Assembly (NCBI GenBank): GCA_965603825.1
Contig: CBFDEM010000017.1
Span: forward strand, 186,001 to 250,000
Reading direction: 5' to 3'
DNA length: 64,000 nucleotides
Origin: Blepharisma stoltei ATCC 30299
Taxonomy: Eukaryota > Protista > Ciliophora
In this document: positions 1-64,000 of the stretch, piece after piece
Position numbering within the stretch: the stretch's first letter is position 1
Layout: every line of letters begins with the position of its first letter
Position numbers and translations under genes: made by a program
Notes under the pieces: model-generated
What the model was told of the DNA's origin: nothing
Database searches by the model: none
What the model saw: the letters and a program-made list of their open reading frames with translations, nothing else

Positions 1-1496
1 AAAATTTTGGGCAAGTTTTCTAATATAGAATTCAATGATATAAGTTTTTGGTTTTTAAATGAAGGACATCTCATCATTTCAAATTTTTCTAATAATAACT
101 GACGGTCAGTAGTATTATATAGAAACATAGCTTTTTCTAGTTCATTATAATATGAATAATTGGTTTGGGATTCATATTCTCGCTTTCTATCTTCATTAGA
201 AAGGATATCCATAAGGATTTCTTCACTTGGCCGCCTTTCAGGGGCTTTTGGGGTGAGGTCTTTGTGATAGCTGTTGTTAATACTGTAGCCTAATAAATAA
301 GACATAATGTCATCAAATATATGAGGCTTGAAGTAAGTAAATATTTTGGAAAATTCAGGGAGAGATAGAGCTTCAGGCTTGTTTGTGGGAAACTGCAAAG
401 AGGTGTCGGCTTGTTCTGTGTCGCCTGTATTTAAGTAACTTACTCTTCGTCTTATATCATTTTCATTTCTAATGGACTTTTTAGACTCAGAGCCCGCCGC
501 TTTCTTTGTATTCATTGCTTCCCTTAACTTAAGCACATCTTTTTCAAAAATCTTCAGTGCATCAGCAGACATAGCACAATATGCATCATGATAACAAATA
601 AAATTATCCTTATTAAAGTCATACAAATCAAAACAAAATTTCAGAATTTTTTCATCAGGGTAATTAATTATTTTTTCAATTTCTACAAGTCATTTGTTAA
701 AATTGTATTTATCCAAATAAAAGTATTTTAAAATTGCCTCAACCATTTCGCTTGGGTACCTATTAAGCAAATATTCTTTTAAATTTTCGCTGCTTAATTT
801 AATTTCTCTTGAAATCATGCTATCATCTTTTGCTATAACTTTAAACGTTGAAAATACCTCTGGCCTTGATCTGTCTACACATATAGTGAAAACCCCTTTT
901 CTTCTCTGTTTTGAAGCGAATTTATTTTTTTTATAAATTTTACTTTTCCCCATATTTGGGGTAATAATGTCGAGAGAAATATTATGAGATTTCCTATCTG
1001 GCTCTGTGTATAAAACTGATATATTTTCCACTGATTGTTTGTTATTTCTTGTAAATCTTCGATCAGTTATAGACATATCATGAATTGAAGACTGTGACCT
1101 CTTGTTTTCATTATGAGGACTATTATATCTGTTTTTAGAGAGTGATGTTGAATTTTCTCTGTATGTCTGAATTTTCTTTATTAAAATGCCTTTTTGGCAT
1201 GCTTGTCTTTTAAAATACTGGTAAACTTCTGGGTGATTTTTCAGTTTATCGAAAAATTTTTGGAAGAACCCAAAATCTTTGTGCATCAGAGGTAGCTCAA
1301 CTTGTGGATTTATAGCAGGGTTTCTATTAGAAAGACCTCTTTTTGCATGAGTAAATGATGGTCCATAATTTTCGTTTTCTTTGACTTCTTCTATGCTTTT
1401 GAGATTTTTTATATGGGAAATTGAATATGCACTAGTAATAGAGTCTGTTTTCAAAACTGGAATTTTTATTTGATTTTTCCTGTACTTTTGAGCCAT
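1..1496 (-). CDS. EF-hand-containing hypothetical protein, 3' end beyond window
   Basis: ORF 690..1496 ends in TGA. Read as Trp it continues (WLVEIEKIINYPDEKILKFCFDLYDFNKDNFICYHD...) without TAA/TAG to the window edge. DLYDFNKDNFIC is an EF-hand-like loop. Confidence 0.75.
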
Positions 1497-1737
1497 CTCA
1501 CAGACTTGTATATTATTAATATTTAAAATGATTTGACACGTTAAAAAATAAAATATTTGGAATTTTGCTTGACAAATATATGAAATTAATGAGAATAAAG
1601 GTTTATAAAGCTGATTATTTAATGTTTTTTGTTAAACTTCATAATTTTTATATATATTCGACAATGATGATTTTAGGCTAAAGACATTTTTATTAGATAT
1701 TTAAAAATCCTATTTTGTGCATGATAATTTTCTTTTG

Positions 1738-2682
1738 TTAATAAAGATTAGAAAATCTTTGGTATTGGCTAAATCTAATTTGTGCATAGTCTAGGAAATA
1801 CTCATTTTGTGGTTTAAACATATTAGCTGCCCACAAAGCTCCTAAATAATTTACAACTGCCCTGCACCCACAAACTTCATTTCACAAATCTTCATATACA
1901 AACCCATTTTCTTCTCCATAAATTTCCACAAATTCATGCTGAGTAGCCAGTGACATTTCATCTTCAGGGTGAAATTCAAAAGGAAAAACATTATATTCAA
2001 ACAGTCTTTCATTAATATAGTTTGCAAGATCAATAGCGTGATAGGCTAGATCAGTATATTCATAATCGATTATTCATAGCTTTTCTGATGATTTAAGGAT
2101 GTTTTGGTATGATACGTCCATATGGCTAAAGACCAAGGAGTCAGTTTTTGGGAAAAATTGTGAAACTTCATTGAAGCCTTCAGGGGTTGTTAAAAATCTT
2201 AAATCTTCTAACTGTCTTTGTCTGTCTAAAGATAGTGAATCCTTATATAAATTGATTTTTGAGCTAAACATATTGCTTCAGTTTTTGATCAATTTTGATG
2301 AGGCAGATTCTCCATAGCCTCTCTCTATCTTATGAAATTCAGAAATTTCATGAGCCATTTGGCTTGCGTAGTCAGAAAGCTCAAGACGGCTTAATGCAGT
2401 CCCATCAATATATTCTTCAATTCTAAATGTGCTTTCCACTCCTAAACATCGAGGACCAAGCCCTGACGCTGAAACTTTCATAAAGCTTCTCCTTTCGATT
2501 TCCTTTGGAATAAGTGGAACTTCACCAAAAACTCGATATATTATTGGAGACGGCTTTGCAGGGGCCTCAACTTTGAACACTTGATTTGTTGCACTGGTGA
2601 ATTTTGTTATTTTAAGCTGCTCTGCTGTGATATCTGAGTATGATGGGATATTTCTTTTGATGTTTTCCAAAATACTTTCCAT
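1738..2682 (-). CDS. Choline/ethanolamine kinase (314 aa)
   Basis: Three TGA read as Trp join the pieces in one frame. Motifs TNQVFKV, GLGPRCLG, RIEEYIDG, Brenner-like VFSHMDVSYQNIL and W-IIDYEY...DLANY. TAA at 1738-1740. Confidence 0.9.
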
Positions 2683-2941
2683 AAAATATAACAATATTTT
2701 AGCGAATTACTAATAAAGCCTATGAAACAAACTAAATATAGATTGAATATCATCCAAACTTCTTAAGACACTTATTAATAAGAACAATTAAGGTCCAATA
2801 ATGAGATCTATTTGCCTAACAAGTTTATCTTATTTTAAATAAAGATTTCAACGTTCCAAAAAGAATTTTAATAATATATCACTTAAACAATATTGAAACG
2901 CAATTAAAATAAATTCAATTTTTGCATATTAATTTATCAAA

Positions 2942-4345
2942 ATGAACCCAAATTATGCAGCAGCTTGGCAAACAAATTTCCCACAAATGCAAGCAGCTCC
3001 ACCCCAGCCGATGTACGGAGGAGGCTTCCAAACCAACGTCTACAGCAATCAAATACCATCCTATCAGCAGCCTCCTCCACCTCCACCAGCTCCCTTACGA
3101 GTTAAACTTGAACCTCGCGAGCGTGGCCTCTACAACTTGCTCCTATCTCAAGCTGATCCAGAAAGTAAAGGCCGCTTAGAAGGAGCCCAAGTTGTCGATT
3201 TTTTCAAAAGGTCAGGGATCTCAACAGATCAATTAAAAGAGATCTGAACAATATGCACGCCAAATGGAGAGTCATTTTTGGATAGAGAGAGATTTTATGT
3301 AGCATTAAGACTTATAGCTCTTGCACAAGAAGGAAAACCAGTCAATGTTGATGCAATTTATGCAAATACGCCAGCTGCTTTACCGAATTTCAAGTCTAAT
3401 GTGGTTGTAAAGGATAAGTGGGATATTGAAGATGATGATAAAGATAAATATGAAAAATTCTTCAATCAGGTGTCACAGGGGAAAGGATTTTTGACTGCTG
3501 ATGAAGCTTATGGACTGCTTACGAGAACAGGAGCTAAAAGCGAATATCTAGCAAAAATTTGGAATATGTGTGACCCGAATGATTCAGGCGAGCTAAATAA
3601 AAATCATTTTATCGTCGCTATGCATTTAGCATCAAAAGTTAAAGCGCTAAGTGAGCCTGTTCCTGATGAAATTCCTCAGGTGTTAAATAAAATATTTTTT
3701 GCAAAAATTGATGAACCTGCTCCTATAGAGCCACCTAAGCCTGAAGCATTTTCAGAATTTGGAATCAATGCAACATCAGCTTCGTTTCCTTCTGTCGGCT
3801 TTGGAATTGACAATTCAGGAGGTTTCGGAATGCAAGCAAGCCAAAAGCCTGCAGACCCCTTCGGCTTAGGATTCCAAACAGCCCCAAGCAAGCCTATCAA
3901 ACTAAACATGGACAAGCCAGATGACTCTTTAATGATGAAAAATATCGCAAAACCCCCTGAACCGGTCCTTTTTGATAAAGCTCCAGCAATGAAACCATCT
4001 GATCCTTCCTTTGAATTTAAAGCTCAGCCTTTAAAAGATGATCTACTTGAAGAAGAGCCTCAGCAAAGTTTTGGAAGAAGCTCAAGCCAAAGCTCAAGTA
4101 AAAAAAATACCTATAAAGCTGATGAAAATCTTGACGGCTTGCAAAAGAGAAATAATGAGCTTACTGAGCAGCTGAGAGAGATTGAAGATGAAATACAAGA
4201 AAAGCTGAGAGAATGAAGAGATGTGAGGTCAAGATTGTCTTTAGAGAGGGAAAGAAACCAGGTTTTAGCTTCAAGGTTAGAAGAAATGAACTCAAAAGTG
4301 TTGCAGGATACTTTTCAGGTAGCAATAAAATCATTCAAATTATAA
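2942..4345 (+). CDS. Eps15/Ede1-like EH-domain endocytic protein (467 aa)
   Basis: Two EH domains (LKEI-TGA and LAKIWNMCD...FIVAMHL), DPF motif, C-terminal coiled coil. TGA at 3245 and 4214 read as Trp; TAA at 4343-4345. Confidence 0.88.
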
Positions 4346-4665
4346 ATTAGGATAGAATTAAATATTAAGCGAATCCTACATGTTTATGAAGCTTATATCC
4401 CATTAGGACATTGTAGATAAAGAGAGCCATATTTTTATTATGATTAATATAGCTATTTATTCAAGCTGCAATGAGAAAGTCTATTTCTCATGTATATTCC
4501 TTAATAACTAATATCTAATTATCTAGTCAAAAATTTATATTTAATCTAAAAATTGGACTATTCTATATTATAAAGACTTTGCAATATCTCAAAGAAATGC
4601 TGCCATCAAAAATAAAGTTATAATTCACACTAATTAAACAGCAAATTCTGAATTAATTTATAAAA

Positions 4666-6144
4666 ATGGCTTACCAAGAACTAAACTCAAAGCCTTATAA
4701 TAAAAAAATCGTATGGAAAATTGCCTTAAATGCCAGCATCGGCTCATTTATATTTGGCTACAACACAGGAGTTTTCAACTCAAATCAATTAAATGTCGCA
4801 GCAACTTTAGGATGGGGTGGTAACGAAAATCTTTATATTTCAATCATGGCTGCTATGATGCCATTTGGAGGATTGTTTGGTGCATTATTTGCAGGCACTA
4901 TAGCTCAAAAAATAGGTAGAAGAAAAGCCCTTATGCTGATGGATGTAATTAACATTTTTGGGTGTGTATTTTTTATATGTCCTTATACTTCAGCATTTGC
5001 ATTAGGGAGATTTATTACAGGCTATACAACAGGGTCATTTAGCGTATTATCTCCACTTTATATTGGGGAAACTTCACCACCTGATATTATGGGGACGATT
5101 GGAAGCTTGTGTGGATTAATACTTGCTGTAGGAATTATGGTAGCTTATGCTATGGCTTTACCTTTGCCTACGGGTGATTATCATTCTGATCCTTTGAATT
5201 ATTGGTGAATATTTATGTTTGTTTTTCAAGCCTTGTTTACAGCTTTTCAATTCTTTGTTTTATGGAAGGTATACAAAGAAGACACGCCTATATGACTTTT
5301 ATCAAAAAAGCAGGATCAAAAAGCATTAAAAAGTTCAATGCAGTATTATAACGAAGATGAGGCTGTCAAAGTAATCCAAAAACTCAGAGCTTCCATGTCA
5401 GCAGACCGCGACAAAACTCTTGAAGCAATAGAAAAAGAAGTCCCAGAGACTGCAACATCAGAAAAACCAAAAGAAATCGATAACTCAAAGCGTCAAACTG
5501 ACTATACTTATAAAGAGCTCCTATGCTGCAGCAAGAAAAGCAGAAAAATGATGAGACTTGGAATCTTAGTCAACGTTTTCCAAGTAGCTGCTGGAGTTGA
5601 CGCTTTATTTGCATATACCACTAAAATCTTTAGTGAATTAGGCGGCGGCGTATTTGAGTCACGTGCCTACACAGTTGTGTTTGGGGTTGTGACCGTTATT
5701 TCCACTCTTGCAGTATTCCCAGTTGTCGACAGATTCAATCGAAAAACATTGATTTTATTAGGAAATGGAGGCATGTTTATTACTATGTTTTTCCTTGGGT
5801 TATTTGCAGAAGAGTTTTCAGGGTCTGGGCCAATCCCATCCCTAGTTTTTGTGCTATTATATGTACTTGCATGGTCAATCGGTTTAGGCACAATCTGTTG
5901 GGTTTATTCAGGGGAAATCTTAACATCTCGAGCCATAAGTATTTGTATTGGCGTAAACTGAATAGTCATCATATCAGTAATTTTTACCTTTCCTCACATT
6001 GCCTCTTGGTTTTCTATAGGCATCGCATTTTGGGTTTACGCTGTAATCAGCGCCCTTGGAATTGTTTATTTCCTCATTGAGTTTGTAGAAACTAAAGGAT
6101 TAGATTCCACACAAATAAAAGAAGCTTTTGATAAATATAAATAG
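4666..6144 (+). CDS. MFS sugar porter (GLUT-like hexose transporter, 492 aa)
   Basis: FGYNTGV, IGRRKAL, GRFITG, YIGETSP, DTPI(W)L, VDRFNRK, GVN(W), VETKG. Three TGA read as Trp; TAG at 6142-6144. Confidence 0.93.
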
Positions 6145-6171
6145 CTTTAAATATAATTTCTCTGGATTATC

Positions 6172-6951
6172 ATGGAAAATTGGGATAGGAAAGATTATTA
6201 CCAAAGCTCTGAATCAGAAAATGAAGAAGAAGTCGCCATAGAAAAGCTGAAGGAAAGGGCACAACTTATAGGGGAAGATGACTATATCCCAGAATTAGCC
6301 ACTCATGAGCTAGATTTTAATGAGCTGACTCAGGATGAGCAGATTGAATTGGTGGAAAGGCATTCACCAGAGCTGCTACATTGTATTGAGGATTTTCAAT
6401 ATACGCTGGAATCGTATAAGCAGATGAATGAAAAATTTGGTAAAGCAAATTTAACACCAGAAGGACAAAGTTATTATGCTTTACGACAAAAAATATTTAA
6501 CCTTTTATTTATGCATTTTTCGTTTTATGTGATGCTGAAAGCGAATGGAAAACCAGCATCTAACCACCCAGTGATAAACACAATAAAAAACCTTATAAAA
6601 CTCAACAAAAATATTGAAAAGCAAGAAAAATCAGGCACAATTAAAAAAGAAGCAAAAGTCCCAGTAGCAAAACATGTGGAAATCAGCGAAAAGAATGAAA
6701 AATCGAATGAAAAGCCTAAAGATGATAATTATCAACGCTCAGTAGAAGCAATACTTAAAAATAAAGGAATCAGAAGAAAGAGGAAAAAGGTTGATAGAAA
6801 TGTAAGAGTCAAAAACAAAATGAAGTACCTGAAAAAGGTAAAGAAACGTCAGTCTACTTATGGATATGTAGAAAGACCAAAGACAGATAGATATGGGGGT
6901 GAAAGTACAGGGATTAGAAAAGATATTGTGAAAAGCATCAAGATTAAGTAA
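6172..6951 (+). CDS. UTP3: Sas10/Utp3 small-subunit processome protein
   Basis: HSPELL and NHPVI motifs plus the Sas10 C-terminal domain (RNVRVKNKMKY...YGGESTGIRKDIVKSIK). Confidence 0.85.
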   Translation: MENWDRKDYYQSSESENEEEVAIEKLKERAQLIGEDDYIPELATHELDFNELTQDEQIELVERHSPELLHCIEDFQYTLESYKQMNEKFGKANLTPEGQSYYALRQKIFNLLFMHFSFYVMLKANGKPASNHPVINTIKNLIKLNKNIEKQEKSGTIKKEAKVPVAKHVEISEKNEKSNEKPKDDNYQRSVEAILKNKGIRRKRKKVDRNVRVKNKMKYLKKVKKRQSTYGYVERPKTDRYGGESTGIRKDIVKSIKIK

Positions 6952-7356
6952 ATTTTCTTATTTTAGATACAAAAAATTAATAAATAAATATATCTTTGGG
7001 TTTTAAATTCATATAAAAGCTTATTATCTTTTAGCCATTTGCAACTTTTCAAGCGGTGTTAAAATGGAAAAATAGAATTTCTTATTGTCAATAATAATTA
7101 ATAGATGAAGCTATAAATGCATATAATAAAAGTAAAAAGTACCTAAAATTTAAATAAATTACTAAAATATCAGTGTTATTTTGTATCGGATTATGAAATC
7201 ATCATTAAAGAATATGGCAATAAAAAAAAGCAGTTTCTTTCAAGTATTTAACAAATAAATTTTATCTGCTATTTTATAAGCCATTTATCTCTTCTGAAAA
7301 CATACTTTTAATCTATCTCCAAATGCTAGTCATATTTATTAATAAATTTTTCTTTT

Positions 7357-8790
<1,434 letters not shown>

Positions 8791-9047
8791 TTACAATAAA
8801 TTTTTTGATCATTATTTGTATGAATTAATTGAAATTAGTTGCGTTATAATATTTAAGTAAAATATATACAAAGACTCGGTACAAAAAATCGAATAAGTGG
8901 GAGCGCTTCGAATAAAAACAGAACAAGTTCTGTGAAAAACTAGAAGAGTTCGGACAGCACAAGGGGTAAATGACTACGATAGTGGGCGCTCGAACTAATT
9001 TAATATATAACATATAATAAAGACTACATAATTAAAAAGGTGAAAAC

Positions 9048-9517
9048 ATGCGACGTGAACCGAAATCAGTAAACAAAAATACATTTCCATTGAGAGCATA
9101 TTTAAAAGTGGAAAGAGAGCACATAAAAAAATTACACAGTCTAATAGAAACTCATCATGTTCCACCACACAAAATAGCATCCATACTTATGTTGATTCTA
9201 GAAGATATACCTTTATTGAGCAAATTAGACATGATGAGGGATAGTATGAGACAGCTTGCTCAAGAATATAAAATAAGTGATTATTGTGAGCATCTCAGAA
9301 GTGTTTATGATTTATATTGTTGCATTTATGCACTACCTGAAATAGGCTGTAGATATGGCATCAATGATCATCACTTATATCGTACAGTGGACAATAGGAT
9401 GGATGGACCATGGGTTAACAATGAACCTTACTAGATACGAACTTTTTAAATGTTATCACTGAACACATACGTGAGGATATCAGGACGCAAATAGCTGAAT
9501 ATGAGGCTCTGAATTAA
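9048..9517 (+). pseudogene. Bacterial-type hypothetical gene, frameshifted and apparently cut by the IS256 element
   Basis: SD-like AAGGTG at 9037-9042 precedes the ATG. The 128-aa ORF continues after a frameshift as LDTNFLNVITEHIREDIRTQIAEYEALN, whose TAA lies inside the putative IS left end. Confidence 0.45.
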
Positions 9518-9567
9518 TTTCTGAAATAGGTTATATTAATAATAATAATAATTTATAAGGAAATAGC

Positions 9568-10098
9568 ATGAGTAAGATTAATCAAGAAAAAATAAAACAG
9601 CAGCAGATTTGCTAATAGACAAAGATACTGATTTTTTCAGATTTTTGCTAAAGATGGAATGTTAAAACAACTAAACAAGAATCTATTTGAAAGAGCATTA
9701 AAAGCTGAAATGGAGGAGAATCTAGATTATAGCAAATATAGCAGAGCGGAAACAGAAAATAGTAGGAATGATGTAGGAAAAAAGAGTTTAATTACCGAAG
9801 GCAGCGTATTAGACCTTGAAGTACCCCGCATGCTGAGTTTACTCCTGCATTAGTACCAAAGCGTCAGACTAGAATTGATGGACTAGATCAGAAGACATTA
9901 TCATTGTACACTAAGGGAATAAGTCTATCTGATATTAAAATCCAGATCCACGAACTATACGGTGCAAAAATTAGTGAAAGCATAATCAACAGAGTTACGG
10001 ATAATGCAATGGATAATGCAATGGATAAAGTAAGGAGTTGGCAGAATAGACCTTTAGAAGCAATTTATACTATCGTTTATTTTGATGCTTTAGTAGTT
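9568..10098 (+). pseudogene. IS256 transposase pseudogene
   Basis: At least three frameshifts (~9599, ~9635, ~9828), an in-frame 12-bp tandem duplication, and loss of similarity just after the first catalytic Asp (YFDALVV). Confidence 0.88.
9999..10028 (+). repeat. 12-bp tandem duplication (GGATAATGCAAT x2.5) inside the transposase
   Basis: Directly visible; gives DNAMDNAMDK. Confidence 0.9.
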
Positions 10099-11826
10099 AG
10101 GGAATTAGCAACATTTATGTAGGAATGTGGCATAAGGCTGTAGCTGAGTAAATATATGGCTTTCATAGGCTAGTTTTTTCGATTTCTTCTAAAATCTTTC
10201 CATAAAAAAATTTTCAATAATTACTCTGCAAAGCTGCCTAAGTCACAATTTTAACTTTCTGTAAAAAAAATTTTTATTGTAAGTATAAATTTTTGGATAA
10301 AAAATATCAAATTTTGTTATTTTTCATGTAGCCTACAGCTGTGTTTTTGTATGTTTTATCTATTTTTACCGCTAAACTTTTTATAAAATAATTTTACCTT
10401 CTGATGAGACTTTTATTAATTATACGAGTGATTTCTTTGGCTTGCCAATAAACAATACATAAGCAATGCTAGGCAATAACAGCAGTTTCGTTGTATTATT
10501 AAATCTCTAGTTGTGACACTACCTCTATTCCCATATCCAACAGAAGCTGATATTTTGCAAATGGACAAGAAGATAAACTTTTTCACCTCTTTCTCCAATT
10601 TGGTATTTTGCTATTTTCTCGCAGATAATGTTTTGGAATTTGAAAAGCATCGCAATAGAATAGCCGCCATTCTTTCAACTTCCTTCTAGAGTTTCCTTTA
10701 TTTTTCCATTTATTCCTATAACTGCTGCAATAATCGCACAAATTTCGCATGTATAGACGAGTTAAGTTTATATCTGGGTTGTTTCCTTGAATTTAAAAGT
10801 CATCCATCTCGCCGGTTATTATGTATGCTTCTATATCTTCTTCATCTATAGATTCTAATGCCATGAAAAGGCAAGAGTTTCTTTCTCAACGCTTCCGTGT
10901 TCAGACCCACGATAGCAATTTAGGATTACGGCTTGAAAGCCATCAAGAAACTCTTTGGTGTTTTCTGTAACCTTTCACTACCTTGTGCGTGCATTGCGAG
11001 CTATTTTCTCTTGGAAAAGTTTGTTTAATGAGATTTCAACTTGAAATGGTTCATGATTATTCTTTAGGTTGAAAATATCGACTGTCTGAATGAAGTTGGC
11101 TTTTTGTAAGGGTCTTCTTGTTTTGCTATGAGTATTAGGCTTGATATTTTTACCATTTATAATATAATAAATTCAAATCCCCCTTTAATTTAAAGATATG
11201 ACATTATGCTATTTTAAGGTTCAATTATTTTATAATCAATAGCTGAAAGTATTTTATAAAATCCTTTATCTGATTTTATTTTTAGATTTAGTATCTACAA
11301 ATAATCCTTTTAAATCTTTCTTTTATCTAATATGACTGTAAGTTGGCTAGATTCTTAAGTTTTTAAGCTTAATATTTATTTGCCTGGTGAGATTATTTAA
11401 TTAAATATAATATTGGTTACCAATTATGAAAATAATAAAATTTATACTCTACTTTCTGCTAAAATTTGCTTATTCTTGTATGAGATATAATAAATTTTAT
11501 TATTTTTATTCAGTTTTATTTATTAGTGCCATTAAATTAATGACTTTATTAAATAAAGTGTCTAAACTTCTTTAAATTAAATCCTTCAATAGCAATGAAA
11601 GATTTATTTTAGAAAATCTAATTATATGTCTTATGCCCAGATTTTAAGATATATCCCAATTCGCAACGAAAATTCAGGTGTATTATATGATAAGGGCTAT
11701 TAAAAAATAATCTAAAATCAGTTAAAATTTCCTTGATTAAGCTTAAGCTTCGTCATTTATAAAAGCCAGTATAATCAATGAACTGGAATTCTCAATAAAT
11801 CTTACAAAATATCTAAGAATAATAAA

Positions 11827-14025
11827 ATGGGTACATGCACTGCCAAGCAAGATGCAGTTGCCTCAAAAAAGCCTGCCCATATTAGAGTCCCTGACTTTGA
11901 TTACCTGAACCGTTCAAAAAAATTACTGTGCCACGTGACACCTGAATCAATTGAAAAGCATCAGTTCAAGTCAAAAATCAAAATCCGAGCCGATTCCACA
12001 GTCGGCTATATTTCTAATGACAGAATGATAGTGGTTGGGGGCAGTGATAGCTCAGGAATGTTTACAAATAATGCTTGCATTATAGATAGCAAAAGTAAAA
12101 AAGCGACCGTAATTGCTAGGCTTCCGATTTCTGCCAAAGAAGGGGTATTATTGGAGTATAATGAATGGATTTTTTATGTTGGAGCGGTCATACAAGATGA
12201 AGAATCCTTGATAGGAGTTTCAGGCGCTTCAGTGATGAGGTATAATGTTAATGAAAATTATTGGGAAATATTTTTAGATGAAGCAAATAAAGGGCATGAA
12301 GAAAATCCAATATCCAAAGAATTTAAATTGAAAGATTTGCTATATCCTGGGTGCTTTATGATTAATTCAAAAATTTATTTTGTTGGGGGGCAAAGAATCA
12401 ACACAAAAGGAAAGCTGAGGTCTAGCAAAAAAGTGTTCACATTGGATTGCAAGTCATTGAAAGTAAAAAAAGAAGAAATTAGGTTGCCAATTAAAGTTGT
12501 TAACCCGATTTGTGCTTCTGGCTCTGGGCATGCTATTATTGCTGGAGGTGATAACCCAAAAACCCAAAAACATAGCCTATATTGCTATTTATTTTCCCTC
12601 GACCCACGACCAGAATTCAAACCTATGGAGGTTATAGGGTTTTCATTGACAGAACATTATCCAGCTATTTATATACCAGGAAAAGGGCCAATCTTTATAA
12701 ACTACCCAGGAGTAGCATTTAAAGAAAAACATACAGCTAATTGGCATCATTTGGATTTTGCTAAAATTTCTCCAGATATAGAAGACCAAAATTTTAGCCA
12801 CCACAAATATGAAGTTGAAAAATTACCATCTGGTGAAGCTCATGAAACAGTCATGAATTTATCTGTTGAAATAGACATTTTAGCGAAATTAAAGAAAAAA
12901 GAGAAATTAAATGATGAGAAAGCGAAAACGCCAAAAAATGAAGAAAGTAAAGTCACTAAGGAACAAAGTGAAAAGGAAGAAATAGGAATTAAAAATAAAT
13001 CCTCAAGTATTAGTAATTCAAGCTCATCAGATAAAGAAGGGAAAGAATCTAAAGAAATATCTAAAGAAAAAACTGTAATAAATGCTGATGCTTCAAAAAG
13101 AGATGCCAAAGAAATAAAAATATCAAGTGAAGGCTCTAGTTCTTCAGACGAAAGTAATGTAAAGCGGAAAATAGAAATCAAACTTAACAAAAAAGTCCCA
13201 ACAATTATACATTCTCCAAAAGTTGATATAAAGACCAAAAGCAAAAAGCAGATAAGTGAATCTTCTGATGAAGAAAATTTTAGAGTATCTGCTCCAAAAA
13301 TTGAGAATTCTAAAGTAGAGCCAAAGCTAACGCTAAAGCTTCCAAAGCAAAGAAAGTCTTCTAGCAGTGACTATTCATCTGATATAGAAACTGGAAAAGC
13401 TGGCTTGAAGCCTAAAATACAAGCAAAAACTCATCTTCCTAAAATTGAAGCCAAAGCTAATGTCAAAAAGGGAAAAAATAAATTTTCCAATAGCAGTTCA
13501 TCTGAAGAGCCTAAAGGAGAAGTTTATGAGGAAGATAAAATCAGCAAAAAATCCTTGGTTATCAATGCCGAAACTCCTAAGGAAGAGCATAAAATTGTGC
13601 TAAAGCTCCCAAGACAAAGAAAATCTTCAAGCAGTGACTACTCATCTGACATAGAAACTGGCAAGCCTGGCTTGAAACCTAAAATTCAATCAAAAACAGC
13701 AACTCCAAAAGTTAATGCCAAAATCAAAAATAAAAGATCTTCAAGTAGCAGCTCATTAGAAGAATTAAGAGGAAAAGCAGAAACAGAAATCCCTGGAATC
13801 AAAGCAAGCAAAACTCCAGTTTTTAAAGCTGATATTAAAGCTTCTGAATCCAAAAATAAAAAGAAATCAAGCAGTAGCTCAAGTGAAAATAGCAGTAGTG
13901 AGAGAAAAATAGGGATTTCACTAAAAGGGTCAAAAATGAAAGCTAATGAAGAAGAGGCTGGAGAAAAAGGAGAAAATAAATTGAATGTGAAAGGAGGAAA
14001 AATCAAAGGAAAAGTAAAACTTTAA
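11827..14025 (+). CDS. Kelch-like beta-propeller protein with Ser/Lys/Glu-rich repetitive tail; N-terminal MGTC acylation motif
   Basis: Kelch-like blades (IVVGG, IFYVG, IYFVGG, IIAGG) in the first ~310 aa, then a low-complexity tail with an internal repeat. Confidence 0.75.
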   Translation: MGTCTAKQDAVASKKPAHIRVPDFDYLNRSKKLLCHVTPESIEKHQFKSKIKIRADSTVGYISNDRMIVVGGSDSSGMFTNNACIIDSKSKKATVIARLPISAKEGVLLEYNEWIFYVGAVIQDEESLIGVSGASVMRYNVNENYWEIFLDEANKGHEENPISKEFKLKDLLYPGCFMINSKIYFVGGQRINTKGKLRSSKKVFTLDCKSLKVKKEEIRLPIKVVNPICASGSGHAIIAGGDNPKTQKHSLYCYLFSLDPRPEFKPMEVIGFSLTEHYPAIYIPGKGPIFINYPGVAFKEKHTANWHHLDFAKISPDIEDQNFSHHKYEVEKLPSGEAHETVMNLSVEIDILAKLKKKEKLNDEKAKTPKNEESKVTKEQSEKEEIGIKNKSSSISNSSSSDKEGKESKEISKEKTVINADASKRDAKEIKISSEGSSSSDESNVKRKIEIKLNKKVPTIIHSPKVDIKTKSKKQISESSDEENFRVSAPKIENSKVEPKLTLKLPKQRKSSSSDYSSDIETGKAGLKPKIQAKTHLPKIEAKANVKKGKNKFSNSSSSEEPKGEVYEEDKISKKSLVINAETPKEEHKIVLKLPRQRKSSSSDYSSDIETGKPGLKPKIQSKTATPKVNAKIKNKRSSSSSSLEELRGKAETEIPGIKASKTPVFKADIKASESKNKKKSSSSSSENSSSERKIGISLKGSKMKANEEEAGEKGENKLNVKGGKIKGKVKL
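13333..13689 (+). repeat. Intragenic duplication of ~90 bp (13333-13422 and 13600-13689)
   Basis: LKLPKQRKSSSSDYSSDIETGKAGLKPKIQ versus LKLPRQRKSSSSDYSSDIETGKPGLKPKIQ, 267 nt apart, with mostly synonymous differences. Confidence 0.85.
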
Positions 14026-14518
14026 CAATAAAATATATAATAAATTTTAGGAAATTTTAAGTATGGTAGAATTATGTTGTAGAGTAAGTATTATATTTTT
14101 GTTACTCTCAAAAGGGAATAAGTTTTCCAAGGTGAGGGACGTAGTTAGCTCAGTATATAATATATCTGATAAGCAGGCTACGAAAAGACTTAGAAGAGAT
14201 GTGCTAAGAAGAGTATAATCCATCATGTTCAGGTAGGCTTTAAAATAATTTTTAAATTCGAAAGGTGGGAAAATCAATGCAAAAGGAAACATTGCAGAAA
14301 ATAAATAATAAATCGCAAGGAATATAAATGTTAAATAAGCTAATTTTTAGCTATTAAGTTCTTAAAAAGAAGTTATCTAAAGCAATTAAAAAATCTAATA
14401 TAAATCTCTTGTATCTACCTATATTGAGCATAAATTATTATAGCCAAGATACGTTTTAAAAAATAGTTTATTTCATATTGTTGAACTTAAGGATAATTCG
14501 AAAATATCGAATAGTAAA

Positions 14519-16060
14519 ATGTCGTCAATAAATATTATGATTAGTGCTGATGGAAATCAAAAAAAAACACCCAAACGAATTTCTATGACTCAGAGTAGAG
14601 CACATAAAAAATCAAACAACCCAGACATCAGCGCAATCAAAATTCACGAGACCAAAATTTTTGAAGAAGAAAAAATTTCATTAAGCTTCACACCAAATTT
14701 TTCCTTTAAAAAAAACACTCGATTCCAAGACGCCGCTTTGCCTTATGGATCAAAAATAAAAAATCAATTCCCACTTTTAAAGACTATAAAATCAATCAAC
14801 AAGAAACAAACTGGTACAACACCTAAGCACATTCCAGCAGCCGAAAGGCTTTTTGTTGCAGATATTGATTACCCAGACATTGTTTCATGTTTAAAATCAA
14901 GAGGCTGAAGAGAATGCAATGATTTAAATAGAGATAGATTTACATTAAAATTTGTGAAAAACGCAAAACTCCCTGATTATATTAGGCCAAATCAAATTAT
15001 TAATCACATAGCACACATAAATGAATTATCGACAAAAGTGAAAATCTGCAGAAATTTAAAAAAATTCCCAATATCTTATGATTTTTTCCCTGAGTGCTAT
15101 ATTGTAGGCCCAAAAGATTCTCCAGATGAGTTCATAGAAGCTTTTAAGAAAAATGAAGCTGAGTCAGTGTTAAAGCTATATAAAGAAAATGCAAGCCAAG
15201 TAGTCAGTGATGATTTGATAAAAGCATTAAAATTTTTGCAGAAAAAGCTATCAATAGAAGAAAAAAACCAAGAAAATGCTGATAAACAGGTAGAAGACTG
15301 CTTGAGAATGCTTGAAACTGATAAACAATATTCAATTCATGGTACTAAAAATATATGAATTGTTAAGCCTGGCTTCAAATCACGAGGAAGAGATATTCTG
15401 CTTTATAGATCTCTTGACGATATTTTAGAATACACCAAAAACAATTCTTGGGTTATACAAAAATATATAGAAAACCCATTAATTATCAATAAACGCAAAT
15501 TTGATATACGGCAGTGGGTCTTAATTACTTGTTTCAACACCTTTGAAATATTTTTCTATAAGAAATGTTATTTACGTTTTTCAGTTAAAGAGTATGATTT
15601 ATCTGAAATCGATGATTTATATATACATTTAACGAACAATTCAATCGCAAAATATAGTCCATCATTTAAAGCAGAAGACAGCATGTGGCACATTGATCAA
15701 TTTATAGAGTGGCTGATTGAAGAAAATAAAGATGATATTTGGAATAAAACCATTTTGCCTGATGTTAAAAATATCATTATAAATACTGCTAAATCTGCTA
15801 AAGCCAAAATATCGGCAAAGAAAAATACATTTGAACTGCTAGGGTTTGATTTTATGATAGATTCAAATTTTAGGCCTTGGTTGATTGAAGTTAATACAAG
15901 CCCAGCAATGGATTATAGTACAGTAATTAATATTTAGAATATTACCGAAGAACTCGTAAAAAAGGTGCTTCCTGATACCATGAAAGTGATCCTTGATCTT
16001 CCTTGCGACCCAAATGCGTCAATTGGAGATTTTGAAAAAATAGCATCTTTTATTATCTAA
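14519..16060 (+). CDS. TTLL3/8-type tubulin glycylase-like ligase
   Basis: YPDI..CL.SRG(W), NI(W)[60 protein letters not shown]. Intron 15923-15937; TAA at 16058-16060. Confidence 0.88.
15923..15937 (+). other. 15-nt intron gtaattaatatttag
   Basis: Removal gives MDYST-NITEELV, matching [12 protein letters not shown] in the intron-less region of the paralog near 61070. Confidence 0.92.
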
Positions 16061-16088
16061 TATAATTAATAAGAATGGGAATATTTCT

Positions 16089-17194
16089 TTATAAATTTGA
16101 TGAAAACCAAAATATAGATCAGTAGAGGGGAGTAAAACACCAACAATAACTAAGCCAATGCTTTATATTCCTCTCTTTTACTGTCTGGTCACATAAATAG
16201 CTTCTTATAGCTGGCTCATAAAGCTCACTTATAGGAATTTTGTGATGGAGCAAAGAAATACCATCAGAATCCCTGAAATCAATAGAAATTTCTTTATTTT
16301 TTATTTCTATGCTTGCGAAACTTTTAATAAAGATTCTTCTGCCTATGTTATAGGTAAATGGCTGCAAGGTATTCGTTTGGATGGGAAAAATAAATCCCCA
16401 TTGGGTCTTTACGGAGTGCGTAAGTCCACTTGTTGTGATTTCATATATTGGGTATTTATAACATTGATTTTTCATAAGTTCTGAATGATGGACATCGCCT
16501 AAAACTAAAATTACACCAGGGTGGCTATTTAGAAGATTTAACAGTCTAATTCGACTATATTCGTTAGCCTTCCTTCTACATTAATTTGTAGCCCATTCAT
16601 TATTAAATAGAGATCAACAGTGTCGCTTAATTCATTTTCAAGCCACTTTCATTGAATTTCTCCTAAGACATCGGCATGTTCATTGCTAGAGGGATCCATA
16701 AAGGTTCTGTCATCCAATAAAATTATTTTAATTTTCAAGTCATTTTCGGTAAAATAATAAGAATCGTATAAACCTTCTCGCTGATATCTTTTACTGCTCT
16801 TTGGTTCATCAATAAAATCTAAAAATAGCTTTTTTGACAATTCTTTATAAGGGAAGTTTTTATCTGAATTATTAGGTCCATAATCATGGTCGTCCCAAAC
16901 CCCTAAAATTCTTGTAGATTCTCTAAGTTCTTTATAGCCTTCATCATTTTTTTGAACATCATACTTTAGTTTCCAATGTTTTTCTTCATTAGGGATAATT
17001 GTTTGGAATAAATTATCTCCTCTATCTGAATATATTGCATCTCCAAGTCATATGAATGCATCAGGATTTAAACGTTTTATCGAATATCATATAGATGGAT
17101 TTTTCAAATCACGATGAAACCCAGCACAAGATCCTGCTGTGAATAAAATTGCTTCGCAGAAGTGCCAGAGGAGAAACAAAAATATCTTCACCAT
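16089..17194 (-). pseudogene. phoD: PhoD-family alkaline phosphatase with signal peptide, frameshifted
   Basis: AGSCA, PDAFI(W)LGDAIYSD, GVWDDHDYG, ILLDDRTF, LGEIQ(W)KWLE, then a frame change near 16570 before SRIRLL...GDVHHSE...EITTSGLTH. A second probable frameshift near 16150 displaces a hydrophobic anchor. Confidence 0.8.
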
Positions 17195-17786
17195 TATAAA
17201 TAATACTTATTTTTTGCTAGAAAATATTAGGTTTATGTCATATTTTTTGATTAAAGTTTTATTATTTTTAAAATTATTTCTCTATTAAAATTAACTTTAA
17301 TTTTAATTATGAAAATGCTGCTTTTATTTTGTCGCGAGAACTTGGCTGCAAAGAGCATTATAAAGAAAAATGGCTAGGCTATCTGAAATATTAAATACTA
17401 ATTAAAAACGATTATGATATTAAATTAATATGCTATATAATTGATAATTAAAGATCTGTCTATAAAGTGGCTGATATATTAAAACAAGATTATTTAAGCT
17501 GGATGCCTTATTCACATTTTCTTATTCTTGTCTATCATCGAATTTATACTATATTTCTTCTCTTAGATAATAGCAATTCTATTTTTAGCTGTCTCTCTTT
17601 TCATAGCTAAAATTTTAGTATCTTAATATTGCTTTTGCTAAACTCAACTATTGGCGTTCTTATTTTTTATTCACGATAAAATTAAAATTTATACCTAAGC
17701 GGTAAAACCTATTGATTTAAAAAGTCTTTATTCGAAAGAGGAAAAAATCAGCTAAAGCCCCAAATTAATAATTTTTAAATTCAATT

Positions 17787-18413
17787 ATGCAAAAAGGAAG
17801 ACTGTTACCTTTACACAAAAGAAGGCTGCTTCAAGAAGCTCAAGCTGCTTACAAGCTTCTTAAGCTTGAAAAAATGTACTCATCAAGCTCATACAATTCC
17901 TCTCCCATTGATTTTGCAATGCCATCAATTAAGACAGGAGATATTTGCTCTGTTCGCTTAGAAGGCACCCACCCAGGAATAGCAAAAGTTCTTGAAATTA
18001 AAGAAGAATCCGGTGTCAAAACTTGCAAAATTCAGTGGTTTTATCGTGCAATACAAGACTTGGAGCTCAGCCATGACTTTTTAGGGTCCAACGAGCTTTT
18101 TATTTCTAACCTAATTCAAAATGTTGATCTAGCTTGCATTGATTGTAAAGTTGATGTAGTAAGCTTAGAAGAGTATAAAACTCTTGATAAAAGTGATTCT
18201 GACTTGTATTTTACAAGAGCATCTTATGATCCTAAGAAAAAGACCGTTAACCCTACCTTCTCAAGGTGAAAAAGAGTCTGCTATTGCAAAAAGCCAGAAA
18301 ACCCAGACAAAGAATTTATAAATTGTGCAAAGTGTCATGCATTGTTTCATCTCGCATGTATAGGTGATTTTTTCGGTAAATATTTGTGTAAAAAATGCAC
18401 AAAAAATAATTAA
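17787..18413 (+). CDS. Small BAH-PHD chromatin reader, EBS/SHL-like architecture (208 aa)
   Basis: BAH (IKTGD..., IQWFYR, GSNELFIS, CIDCKVDV, YFTRASYDP), then after TGA=Trp a C4HC3 PHD (CYCKKPENPD...CAKC..LFHLAC...YLCKKC). TAA at 18411-18413. Confidence 0.88.
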
Positions 18414-18481
18414 TTAATTTTTTGGAAAATTTTATAAATATTTTTATTTACTAGGACTAATTTTTACATCAAAATTGAATA

Positions 18482-21422
18482 CTAAAATTCAAATAAATTC
18501 CCTAACGCTGGAATAAAGCTTTTTAGTCTTTCATGTACAATAGCTCGTTTCGATTCTTCTTCAATGATCCTATATGCAAGCCAAACTGGATATGGGTTGC
18601 TACGTGAATATATTTTCATCTTTATTGCTTCTAATAAATGCTGGACTTCTTCTTGGTATTGGTTCCAGCTTTCACATTCGCTAAACCTCCATAAAATTTC
18701 AATAAAATTTTCTTCCAAGGTGTCTTCACATTGCTGGATTTTTTCTGCAGCTTCTTCAGGACTAGATACATGTGAAATTTTATATAAAGATTCTCCAGAA
18801 AAAATTCTAAGTTTTGTGTTTAATTCAGCTAAATTTTCAAAAGAAATTGCTCGGACTTCTTCTTCTTCCTCTGAAAGAAAAGTTTCGGCGTAGGCATCAA
18901 ATAGCTGTCTAGCTAGGCTTACAGAGTAAGGACGAGCTGATATATGCTTTAGCAGTAAATCAAATTCTTGATATTGAAGATAGCCATCTTCGTTTAAATC
19001 TGCAGCTTCATAAATAATTTTTACAAAATTTAATGCTTGATTTTTATGAATACGATAAGCATCTACAAGTATTTCTAAAAATGCATCAATTTCTATTATA
19101 CCATGCCTATTAAATCCCGTTGTATCATGACTTTTCAGCGATTCTAGCTTTGCTTTAATGTCGGTAAAATCTTCTTTCGAAAAAAATTTCTCATAAAGTT
19201 TCATAATTTCCACACACCTCACAAACGGCACAAAATGTTTTTCAGAATTTTCCTGATTTGGGATATTTTTTCCAGATGGAGAATTATTTAGCGACGACAA
19301 AGCTTCTAAAAAGAACTCAAGGTCTCCTCCATCAAAGCTATCATAAAGCCCCAAAAACCTTCCAAAAACTCTAACCCTCGTTATAGTTCTATATTTCATA
19401 CAGCTTGATAATAAATGATTAAATCTGTTTTCTGCAGCTTTTTTCATGACGTATTTTTTCATTAATACAGTGAATACAAATGCACCGAATTCTTCTTTTT
19501 TGGACTTAGTTTGGATTCTTTCATCGTAAAATTGAGTGATTAATTTTAAAAGCATTTTTTTAAACATCACTTTTTTGAGTTTAAATATAGGAGTTGTGGA
19601 GACTTTTTTGATAATCGACAATGTTTCTTCTTCATATGGATTTTTGTCCTTTTTGTCTTCTTCGTTTCCTATGATAGTTTGTAGCATTTTTTGTTTCTTT
19701 TTAAAAGTTGCATCATCTTCTACAACTGAACTATCATCAAATCCAGGAATATTTTCTAAAGGATGCTTCACCAAAATTTTTAATGCTTGAGAAAGACCTT
19801 TGTACAATGATGATAATAGCGGCGAATGAGGCATGTTTTGATAGTTCATTTCTTTGTAAATATCCCTATTTGCCAATTACCTCTTTTACATTATAAACAA
19901 CTTGCTTTACGTGATTGTGCTTTCTTTTTAAATCTGCAATGTCAATTTCGTCTTTTTCTTCTAATTTTTTAAACACCATGAATTCATCAATTTCTTCTTT
20001 TTCAGCTTTGTCTAATAAATTAACAAATTCTTGAAGTCTTATATCTCCTATAGATTCTTTATCAGACTCCACAACTGACTCAGCTTTTTTCTTACGAGCT
20101 TTTACTCCAATGCTTTCACCGCATAGGTCTACTACATCTGTTTGCAATAATTCATTAGCAGTTTTTATTACTGGGGCGTCTATTCCTTTATCTCTATAGT
20201 CTTCTTGCTTAAAAACGTCTTCTTCTTGATTCTCATTGTAGGTGATTTCATCTGCTAGATTTTCTCTTTCTATGATCACATTTATAGGAGTAAGCACTGG
20301 ATCTTTGGTAAGCTGCCTTATGATGAACCCTTCGTCTTTTGGTTTGATTTTTTTATGATTTTCCAAGATTATGTTGCCTTTATTGTCTGTTTTGAATTTA
20401 GCATTGGTCGAATTTAACTTTGCAGATAAAATTCTATTATCTTCTTTTATTATAAGAATTTCTTTTTTTATAGCTTTATAATGCTCCTGAATAGTTTGCA
20501 GTGTAGTTGTCAATCTTTCTTCTCTAAAAGTTTTGACCATAATAGTATCATCTTTAAATTTTATATCTCTATGCAGCTGCTCCACATTTTCATTGAGTTT
20601 TTCTATAAGCCTTTCCATCTGTGCTATCTGTTCTTTATAATGGTTTTGGAGCCTTACTTTGTCATTCATATGCTCTTCATTGGTGAGCATTAGTTTAGCT
20701 TGGCTAATTCTCAAAGCTCTTTCAAAAACATTTTGGTAGGCTTTTCATATAGTTGTGATCAGCTCTCCTCTTTCTTTGCATTGTACAGTAATTTGTCGGA
20801 TAATTTCATTTATACATGTGGTATATATTCTGTTGGTTTCTTCAAGCATTTTTTCAGGCTCTGCAGTTTCTTCGGCAAGCTTAAGAAGCATTCTGTCGAC
20901 CCATTCAGCTAACAATTCGACATCTTTTCGACCGGCTGGGGCACCAAATTCGAATTTTTCTGGGGATGAATATTTGTTTTCAGATGTTTTTAAATTAGGA
21001 ATTGATAATGTAGATCGATGCATAGGCTTAGGTTGTTCTGAATCAGATAAGTCAAAATCAGAAATTATCCCTAATGCTTCGTATAAATCAGGTGAGCTGG
21101 ATTTTGGCATTTTTGATATTGGATCTAATATATAAGACACACCACTACTTTTAGCAAGCAGTTTCGGTATTTTTTCTCTATCAGATTTTAATAAAGCGCT
21201 CACAATATTGCTATTGGATATAACAGAAATTGGATTTTGATTGGGACTTGACTTAGAAGAAGATGTCATTGCTCTTCTGCTTAATGAAATTTTAGGGGTT
21301 TTCGGAGTTGAAACTTGACTACTTATGCTGGATCTTAATATTTGTGAAGCTTGGGTTGTGTTACTAGATGAGGGCTGAGATGATGACTTTACTCTATGTC
21401 TTGTTTTCATTGAATTATACAT
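18482..21422 (-). CDS. Axonemal dynein light chain (p28/AXDND1)-like domain + coiled coil + TSNAXIP1-like/EF-hand protein (~974 aa)
   Basis: EIIRQITVQCKERGELI(W) motif. TGA at 20745 read through; a 16-nt excision (19865-19880) joins the last two ORFs. EF-hand DLNEDGYLQYQEF. Confidence 0.7.
19865..19880 (-). other. Non-canonical 16-nt GT-GG intron gtaattggcaaatagg
   Basis: Excising 15 nt leads to TAG about 45 codons later. Excising 16 nt joins VKE to DIYKEMNY of the 464-aa ORF. Confidence 0.7.
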
Positions 21423-21822
21423 TTAATATGAAATATATAACATTGTTATTTTGAGATAATATTTTAACTAAGCATAGAAGAGAAACTGCCCTGACAATAA
21501 TAAATTTTGTTATTTTTGTTATATTTACAGTTAATTATTGCTATTTAGCTATTGAAACATTTTTTTTGGAAGTTACACTTATAGCATAGGATAGCTCTCT
21601 ATTTACAGTGATTTATTTATAAATATTTTTATAAAGATAAATACATATGAAACATCTTTAAATATTTGTTTATCAAAAATTACTTTATTGTGAGACTTTT
21701 ACCAAAAAATATCAATAAAAGCTCTCAATCAGATTTTATTTTCCCAATATTTTCCTTATATTTCCGTATAGGCTCATAAATTAACATCTAAAAACCTATA
21801 TTAAAATCAAGATCTAAAATAA

Positions 21823-22179
21823 TTAAAGTTTTGGAGATTTAGGGAGAATATCAGGAGTGAATTTGCTAGCCTTTGCCATGTTTCCTTTAATTTTCATCTT
21901 TCCTTGCATAAAGGCGACTTGTGGGTTGAGTTTTCCTTGGGCGACAGCAATTAAATCGTCATCAGTCATGGTGAATGTTGCATCAGCAGTTCCGACTCTT
22001 CCTTTAGCAAAAGACCCATTTCCGTTCTTGAGATCAATTGTAAAAACAACTGGCTCAGCACCAGGAGCTGCAAGGATTTCAAAGTGGTAGATTGCTCCAA
22101 TTTTTTTGACAAGATCTGCGCCAGTTGTCTGGAGAATTGGTGCCATCTCGTTGAAAAGCTTTTCGGACTTGAGAGCCAT
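21823..22179 (-). CDS. SCP2 sterol carrier domain protein with PTS1-like -PKL end
   Basis: FTIDLKNGNG, ADATFTMTDDD, GKLNPQVAFMQGKMKIKGNM. Confidence 0.92.
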   Translation of the reverse strand: MALKSEKLFNEMAPILQTTGADLVKKIGAIYHFEILAAPGAEPVVFTIDLKNGNGSFAKGRVGTADATFTMTDDDLIAVAQGKLNPQVAFMQGKMKIKGNMAKASKFTPDILPKSPKL

Positions 22180-22631
22180 TATTTTTATCACCATGTTTTC
22201 ACACGTATAGATGAAATCAAGATAATTTTTCAATAAATTTTGGGGTAAATTAATGTGATTTTAATAGGAAGGCTGGGGTTTTAAAAAGAAATTAATTATA
22301 TTTTACGTTGTAGGAACAGATTGTGGCCAATATATAAAATTATTGGAATTTAGAGGTTTTTTATGATAATAATGAATTATTTGATGTTTCTATTAGAAAA
22401 TTATAGAGTAGAAGATAAGAATCCTTTACAAATAGCTTATATAGCTTATTTTATAAAATAAAATTTATCTTTGTAAATACCTCATTTATTACCTAATAAA
22501 TACTCAAAAATCTTTATTTTCTTTCAAATCTCCCTTATCTTTTATCCTCTCTCTATTTTCTAATTTTCCCTAAATACTATTAAAATTGAAACTATACCAA
22601 AAACATATAAAAATATTTCGTAAAGTTCTAA

Positions 22632-24719
22632 ATGGCAAACGGTTCAGATCTTCACAAATTTACCGAATTAGGAAAAATAAACGAAGTTAAATGTTTGATA
22701 GAAAGATACCCTTTTGATCCACCAACTATATCAAAAGCTTTATGGACAGCCCTTAACATAGGATCTCCAATTCATATAGAAATCGCGAAAATTTTGCTTC
22801 CTAGGGCATCACCCAACTATAGAGATAGTAGCGGGATTTCTTTTTTAATGAAAGCAGCAAAAATAGGAGACTTTGAGCTTGTAAGGATGTTGATTGAATT
22901 GAAATGTAGCAGTGGAGCTCTTGATAGAGAAAAAAAAAGTGTTCTGACACATGCATTAGAAAAACATGGAGACGACCCTATAAGAATTGTCTCATTTCTG
23001 CTGTCTAATGGAGCTAATGCAAATGTTCCGGACATACAAGGGTTTACACCTCTTCATTTTGCTGCGCAAAATGGCTTTGTGGATTCTGTAAATGAATTAA
23101 TTGAAAGTCGAGCTGATATTAACGCGAAAAACATAAATAATGATACCCCTTTGCATTTGGCTGTGAGGAATAATTATAGAAATTGTGTTGAATTACTATT
23201 AGAAAGAGGAGCAAATATTAGGATTCAAAATAACGTAGGAAAAACTCCGATTAATGAAGCCCAAGGCAATATTTTTAACTTGCTCACAGGTTACGGACAA
23301 CGAAAAGAAGAAAATAAAAAAGATAACAATAAAAGCAAAGGAAAAAACAACAGAGTCAAAAATTACAGAAAAAGAGAAAACCATGAAAAAAGCGCTGAAG
23401 AAATGGCAAATGGGAACGCTCCAATAATCCACTCCTGCTTGAGATGCAAAAAGACTAATGAATTATATTGCATTTCTTGTGCCAGAGAGCTCCTCTCACA
23501 TTCCTCAGAAGAAGAATTCAAAATTTTGATCCCTGAAAAAGGATCAATTGAAGATGAAAACAGAAAACTTAAAAATGAGCTTGAAAAAGAAAGAAAAAAC
23601 AAGAAAAAGCTATTGGATAAGCTAAAAGCTTTAGAAAAAGCAAATTCACAGTCCCCTGCTGCAAGTGAAGAACCTCAAGTTGATGATAGGCTATACTCTA
23701 TAAAGCTTGCTAACCAGCCTAACCCTTCTTTGTTTATGAGACCAGTAACAGTGCACACTCATGAGATTGTGATGCAGCATCTTCAGCAAGAATGTAAAAA
23801 ATTTCTTAATGACCTTTCTAATTGGGCAAGAAAATCAGATAGCTCATATAGAGAAGTTGTGGAGATTATATCTGCAAATATAAAAGAGGAATTTCCTGAC
23901 AGTGAGGTAAAAATCTACGGCTCATTCGAAACAAACCTCCATCTTCCTCATTCTGACATTGACCTTGTCATCACAAATTTAACAATTTCTCCATCCCAAG
24001 TGCTACAATCCCTTATTCCTAAGCTAAAATCTCTTGAAATTGTCGAGAGCATTGATGATATTTTAACTGCTTCAATTCCTCTTTTAAAAGTGAAAACATT
24101 GTACAACACAAGAGTGATACAAGTAGACATATCTGTACAAGACTCTAGACATAGTGGCTTGGCTTGTTCAGATTTTGTTAAAAGTTTGCTAAAACAGTAC
24201 CATACACTTCGCCATGTGACTTTATTGTTTAAGCAGCTTATTTATTTTTCTAATTTCCATGAGCCATTTAAGAGAGGGCTGAGCTCGTATGGGCTTTTGT
24301 TGATGATTACTTGGTATTATCAGTCACAAGGGCCTGAATGGATTGCAGATTTTGGCAATGATTCTCATAAGGTAGCAGATATTTTTGTAAAAATTTTGTA
24401 TTTTTATGGATATGAGTTTGATTATTCAAGGAAAATTGCTGTGAATAACCCAGAGCTTCCTAATTTAAGAGATACTTGAATTAATACAGTAATGAGTAAG
24501 TAGTCCCCTGGAGTTCTATGCATTTGTGACCCATTGAATCCTCAAAGTTATATAGCTTCAAATACAGACATTGAGCGACTATTGGTAGTCCATATTTAGA
24601 ATATATTCCAAGTTGCCTATTTTAATATATGAAGACCTGCAGTGTGTTCATGTCCTGAAGGGCAAAAGATCTATGAAAAAATGCTTTATGAGGCAAGAGC
24701 TTCTTCAATCTATAGTTAG
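22632..24719 (+). CDS. Ankyrin-repeat TRF4/TENT4-type non-canonical poly(A) polymerase / nucleotidyltransferase (685 aa)
   Basis: N-terminal ankyrin repeats (TPLHFAA, TPLHLAV), CxxC-x6-CxxC, coiled coil, YGSF.TNL.LP.SDIDL, VDIS, GLSSYGL and PAP-associated ICDPLNP. Introns 24489-24503 and 24585-24599; TAG at 24717-24719. Confidence 0.88.
24489..24503 (+). other. 15-nt intron gtaatgagtaagtag
   Basis: Removes an in-frame TAG and restores the ICDPLNP motif; A at position 10. Confidence 0.85.
24585..24599 (+). other. 15-nt intron gtagtccatatttag
   Basis: Removes an in-frame TAG, giving LL-NIFQVAY (PAP C-terminal helix); A at position 10. Confidence 0.8.
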
Positions 24720-24771
24720 TGTAGTTTTAGGGAAATTTATATAAAAATAAATATAAAATATATATAAAAAA

Positions 24772-25014
24772 TTAATAATTTCCAGTAGCTGAATTGCTCT
24801 TAATATCTTGCAGAGTAAGCTCAAATTCATTCATAGTTTGAGTCATTTCTTGATACTTTTCTAGAACGGAAACTAAAAAACAATTGTTTGCCTCGATGAT
24901 GGCTAAAACAGTTTCATATGAAACTTCACTATTATTTGCTGGGGAACTATGGACATTCCCATTGTTTGAAGAATTGTTGAAGTCGTCTGGATCAGAGCTT
25001 TGTGTATGGCACAT
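24772..25014 (-). CDS. Small hypothetical protein (80 aa)
   Basis: ATG-TAA ORF with an Asn/Ser-rich N-terminus and helical C-terminus; no recognisable family. Confidence 0.4.
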   Translation of the reverse strand: MCHTQSSDPDDFNNSSNNGNVHSSPANNSEVSYETVLAIIEANNCFLVSVLEKYQEMTQTMNEFELTLQDIKSNSATGNY

Positions 25015-25629
25015 TAATTATGTAATGGGTATCAAGCAGTGTTCATTGAAAAAATATGGCTATCCTTTCTTTTATAAAGAGATTTCTAGAAAGCAGAATG
25101 GAGAATTTTAAAGAAATTTAATTCAATAAGTTTTGCTAAGGCTGCTCTAATTAAATATTCGACTTATAAGAAATATCAGCAACTCAGCAAGATGCTTATT
25201 TCTTAAGCAAATATTATTGATATTAAGCATCTTGGCTTGCTAGACACGAAAAATTATAAGAAGCTGAAAATTTAAGTTTTTAAGCGTTTTAAATGCATGT
25301 CTCTATTAAACTCCCAGAGAATCTCTCATAAAATTGTTATTGCACTCAGTTTTTCTTCTATATCAGATTTTCTATTTCCAATTTTGAATTGGCTACAATT
25401 TAATTGCTCTTTTACTTTGCCTTAGATTAATGTCCCTATTTAGACAATTACTCAACAGATTAAAATTTTAAGATATATAGTCCATTGACTAGAAAGCTAT
25501 AGAATGGCTCCAATGCTATGCTTGATACTTAATAATAAAATTTTGACCCTTAGAAGTATCTTATTAATCAATTGAAAACATCTAACACCTTTTCCATCTC
25601 CCTATTTTTTAAAAATATCCTAAATCTAC

Positions 25630-26391
25630 TTATTCAGTTAGCTTGTCTTTTAGATGTCTATTTTGATTGCTAGATCCACGCATATACTTCAGCTTCTCAA
25701 CCTTTACCTTCGGATCATAAATATGTGATAAATCTGGCTTTTTAATTTCTTTTCTCTCTGGCTCTCCCTTCATTTTTTCCCTTTCAGGCTTAACTCTATC
25801 AGGTGGGATTTCATACATTTCTTCTTCTTTATCACTTTCCCAGAGCCCTACTTCCCTTAATTCATTGATTCTTTCTAGAGACGGCAGCTTTGGCTTGTTA
25901 TATTTAGGCTCAAATCCTTTTCTCCATTGAAGCTCTTTTCCTTTTGCTGCTTTATAAACTTCTTCTATAGGAGGTAATGGCTGCCCAGGCGCAAGGACAA
26001 CTCCTTCTTTCATAGCATTGTCAAAAGCTTCAAGATTATGTGACTTGGCTTCTAGCCCTAAATTTGTTTGGATTTTTACTTCATCTATTATAGCTTTGAA
26101 GGATAATGGTTCATTTTGAGCCAAATTTGAAAGGATTTTGCGGTCTAGTTCGATGTTGGAGTGGTTTAGGCCATAGATAAATCTTGAGTATGGTAAGCCG
26201 TGCTCGCGCACGGCTGCGTTAATGTTAATTATTCAGCTACTTTTCATGTTGCGCTTTTTAAGCCTTCTTTCGATGTAGGCAAACCGAAGAGCTCTGTCCA
26301 CACGAGGAATTACCAATGAAAGACAGTTTTTGCCTCTGCCGTAGTAGCCCTTGGCAAGTTTCAAGAACTTGGCTTTGCTGAAATGTCCCAT
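25630..26391 (-). CDS. MRPL20: Mitochondrial ribosomal protein bL20m with long C-terminal extension (253 aa)
   Basis: LKLAKGYYGRGKNC...AYIERRLKKRNMKSS(W)IININAAVREHGLPYSRFIYGL....IELDRKILSNLA. TGA sits at the invariant L20 Trp. Confidence 0.92.
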
Positions 26392-26452
26392 GAAAAATAA
26401 TTATGGATTAAATAAAGCTATAAAGAAAATAATTAGCCTATTACTCTAATCT

Positions 26453-28474
26453 CTACAATTCAGGAAGATTCTCTAGCAGCCCTTTGAGCTCTTCAACAGC
26501 TTCTAAAAAGGCTTCATATATTCCTTTTTCTGCAAAAATCCCTACAGTGTGAGCATTGTGGCTTGAGATTAAATATTCATACCCTTCAAACACAAAATTT
26601 TTAGCCTCATCAAGCCATTTTTCGACAGTTTTCAAAATTTCTTTTTTTTTGATAGCGAAATGTTTGACTACTACATCAGTAAACTCAATAGGCGGATTCT
26701 GAATAATAGCGGACATGGCATATTTTATGTTTCCATATCTGACAATCATGATGTATTCCATGTTTTCTTTGCTGTCTATTGAGTAGCCTTCATAGGAAGG
26801 TTCTTTTTGAATGACTGCTTGGTTCATGACTAAAGCTTGTATTGATAAAAATACTTGGAGGAGGGTGCTATAGCTTGGGTTCCACATTTCTTCAGGATCA
26901 CCGTCTCAGGTGTTTATTACTGATAGACAGACGTAGCCAGTGTCATACAGGTTAGGGTTAAATCGATGTAAACCGTTTCCAGTAGTTTTTATAGTCATAA
27001 GAGGTGGGCTGTTAGGATAGTCTTGAGGTAATTTTATATCAAATAAAAAGAGCCCATGCTCATATGGAGTATCCTCAGTGCCTGAGATTAAGGCTTTTAT
27101 TCTGCTCATATTCGAGCTATCCATACCTATAAAAACAGCTCCAGAGGGCTCACATGGCAAACTTCTAGTCAATGCTTTAATTTCTTTATTAATCCTCGCA
27201 AGCCCTTGCTGGTTAAGTGTGCTTGCATCATAACAATAAGTCGTCGCATTTTGGGCATCCCAATCGGATGCATTAAATCTATGGTCTCCTAAGTGTTGAA
27301 AATAAGGATGTACAGATTCTGGGGCTTGTGGATCAGAAGACGATGGCTCTCTCATCAAAATTGTCGGTAAATTCAGATTTCCCGCTTCATAATCATCTCC
27401 ATACATCATCGGCTGAGCTTCAATTTCATTAATATATACATTCACAGACCCATATCTCTCAATAAATTCGTCTTGCAGCTCTCTCGCGACTCTCTGCAAT
27501 GCATTTGCATATCCTTCACTTTTCAGTGCTAAATACAAGCTTTCATTATACCCTGCAGCCATATCGTCCATTGTATATTCAATGCCCTGTCCTCTGGCAT
27601 CTTCTAGCCAATTATTAATATTTTTCAAAATTTCATTCCTTTTTATCCTGAAATAATTTTCCACAACATTTTCAAAGCCTTTTGGAGGGTTCCTCAAAAC
27701 ATCTATCATTGTGTGCTGTATAGTGGCGTATTTTATTATATTTTGGTAAATAATGTTGTCAATTGAGTCTTCTGCCATATCTGAGCAGCTGGGCTCTTTT
27801 TGGATTACTTGGTTGTCCATGACTAAAACTTGGATTGAGAGAAGGACTTGTAGTAGGTTTTTGTCAGGGCTTCACATTTCTTCAGGATCTCCTGACCAAG
27901 TATTTATAATTGATAAGCAGACATATCCATTATTGTAGAGATTCGGATTAAATGCGACGGTATTTACCAAACCTGTATGCAAGCTCATAACAGGTGGGAA
28001 ATTGGGATAAGTGTTAGGGACTGCTATATGAAACTCAAAAAGTCCATGCGCGTATGGGGTTCCTTCAGATCCTGCTACTAGTGCTTTCATAAGCTTCATA
28101 TTAGCTGAATCTACTCCTATAAAAATAGAATAACTTGAAGTGCACGGCAAGCCTCTGGTCAGCACCTTTATTTCTTTATTCAGTCTTTTAGTCAGTGTTG
28201 GAGCTATTTCACTATCAGCGTCAGCTAATAAGTCATGATTTTGAGATAAATCACTGATAAACTGGACAATGTAATTTTGCAATAATCCGAAATCTAAGAA
28301 TTTGTCGCTTTCTTGCTTTGCTTCTTCTTCAGGAGCAGTGTGAAAAGAGTCTTCTTGTGAAAGACTAGAAGATCTTGATAAGTTTTCTTCTAAAGGAGCT
28401 GAAGATTTAGATGAATCCATCTTAAGTATATTAGCTGCCATATTAGGCCATCTGATAGACAGGGAGGAAAACAT
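26453..28474 (-). CDS. Tandem double-UBC ubiquitin-conjugating enzyme (BIRC6/UBE2O/UBE2Z-type), ~673 aa
   Basis: Three ORFs joined in frame by TGA at 27872 and 26906. Two full UBC domains, each with GxxxTPYxHGLFxF, FNPNLYxxGYVCLSxINTW and LLQVxLSIQ. Start may be 28441. Confidence 0.9.
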
Positions 28475-28595
28475 GAAAAACGATGTTATAAAAAATTAAA
28501 AATAAATTCAAAGAATGTTTTCGAAATTTTTGTAAGGTTAGGTTTGGGGATTTAATAGAAAATAGTAATTATTGATTGTTTGTTATGGGAATTTT

Positions 28596-29900
28596 TTAAA
28601 CTATTTTATTATTTGTTTTAATAAGTTTTGCTTCTTTATATTCTCTGATGGAAATTGGGATGAGCAATAAAAGTGAGATAAATGCTGCAATAAGCATAAA
28701 CACAAACGCATACATCCAATCAAAAGAAGCCAGATATCCGATTAGTATTTGCCCAAAGGCTGCTCCTAGTCCTCCAGTGCCATCCACAATTCCAGCAACA
28801 GTTGCCAAAGCTTCTTCGTTTCCTTCTAAGTGTTCATGCTTTCCTATATCAATAGGCACTGCTGCTGATATCAAATGTCCAGCAGTCCCTGCTAAAGCTC
28901 CAAGTAATATACAAACTCCAAAAATTAAGTACCATAAATCATGTGGGACTATATGAAAACACCATATAGTTGGTATCGAAAACAGCATAATTAAGCAAAG
29001 TGTGGGCCCTCTTGCTTTAAGTTTATCAGTAAGCCACCCGAACCCAAAAGCTCCAACTATGCTTGCAATGTCATAAATATTTGCCATAAACCCTATATAT
29101 CTTTTGTCGATATTATATTCGTCATCTAAGAAATAAGGAAGCCACATCAGTATTGCGTAGTTAAGCATTTTCACACATGCATAGCATAAGGAGTAATAAA
29201 GGACCCCTGGAAGTCTCCAAGCCTTCCAAAAGTTTATACCATTTTTGAAAATAATTTTATTTTCCGTCATGGATTTTGATAGTAAGGCTTCTTCAGCTTC
29301 ATGCTCTGGTGGCCTATCTTTTCCATAAAACCAAAACATTAGTCCTACACAAATCATGAAAGTTGCTGAAATACTGATAATGATTTCCCAAGAAACTCCA
29401 TAAACTAATAAAAATCCCGCCATTTGAGCTCCTAGCAAGTGTCCGACTGAAGTATTTGAGCTCCAAAAGCCAACAATTCGTCCTGTTTTGTCTCTTGGGA
29501 ACCAGTTTCCCATAATGGCGACTGATGCTGGCCACGCTGATGACTGAAATGCTCCTTGTAGGCCAAATAAAATTGCAAAAATCCAAGGGTTGCTGAAATT
29601 CAGTTTTCCTAAAAGGGCATTAATAAAGTAAGCGCAACCACCTAAACCAATGCCGATTGATGTTATTGCGGATAATGATGTGTGATCGCCAAGATTTCCA
29701 CTGATAAAATTCCCTGTAGCATAGCATAGTAAAAATGTGAAATCCATCACTCCTAGCCATGTAGAATTCATCGATAAATCTGCTCCTACCTCAGGTTTAA
29801 CCATTGACCAGCTTTGAATTGCTGTATGTCGTGATGCGATTGCTAGGTAGGTTATTGTAAAAGTTCATATCCTTGCATGAAGATGAGGGATTGGTTTCAT
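28596..29900 (-). CDS. SLC37/GlpT-type MFS sugar-phosphate transporter, copy A
   Basis: FQSSAWP, MGNWFP, GFWSSNTSVG, KMLNYAILMWLP, VAGIVDGTGGLGAA. Start extended to 29900 through a TGA. Confidence 0.9.
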
Positions 29901-30374
29901 CTTTTATAACAAAAAAAGAACTTAAATTTTAAATCTGCAACATTTCAGAAGAAGATTGAAGTTAATTATTTCCCCTCTGGATACTTATCGGGTGCCTCGG
30001 TCATTCTTATCCATCTTTTTTAATTCAAGATGTACAGCGTTTTCGAAATGAAATCTTATTTTTATAATTTGATTTAGGATAAAAAATTTTAAAAATTATA
30101 TTTGAGATCTATTTTCTTAGCAAACTGCAATTGCAATTTAATATTAAAATTTTTTAATTTATTTTAAAATAATGATATTATGAAATTCATTTAACTTTAT
30201 TTTAAATTTAATGCTTAAAAGCCTCACATATATATCAGTTTTTCAAAAAATAGAATTCTTTTAGATATTTTCGGCAACTCCTACCTAATGATCTTATATA
30301 TTTGACAGTAAAAAACCTAAATAAATGAGTTTATGAAATGTGAAAATTAGGTTAAGAATCTCTTATATTTTAAA

Positions 30375-31691
30375 TTACTCCAATTTAATATCCGTTTTAT
30401 CATTTCCATCACTTTGATTTTTATGCACTAAATCTTTATACGCAATCGGCATCAGCAGAATTGCTGAAAGGATTGATGTAATGACCATAAATATGAATGA
30501 ATACATCCAATCAATACTGGCCAAGTACCCAATAAGTATCTGTCCAGCTGCTGCTCCTAATCCTCCAGTCCCATCAATAATCCCCGCCACAGTTGATAGT
30601 GCTTCTTCACTTTTATCGAGATCTTCATGCTTCCCAATATCAATAGCCACTGCACTTGTTATCAAATGTCCTGCAGTTCCTGCAAAAGCTCCTAATATAA
30701 AGGATAATATGAAAAACAGCCATCAAGCATCATAAGGAACTGCGTAAAAGCACCAAATGGTCGGAATCGTAAGAAACATAATTAAAAAGAGTGTTGGCCC
30801 TCTTGATCCCAGTTTATCTGTCACCCAGCCAAATCCAAAAGCACCTATCAAGCTGGCTATGTCATAAATATTTGCCATAATCCCTACATATTCACTATTC
30901 ATATCATAAGAATCAAATAAATAATAAGGAAGCCACATTAAAATTGCATAATTTAAGGTTTTCACACAGGCATAGCATAGGGAATAATTAATGACCCCTG
31001 GGAGAAGCCATGCTTTCCAAAAGCTAATCCCTTTTTTATCAGTCGAAAACCTGCTTTCTGATTGCTTTTTTATTAAAAGCATTTCGGTTACTGAGCTATC
31101 TGGCTTATCTTTTCCAAAAAACCAGAATAATAGCCCAACAATTATCATAAATATAGCAGATATGCTGACTGTAATTTCCCATCGTACTCCATAATATATA
31201 AGTGCTGCTGCCATTTGAGCACCTATAAGATGTCCTGCAGATGAATTTGAACTCCAAAGTCCTACAATTTTTCCAGTGCTTGATTTCGGGAACCAATTTC
31301 CCATTATAGCTACAGTTGCTGGCCAAGCTGAAGATTGAAAAGTTCCTTGCAGACCAAATAATATTGCAAAAACTAATGGATTGCTGAAAGAAACTGCACC
31401 TAAAAGTGCATTAATCAAATAGACAAGTCCTCCGAGGCCAATTCCTACTGAAGTGATGGCTGATAAAGAAGTGTTGTCTCCTAGGGTCCCGCTTACGAAG
31501 TTTCCTATAGCATAACATAATAAAAAGGTAAAGTCCATAGCGCCCAGTCAGGTTGAGTTCATGTCAAGCGATTCTCCTATTAAAGGTTTGCACATAGCTC
31601 AGCTTTGAAGAGCAGTGTGCCTACTAGCAATTGCGAGGTAGGTTACAGTAAAAATCCAAATACGCTGGCATAGCATATTTGAATAATTCAT
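30375..31691 (-). CDS. SLC37/GlpT-type MFS sugar-phosphate transporter, copy B (tandem paralog)
   Basis: Colinear with copy A. Three TGA align with TGG in copy A. Confidence 0.9.
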
Positions 31692-31998
31692 TTACATTAG
31701 GACAAAGTTTGGCTTATTCATCATGAATTAACTTCTTCATCTTTTAATAACTGGATCATTTACCGAATAAAAATCATTCTTATTGCTTTGATTAAAATTA
31801 ATAAAATTATTCTTTACATCTAAATAATTAATATAAGCTGGAAAATATCTTTTACCTTAGCCATTAAAGCAAAATGTAAAATAATCATATTTTCCAATTT
31901 TCACTCGAAATCTACCAAGACCTTCTGAGCATTTTTCAAATACTAATTATAAACTAACACAAGTACTTTAGCTTCTATTTAAAATATTTATATTATAT

Positions 31999-32304
31999 TT
32001 AGTTCACCTTTGTTCCTCCTTGTCAAAACTCTTGGAGAGTGTTACAGCTTACTTCTTTCAGGCCATTTGCAGCCATTGGGGAAGCAAAGTATGAAGGGTT
32101 AGCGGATTTTTCCAATGCAGAAATTTCTTCTCTCACAGTGAATAAAGACACCTTTCTGTTATCGAGAAAGTCAAACAGACTTTCTGAATCATTGGAACTT
32201 GATCTGCTTCGAAGCGCTAAAATCAGCTGGGGCTGCGTATGTTCGGCTTCGATATTTTTCATCTTTTTAATTTTGGCTTTCCCTAAGGTCGGTGCGCACC
32301 CCAT
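31999..32304 (-). CDS. Small hypothetical protein with MGC dual-acylation-type N-terminus (101 aa)
   Basis: TGA at 32023 read as Trp extends the ORF to TAA at 31999-32001. Confidence 0.6.
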
Positions 32305-32749
32305 GATGTTATTTTACCATCTTACTACACTGTTGTGGATTTGATTTTTTGAATATTATTCCAAGATTAAAAAATAAATAATTCTGGGGAAAAGATAGAA
32401 GTGTGTGAGGGAAAAACCTTTATGTGTTGGATTTTTTACTTAATGATTTATTCATTTTAATTGGGTAGCAGTAATATTATTAGAGAATACATTTATGAAA
32501 TTATAGTGTAGTCTTATATTTGCATATTTTAACTTGGGATGCTATAATAATTTAAGATTAATTTTTTTTGATTTTTGAAGTCTTAACTTTAATAATCAAT
32601 TTTTTGTATGTCAATGCCGATTATGCTGCCATTTATTATTCATCATTATTCATCTAAAATATCAACTATAAAATGTCACAACAAATTTAATTAAATATAA
32701 AATTGCTCCTATTTCTATCAGAATTTGTTTTTCCAAATGAAATTAAATT

Positions 32750-34882
32750 TTAGTTGTCTTTTATATTATAATTTCTAACAGCTGGTTTTTTGGCTTGTGT
32801 TTTTCTTATACTAGAGCTTTTTAATTTTTCAGCTGTCAATTTTTGTGAAAGAGTTTCTCTTTCTGTGTTCTTTGAAGGAATAATAGGCTTAGCATATCCT
32901 TGAACAAGACTCTCAAAATTCTCTTGTTTTTCTTCTATGTCTCTTTCAGGGGTCATTTGAGCAATCTCTTCAAAATTCGCGTATTTTAAAAGCTGCCTTG
33001 GATTTGAAAATCCAGCTGAGGATCTGGCAGGAATTTCATTTTCTATATTATCAAGCGGAATTTCTGAAAATTCTTGATCAATTTCTCCATCATTTTTATC
33101 AGGTTTGAATAATTTTAATTCAGAATTAAGCTCAGAGCTTATTTGTAGCAGTTGATCTCTTTCTGATCGCAGCCTTGAAATTTCTCCTCTTAATTTTTCA
33201 TTCCTAAATACCATTTACATCATTTTTATTTCTTTTAACTCCATTTCGCATCTATTCTTTGCGCTAGCAATTTGGTCTCTTTCTGATTTCATTCTATTAT
33301 AATCTTGCTGAAAATCCTCAAGTTGGTTTTTCATATCAACATCCCCTGTAAAGCCTTTTTGGTTCATTTCTTCCATTGTTTTTCTCATTTGATAAATAAT
33401 TTCTTTATATTCCTCTATTTCATCTTCTAGCCTTCTTTTCTCACTGCCATTACTAATTGGGCTCATAGGCCTTACATTATTTTCAAATTTATTTATCAGC
33501 TCTTTTATTTTTTCTTCATACCCAAATTTAATTTTCTGTACATTATTTTCATCTCTTTTTAGCCTATCAATATCTGATTTTAATCCTTGTAGCTTAATTT
33601 CATTTTCTTGTAAATTTATCCTTAATTTTCTAACTTCTTCAGCATTTTGTTCAGCTTTTGATTTCCAATTTTGGATTTTTTCATTGCTGTTTTCTATTTC
33701 TTCTTGCTTATTTTTTATTTGAATTTTTAACTGCTTTATGGTTTCTTCAAGAGAAATGATGTCTCTTTTGTGGCTTTCCTCTATCATTATGAGCTCTTGT
33801 GCTGATTTTCTTTCTTGCTGGAGATGTTTTTCTCGTAGCTGCTGGCCTTTTATATATGATTTTTCAGATTCGTCTTCAGCTGCTGATAGTCTTTCTTGAA
33901 GTCGGTTTATTTGAGTTGTATAAGAAGAATTAAGTCTTTGAATTTGCATTTCGTTAGCTTGGTTGGTATATTTAAGCTCTTCTTCGTGGGCTGCTTTTAG
34001 TTTAGAATTTTCTTTTTCTAAAAACTGGGCTTTTAAAGACAATAAAGAAATTTCATTTTGCAGTTTAGACTTTGATTCTTCAAGCTTCTCTTGGAAATAT
34101 TTAACTTGCTCAATAAGCTTTTGTATTTGTTGATCTTTGTAATTTAACTGTGCCTCAAACTTAGCGATGTCTTGGCTGTATAGATCATCTAGCTCTTTTA
34201 ATTTTTCTTCAGTATCACAGTTTTTGTTTTTTATTTGAAATTCTTCTAATTTTTCGGTTTGAATTGATAATTTTGTTGTCAAATTTTTTATTTCTTTTTC
34301 AAGCTCAAGCACAATTTTACTATGAGTTTCTTCTTTATTTCTTAGCATCGCTTCATATTTTTCGACCAATGCTAGCTTGTTTGTTTTAAATTCCTCTTCT
34401 TTTTGTTTAATAATCCTTTCAGCTTCTCCATTCTCATCTCCAATTTTTAGCTTTAAATATCGAATTTCTTCTTCTTTTTGCCATTTAAATTCATTAAATT
34501 GAGCTCGTAAATCTTCCCTAGACTGGGTTAATAATTTTTCTTGGGCTTTTAATTTAGCAATTTCGCTTTTAAATTTTTGATCTTGTGAAGAATGATTTGC
34601 TTTTAATTCGCTTAATTCAGCATCTTTCTCTTTTACGATCTTCTTCAGTTTTTCAAATTTATTGTCAATTTCTGCGAGCTCTGAGTCTCTTTCATCAATT
34701 AATTGAACATTATAATTAAAATCTTCTTGCATTTTTAGCATTTTTTGGTTTAAATCTTCAATTATTAAATCTTTTTGTCGTAAGTTGTCTTCTAGCTGAA
34801 GGAGTCTTAATTTGCTGATTTCTTGGAGCTCTTTTTCTTTTTGAATTAGGACATCTGAAAGATTATGACCAAAAACTTCCAT
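32750..34882 (-). CDS. CCDC57-like centriolar coiled-coil protein
   Basis: N-terminal LIQKEKELQEI...MQEDFNYNVQLIDERDSEL motif. A 15-nt intron at 33204-33218 joins the two ORFs. Confidence 0.7.
33204..33218 (-). other. 15-nt intron gtaaatggtatttag
   Basis: Contains the in-frame TAA that separates the two ORFs; A at position 10. Confidence 0.88.
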
Positions 34883-34993
34883 AATTTAATTAGGCACTAC
34901 GGGGCGGCATTATAAGATTTATTATTTCTAAATATTTAGGTTTATTTATAAAAAATTGCCTAATGAAATATTTAATTTTATGAGAGCTTATCA

Positions 34994-36709
34994 TTAGAAT
35001 TGCCAAGAAGGTTCTGCGTACATCGCCCAAATGAATTTAGCTCTCAAAGTTTTAGGGAATATCCTTTCAATTGGGACTTCTTCTTTTTTGCACCAGGCTA
35101 CAGTAATTCTCGGATCCATATAATTAATTTTAGAAGTCCCCAACGCAACTGTTTTGTTATCATCTTTCATTTTCAGCCTAATTTCCATATTCTTCACAGT
35201 TGTTTTAGCTCTGGCTAATGCTTTTCTCGCGCTTTCTTCATTTGTAGGCAGTTTTTTATCAGTTTTAACTGGGTTTTTTCCATTCTTTAGGAATTTTATA
35301 TGGTCTTCTAGCATAACGATAATATCCAGTTTTTCTTTTAATTTGTCTTGAAGTTTTTCCATTTGTGCATCAAAATTTTTTGGAGTAGATTTTTGATGAT
35401 TGCACAAAATAGCTACTTCCCTATTGGCATCTGTATAAAATTTCACTTTTTCCTCTACAGTCTGATCTAATTCATTAAATTTTGCTAATTGCTGCTGCAG
35501 ACAAATAGATGCATTATAAGTCCTAAACACCTTTGCAGAAAGCCCTTCCATAAAGCTCTTTAAATATTCATTAAGTGAGGTTGTTGTAATTAAGTCAAAT
35601 AATTCATTTTCTTTATCCTTTCCACTAATAAAGCCTTTTAAATTTTCATAGACTTCAGGGATGATTTGTACTGTGTTGAAGTACCTCATTGAGTCTTTGC
35701 CAAGGAAATCTAAAGTAATGTGATAGTCCTCTTCAAGCTTTATGTGCTCGACTCTTAAAGAACAGCAGCCTACTGTGTCAGCTTCATCTTCTGATTTTTC
35801 ATTGCCAACACGCAATGCAAGTTTATCGATTAAATACAAAGCTGAGCCGAGTTGTCGATCAAGAGCGTTTTCTGAACGGATTTTCCCGTGGTAATTTTCT
35901 CTTATTCCTTCAATATACTCTTTTAGCCTTCTTGCTTTTTCGTATTTCAGCTTATCATTAAGTCCTTTAAATTTGGAGGATGCTGATAAATACACATATT
36001 TTACATTTGAAAAAGTAAGCTCTGGGTCTTTATAAAATGCAAGCCAAGTCACAGTGCTATTGTGAGTCACATTTTTTCAGGCATGGCCTGGAAGTGGGCA
36101 TATTGGTACTTTGTTGCCTTTCCCAACATTTATAGTGATATCTTCAGGTGACAGTCTTGCTTTCAAATACCCTGCTTTTGGGTGCTGTCCTCTTCCTCTA
36201 AATAGTCCAGGAGGTTCTACAATAATATTCGATATTTTTTCCCTTACATTATCAACTATCGCATATCCCATTTCCTCATCAATTTTTTGCTTAATTTCTC
36301 TTTCAGCCTTTTTTTCTTCTGTAGGTCTTGCTTTTCTCAGTTCTCTTTGTGCTTCAATATGAGCCTGGATCCCTTTAAAGTCGCAGCCATCTAGGCTCTT
36401 AATTGTGTGGTTTTCGCCTAAAACTCTTAGCCAGTTCTTTTCGAAATTTTTTCTGAAAATTTCTTTTGTTTCCCATTCGGTTCCAACGACTGAGGCCCAC
36501 ATTGTGGCGACTTCTTCTTGTTCTGGAGTAAGGGATACATGTTCACCATTATAAAGAATAGGCATTCCATGAGGCTGATATAATGGCGGAAACATTACAC
36601 CATGATGTTCTAGTGAATTTCATTTAATTGTGGACTTGTCTTCGAGGTCGTCTTCCCACCAATGGCTACTTTCGTGTTTCCTTTTCTTCGGCAAGTCTTC
36701 AGCTTCCAT
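34994..36709 (-). CDS. TOP1: DNA topoisomerase IB (571 aa)
   Basis: K(W)NSLEHHGV, EPPGLFRGRGQHPK, ALRVGNEK, LGKDS, KVFRTYNAS, LCNHQ and catalytic TSKINYMDPR. Two TGA read as Trp. Confidence 0.96.
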
Positions 36710-36984
36710 GGATTTATTATTATAAGCTGCCATTCTTTTATGAGAAATTTTATGTTTGTGAAATTAATTTAATTGAGTTATGATGATTTTCCTTTAAATT
36801 GGAATATTAAGGTGCTATTCTTAACTGTTGAGTGGTAAAATTTAGGCGGTTTATTTATTTTAAATTTTATTGTGATAAGTTCATTATAATTGGTAAGAAA
36901 TGATATTTTTATTAGAAAATAGACAATTTTGAGGCTTAGGTAGTTATATTTAAGTAAAAATTACTTAATTTTTAGAGTTAGGAA

Positions 36985-37527
36985 ATGGAATATACATGCC
37001 CTGCTAAGTTACAAATTTCGATAAAATCATGCCACAGAAGAGCAAGTTCGTTGACTAAATGCTTATATAAGGCTGCTAAACCTAAAAACCTTTATAGAGA
37101 TTATCAATTTTGATTAGACAATTGGAATTTAAGCTACTCATCGGAAAGTCCGCTAAAAACTTCATACAGTCAAGAGCCAGATATTTCAGCCTCAACCAAT
37201 AGCTCAATAAATCTGAGCAACCCTCAAATTTCATTGACAAATAATTTTGTCATGAGGAAAAGAATAAGGCCAAAATCAATTGGCGAGCAAACTGTTTCTT
37301 GCAGATCAGCATCTAAACCAAAAATAATTAATCCAAAAGCTCAAAACTCAAACCAAAACATAATAATTCTGCCTAAACTAAAAGAAATCAAAATAAAAAA
37401 TTCATGACTCACAAGTAAAGAAGATTTGCCAAATCTTAACAATTTAGCGATATTGCCTGAAAAAATCCGATATTTAAACATAAAAGGATTCAAAGTTCCA
37501 AAAACTCAAAGAAAAATTAAAAAATAA
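36985..37527 (+). CDS. Hypothetical basic protein (180 aa), absent from the ORF track
   Basis: ATG at 36985 to TAA at 37525-37527 is open when two TGA are read as Trp. Confidence 0.65.
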
Positions 37528-38166
37528 TCTATTTATGTATAGTTATACTTGAAAAAAAATATTTTCAAAATAATAAGATTAATCAAAAACCTTGGCATCA
37601 AAAAAGATTTAAATTTAAATAAATGATAATGTTCATATTTTCAAGATATAGCTGGCCATTAATCATTGCTATTGTTTGCTATGAACAGTGAAAAAACCTA
37701 GAAATTCTGATACTATTGAATATTAATTATTTAATATCATATAAACAGGAATTTTTTTCAATATACTAATCTCATCAATACTTCTAATCATAATTGAGCA
37801 TATCAGTAAAATTATTTAATTCGTAATTATTTCTAAAATAAGCATTATTCTTTATATTTTTTAATAAATAATTGCCTTTATATTTTGGCTTTTTATTTTC
37901 CATTTTGAAATTAATCGACTATTGCCATCCAAAATGACAATAAAAAGGACGTCTCAGCTAATCAAATTTAGTTAAATATATATTAATTTTAACTTCACAA
38001 GTAAAAAAATCCAAAAAAAATTAAATAGCGCATGAATTAATTGAATTATATTTATTTTCTCTCATATTGACTATTACTGAGTATTTATTTAAGAAACCCT
38101 TATTTATGCTGATAATTTTTTAGCCATTTTTCTATTTCTGGATATAAACTCACCATAATAACAAAT

Positions 38167-38850
38167 ATGTGCCTTATTTCTCTCAAGCCTGCGGTGTGTG
38201 ATCACCAATATTGTCTCTCTTTTTATGCTACAGTAGGAGGTATGCCTTATGGCTGTAGTGAAGATCAATATCTCTCTATAATAAATTATCAAAACGACGT
38301 CCTTTCAGACATCGTTGCCTATAATTCAAAATGTTTAGAGAGAGTTGGTTCATTTTTCAATGAGGTGAAATCTCTAGGGCGTTTTCTCTCAAATACAAGG
38401 CATAAGGATCTAGTTATGGAAACAAGCATAACTAGTGAGCAGATTTTCTCAAAAGAAAACAATTATAAATATGAGTTAAAATTAGTGGAAAAATTCCCAG
38501 AAGTGTTGTATAAAGAGCGAGGGTTTTCGCTAAAAGCTTATGTCCAGGATAGATCAGGGAAGCCAGTCTACCTTCATAAATATCCGAGATTTAGAGTTTT
38601 TCTCTATTCTATGGATAGAAAACCAAAACTAATGGACTTGAATGTTGCAGGGAAAAAAGTGCTAAGAGGGACCATGGAGTCAGAAATGAAGGAAGACTCC
38701 ACCATTTACTTCAAAAATTTGGTAATAAATGAGGTCAGTTCCCACTACACAAACGATGCCTTTCGGATTGTAGTGGCTAATCTCAATTCTTCGTCTGTAA
38801 AGCCACTTATATTAAATGGGATTCCTGTTAGAGCTAGAAGATTAACGTAA
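38167..38850 (+). CDS. Hypothetical protein with beta-rich C-terminal domain (227 aa)
   Basis: Clean ORF with structured-looking motifs (LYKERGF, GKKVLRG, INEVSSHY); family not identified. Confidence 0.7.
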   Translation: MCLISLKPAVCDHQYCLSFYATVGGMPYGCSEDQYLSIINYQNDVLSDIVAYNSKCLERVGSFFNEVKSLGRFLSNTRHKDLVMETSITSEQIFSKENNYKYELKLVEKFPEVLYKERGFSLKAYVQDRSGKPVYLHKYPRFRVFLYSMDRKPKLMDLNVAGKKVLRGTMESEMKEDSTIYFKNLVINEVSSHYTNDAFRIVVANLNSSSVKPLILNGIPVRARRLT

Positions 38851-40012
38851 AATTGATTATTAAATCATTTATTAGCGTATTTAAATTGCTTAAAATTAAC
38901 CTATAAATTTCGATTATTTAATAAGCAAGGATAAATTTGAAGCAAAACTAAATTGTTTGCTAAATCGCGAACAAGGGAAAATTCGAAAATTTTTTATTAA
39001 ACAAAAATAACTGAAAAATTTAAGTTGGCTTGAATAATAACAGATAATTCTAAATTATCAGTAAAAGTTCAGTTAAGTGTAGTGCAGGATGATTTCCAAT
39101 ATTTCAAATTATTAAGACGCTGTCGGGTGGCCATTTTTATTGATTAAAATGTTTAATTACTCAACAAAAAGCCTGGAGCTAATTTGATTTATATTTATAT
39201 TATGCCTGCAATTTGACAAGAGATTTTGCTGAGTTTTGAGCTATTTATAAAGAAAATCGCAAAAAAAAATTTTTTTAGATATCATACCAAGGTTGTACAT
39301 TCCTTCAAAAACAGAAAAATTAATTATAGTGCTAAAGTTATTAAAAGAATTTAGTAGTCAAGACTATAAAAACCTGCAAGATAGTCCTTAAACAACTAAA
39401 CTATTCCGTCTTTTAAACAAGCATGCATGCAAGCAAGCTTTTTATTACCAAATTAAAAGAGATTAATATTTTCTATTGTACTGTATTAATCTTATTAGGC
39501 TGAAGCAATTTAATTTCAATCTACTTATCTTTCATCAGCTGATTGATATCATCAATGCTATATAAATTAATGGTGTGGTAATTCATTTCCTGCTTTTGGA
39601 AAGCTTAATAGAATGGGAACCTTGAGGAAAGGAAAAGGCGCATGGTAATTGTATCCGCCCTGATTTAGCCAACCTTGGTTGAGTAGCAGCGCTTGCTAAT
39701 CGAAGTCAGATTTTTTTTTCTGGAAAAGCAAGAATTTCCTAAATCACCCACTAACCATTTGGAAAATTCTCTAGTGCGATAGAGTTATCTTCAAGTTTAC
39801 ATCTTGGCCGACAAATGACAGAAAATTCGGGTAGAGGCCATTATCAGGTAATCAGCACAGTGCAAGGCCACCAATAATGCCTCAATCTATTTAGCATATG
39901 AAACTTCCCATTTTAAAATTCCAAACCCAAACTCTTCGACCTCTTTATTTCAATTATCATTAAAATCAGCCCCATCCTCGACCTCTTCCCATAAACTACC
40001 TTTCTAATTTAA

Positions 40013-41413
<1,401 letters not shown>

Positions 41414-41539
41414 GATAATTAGAATATTTCTCTAAATGGAGCTTTTAGATTGAATTTTTAAGTATTGAAAATTAGGAATTATTCTGATGAATTTTAAATA
41501 GCAGAAAAATTTGTATTTGCTTGAGAAGATTTATAAATA

Positions 41540-42145
41540 ATGGAAGGTTTTGATGAAGAAATTGACTTTGGCAATCCAAAAGTACAGACTGATGAAATGA
41601 TGAATTTTGATTTTACTGGCAGCCAAAACCAAGCAGAAAATGTGTTTAATGGCTACTCAGATCGACCTGATCCTTTTGAAGGTGAACAATCTCATGATAT
41701 ATTTGTGGATGAGTCTAAGGATCCATTTTATGATGAGCCTGAACCAATTAAAACAGATCCAAATGGAAGACCAGGCTTAATTCAAGAAACTTCGATGACA
41801 ATAGAAGATCCAGAAGAAGTTGAAAGAACTAGACTAAGAGACCAAGAAAATAATGCTAGAATGAAAAAACTGTACGAAAAAGATGAAAAAGAAAGAAAAG
41901 GAAAAGACGAAAAAAGAGCACAAGCTAAACAAGAATTAAAGAAATGGTATGATGATAGAAATAAAATGACTGAAACGAAAAGAGATCTGAACAGAGAAGA
42001 GGAAAAAATGAAAGCACAACAGAAAAAAGGATACACAGATGCAACCAGCTGGAAAAAGGTAGCGTCAATGATTGATTTCAAGGAAGACAGAAAAGATGTG
42101 GGGAGAATGAAATCAGTTCTCTTGAATAAAAAGAATGAAGGCTAA
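41540..42145 (+). CDS. Clathrin light chain
   Basis: Acidic N-terminus, central helix (AKQELKKWY) and C-terminal WKKVASMIDF...DVGRMKSVLL. Confidence 0.8.
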   Translation: MEGFDEEIDFGNPKVQTDEMMNFDFTGSQNQAENVFNGYSDRPDPFEGEQSHDIFVDESKDPFYDEPEPIKTDPNGRPGLIQETSMTIEDPEEVERTRLRDQENNARMKKLYEKDEKERKGKDEKRAQAKQELKKWYDDRNKMTETKRDLNREEEKMKAQQKKGYTDATSWKKVASMIDFKEDRKDVGRMKSVLLNKKNEG

Positions 42146-42267
42146 TACAGATAAGAAAATTTATTTATTATGGATTAGTAATATATAACAGGATTTTTCT
42201 TTATATATTAAATACCTAAGATAAGCTAAATTATATTTCTCAGCGTTTTGCTATAAGCATATATAAT

Positions 42268-45200
42268 ATGGAAATACCTGAACACTTATATAATTGGCTA
42301 CTCAACATCGGCCTTTTCTCTCAAACCACCTATCCAAACATGCCTAACACGATCCCTGAAAGCCTCGTGCTAAATTTAGAAAGTGGCCAGAGTTTTAAAG
42401 TCATTTTAAAAAGACTGAACCAAATTAAGGTAACCGACATATAGAATAATCTTGACCGTCTGAAAACTCCTATGCCAGAAATCAACACAATCAAGCAGGT
42501 GAATTCTCCATCTGGGAAACTTTATAACTGGAATGTTCTAATACCAGCTTTAGAGTTATTTAGCATTCATGTGGATCCAGATACAAAAAGTTTAATAATT
42601 GCTGGGGATAGAGATATGCTGATAGAAGTTTTAAATCAAATTTATAATGTAGAGGTCGGCTTGAAGGAAAATAATGAAAATAGAAATTATAATAAACCTC
42701 AGCCATCAAGCAGTGAAGAAGGGCTTGCTATTGACCAGCTTAATACTACAAAGCCACTATTCGAAGCTGATACTTGTTTAGAGTACCTAATAGTTTCTCT
42801 CTGCAAAGACTTCGAACTAAAACCTAAACAAGGAGCTGGCCTATTAGCCCAGGGCTACAAATACTTAGCTCATATCATAGCAAAAGGGCTGAAAGGCAGT
42901 TTCGAGCCTGTTATGCTATGATATCAAGACATATATTCAAACACCCAAAGACTCGCTGAATTAGTATCAAATGAACTTGACTCAGGAGCCATGAACTTCG
43001 TAATGTCAGCCCTTAAGCCAGGCTTAATCTCTAAAGATATAGAAATCATTGAATGGACGCTCCGAGTCTTTTCTAAGCTTGCCTTAGAATTTTCAGAAAT
43101 CGGGCTCTTAGAAGCAGCTTGGAAGTGGTTCACAGGCGACCAATCTGCGCTAGAAATGTGCATCCATTCTCTTAAACGTGTAGGATCTGAGCTATATTCA
43201 GGAGTAATAGAGCTGTTTTTGCAGATTGGCCAAGGCAACTTTATTGAGCTTTTCACCCTTCACATCAGAAATATAATGACCAACACTACAGAATACATCA
43301 ACTTAATGAGCGATTTTTTGCCTTTTTTAAGTGAAAGTGAAAGCATTTTCCAAGAAATTATCAGCTCTGGCGTCATTGCATACTGAAGAGAGCTAGGCAT
43401 AAGAGAAGCAGACTCAAATGGTATTGACAATTATAACCAAAGAGTACCAGCCATTAATTTTCTTGTCAGCATCATTACTCAGCTTTACAGCAAAATAAGT
43501 GAAAACGAATTACTGATCAATTCAATTATATCTTTCCTTAACAGGGTATCAAGAGACCAAAGCTTCTGCTTAAAATGCATAGCGATAGCTCAGCTTTTTA
43601 ACCTCCTCGAATTTTTTGCTAACCAAGAAAGCCAGTTTGCCCCTATAGTTTACCGTGCATTAACATTTTTGTTGCTAGAAAATTACTCATCAAGTATGAT
43701 GAGGGAATTTATGACAGAAAATTTCAGAATTATTTTTAAAAATAACCAAGCTATCCCAATCAGCATTTTACTAGACCCATTAATTAAAAAGCTGCAAGTA
43801 TATGAAGAGGATTATTTTTCATTTGATTTTGATTTTTTAATCACTATTGCTCAACATCCACGGCTGCTAATCCAGCATGCTATACAACTAATTGATATTC
43901 TTGGAAAAGTTTATGTGAATAGCTTAATTTTTTGTAAAGCTAGCGGAGTCCCGTTTACGTATCTTGCTGCAAGATTTATTGAGCAAACTGTGATGCAGGA
44001 GTATTTGTATATGTTTGTGAGATATTCTCTTAATTTAGTCCTGTCTGCTGAACAAAATAAGTCAAATCCTGAGTTAAAGCAACTTAGAAATTCTATAATG
44101 GATTTAATTAGTTGAATAATACAGCAATGGCAGGACGGGCTAAATGACAAAATTCGCCAACTTCTGCTTCAAACAAATTTCGCTTATTATCAGCTTTACA
44201 GCACAAATTGTAAATCAATTATTTTTGTGCTAAGCCTACTAGGTGATACTGATAACTTATTAAGAGATTTTCAAACTGAAAACCCTGGGCTTTTTGCACC
44301 AGAGCCTCAAGAGGATCCTGAAGAAATAAAAGAAGAGGCTCATAGAGAAGAAGAAGATCAGGTAGAAAATAATTATCAAATTGTAGTATATGATGAAAAA
44401 ACTAGAGAAAAAGAAAAGCAACGAAAGGTCCATACATGGAATACGGCTATAGAAGAAATTGAAAAAGCGAAAAAGAAAAGACTGAGCATCGATAGAAGGC
44501 TAAAAGAAGAAGAAGAAAAAAAATTGAAAAGGCTAAAATTTAAAAAGAAAAAAATAAAAAAACAATTAGAAGTCAGAAAAATTGAACAAGGCAGAGCCAG
44601 AGAAAATAATGAAGTAGCGCTGTACGATGAGGGGACTGTTATCAAATATACAACAGTACCAGAAGATATTGTTATAAGAGAATTCAGTGAAGCAGAAATT
44701 GATGAAGAAAACGCAGTTAGGCTGCTACTAAAAAAATACTCCAGATTATTAAAAGTTTTATTTCAAAATTATTCAGGTACCGGATATGTGAGAAAGCGGC
44801 AAACTAACTCAGACTTCGACTGGCTAGCAGAAAGAAAAAGCAGGATTACTGAGTCAGAATATATAAAAATCCTTAAAGATCATGGCGTGATCCCTAAATT
44901 AATGACAAAAGTGGAGCTCAGGTTTCTCTTTAAAGCTTACAACCTTAAAATCCTGAAACTCTCTGAGGTAGATTTTGTAGACTATGAAGGCTTTAAAGGT
45001 CTTTTCTGCCAAATTGCTTATTTCTGCTTCTCAAGAGGCTCAAAAGACTACTCACATTTGCCTGCAGTCGTTTCAGCAAAAAGTTTGCTTGACCATATGA
45101 GGGAAGACCTTGTCCAAAAAAATATTTCTACAGAGCTATATGATGAGCCAGACCCTGGAAGAGGCGACAAGGATATCATCAAAGCTTTAAATGCAAAATT

Positions 45201-47055
45201 AAAAGAAGATCCTGATACCCCTATGCCTGATGGATACCAAAGAGTTGAAGATTTAAATATGGAGCTGTTTTATAATGTCCCAGAAATAGTGGAAATTAAT
45301 GATAACACCAAAATGGCTATAGAGCTCCTTGATGAAATTTTTTCTAATATAGGCTTTCATATTTTAGAGCCACAAGTAAAATTTTCTCCATCTTATTATG
45401 CAAAAGGTATAGGAAAGCCACCTGAAATTATCAATAGGCCACCAAATATAGTGAAGCTCTTAAAAAAAGAAATAAAAACATCGCAGCCACCAAAAGTTGT
45501 TAAACTTTCCCCTGTGTTGAAATTTGAATTAGCCCATTGTCCACAAGATGAGAAAAATATATATGAAGAATGCGCTGCTACCCTTGAGCATCTTTTGCAT
45601 ACAGTTTATTTAAAATCCAGCAAAATTATTACAAAAGAATTAAAAGTTGAAGAAAAATATGAAGCGAAAAAAGAAAGAGAAAAACAAGAAAACGAACAGA
45701 AAAAATTAGAATTAGAACAAAAAAGGAGGCTTAGGTACCAAATTATACAAGAAAATATCCAAAAAGCAAAAGAAGAAAGACAAGAAAAGCTAAGAGAAGA
45801 TTTAGAAAGAAGAAAAATGGAGAAAGAAAACCAAGAAAAAAGAAAGAGAAAGCAGAAGGAAAAAGAAATGAAAGAAAAAGAACAAAGAGAAAATTTGATA
45901 AAGCAATGGGCTGAACAGAAGCAGCAAGCTGATGGGGAAAAAGAAAAAGAAGAGAAGGAAAAAATGAAGCAGAAAAAAGAAAAATTAAAAAAAATTGCCG
46001 AAGAAAAGAAAAAAGAACACGCAGAAAGGCTGGAAAAGCTTATAAGTGTAAAGATGACAGAGAATAAAGCAAAAAGAGAAAAAGAGTCGAAAAAAGATGA
46101 AATAAGAAAAGAAGAGCTAGCAGTTTCAAAGAAAATGGGGTCGAAAATTATCGCAGAAGCAAGAAAAGACCATGAAAAGACTGCTCAAGCCAAACAAGAA
46201 ATTACACAGGTGATGGAAAGTGAAGAATTCAAGTCTTTTATCGCTAATTATATGGGGCATATAGAATTAGCATACTCTACTTATTGCAAGCAGTCCCAAA
46301 TCAAAATAGAAGCAGAAGAATCCTTATGAAATATGAATTTCTCAATTTACAATAAATTTTGCTCCAATTTTGCAATTCATCCAGAGCTCGTCAAAACATA
46401 TGATCATCAGCTCATATTCAAAACCATTACCAAGCATAAAAATGGATCTGAAAAGGTCATAGATAAAGAAGATTTTATTAAAGCACTCATTATGATTGCA
46501 TCTTCAGCAAGAAAATCATTAAACGACAACGAAAGCGAATTCTTCACAATTGATACAGTTAAAAAACTATTTGAGTATATTGGAATGAATTTCAATATAA
46601 AAATATGAAAACAAAAAATATATGAAAGCTTGTATGGGATAAAGAAAAGACCTCACAGACTAGCATTTAATAATAGTAGCCACAATAGCGATGAAGAAGA
46701 AGGGGCAAAAGCACTTTTATCAAGCATTTCTCAGAAAAGTTTGACGTGGAGAACCAAGGCAAGTAATCCAAGCCTTTTTAAGTCAGAAAGCCAAGTGATG
46801 AAATTGCTGCCGAAAATTGAAGAAAATACAAAGAAACACTCAGAAAGTCCGAAAAGATTACGGAAAAATGAGAATTTGAAAGATTTTAAAATGAGTCAAG
46901 AAGAGAGTCCTAATATTTTAAGGAAAAAATCCCAGGATAATTCTAAAGGATCTAAAATAGGAGATAAAGTGATACAAGAAATTGCGAAACTTGAAGAAGA
47001 AGTGGTACAGAAGAATAATGAAGAAATAGATATGGGCGAAGACCTATTTGGTTAA
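42268..47055 (+). CDS. Large protein (~1590 aa): calponin-homology-like N-terminus, helical solenoid, K/E coiled coils
   Basis: Six ORF-track pieces lie in one frame, joined by five TGA codons. ATG at 42268 and a 15-nt intron at 42430-42444 extend the start. CH-like LYNWNVL..AL....I.VD...K.LI.AGD. Confidence 0.8.
42430..42444 (+). other. 15-nt intron gtaaccgacatatag
   Basis: Removes an in-frame TAG; A at position 10. Confidence 0.85.
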
Positions 47056-47097
47056 ATAAATTTATTTGTGTGGATTGGTAATATAAATAATTTAATG

Positions 47098-47874
47098 CTA
47101 GTCTTGAATATCTTTAGCAAAATTGCTTGAGATTTTCTCCATTGAATCTTGGATTTTCCTATCTGCAATGAGTTCTTCGATTGTTATGTTGGAGCCTTCG
47201 AGGCTAGCTAATTCTTGTTTCTTTACATTTATTAAGCTTTTCAGCCTATTTTTGATACTATTTTCAGTCCTTGTTTTCAATGCTTGTGAGATCTTGCTCC
47301 ACTTATTCCCAAAAGCTTTATACAGTTCCAGCAATTTTAAGTCTTCTTCATTGCTCCATGGACCTTTATTTACATTAGGATCAAGGTGATTATTCCATCT
47401 TTCTTTACACTGCTTACCAGTCCTCACCTTCATCCCTTTGTGTACTCTTAAATTGATTTCCTTAGCGGTAAAACCCCATTTTTTATTTTTCTTTACACAT
47501 TCATTTATGATCGCATCTTCTGGGTCAGACCAAGTCCCAGGCCTCAGTGTACCGGTCGCAATAATTTCCCTTAATTTATTCAAGCACTGGGATGGAGAGC
47601 GATTGAGCTGAGCTGCGATCTGATATAGATCTGTCTCTTTTAGGTCTTCAATAGGTTTATGAAAGTTACGAGAAAATTCATAGGAGAGCTGGTAGAGAAA
47701 TTCTATGTGTCTTTTGTCCCAAGTCCTTTGATATTTCTTTTTATTCTCCTCCAAGGCTGGAGATGAAATTTGTGGTATCGGTATAATCAAATTTTGGAAA
47801 TAAGTCGGAAAGTATATGTAATTGCAGGGAACTGATAATGTAATATTTTCTTCTCCTTTGTATTCTCCTTCCAT
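47098..47874 (-). CDS. Myb-domain transcription factor
   Basis: WSDPED...KW...RTGKQCKERWNNHLDP...WSNEED...GNKWSKIS..LKTRTENSIKNR, plus a degenerate first repeat. Confidence 0.92.
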   Translation of the reverse strand: MEGEYKGEENITLSVPCNYIYFPTYFQNLIIPIPQISSPALEENKKKYQRTWDKRHIEFLYQLSYEFSRNFHKPIEDLKETDLYQIAAQLNRSPSQCLNKLREIIATGTLRPGTWSDPEDAIINECVKKNKKWGFTAKEINLRVHKGMKVRTGKQCKERWNNHLDPNVNKGPWSNEEDLKLLELYKAFGNKWSKISQALKTRTENSIKNRLKSLINVKKQELASLEGSNITIEELIADRKIQDSMEKISSNFAKDIQD

Positions 47875-48950
47875 TCTCCTCTTTTAAATAGTTTATAAGG
47901 TTCATTAAAATGGAAGAATCTTCTCGAAACTCCCACCAGGAAGAAGAATCCAAAAGAAATCTATAAAGTTTATAAGCTTACTAATGTGTTGCATTTATAT
48001 TGGATTAAGACTTAAAATTAATATTCTCCATTGATTCTGATAAAAGACTATGAAATATTATAGATAAGGCGGAACTAGAATTTTGGCATCATGAAAGGAA
48101 GATGCTATGGAGTCTAAACTCAAGGGCAAAGCACTAGTCAGAAATTTAATATGAAGAAGAATTTATTGAGCAATTGAAACAGATTTAAATTAAGGATAAT
48201 TGGTGAAATAATTATTATAAGAGAAATAAAAATGAAGCCATTTAGAAAGGAATTTAAATTAATTTTTAATTATAGCTATATATTAAATCAATATACTGTT
48301 TTGGAAAAAGTAAATAGATTTTAAGAATTTAGATAAATATAGAGGATAATTAAGCTTTAATTTTTTATATAAGAAGCTGTGAACTAATTTAGTGTATTTC
48401 TGATCAGGTTAGCCAGGCAATATTAGAAAGTTTTTTATTATCAAATATGTCACATCTATTTCTTCGGAATAAAAACTTTTAAAAGCATTGCTTATTGCTA
48501 GCATTATTTCTCTGCTCGATAATTCTATTTTATTTCTATAAAATCTGAATAAAATCCGACAAATCAAATAAAAGAAATTTTCTTAACTTTTTTTATGATA
48601 TAAATTTTTGCATTTTCTATTAGGCAAAAAATAGTAGACCTCGCTTAACTAAATTAATTCTTATTTAGAGTTTTAATTAAATTTGTGTGAAAATTTATCA
48701 ATTTTTATAAATGGATTTGCGCTAATACAATTATTAATTAAATAAAAATTAAAGAATTAATTTATTAGCAAACAAAAAGCATTTCTAAATAAACCATGAA
48801 AAACAAATAACATATTTAACAAGATTATATTACGAAAAATATTTCAGATGAGCAGTTAAATCTAAGCTAATATTTTGATAAATTTTAATTTTTATCATTT
48901 TTAATCATAATTTAGATTTATTAACTTATGGAAAAATTAGCTATAAATTA

Positions 48951-49799
48951 ATGTCGGACTCAAAAAATCATAAATCAAAATCACGAATTTCAAAAGCAAT
49001 TGAATCAGTTTTTTCTTACAAAGGATTAAATAATCTTAATGGTGCATATGTTGAGTCAAAAATTGAAGAAATCCAAAAAACAAAAAAATTTATTAGAAAA
49101 GAGTTTTTAGCAAGCTCATTAAATAACTTATTTGTTCCAGAGAAAGGGAAAAAATCTATAAAAGCAGAGCATTTTGCTCCCATCACTTCTTTTGCAGTTC
49201 TGACACCAAAATTGCGTGGCTACCATTTATTTTCATCAAGAACTTTACCGTCTCAATTTTTAAGAACCCCAGAAAAAGTTATAAACAACTTAACCAAAAA
49301 AATCTATGACGACCAAAAAGATATTCCTTTTCCACTAACTTTATCAATAAAAAAGAAGCCTAAAAGTAAAAAACGCCTGAAAAATCCTTTTCCTGTAACT
49401 AGAACTGAAGACACTTCTCCAATAATAGCAATTGAAAATTTTCAAGCTGGTCAAAGGGCTCGTACAGCAGAGCCTACAAACAGACAAAAATTAAGCTATG
49501 GAGGATCAATGAGCCCTGAAATCAATAATTTTGGATCTACATTTCATTCAACAGTTAAACCAAAAACCAGCTCTGGCACAAGGTCTTCTGAAGAAATTTT
49601 TATGAATATTTCAGCCTCTTGTAATGATTTATTGCAATTAAACAAGAAAAGTAAAAAAGCAATAGCAAGAAAAACGAAAAATTTGAGACGAGGAATGAAT
49701 AGGTGTAAAAACTATACAACATTAATTGATCAAAGCAATAAAAGAGCTAGTTATTTTATTTTGCATCAGAAGTACGCTAGCTGTGATAGACCACTTTAA
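48951..49799 (+). CDS. Hypothetical basic low-complexity protein (282 aa)
   Basis: Long ATG-TAA ORF in AT-rich context. Confidence 0.7.
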   Translation: MSDSKNHKSKSRISKAIESVFSYKGLNNLNGAYVESKIEEIQKTKKFIRKEFLASSLNNLFVPEKGKKSIKAEHFAPITSFAVLTPKLRGYHLFSSRTLPSQFLRTPEKVINNLTKKIYDDQKDIPFPLTLSIKKKPKSKKRLKNPFPVTRTEDTSPIIAIENFQAGQRARTAEPTNRQKLSYGGSMSPEINNFGSTFHSTVKPKTSSGTRSSEEIFMNISASCNDLLQLNKKSKKAIARKTKNLRRGMNRCKNYTTLIDQSNKRASYFILHQKYASCDRPL

Positions 49800-49811
49800 T
49801 TATAATTAAAA

Positions 49812-50879
49812 TTATCTATCAGCTGTTACACTGGCTGTATCTGTTTTATTGGACTTTTCTATGTTGATTTTGAATGCTTTCTAAATGTAAATTACTTTTA
49901 GAATTTTAAAAATAATGACTTCAGACCTAGTATAAGATCTCCAATCAGGAATAGTTTTACTGTCTCCTCTTAATTCTTCGCATTGTTTTAGAGCTAAATA
50001 TACAACTGCAGCTGTAAATTTCATAATTGACCCTATTCCATCTGCTAAAAAATTCATCAAAATTAATGGATAAAATGATGGCGATATATAGCCTACAAGC
50101 ATATTGAACGCGATATCTTTTATAACTTTTTTCACACATTTTTCATTAATTTGGATTTCACCCATTTTTTCTTTAACTCTTTTAAAGATTTTCTTGACTA
50201 CTTTTTTGTGCTGAAAATCTGTCAAAGGAAAATGGAAAGAATAATTTTGACACTTTTCTTTATTTCGAGACTCTGCAATAAGAACTTGTAAAATTTGATA
50301 GGTTTCGTGCTCTTTCATAAATCAAAGCAAAATCTGTGTAACTCTAGGTAAAATCAAGCATACTTCGATATCGCTTGTTTTTTTATGAATTACATAGAGT
50401 ATTGATTTGCATGCAGTAGCTCCTCGATATGTTAAAAAACAGTTCAATAAATCTTTTCTCCCAAAAAGTGGATCATCTTCAGCAGGGAGATCTAGGAAGT
50501 TTAAATCGGGATCCAATTGATTTGTATAATCATAATATTCCGTTTTGGCGACATCATTATCATAAGTAATTAATTTTGAAATCACGTTTCTTATTAAATA
50601 GTTAGGGACTCCTTTTCGAATATCAAGACATAGCTGTAAATAAGCTGAGTTATTGAATTGAGGGCTTGATGTTTCTTCAATAAAATTTTGGTTGAGATCA
50701 ACATCTTTTCATCCTTGATAGAGAGCTTTTTGGAAAAAAGTATAATTTTCAAATTCAATATTACGATGATAGCCTGCTCAATCAAAGTATTCATTTCCAA
50801 CAAATCAATCTTCAGTTCTTATTGATATTAAATTGTCTTGCATATCATTGTATTGATTTTTTGTACAGCAATTTCCCAT
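49812..50879 (-). CDS. TBC1D24-like TBC domain protein with MGNCC N-terminus, no TLDc domain (350 aa)
   Basis: Four TGA read as Trp plus intron 49881-49895. Motifs IRKGVPN..R, LT.RG.....IL and C.ILPR..QILL(W)FM.E.ETY. Confidence 0.7.
49881..49895 (-). other. 15-nt intron gtaatttacatttag
   Basis: Matches the consensus with A at position 10; removal extends the ORF to TAA at 49812. Confidence 0.75.
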
Positions 50880-51109
50880 ATATTTTTATAAGACCGTTAT
50901 TCTTAATTTATATATCAGATTTTAATTTAGATCTCTTATGCAGAAATTCAAAAATAGGCTTTTACCGCACTGAATACCCTTCTATACAAAGGGAAATGGG
51001 TTATAGACAGCTTTTTAATCTTTTTAGTATTCTGATCAATATATATATTGAGTCGGAAATGAGAATTAACGTATATTTAAATGCAAAAATCTTTAAAAGA
51101 TCTTATTAC

Positions 51110-51667
51110 TTATTTCTCCCAATTCAATCTGTTATACTTGAATATCGCATATTCCTTATCCAGCTCATAATCTTTGTCATAATTTTTAAAATTTTCAATT
51201 GGCCCATACAGATCTTCTACTTTTTTTTTGATGTCAACGTCTTCTGCAAGCTTATTATTTATCCATTCAGCCATACTTTTGCTATCCGCATATTGGTTTG
51301 CATATAGCCAGAATTTGTATTTGGTATTTGATTTCCAAAATTCGTCAATTGTTGGGAATGGCCCTGTCTTTCCTCTTAAATGGTATGGACCCTTATCACC
51401 TCTCTTCAATTGGCTGAAGTTTATTGTTTCTTTGCATTCATATTTGTCGGCTAGCTTAAAAAGATCGAGGTATTCATCTTCAAAGTCGTAATAACCTGTT
51501 GTTCCTTCCATTTTGTCCCAAAATGAAGGTGGTCCAAAGACCTTGACCAATTGTGCTGGAGAGGTTTCAACCCTAACTTTGCAGCTGTAATATTTATTGA
51601 GAACAATCAAGCTGGTATCATAGACTCTCCATGCTTTATACCCTCTTTTTAGAGCTGAAGAAATCAT
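51110..51667 (-). CDS. Hypothetical protein, possibly mitochondrial (185 aa)
   Basis: ATG at 51667 (MISSALKRGY resembles a short presequence); aromatic-rich globular sequence. Confidence 0.7.
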   Translation of the reverse strand: MISSALKRGYKAWRVYDTSLIVLNKYYSCKVRVETSPAQLVKVFGPPSFWDKMEGTTGYYDFEDEYLDLFKLADKYECKETINFSQLKRGDKGPYHLRGKTGPFPTIDEFWKSNTKYKFWLYANQYADSKSMAEWINNKLAEDVDIKKKVEDLYGPIENFKNYDKDYELDKEYAIFKYNRLNWEK

Positions 51668-51806
51668 TATTAGAAAATTTACATGGCAAAAACCCTTCAA
51701 TGAAAATTTAAACACAAGTGACTAATTTTTAATATTTTTTCTATCCAAAATTATCAAAAAATTTACAATAAAAAATAAAGGCCAATTCTTCATAAATAAA
51801 ATTAAA

Positions 51807-54800
51807 ATGAGTAGTAGATCTCCTCTATCACCAATCTCTGCGACTGATAGTCCTCGACATTTTGAGTATGTTGATGAAGCGATTCCATTAATTCACAATA
51901 CTCCTGATGGCAATTCATTTGAAATCAACCCGGATGCAATGGCATTCTTATCTTCTTTGTCATCGCCAATAGCAATCATTGGTGTTGCTGGAATGTATCG
52001 GACTGGGAAATCATATCTTTTGAATCGAGTTTTGTTAGATCAAAAAGGCGGCTTTGGTGTAGGTCCTTCAATTAACCCTTGCACGAAAGGGATTTGGCTT
52101 TGGGGAAGACCTATACCAGGAACAACAGATGATGGTAAGATATGCTCTATTGTGGTCCTGGACTCTGAAGGAATAGGCGCTCTTGATGAAGACTCAGATC
52201 ATGACACTAGAATTTTTTCACTGGCTCTCTTAATAAGCTCCTGCTTTATTTACAACTCAGTTGGGGCAATAGATGAAAGCGCTTTACAGAATTTGTCATT
52301 AGTGGTTAACTTGACAAAGCATATTCATATAAAAACAAGGCAATCTGATGAGACTGATAGTGAAGAATACGCAGCTTATATGCCAAGCTTTGTTTGGGTG
52401 CTTAGAGACTTTGCTCTTCAACTGGTAGACTCAGAAGGGGAAAGCTTAACACCTAAGGAATATCTTGAAAAAGCTCTCCAACCTCAAAAAGGGTTCTCAG
52501 ATTCAATTGAAGATAAAAATAGAATCAGAAGACTTCTTAAAGAATTCTTTAAAGATAGAGACTGCTTTACCCTAATAAGACCTACAACTAAGGAAGATGA
52601 CCTACAGAATTTAGAAGAAAAACCCCTTGAAAGCTTGAGACCTGAATTCCAAGAACAAGTGATACAATTAAGAAAAAGGGTTATCGGAAGGATAAGGCCG
52701 AAAACAGTCAACAATAAATGTCTGAATGGCGAAATGCTTGCAAATTTAGTCAAAAATTATATAGAAGCTATCAATATTGGCGTTGTGCCTAATATAGAAA
52801 GTGCTTGGAATTACATATGTAAAACAGAATGTACCAAAGCTGTTGAGGATGCTCAAGATATTTATGAAAAAATTCTAATGAGCAGCGTATCCCACAGATT
52901 TCCTATAAATGAAGAAGATTTAAAGTTACTGCATAAAGAGGCTAAAGAAGCCGCAATGGATCATTTTAATAAAATTGCTGTTGGGACTGACAGGGATGTA
53001 TATTTAAAGCAGCTTAAAGAAACCCTTGCTCAAAAATATGATGGTCTTAAAGCTGACAATGAGCTCGAAGCCCAAAGAAAATGTGAAAAATTTTTAACAG
53101 ACAATTTCCAAGTTATTGACCAAAAATTGAAAAATGGGGAAATTAAAAGTTTCTTGGATTTTGAGGCAAATTTAAGAAAATTGCAGCAGTTTTATATTGA
53201 GCATGGACCTGATGGGCCTTTTAGAAATGAAATTTTATTAGAATTTTGCTTAGGTAAGTATTCAGCTGTAAGTGATTTTTTCTTAAAAAATCTGACAAAT
53301 GAGTTGAATTTGAAAGACCAGTTGACAAATGACCAAATAATGAGGCTTGAAACAGAGGTAAGAGAAGCAAAAGAAGATCTTATGAGGGAAAAAGATGAAT
53401 GGCATAGAAAGTACACAGCTGCTATAAGTGAAAAAGCTGAGCTTTCTGCTAAAGAACAAAATTTAAAAGAGCAAGTCCAAAACATGAAGCTAGAAAGAGA
53501 ACAAGTCGAAAAAGAGCTAAGAAACGGCCTTAAAAACGCCAAAAACGAGCTTTTACAACAGATTGAATCTGCTAACAATAAAGCTTGGGAATCTGAAGAA
53601 AAAATGAAAGATGCAGAACGATCAGTTAACCACAAAGAAGCTGAATTCCAAGAAGCCAAAGCCTTATTAGACCAAAAAATAAAATATCTAGAAACAAGCT
53701 TAGAAGAATCCCGAAGGCGAGAAAAAGAGTACATGAATGACTTAAAATCTCAGAAAAAAGATCATACTTCTTCAGTAAAAGATATACATTCCAGGTTCGA
53801 AAATCAGCTTAAAAACTACCAGTCTCGTCTTGAGTCAGAAACTGAAAAAATTTCTGAGCTAGAAAGGGAGCTAGAAGAAAAAGAAAATTTATATGAAAGA
53901 TCCAAGGCTAATTGGGAAGAAACTGAGCTGAGGCTGAAATCAATGAATGATGATTATTTATCACAATTAGAAATGCTGAAAACTAAATTAGATAGAAAAG
54001 AAAACGAGACCAAGAAAAAAATAGCAGAACTTGTCAGAGACCATGAATCCTCAATTACCAAGCTTCAAGCAAAGTTTGAAGAAGTCGACCAAAAATTCAA
54101 ACAAACAGATGAAACTCTAAAATCCCAACAAGTACAATGGCAAAAAGAAAATGCTATTTTAGCTCAAAAATTAGAATTTTCAGAGCAGCACTATGAAGAA
54201 ACTAAATCTCAGCTTGAAGAAGAAAGAAGACAGCACGCAAACATGCTTCGTTCAATCCAAGCCACCTCAGGTGAAAACGCTCGTGAAGAGACTGAAGCTC
54301 AGCTTCAAAAATTGCGCCAAAAATACATGGAAGATATGAAAAGCCAAGAAATTGAAATTGAAAGCACCAAAAAGAAATTCACAAGCCAAGTCGAAGATTT
54401 ATTAAAGAAAAATGCAGAACTAGAGTTCCAAATTAAAGTAGAAACCAATGAATGGAGCAATAAAGAAAAAAATTTCCAGGAAGAGCTGACTGTTGTTACA
54501 GAAGACAGAAATAAATTGCAGGAGCAATGCAATGAACTGCAAAAGAGACTTCAACAGTTTTCAGAAGAGGCTGAAGCAAAATTAAAGAAAAGAATAAAAA
54601 CACTGGAAAATACATTGGAAGAGCTAAGGACAAAGACAAATGATGAAATCCAAGCTGCAAATGCAAGGGCTGAAAGCTCGTATCAACAGCTTAAAGAGTT
54701 TTATGAAGAAGAGAAGAAAAGGATGGAAGGAAGGCTACAAGAAGAAAAAGAAAGGGCGGATAAGAAGTATAATATTATGTCTGAAGAATACGAAGACAGA

Positions 54801-56741
54801 TTAAGACAAGAAGCTGATGCATATGAAGACGATTTGGCTGCTAAAGAAGACGAGCTACATGACCTAGAAGCTTATTATAATGATGAAATCACCCAATTGA
54901 AGCACCAATCAGGACTTGACACCCAAAAAATTGAAACCCTTGAAAAATACTTAAAAGATAACAAAGAACAAATTGAAGCTATGCAAAAGACTCATAACTT
55001 GTCAATGGAACAGCTGCAGGAAAGAATGAACTCAGAAAGAGCAAGCCTAGTAGAAAAAGTCGAAAAAATGGCTAGTGAGCTTGCTGCAAAAGAAAGAGAA
55101 TTAAGCTCAGTTTCTTATAAAAAAGAACAATTAGAGTCCCAGTTGGCAAATAAAGAAGCTGAACTCTCTGATGTAAAGGAACAATATGATAGAGAAAAAC
55201 AAACTTTGGCTGAAAAATTCGAGCTTGCAAAGCAGTCTTATCAGAAAATTAATGATGAATACACTCAGAAGAAAAGCGATTTTAAGAGAGAAATGGCACT
55301 TTCTCAGCAGGAAAATGAATTCAAGGCTAAAAGAATTAGTGATTTAGAGAAGTCACTGCAGGAAGCTGAAGAAAAATATAATGAAACATTAAAAAGCTTA
55401 AAAGATGAGTCTGGAGAAGAATTGTCGACAACGATTCAAAAATTGACAAAAGAAAAAGAAAGTCTTGAAGAGAAGCTGAACCAAAAGAAAAAATCACTCA
55501 AAGAGTTGGCTACAAGTTCTTCAAAAAATATAAGCAGCTTAGAAAAAGAAAAAGCAGTTCTGGCTGAAAAGCTTGCTAATTTAGAAGCCAAAAAGCAAGA
55601 CATGGAAAATCGCCTAAGAGCTGACATTGAACATCTTCAAGTTCAGCTTAAAGAGAAAAAGGACTCAGAAAGCACCGACAAGATGTCTGTTCACTTAGAA
55701 AATGAAAGACTTAAAACCATGATGCAAGAAATGGAAAAAGACATTTCTGAAAGAAATTCTGCCTTTGAAAGAGAAAGAATTTTATGGGAAAATAAGTTTA
55801 ACTTCCTAACCCAACAGAGGGATTCCGCAAAAGCAGATTTAGCTGAATCTCAAAGAAAGTTTGATATTACAGTTGAAAACTTACAAAAAAGAAGTGCAGC
55901 TGAAAAAGAAAAACAAGAATCTGCTACTAATTTATTAATTTCTTCAATTGAAACGAGATTTACAACTCAAATTAAAGACATGCAGGAAGCTCATGCTTCA
56001 TCTCTTAGCGAAACTATTGATAAAAATAAAATCCTTGAAAGAGACTTAAGAGCAGTAAAAGAAGAACTAGAACTCGTTAAAAGAGGGAGATCAAGTGAGT
56101 CAGGGTCTCTTGAAAAAAGAGTCAAAGATTTATCAGAAAGTGAGCAAAGACTATTAGCTGAAATTGACGCTTTGAAAAAAGATAGAGAAAGAAGAATTGA
56201 AGAACTCAGTGAATCAGCAAACTACGAAAAAGAACAGCTTAAAACAAAACTTGCTGATTATGAAAAAAGAGCTAAAGAAGCTGAACATCAAAAAGGTCAG
56301 CTGTTTTTAGACCTTGAAAAGGAAAGAGCAAAATGGAATATGGAAAAAGACCATTTATTAGCTCAAAAAAATGAAGCTATGGACTCGTTAGAGAGGTCAG
56401 AAAAAAGAAGAGAGTCACTTGTAAGGGATAATGAAAAACTGAGAGCTGAAAAAGGGAAAAGGGTTGGAGGAGCTTTTGCACAGAGACCACCTGGAAGCAG
56501 CCAATTCAATAAAGGTGTTACTGGGCTTTTCCAAAATGCAGGAATATCGTTTGAAGAATTTTCTAAAGAAAAAGAAAGCCAAGACACCAGTGGAAACTCA
56601 AGCCCTAGAAGTTCCACTGCAGGAACTGCTAGTCCACTTCCTCCTATGAGAGCAAGAAGCCCAATATCGTCAAGAAATCATAGATCAAGCTCTGGATTTG
56701 ATTTCAACAAGATAGGCGAAAAGAAAGAAGGAGAAAAATAA
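51807..56741 (+). CDS. Guanylate-binding protein (GBP/atlastin-family GTPase) with very long coiled coil (1644 aa)
   Basis: GMYRTGKSYLLN, CTKGIWLW, LDSEG, FIYNS, WVLRDF, RDCFTL, followed by more than 1000 aa of heptad-rich helix. Confidence 0.93.
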   Translation: MSSRSPLSPISATDSPRHFEYVDEAIPLIHNTPDGNSFEINPDAMAFLSSLSSPIAIIGVAGMYRTGKSYLLNRVLLDQKGGFGVGPSINPCTKGIWLWGRPIPGTTDDGKICSIVVLDSEGIGALDEDSDHDTRIFSLALLISSCFIYNSVGAIDESALQNLSLVVNLTKHIHIKTRQSDETDSEEYAAYMPSFVWVLRDFALQLVDSEGESLTPKEYLEKALQPQKGFSDSIEDKNRIRRLLKEFFKDRDCFTLIRPTTKEDDLQNLEEKPLESLRPEFQEQVIQLRKRVIGRIRPKTVNNKCLNGEMLANLVKNYIEAINIGVVPNIESAWNYICKTECTKAVEDAQDIYEKILMSSVSHRFPINEEDLKLLHKEAKEAAMDHFNKIAVGTDRDVYLKQLKETLAQKYDGLKADNELEAQRKCEKFLTDNFQVIDQKLKNGEIKSFLDFEANLRKLQQFYIEHGPDGPFRNEILLEFCLGKYSAVSDFFLKNLTNELNLKDQLTNDQIMRLETEVREAKEDLMREKDEWHRKYTAAISEKAELSAKEQNLKEQVQNMKLEREQVEKELRNGLKNAKNELLQQIESANNKAWESEEKMKDAERSVNHKEAEFQEAKALLDQKIKYLETSLEESRRREKEYMNDLKSQKKDHTSSVKDIHSRFENQLKNYQSRLESETEKISELERELEEKENLYERSKANWEETELRLKSMNDDYLSQLEMLKTKLDRKENETKKKIAELVRDHESSITKLQAKFEEVDQKFKQTDETLKSQQVQWQKENAILAQKLEFSEQHYEETKSQLEEERRQHANMLRSIQATSGENAREETEAQLQKLRQKYMEDMKSQEIEIESTKKKFTSQVEDLLKKNAELEFQIKVETNEWSNKEKNFQEELTVVTEDRNKLQEQCNELQKRLQQFSEEAEAKLKKRIKTLENTLEELRTKTNDEIQAANARAESSYQQLKEFYEEEKKRMEGRLQEEKERADKKYNIMSEEYEDRLRQEADAYEDDLAAKEDELHDLEAYYNDEITQLKHQSGLDTQKIETLEKYLKDNKEQIEAMQKTHNLSMEQLQERMNSERASLVEKVEKMASELAAKERELSSVSYKKEQLESQLANKEAELSDVKEQYDREKQTLAEKFELAKQSYQKINDEYTQKKSDFKREMALSQQENEFKAKRISDLEKSLQEAEEKYNETLKSLKDESGEELSTTIQKLTKEKESLEEKLNQKKKSLKELATSSSKNISSLEKEKAVLAEKLANLEAKKQDMENRLRADIEHLQVQLKEKKDSESTDKMSVHLENERLKTMMQEMEKDISERNSAFERERILWENKFNFLTQQRDSAKADLAESQRKFDITVENLQKRSAAEKEKQESATNLLISSIETRFTTQIKDMQEAHASSLSETIDKNKILERDLRAVKEELELVKRGRSSESGSLEKRVKDLSESEQRLLAEIDALKKDRERRIEELSESANYEKEQLKTKLADYEKRAKEAEHQKGQLFLDLEKERAKWNMEKDHLLAQKNEAMDSLERSEKRRESLVRDNEKLRAEKGKRVGGAFAQRPPGSSQFNKGVTGLFQNAGISFEEFSKEKESQDTSGNSSPRSSTAGTASPLPPMRARSPISSRNHRSSSGFDFNKIGEKKEGEK

Positions 56742-56846
56742 GAATCAATAAACTAAAATACTAGTCTAAGCATTAAGGCTAAATAATCTATTTATATAAT
56801 AAAAAATTGCACAAATTCCTATTTATTTTATGACAAAAATCTTTCG

Positions 56847-57662
56847 TTAAAGTTTAGGATTAATAAGATTCGATTTTAATGGCAGTACAAGAAGGGTATG
56901 AACTTGATTCGGATGTGGCCTAGGAAAAACTCTTTTTCCATCTACAACTAAATCTCCATAATAAGTAGTTTTCACCATTCATGGATTAAATTTTTTTCAA
57001 TAAGGAAATCTTGTATCTAAAGAGCAAGCATAACAAAATTTCATATCATTTAAATACCCCAATGCTGATACAATGGCATTGATATAAATTGTAAGCCTTG
57101 CTGTCCTAAATTCTGGCAAAATAGATAAATTAGATGCATAAAGCACTTCTTTAGGATTGACATATTTTTTATTTGAAATATTGTCATTAGACATATCAAA
57201 TATAAAAGGCAGACTTTCTGATGTTATTTTATGAATAAAATCAATTTTTTTCCAAAATTCTCTTGCCCTAGCTCTCTCAAATGATTTTTCAGGATAAGAG
57301 GCTTTAGGTGCAGCAGTTACTAATCCTGCGATTTTTCCATTAACTTTGGCACAGACGCTGTATTTTAAAAAGTCTGAATGCTCTTCATAATCTATAATTC
57401 TATGCTGTATTCAGTCCTCTGGAGCTATATTTAATTGTTTTGAGATATCCATGTCTGCTTGGCATTTTCCAATTATTTCCCGATATATTGGCATTTCATT
57501 TTTTCTTAGAAGACTTAATGTGATTTTTTCAGTACAATTTCATACATTTCCATTAGAAAATTTAATTAGTTCTGACTTGCATGCTGGACTAGTATCAATT
57601 AGATTGAACGCTCTTTGAAAATCCCCTCTAAACAGTCACGAAAGGTCACAAGTAGCTTCCAT
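56847..57662 (-). CDS. GNAT-like N-acetyltransferase with PTS1-like -PKL end (271 aa)
   Basis: Open only when five TGA are read as Trp. KVNGKIAGLVTA strand and motif-A-like NLSILPEFR; ends INPKL-TAA. Confidence 0.65.
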
Positions 57663-57771
57663 ATTAATTCTTTCAATAATTAAAATATTTTCAAAAAAAC
57701 CTCTACTACCCATTTCCCATCAGCTTATTAAAACATCTATTACCTAAAATTCCTAAAAGCTGCTATTTAGC

Positions 57772-58401
57772 TTAGTAAGTCTTGACGTCCACATCTGGAT
57801 TATCGAATTCATCAATCATCATTTTCAGTTCATCATTATTGCTGAATACCGATTTATCTTGGTTCATCTTCATATGGTGCCACATATCAGAAAGCCAGTT
57901 CAGCTGCACATTGCTGCAGTATTCTACCATATCTAGCATTTCTTGGTAGCATTCTGGGTTGAATTTCTCTCCAGGCTTCTCCAGAATTTGAGGGAGCAGA
58001 GTATTTCCTTCGCATTTCTTATAAGCTCTAAAACGGAAGAAACAGACAGTATTTTTGTCTCTTAACGTGTCAGCGTAGCTGAGGGAGACTGTTCTTGTGC
58101 CGAATTCTTTAGCTTTGCTTCTCTGGTATGAATTGGATTTGCCTGTAGGGTTGTAGCCGTGGTGAGGTTTAAAACGCCAGCCATCTGGGGAGTTATAGTT
58201 TTTATGCAGAGGCATAGTGATGTAGTATTGCTCTGTTTTAGGGTCCCAGTAGAAAATCTTGTAGAATAAGCGAAAATAGTCTTTAAGCTTTTGACGCTCC
58301 CATACTGCATCAGTTCTGAGACGGACTTCACGTTGGTATTCTTCCCAATCAATCCCTTTATTGGAGAAGTCATACCCAGGGTCATATTTCATGAACGCCA
58401 T
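57772..58401 (-). CDS. Extended COX6B-like cytochrome c oxidase subunit
   Basis: CX9C (CFFRFRAYKKC) and CX10C (CYQEMLDMVEYC) followed by W-x4-W; codon usage suggests high expression. Confidence 0.6.
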   Translation of the reverse strand: MAFMKYDPGYDFSNKGIDWEEYQREVRLRTDAVWERQKLKDYFRLFYKIFYWDPKTEQYYITMPLHKNYNSPDGWRFKPHHGYNPTGKSNSYQRSKAKEFGTRTVSLSYADTLRDKNTVCFFRFRAYKKCEGNTLLPQILEKPGEKFNPECYQEMLDMVEYCSNVQLNWLSDMWHHMKMNQDKSVFSNNDELKMMIDEFDNPDVDVKTY

Positions 58402-58577
58402 TAAAAATTATTGCAAAGATAAGGAAAGGAGGATTTAATGTGATTTAAATTTAGATTTATGAGGGAAAATGAAAATAAAGTACTTTTTGTAAAAATTTAA
58501 CGTGAAAAATAAATTTTTCTTTCATTTTGAGGGTAATTATTTGTTTTTATAATAATTAATTTCATAATCTAGTTCAA

Positions 58578-58880
58578 TTATAGCTTTTTTGCTGATATTT
58601 TTTCTTCTATCTTAGAAATTCTGATTTTTATTCCATCTGTTCGTTTTTTTATTCTTTCTAATCTGGCTTTATATTTTTCAATAGACTCGCATGCAGCTGT
58701 AATTTTTGATTCATCAATAATGGCAGACAGCTCTTTAATTCCTTGAAGTTTTTCTTCTAAGGCGCTCAATGTTTTATGTAGTTCATTTTGCGAAATTTCT
58801 ACTTTTTCTGCAGTGCTTGAACAAATCGTGGTTACGTTTTCCAAAGCTTTATTTAAAGCTGATTCTATTTCTTGTGCCAT
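58578..58880 (-). CDS. Small coiled-coil protein, Snapin/BLOC-1 subunit-like
   Basis: 100 aa with SQNEL...L..L and Y.ARL.RIK.R...I..R patterns; family call is tentative. Confidence 0.5.
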   Translation of the reverse strand: MAQEIESALNKALENVTTICSSTAEKVEISQNELHKTLSALEEKLQGIKELSAIIDESKITAACESIEKYKARLERIKKRTDGIKIRISKIEEKISAKKL

Positions 58881-59038
58881 TTATCTAATTATTTCATATT
58901 TATTTAGCTATCTCCTCAAAAAACATAGGCCGCTATGTGTTGTGGCAGATAGAAATTATTTGATCAGCTCTATTTTTAATTAAATTAATTTTTGGAATTA
59001 TTTTTGTAATTTATTATAATTATTTCCGTTAACTGCCA

Positions 59039-60832
59039 ATGCTAGATTCAAGACTTGAAATTCAGCTATGTAGCTTGATAATGAAGATTGTAGAAGGAGA
59101 AAGAAGTGTCGAATATTTAAGGAATCGACTGTGCGATTATCCAGATTTCAATCCATATAAAGCATTCGAAAACCTTTCTTTCAGAGATTCAGGAGTTCTC
59201 ATACCAAGAGACTTCAAAGATTACTTAGGAGATAAAAGCGCTAAATTTTCCGATAATGACTTCTATTTACTAGTAAGGCAATACAGCTCTGGACTTAACG
59301 GACGGCTAAATCGCGAAGATTTTTTTCAGCTTGTGCTACCATCCACAAATAGCATTTCCAGAGATATCGCATTGAGTAGAAGACTTTTCTACCGAGAAAC
59401 TTTCAGCTACGAAGTCAGCCTAAAATTGTTAATTGAAAAAGAGCTAACTTTGCAAAGAGAGCTTGAAAATATAAAAGCTGATTTATATAGAGAGCCTGGC
59501 TATACAGTTAGAAAAGCGTTTTTAGCGCTTGATAAAGCAGAAAAAGGATATATAAGAGAAGCAGATATAATAGACTTTACAAGAAGATTCGGGCATTATT
59601 TAAGCCAGAGTGATATGGATTGCTTTCTTAGAAGAGTTGATACCCAAGATGATGGGCTAGTTACTTTTGAAGAATTTCTTGATGTTTTATTGCCTTTGCA
59701 TAGCAGCAATCTTGGGGCTTCTGCACTCAGCAAGTCATACCAAAACTTCGGAAAATCAAATGGAAGCCCAGAAAAACCATACGAAAATCTAAGTAAATCA
59801 TATGAAAATTTTAATAGGCCATCACCAAAACAAGAAGAAAGTCATCAGGAACCAGAAATACCAAAAAAGAAAGAAGAGGAGCCTATAAAGTTTAATGGTG
59901 AGTCTGAAGATAAAGTAGAGCAAGGAGGAGATTCATCTGACCAAGATAAGAGGCTAGAATTAAACGAAGAAGATTTAGACAATTTAGAAGAAGAAAAAGA
60001 AGATCTTTTATCCCCTGAAAACCAAATTTTAAGTCCAAAATTCAATCAAAAAGAACTCACTGTTGGAGATCTACAAAATATGCAAAACTATGAAACCCCA
60101 GAAAAAGAGTCAGAAAATGTACAAAGAGAAGCTGAGCCAAAAAAGCTTTATTCAGAAACTTCAATTGAAAACGAAGTTTCAAACTTTCTCATTTTGCAGC
60201 TTCTTTGTGAGCGCAGAATCGAATACTACCGCCAAAACCTCGCTATGATGAAAGAATTCTCTCTCCCAAAATTCTTCGAGTTAATCGATAAAAGTGGCCA
60301 AGGAGAAATCCTTATTTCTGATATGGACGAATTTTTAAAAGATCTCGGCGTTGACCCTACAAATGACGATTTATGGATTTTATTTAAAAGATTTGGCAAT
60401 AAAGATATCGTCATGAAGCTATCGCTAGATGCCATAAAAGACATCATAAACCCTAAAGCTGAAGAATACCAATTCATGACGGCTGAAAAAGAAGACTGGA
60501 GCTTTTCAGAAGAATGTTTAAGAAAAATCGTAGAGCTTTTTGCTGTTATTTTTGATACTGAAAGAAAAATTGAGGACAAAAGAAATGAACTAAATTCATT
60601 GCCTGACGCAGATATCGGGATGAGATTTAATGCAATTGATGCTGATGGGGATGGAGAAATAAATGATAACGACTTAATGGCTGCTCTTGACAGAGTAGGA
60701 ATCCAAACTACTAGTTTTGATAGGAAATTATTGCTAGCTAGATACTCAAATAGCTTGGAAAGAAATATTTCCCTTGAAGACTTCTCAAAAGAAGTCCTCC
60801 CAATTATCCCTAATGATGAAGATGCTTTTTAA
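59039..60832 (+). CDS. Multi-EF-hand protein with internally duplicated module (597 aa)
   Basis: EF loops DKAEKGYI, DTQDDGLVTFEEF, DKSGQGEI and DADGDGEINDND. Repeated E(R).(V/I)E..R..L units around an acidic linker. Confidence 0.85.
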   Translation: MLDSRLEIQLCSLIMKIVEGERSVEYLRNRLCDYPDFNPYKAFENLSFRDSGVLIPRDFKDYLGDKSAKFSDNDFYLLVRQYSSGLNGRLNREDFFQLVLPSTNSISRDIALSRRLFYRETFSYEVSLKLLIEKELTLQRELENIKADLYREPGYTVRKAFLALDKAEKGYIREADIIDFTRRFGHYLSQSDMDCFLRRVDTQDDGLVTFEEFLDVLLPLHSSNLGASALSKSYQNFGKSNGSPEKPYENLSKSYENFNRPSPKQEESHQEPEIPKKKEEEPIKFNGESEDKVEQGGDSSDQDKRLELNEEDLDNLEEEKEDLLSPENQILSPKFNQKELTVGDLQNMQNYETPEKESENVQREAEPKKLYSETSIENEVSNFLILQLLCERRIEYYRQNLAMMKEFSLPKFFELIDKSGQGEILISDMDEFLKDLGVDPTNDDLWILFKRFGNKDIVMKLSLDAIKDIINPKAEEYQFMTAEKEDWSFSEECLRKIVELFAVIFDTERKIEDKRNELNSLPDADIGMRFNAIDADGDGEINDNDLMAALDRVGIQTTSFDRKLLLARYSNSLERNISLEDFSKEVLPIIPNDEDAF

Positions 60833-60868
60833 TTAACTATTCTTAGTTTATAATAATTTTCTTAGGTT

Positions 60869-63380
60869 TTAAGAAAATGACTTTATTGCCTTGCCCTCAC
60901 ATAATAGATTCAGCCCATAAGACTGGATAGGCTTCTCTACAGGACCTTTTGGCTTAAAAAGTAATGAAAAATTCCCAGTATCAATTTCAATATGTTTTTT
61001 CTTTTTACTAGCAAAATGATAGTCTACCATAACTTTAATAGTATCTTCCATAACTAAATGGACAAGCTCTTCAGTTACTTGTGTAGAATAATCCATAGCT
61101 GGGCTCGCATTTACTTCAATAAGCCATGGATTATTATTGTCATCAATCATTATGTCAAACCCAAACAGCTCAGATGAATTTTTCCGATTATCAATCATAT
61201 CTTGTACACATTCCAATGAGTGTTTTACAATATTTTTTATTCTTGGTTTAATATCTTCTTCTCATAGGTCTCTGCCTGTTTCTTCTCTTAAATATTCTGC
61301 AAATTCTTCGGAATGCCACATACAGCCTTCAATTTCTGAAGAATAAAATAGCTCAGAATTTTTTTGGATTGAGTTATTGGTAAGATGCACATAGTTGTTG
61401 CTTAAATCGTCAAAGGTGAAGTCTTCAACGCCAAATCTTAAGTAGCAGCGCTCATAAAATCAGACTGTTAAGGGATTTCAGCATGTAACTAAAACCCATT
61501 GACGAATATCAAATTTTTTTCTTAATATTAATTTGGGATTTTCTATGTATTTTTGAACGACCCATCCTCCTTCTTTTTGGATATGATTTTGAATATCTGA
61601 AAGATTGTTGTAGCAGTTTATACCTCTGCCACGTGATAGGCCTGCAGGTTTTACTATTCAAATATTGAGGCAGCCGTTTATATTGAACTGTGGAAATTTT
61701 TGCATCATGAGTTGAGCGATTTCTCGGGCTTGTTGGAGTAGGTGAGGGTTTTCTAGCCCTGAAAGATCTTCATCTTTGGTGTTGTCAGAAATTATTGCTC
61801 ATTCATCTTCTTTTACAAGTTCCCATCCATCAATATTCGGATCATCAACTAGCTCATCCAAGTCTTTTAGTCGTCTTTGACATATAGAAATCGCTATCCT
61901 TAATTTCTCTTCTTTAATCTTTATTCCAGATAGTGCTTTTTTCAATAGTGCTTCAGCCCTCAAAGCTTTGAATTCTGTAATAAAATCGTCAAGTTCTGGC
62001 TGCTCACTTACCTCAAAACATCTAGGATAAAATGTATCAATATCAACATTGCAAAATCATATTAAATTTTTCAGATTTTTAGATAATCCTGCCTTTGTGG
62101 TTATCGTAGTGCTCTCATCAAAATGATTACAAAGCTGATGCTCTTGTAGATTTGGAAAATCAATGTCTTTTCTTCGAACTGTCCAAATAAGATCAAAACA
62201 AGGGCTATTTACGTCTGGATTTTCAAATCAGTCTTACTATTTGATGATTACCTCTATCAAGCAATGCTTTTCTTATATCAGGATAAGTCCCATTTATCAC
62301 AAAAATTTTATCTTTTTCGCTGAGCTTGTATTTTTTTCTGAAAATTGAGATGTCTGTAATTGTGCACCCAGGCCATCTTTTGGGGACCTGGACAAGTCTT
62401 TGGAGGATTTTTTCGTCAGATTTTTTAGGCTTTTTGACTGGAGATTGCTGAGGAGCTGGTAGTTCTTCTTTAGATACCACATTGGTTTTGACTTTATTTA
62501 AAACTGATTCTTTTAAAGCTTGCCTCATCCTTAATTCTCTATCTTTTGCTTCTGACTCCTTTTTAGCCTCTATCATTTTTCTTTCTGCTAATTGATTTAG
62601 GTGTTCTTGAGCTCTTCTAAATATCTTTTCTGCTGCTTCTCTTGCTAATTTCTGCTTAATTTTATCATCTTCTGCAGGCTTAAAAGGGGTCTGTGGTTTT
62701 GGTTTTGGTTTATTTACATTTACAAAGGATGCATATTTTGATGCTTTTAGTTCAGCGATTTCACTTTCTGATAAATTATTTGAATTAATCATACTTGAAA
62801 TGGTAGGGTTAAACAATTTTGAGGAGACATTGACAAATCCTAGATCTTCTTTAAGCTTCTTCATATTATTCAATTTCTTTTGCTCTTCTATTTCTTTTAA
62901 TTGCTGTTTATATTTATTATTTTCTTGAAGAGTTTCGAGGAGAGTGTGATATCTTGATCTATAATAATTTTGAAAATTATTCGATTTTTGACTGGATTCA
63001 CTAAAATCCTCAGTTTTGAATTTGTCATCATTTTCTTCTTCTTTTGCATTTTCACATACAGTTTTTGGCCTTTCTTCTTTGCTATTATTAACTTCGTTTC
63101 GTTTTAAAATTAAAGAAGCTAGTCTTTGTCTGGTGATTTCAAGTTTTTGTTTTTCTTGCTCGAGGTCTTGAAGCCTCTGGTCCTTTTTTTCTTTCAAAGT
63201 TTTAAGATATTTAATGTTGCGCTCATGGAAGTTAATATTTTTTGAAGATGGAGCATCAGTTGATCTATTGCGAGGTCTCAGCTGAAAATTTGGAGGGGAT
63301 GTGGTGCTTGAGTGAGTCTTGTATTCAATAACTCGAAGCTGAGGTCTACCTTGCCTTTCTGTGATTACTTCTTCAGACAT
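60869..63380 (-). CDS. TTLL3: TTLL3-type tubulin glycylase (~830 aa)
   Basis: [12 protein letters not shown](W)FENPD, NHF...ITTKAGL, FYPRCF, NI(W)[51 protein letters not shown]. Seven TGA read as Trp; intron 62233-62251. Confidence 0.88.
62233..62251 (-). other. 19-nt GT-AG intron gtaatcatcaaatagtaag containing an internal 15-nt acceptor
   Basis: Only a 3n+1 excision joins the N-terminal ORF to the TTL domain. The 15-nt splice hits TAG after about 10 codons. Confidence 0.7.
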
Positions 63381-63551
63381 TTAAATATGGAATCTTTATA
63401 ATTCATAAGAATATTAAATTTGTGAAAATTAAGGCAAGAAAGATTATGATTTATTCAGTATTTTTATTTGATTATTAAAAATAAATTAACAATATTATAA
63501 GGTTTAATTAGTTAAGATTTGTGTATAATCCAAAAATGGTTAACATTATTA

Positions 63552-64000
63552 TTAGTCTCTAGAGGAAAAAAGTCCCAACCTTTCAAGTTTTTTCCTTAGA
63601 TCTCCAGTTAATGCTGGCTGCAATTTCGTTTTAATCCTGAATTTCATAGGATTTTGAGACGAATTTTTAATATTTTCAGCACTCACATTAAGTTGTGACT
63701 CATACTTATTTTTTGAGTCTAATAAATTTGGCTTCAAGATCTTCTTAGTTAACGATTTATATTTAAGCATAGGTCTTGTATATGGAAATTGTGGAGTCTT
63801 ATCTCTAGTTGGTGGTTTAGGGCTCTGAAGCCTAAGTTTAGTAGGAGTAATTGAAGATCTCGCAAATAAATTTAAATCCGTCGCATTTTTCCCTGACATG
63901 TTAACACTTGAATGCCCATCTGCTGAGCTTGCATTTGTTGAAAGTGATGGTGTAGCCTTTTTTAAATCATTAGTAATGTTCTTCACAACCAATTTTGGGC
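63552..64000 (-). CDS. Hypothetical protein, 5' end beyond window
   Basis: Frame is open from the window edge to TAA at 63552-63554. Confidence 0.6.
   Translation of the reverse strand, partial: PKLVVKNITNDLKKATPSLSTNASSADGHSSVNMSGKNATDLNLFARSSITPTKLRLQSPKPPTRDKTPQFPYTRPMLKYKSLTKKILKPNLLDSKNKYESQLNVSAENIKNSSQNPMKFRIKTKLQPALTGDLRKKLERLGLFSSRD

Follow-up and report, generated by a model that had tools for sequence, protein, structure and literature searches.

A truncated Rickettsiales-type IS256 fragment within a partly excised germline unit of the ciliate Blepharisma stoltei

Wolbachia inserts exist in arthropods and nematodes, and the locus described here resembles these nuclear integrations in that passive, decaying bacterial DNA has become fixed in a host chromosome. 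Bacterial insertion sequences (ISs) are very rare in eukaryotic nuclear genomes. The few prokaryotic IS relics described there are the IS5-like one of Adineta vaga and IS607-like sequences (PMC3673617), and no IS256 type was found in a survey of 430 eukaryote genomes (PMC3673617). Compared with these earlier relics, the present one belongs to the IS256 family, its host, a ciliate, keeps a germline genome apart from the somatic one, and it is located within IES-type DNA.

The surroundings of the relic are best compared with ciliate elements. Tec, TBE, and BstTc1 elements have TA/TATA flanks (a TATA duplication in BstTc1 [PMC9942856]), CAGT-type tips, and long terminal inverted repeats (TIRs) and are excised as IESs, all of which we also found for the 7.6-kb germline unit that contains the relic. 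The unit is also like the partially excised IESs of Blepharisma (PMC9942856), which are stretches of germline DNA that bear the hallmarks of transposons and are removed only in places; here, in contrast, bacterial DNA is present in the part that is retained, and the MAC of a second strain is without the whole unit. Partial excision has been conjectured to occur where foreign DNA has no good excisase sites (PMC9942856). The assemblies and strains used below were identified from PMC9942806 and PMC9942856, neither of which mentions this locus.

We analyzed 64,000 nucleotides of B. stoltei ATCC 30299 (assembly GCA_965603825.1, contig CBFDEM010000017.1, positions 186,001 to 250,000), hereafter called the window, whose numbering is used throughout. 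The reading that we favor, with a probability of about 0.7, is that Rickettsiaceae-like DNA entered the germline of ATCC 30299, lies inside a 7.6-kb, partly excised unit, and is now decaying.

The IS256-family fragment

A truncated and frameshifted IS256-family fragment of Rickettsiales type occupies 9516..10099 on the plus strand, as seen with PF00872, blastn, and tblastn. It comprises the inner part of the left IS end, a relic of the RBS (9556-9561), an ATG at 9568, and codons ∼1 to 180 of a transposase of ∼400 aa, that is, the N-terminal 45% of the gene and its upstream leader. When stop-free pieces were compared with Pfam, PF00872 (Transposase_mut) matched the pieces 9632-9850 (profile positions 20 to 82 of 379, E value of 3e-10) and 9820-10119 (positions 87 to 170 of 379, E value of 2e-18), and tblastn of full-length transposases against the window covered residues 7 to 180 alone. 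The homology stops at about residue 180 of ∼400, immediately past the YFDA motif. The second and third catalytic residues are missing, which leaves the DDE catalytic domain incomplete; neither the window nor the germline locus yielded a tblastn match to the missing half of the transposase, and the right IS end is absent.

The fragment is 82% identical to the bacterial copy L045 over 571 nt, and the alignment with this copy revealed a 12-nt tandem duplication at ∼9999-10022. The transposase frame is broken, as had been noticed previously, by three frameshifting deletions, of 1 nt near 9598 and near 9640 and of 7 nt near 9828. Thus, the transposase assignment made in an earlier note, which was based on the letters of the DNA and their open reading frames, holds for two pieces of the gene, but the "clear IS256 element" of that note does not, given that 45% of the gene is present and no right end: the locus holds an IS fragment, not an intact element. 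The same note had placed a left inverted repeat at 9503. The IS of the closest bacterial copies starts 23 nt upstream of the point where homology begins in the window (9516), and we found that 9493-9515 is identical to the 23-nt IS tip at only 8 positions. Since the left tip is unrecognizable, it cannot be demonstrated that an IS inserted at 9516, and the proposal that the IS had inserted into the upstream gene while still within a bacterium could not be upheld. The motifs TAAGGA before ATG 9568 and AAGGTG before ATG 9048 are both present as described, and the AGGA upstream of ATG 9568 is kept in bacterial IS copies.

The fragment is like the IS256 copies of Rickettsiales in its transposase N terminus, leader, and RBS, and its lesions are like those of their many degraded copies. 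It differs from them in that it resides in a eukaryotic nuclear genome, has neither the tips of the inverted repeats nor the right half, is immobile, and is single copy in the 41.5-Mb MAC genome of B. stoltei ATCC 30299. With its outer left tip and its right half gone, and little of the catalytic domain left, the fragment would have arrived as passive DNA and not by transposition, and the relic is presumably functionless.

Extent of the transferred DNA

A transfer of ∼0.6 kb is certain and one of ∼1.06 kb is probable. The longer piece would consist of an orphan gene at 9048-9434 and the adjoining first 45% of an IS256-family IS at 9516-10099, perhaps to 10157. The 10100..10157 stretch (plus strand) may be a degraded, collinear continuation of the IS fragment; its gapped alignment with the next 60 to 80 nt of L045 or L033 beats 95 to 99.8% of shuffles, a marginal result. 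When 8791-11820 was compared by blastn with five Rickettsiales genomes, similarity to bacterial DNA was limited to 9516-10099. No Pfam match was obtained for 10100-11800 or for the stop-free pieces of the IESs, and Rfam and tRNA scans were empty.

The orphan gene, ORF128, is a 128-codon open reading frame on the plus strand (9048..9434) that was found by an ORF scan and has Rickettsiales-like composition. With a small Markov classifier, for which the Rickettsiales training set was 35 kb of DNA from IS-flanking regions, ORF128 scored in the middle of the Rickettsiales distribution at k values of 3, 4, and 5, and only 0 to 1.2% of host windows scored equally high. The IS fragment was Rickettsiales-like in composition as well, and 10100-10424 was host-like. 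Judged by its composition, ORF128 probably belongs to the transferred bacterial DNA.

An unlikely but serious alternative confines the bacterial DNA to the 584-bp IS fragment; the remainder of 8869-9515, ORF128 included, would then be germline or "junk" DNA of the ciliate or, for the ORF, a product of chance. Indeed, ORF128 had no homologue in 5.8e9 proteins (word-index search) or in 1.84e9 representatives (full HMMER search), nor in Pfam, the ESM Atlas, or the five Rickettsiales genomes; its sole match, a plant P450, was discarded as a repeat-inflated artifact. In addition, the foreign DNA may really begin at 9516, since the left IS tip is unrecognizable, and an ORF of 130 codons is no extreme case in AT-rich DNA. 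Against this alternative stand the composition of ORF128, at a level that host windows rarely reach, the Shine-Dalgarno-like AAGGTG (9037-9042) 5 nt ahead of its ATG at 9048, and the absence of in-frame TGA from it, whereas ORFs of the neighboring IES read TGA as sense. We retain ORF128 as a probable part of the bacterial DNA.

We do not extend the bacterial DNA further to the left. The stretch 8869..9047 contains only ORFs of <30 aa, and its composition is ambiguous, with a Markov log-likelihood ratio near zero. The earlier note had seen a stop-riddled coding remnant at 8870-9008 and had started a bacterial island at 8850; we found no support for either, and a germline IES junction lies at 8864-8868. 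To the right, the AT-rich filler at 10158..10542 is host-like in composition.

The germline unit and its absence from the MAC of a second strain

In the somatic genome, the relic lies between two host genes. The upstream one (3' part, 7453..8790, plus strand) encodes a Ser/Thr protein kinase (Pfam Pkinase, E value of 2.5e-52), uses TGA for Trp in an HPWF motif at 8143, and ends with TAA at 8788-8790. It had previously been called an AMPK gene; the protein kinase domain was verified, and AMPK is a putative identity. The downstream gene (ATG 11827) is of Kelch type.

Comparison with L053, a record of the MAC+IES assembly, in which the IES sequences derive from error-prone long reads (PMC9942856), revealed that the germline locus differs from the window by inserts alone, of 4,050, 100, 290, 838, and 319 bp, and that short direct repeats mark their TA-containing junctions. 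The germline locus corresponds to 255,300-263,000 of contig 17 in that assembly. The 4,050-bp IES (junction 8864..8868) contains a left long TIR and 3.3 kb of internal sequence, and the 838-bp IES (11205..11213) contains the right long TIR. Between them are the 100-bp IES (10422..10424), seen in L053 and in a contig of the independent run X7, and the 290-bp IES (10752-10755). The 319-bp IES (11814..11816), just upstream of ATG 11827, is MITE-like with C-rich TIRs, and its family has been described (PMC9942856).

Together, these sequences form a 7.6-kb unit with TA/TATA flanks and TIRs of ∼0.8 kb that has the bacterial block in its interior, which would be the integration point. The inverted arms (L053:764-1529 versus 7661-8403) are ∼95% identical and exactly so over the outer 18 nt; their tips, CAGTTTTAGAGAGACG, begin with CAGT as in Tc1/mariner elements and do not match the repeats published for BstTc1 and Bogo (PMC9942856). 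The interior of the unit is pieced together from scraps of ciliate-coded genes, a nested MITE, and a copied host ORF. The last is a degraded copy, on the minus strand (10543..11207), of a Blepharisma orphan ORF; it is 94% identical to intact 224-codon copies at two other places in the genome, C23 and C58, and is broken in the germline by the 290-bp IES. The products of the C23 and C58 paralogues contain TGA codons. When the reference strain builds its MAC, both repeats, 3.3 kb of the interior, and the two small internal IESs are excised and a 2.3-kb core (8869-11204) is retained, and the relic in this core thus reaches the somatic genome.

Contigs from the Illumina run X12, which represents a diverged second strain, HT-IV, join 8856 to 11205 through TAGTAAAATATA (12 nt). 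Three TA units are present at this junction versus five in the reference, where they are split over both flanks. As X12 joins the outer ends precisely, the MAC of its strain is without the whole 7.6-kb unit. The earlier proposal that the block escaped elimination thus gained support, both from this precise empty junction in another strain and from the germline IESs that flank the block within a TIR-bounded unit.

From its repeats and flanks, the unit resembles a non-autonomous Tc1/mariner-style element with long TIRs. Unlike Tec, TBE, and BstTc1, it has bacterial DNA in a patchwork interior and no DDE transposase: no stop-free ORF of at least 70 aa in the IES parts of the unit gave any Pfam match, and the genes called in the germline locus are without precomputed Pfam matches. 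We regard as improbable the alternative that the long inverted repeats are an inverted duplication made upon integration, or two unrelated IESs, and that X12 reflects a deletion or alternative excision boundaries. The lack of a transposase inside the unit weakens the transposon-end reading, as do tip matches that are not above chance in the MAC genome and the single complete unit seen. However, the repeats terminate exactly at the X12 junction, with a TA/TATA duplication and CAGT tips. Furthermore, the X7 contig of the C23/C58 paralogue has a loose end at 11207 and continues into sequence resembling the right repeat at its inner end, a hint of other copies of the unit. If the unit is a long-TIR element, the bacterial DNA could have landed in it or ridden on it, and genome editing could differ by strain, with the unit wholly missing from the soma of one and its ends alone removed in the other; we offer this scenario as tentative.

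A dead 1-kb relic alone would be a minor curiosity. Its value lies in the setting: the relic is in partly disposable germline DNA, the deletion boundaries are base exact, and an interfertile strain provides the clean alternative. The locus opens questions about partial elimination of foreign DNA that has no good excisase sites, its marking by small RNAs, and epigenetic inheritance of retention. If the tentative scenario of bacterial DNA in a long-TIR element is true, the locus would offer a natural test of whether and how DNA elimination in ciliates recognizes new foreign DNA or misses it, and IES or transposon DNA could be a landing pad or vehicle for symbiont-to-host transfer.

Retention of the core might also be explained if ORF128 were a functional, expressed, and domesticated bacterial gene, which we consider very unlikely. 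Its 128-codon frame is intact, and probable RNA runs yielded low-depth contigs over 9108-9519, but their depth is 5 to 7 versus 35 for the neighboring kinase gene, and carry-over of DNA is possible; the locus may be weakly transcribed. The structure model of ORF128 is poor (pLDDT, 0.57), no ciliate-style features were shown for it, and the locus is missing from the MAC of another strain.

The bacterial block is truly integrated in the ciliate chromosome. A 2,074-nt contig of X7 runs from the 4,050-bp IES (253 nt of it, joined to 8864) through 8864-10424 and the 100-nt IES to 10422-10581 with 0 differences, which confirms two of the five L053 inserts. The block was found in runs from three studies, all of the same strain. 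Ciliate cultures contain bacteria, and X12 has a separate, related IS256 contig at high depth, but an assembly chimera or contamination, in which bacterial reads were misjoined to a ciliate contig, is extremely unlikely and was rejected, since the X7 unitig is unbroken through both IS-fragment boundaries, 97 to 99% of the words of 8600-10600 recur in seven DNA runs of two studies, contigs from probable RNA runs cross 10099, and the fragment is doubly truncated, frameshifted, and situated between IESs.

Bacterial affinity and possible donor

The nearest relatives of the fragment come from endosymbionts, as IS256 copies of Rickettsia, "Ca. Tisiphia," "Ca. Anadelfobacter," and "Ca. Lariskella," to which it is 76 to 82% identical in nucleotides and about 77 to 80% in amino acids, with similarity that includes the noncoding leader and the RBS. 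In the tree, it lies inside a clade of endosymbiont IS256 copies with support of 100/100. Blastn identities to Rickettsiales loci were 76 to 79%; in GTDB genomes, the best matches were in Rickettsia endosymbionts (77 to 79%) and "Ca. Anadelfobacter" (75%), and 80% was reached in 3 of 401 Rickettsiales genomes. The named protein relatives are from "Ca. Tisiphia," R. bellii, and "Ca. Lariskella."

PF00872 is related to the MULE family. An origin as a relic of a ciliate Mutator/MULE element has next to no plausibility and was rejected, for although MULE-type genes exist in Blepharisma (PMC9942806), the bacterial IS copies are closer (77 to 82% amino acid and ∼80% nucleotide identity, leader and RBS included), and the one other PF00872 match of the genome, the Mutator-like gene C45, is without BLAST similarity to the IS256 transposases of the fragment's clade. 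The bacterial origin asserted in the earlier note is therefore sustained.

No donor match exceeded ∼82% in GTDB genomes, the 401 Rickettsiales genomes, metagenomes, or Logan/ENA proteins. Third codon positions account for 66 to 69% of the differences, a share that matches bacterium-to-bacterium pairs, which suggests that most of the divergence is older than the transfer. At the family level, these similarities point to a Rickettsiaceae-like intracellular bacterium as the probable donor. We found no paper linking Rickettsiales to Blepharisma, and no such symbiont is on record; the locus is further evidence that B. stoltei or its ancestors were hosts to Rickettsiales-type bacteria. The related IS256 contig in the X12 run has a depth of 412 versus ∼225 for the MAC, and it may mark a living, donor-like bacterium in the culture of the second strain.

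Relatives of the IS256 transposase fragment

The bacterial relic lies within the 3 kb that separate a 732-codon gene starting at 11827 from the protein kinase gene upstream of it (Pkinase, E 2.5e-52), which ends at 8790 and reads TGA as Trp (e.g., "HPWF" at 8143). Three-frame translation revealed the N terminus of an IS256-type transposase split across three frame changes, and two stop-free pieces matched Pfam Transposase_mut (PF00872, profile length 379), at 9632-9850 (profile 20-82, E 3e-10) and 9820-10119 (profile 87-170, E 2e-18). When full-length Rickettsiales transposases were aligned, only their residues 7-180 could be placed, the remaining part being found neither in the window nor in the corresponding germline locus. 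Compared with the closest bacterial copy (L045; 82% identity over 571 nt), the fragment lacks 1 nt near 9598, another near 9640, and 7 nt near 9828, and it carries a tandem duplication of 12 nt near 9999-10022. The earlier note had rightly recognized a frameshifted IS256 transposase, but what it called a clear one is the N-terminal part alone. The fragment is single-copy in the macronuclear (MAC) genome of Blepharisma stoltei ATCC 30299 (G000; 41.46 Mb in 64 contigs), where the only other PF00872 match lies on contig C45 (G000:C45:459153-459494, minus strand; locus L004), in an open frame of 490 codons, two of them TGA. That gene shows no BLAST similarity to these Rickettsiales transposases and is presumably one of Blepharisma's reported domesticated Mutator-like genes.

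We then looked into the bacterial relatives. Among species-representative genomes, the best matches were Rickettsia endosymbionts of insects (77-79% amino acid identity), as the earlier note had expected of intracellular bacteria, and "Ca. Anadelfobacter sociabilis" (75%), followed by Spiroplasma (59%) and Bacteroidota/Ignavibacteriota (~40-44%). An identity of 80% was attained in 3/401 Rickettsiales genomes, and metagenomes yielded no relative closer than 78-82%. Named protein matches include Ca. Tisiphia, Rickettsia bellii, the Rickettsia endosymbiont of Argas persicus, and Ca. Lariskella. In a tree of a 91-residue piece, the fragment fell within a clade of endosymbiont copies supported at 100/100, with unresolved inner branching. 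The similarity to bacterial copies reaches the noncoding leader and its AGGA ribosome-binding motif. Judging from these comparisons, the IS fragment is bacterial DNA and no relative of the eukaryotic Mutator/MULE elements that the note had named as the alternative. Third codon positions take 66-69% of the differences to the nearest copies, compared to 65-74% between bacterial copies. The 20% divergence therefore accumulated mostly before transfer, in bacteria in which the gene still worked. An unsampled relative is the donor, and decay after transfer is modest. As an illustration of the IS load possible in such donors, the 3.2-Mb genome of the Rickettsia endosymbiont of Urophora cardui (G002) contains >150 copies of a related IS256 that share 64% identity with the piece in the window; a 407-codon frame is intact in many of them.

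Extent and integration of the probable bacterial island

Rickettsiales similarity detected by blastn was restricted to 9516-10099. The left end of the IS in the closest copies lies 23 nt upstream of the point where homology starts, and 9493-9515 matches their left tip at only 8/23 positions, which is chance level and leaves the left inverted repeat previously proposed at 9503 without a counterpart. On the right side, a collinear gapped alignment to ~10157 is possible and beats 95-99.8% of shuffles, so the IS tail may extend that far. On both sides, therefore, the piece breaks off within the IS, and it did not transpose to its present site.

ORF128 (9048-9431), an orphan 128-codon ORF upstream, had no homologue in the protein databases and Rickettsiales genomes searched, a single HMMER match being dismissed as a repeat artefact. 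We used a strand-symmetric Markov classifier, a small model with 35 kb of Rickettsiales DNA (IS homologues masked) and 105 kb of Blepharisma DNA as training sets, which scored >0 for ~82-92% of held-out Rickettsiales windows of 384-647 bp versus 3-9% of Blepharisma windows. The ORF128 region (9048-9515) scored mid-Rickettsiales, with ≤1.2% of host windows as high (k = 3, 4, 5), and the IS fragment was likewise Rickettsiales-like; 8869-9047 was ambiguous and 10100-10424 host-like. On composition alone, ORF128 is probably bacterial in origin. From the classifier scores and the blastn extent, we took the bacterial island to be, probably, about 9040-10099(-10157); nothing in our analysis supports a further coding remnant proposed at 8870-9008.

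Sampled words of 8600-10600 were present at 97-99% in seven DNA runs from two studies and at about half in four runs, probably of RNA, from another study. An unbroken 2,074-nt contig from a reference-strain run (X7) comprises 253 nt of germline-only sequence, 8864-10424, a 100-nt germline-only insert, and 10422-10581, with 0 differences to the window. It crosses both IS boundaries and excludes an assembly chimera for practical purposes, the junction evidence coming from one strain.

A transposon-like germline unit around the relic

The germline record GCA_914767885.1 (L053; MAC+IES assembly, PMC9942856) contains ORF128 and is identical to the window save for five inserted segments, which are IESs, segments excised during MAC development: 4,050 bp at 8864-8868, 100 bp at 10422-10424, 290 bp at 10752-10755, 838 bp at 11205-11213, and 319 bp at 11814-11816. 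Error-prone reads underlie the IES sequences of this assembly. In reverse complement, the 838-bp IES matches the initial ~770 bp of the 4,050-bp IES at ~95%, and the outermost 18 nt of both long repeats are exact (TACAGTTTTAGAGAGACG). This match makes L053:767-8400 one 7.6-kb unit with terminal inverted repeats of ~0.8 kb each. ORFs in its IES parts are ciliate-coded, as they have TGA as a sense codon; a domain search of these ORFs found no transposase domain, and the repeat tip had no matches above chance in the MAC genome. The unit is transposon-like and IES-rich.

Ciliate-coded scraps with TGA as sense and with what look by eye like PHD-finger and BAH-type motifs lie at L053:2901-3427 (minus strand) in the 4,050-bp segment, which also nests a ~150-bp palindrome, a C-rich inverted repeat, at L053:1780-1930. 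The 319-bp IES (L053:9013-9331; ends CTCCCCCCTCCGTGAGTGAAC) is C-rich and directly precedes the ATG of the next gene. Both C-rich inverted-repeat insertions resemble Blepharisma's described C-rich MITE-type IESs. At 10543-11207 (minus strand) lies a degraded copy of a Blepharisma orphan ORF, 94% identical to intact copies (224 codons, TGA as Trp) at G000:C23:110457-111131 and G000:C58:416285-416953. The 290-bp IES interrupts its coding sequence at ~residue 136, and an X7 contig suggests that the C23 and C58 paralogues also have an IES there. These two lie within a 3.56-kb segmental duplication (99.8% identical), the MAC-retained interior of which holds most of a 934-codon ORF, SET-domain-like by eye; tblastn found no similarity between this ORF and the L053:2901-3427 scraps.

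Strain context and significance

A second run, X12, has the same organism label and flanks ~1-4% different from the window; most likely it corresponds to the Illumina run of HT-IV in PMC9942806. In its contigs, 8856 is followed by TAGTAAAATATA and then directly by 11205, a junction falling exactly where the two long repeats have their outer edges, and 8869-11204 has zero coverage. Three TA units are present at this junction versus five in the reference, where they are split over two flanks; a target duplication of TA or TATA would be expected to give this pattern. The unit was either never inserted in this strain or excised whole; total DNA fits both. A separate 1,042-nt X12 contig (depth 412 versus ~225 for MAC contigs) matches 9833-9905 at 86% and retains the "DRN" codons deleted in the window. 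The X12 culture therefore contains a related IS256 with less damage, possibly a multicopy IS of a bacterium that inhabits or accompanies the culture.

The locus holds Rickettsiaceae-type DNA that became fixed in the germline, within this unit, as a passive relic and is now decaying. The reference strain removes the ends of the unit and some of its interior while keeping the core, and only for this reason is the relic seen in the soma. The symbiont-to-host transfer escaping elimination that the earlier note had put forward holds for a bacterial relic in the chromosome, kept in the MAC with the core of the unit, but not for an intact IS256 element, the piece being cut inside the IS. The authors of PMC9942856 conjectured that excision may be incomplete for foreign DNA without good excisase sites, and this locus, unmentioned in both Blepharisma papers (PMC9942806 and PMC9942856), is a concrete candidate. 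Prokaryotic IS relics are rare in eukaryotes, a survey of 430 eukaryote genomes having found IS607 types only (PMC3673617). The present locus stands out for having its context in the germline and between strains worked out.

Probable RNA-seq runs of a time course crossing ATCC with HT-IV yielded contigs over 9108-9519, 9703-10243, and 10227-10581, with depths of 5-12 versus 35 for the kinase gene; these contigs could reflect weak transcription or DNA carry-over.
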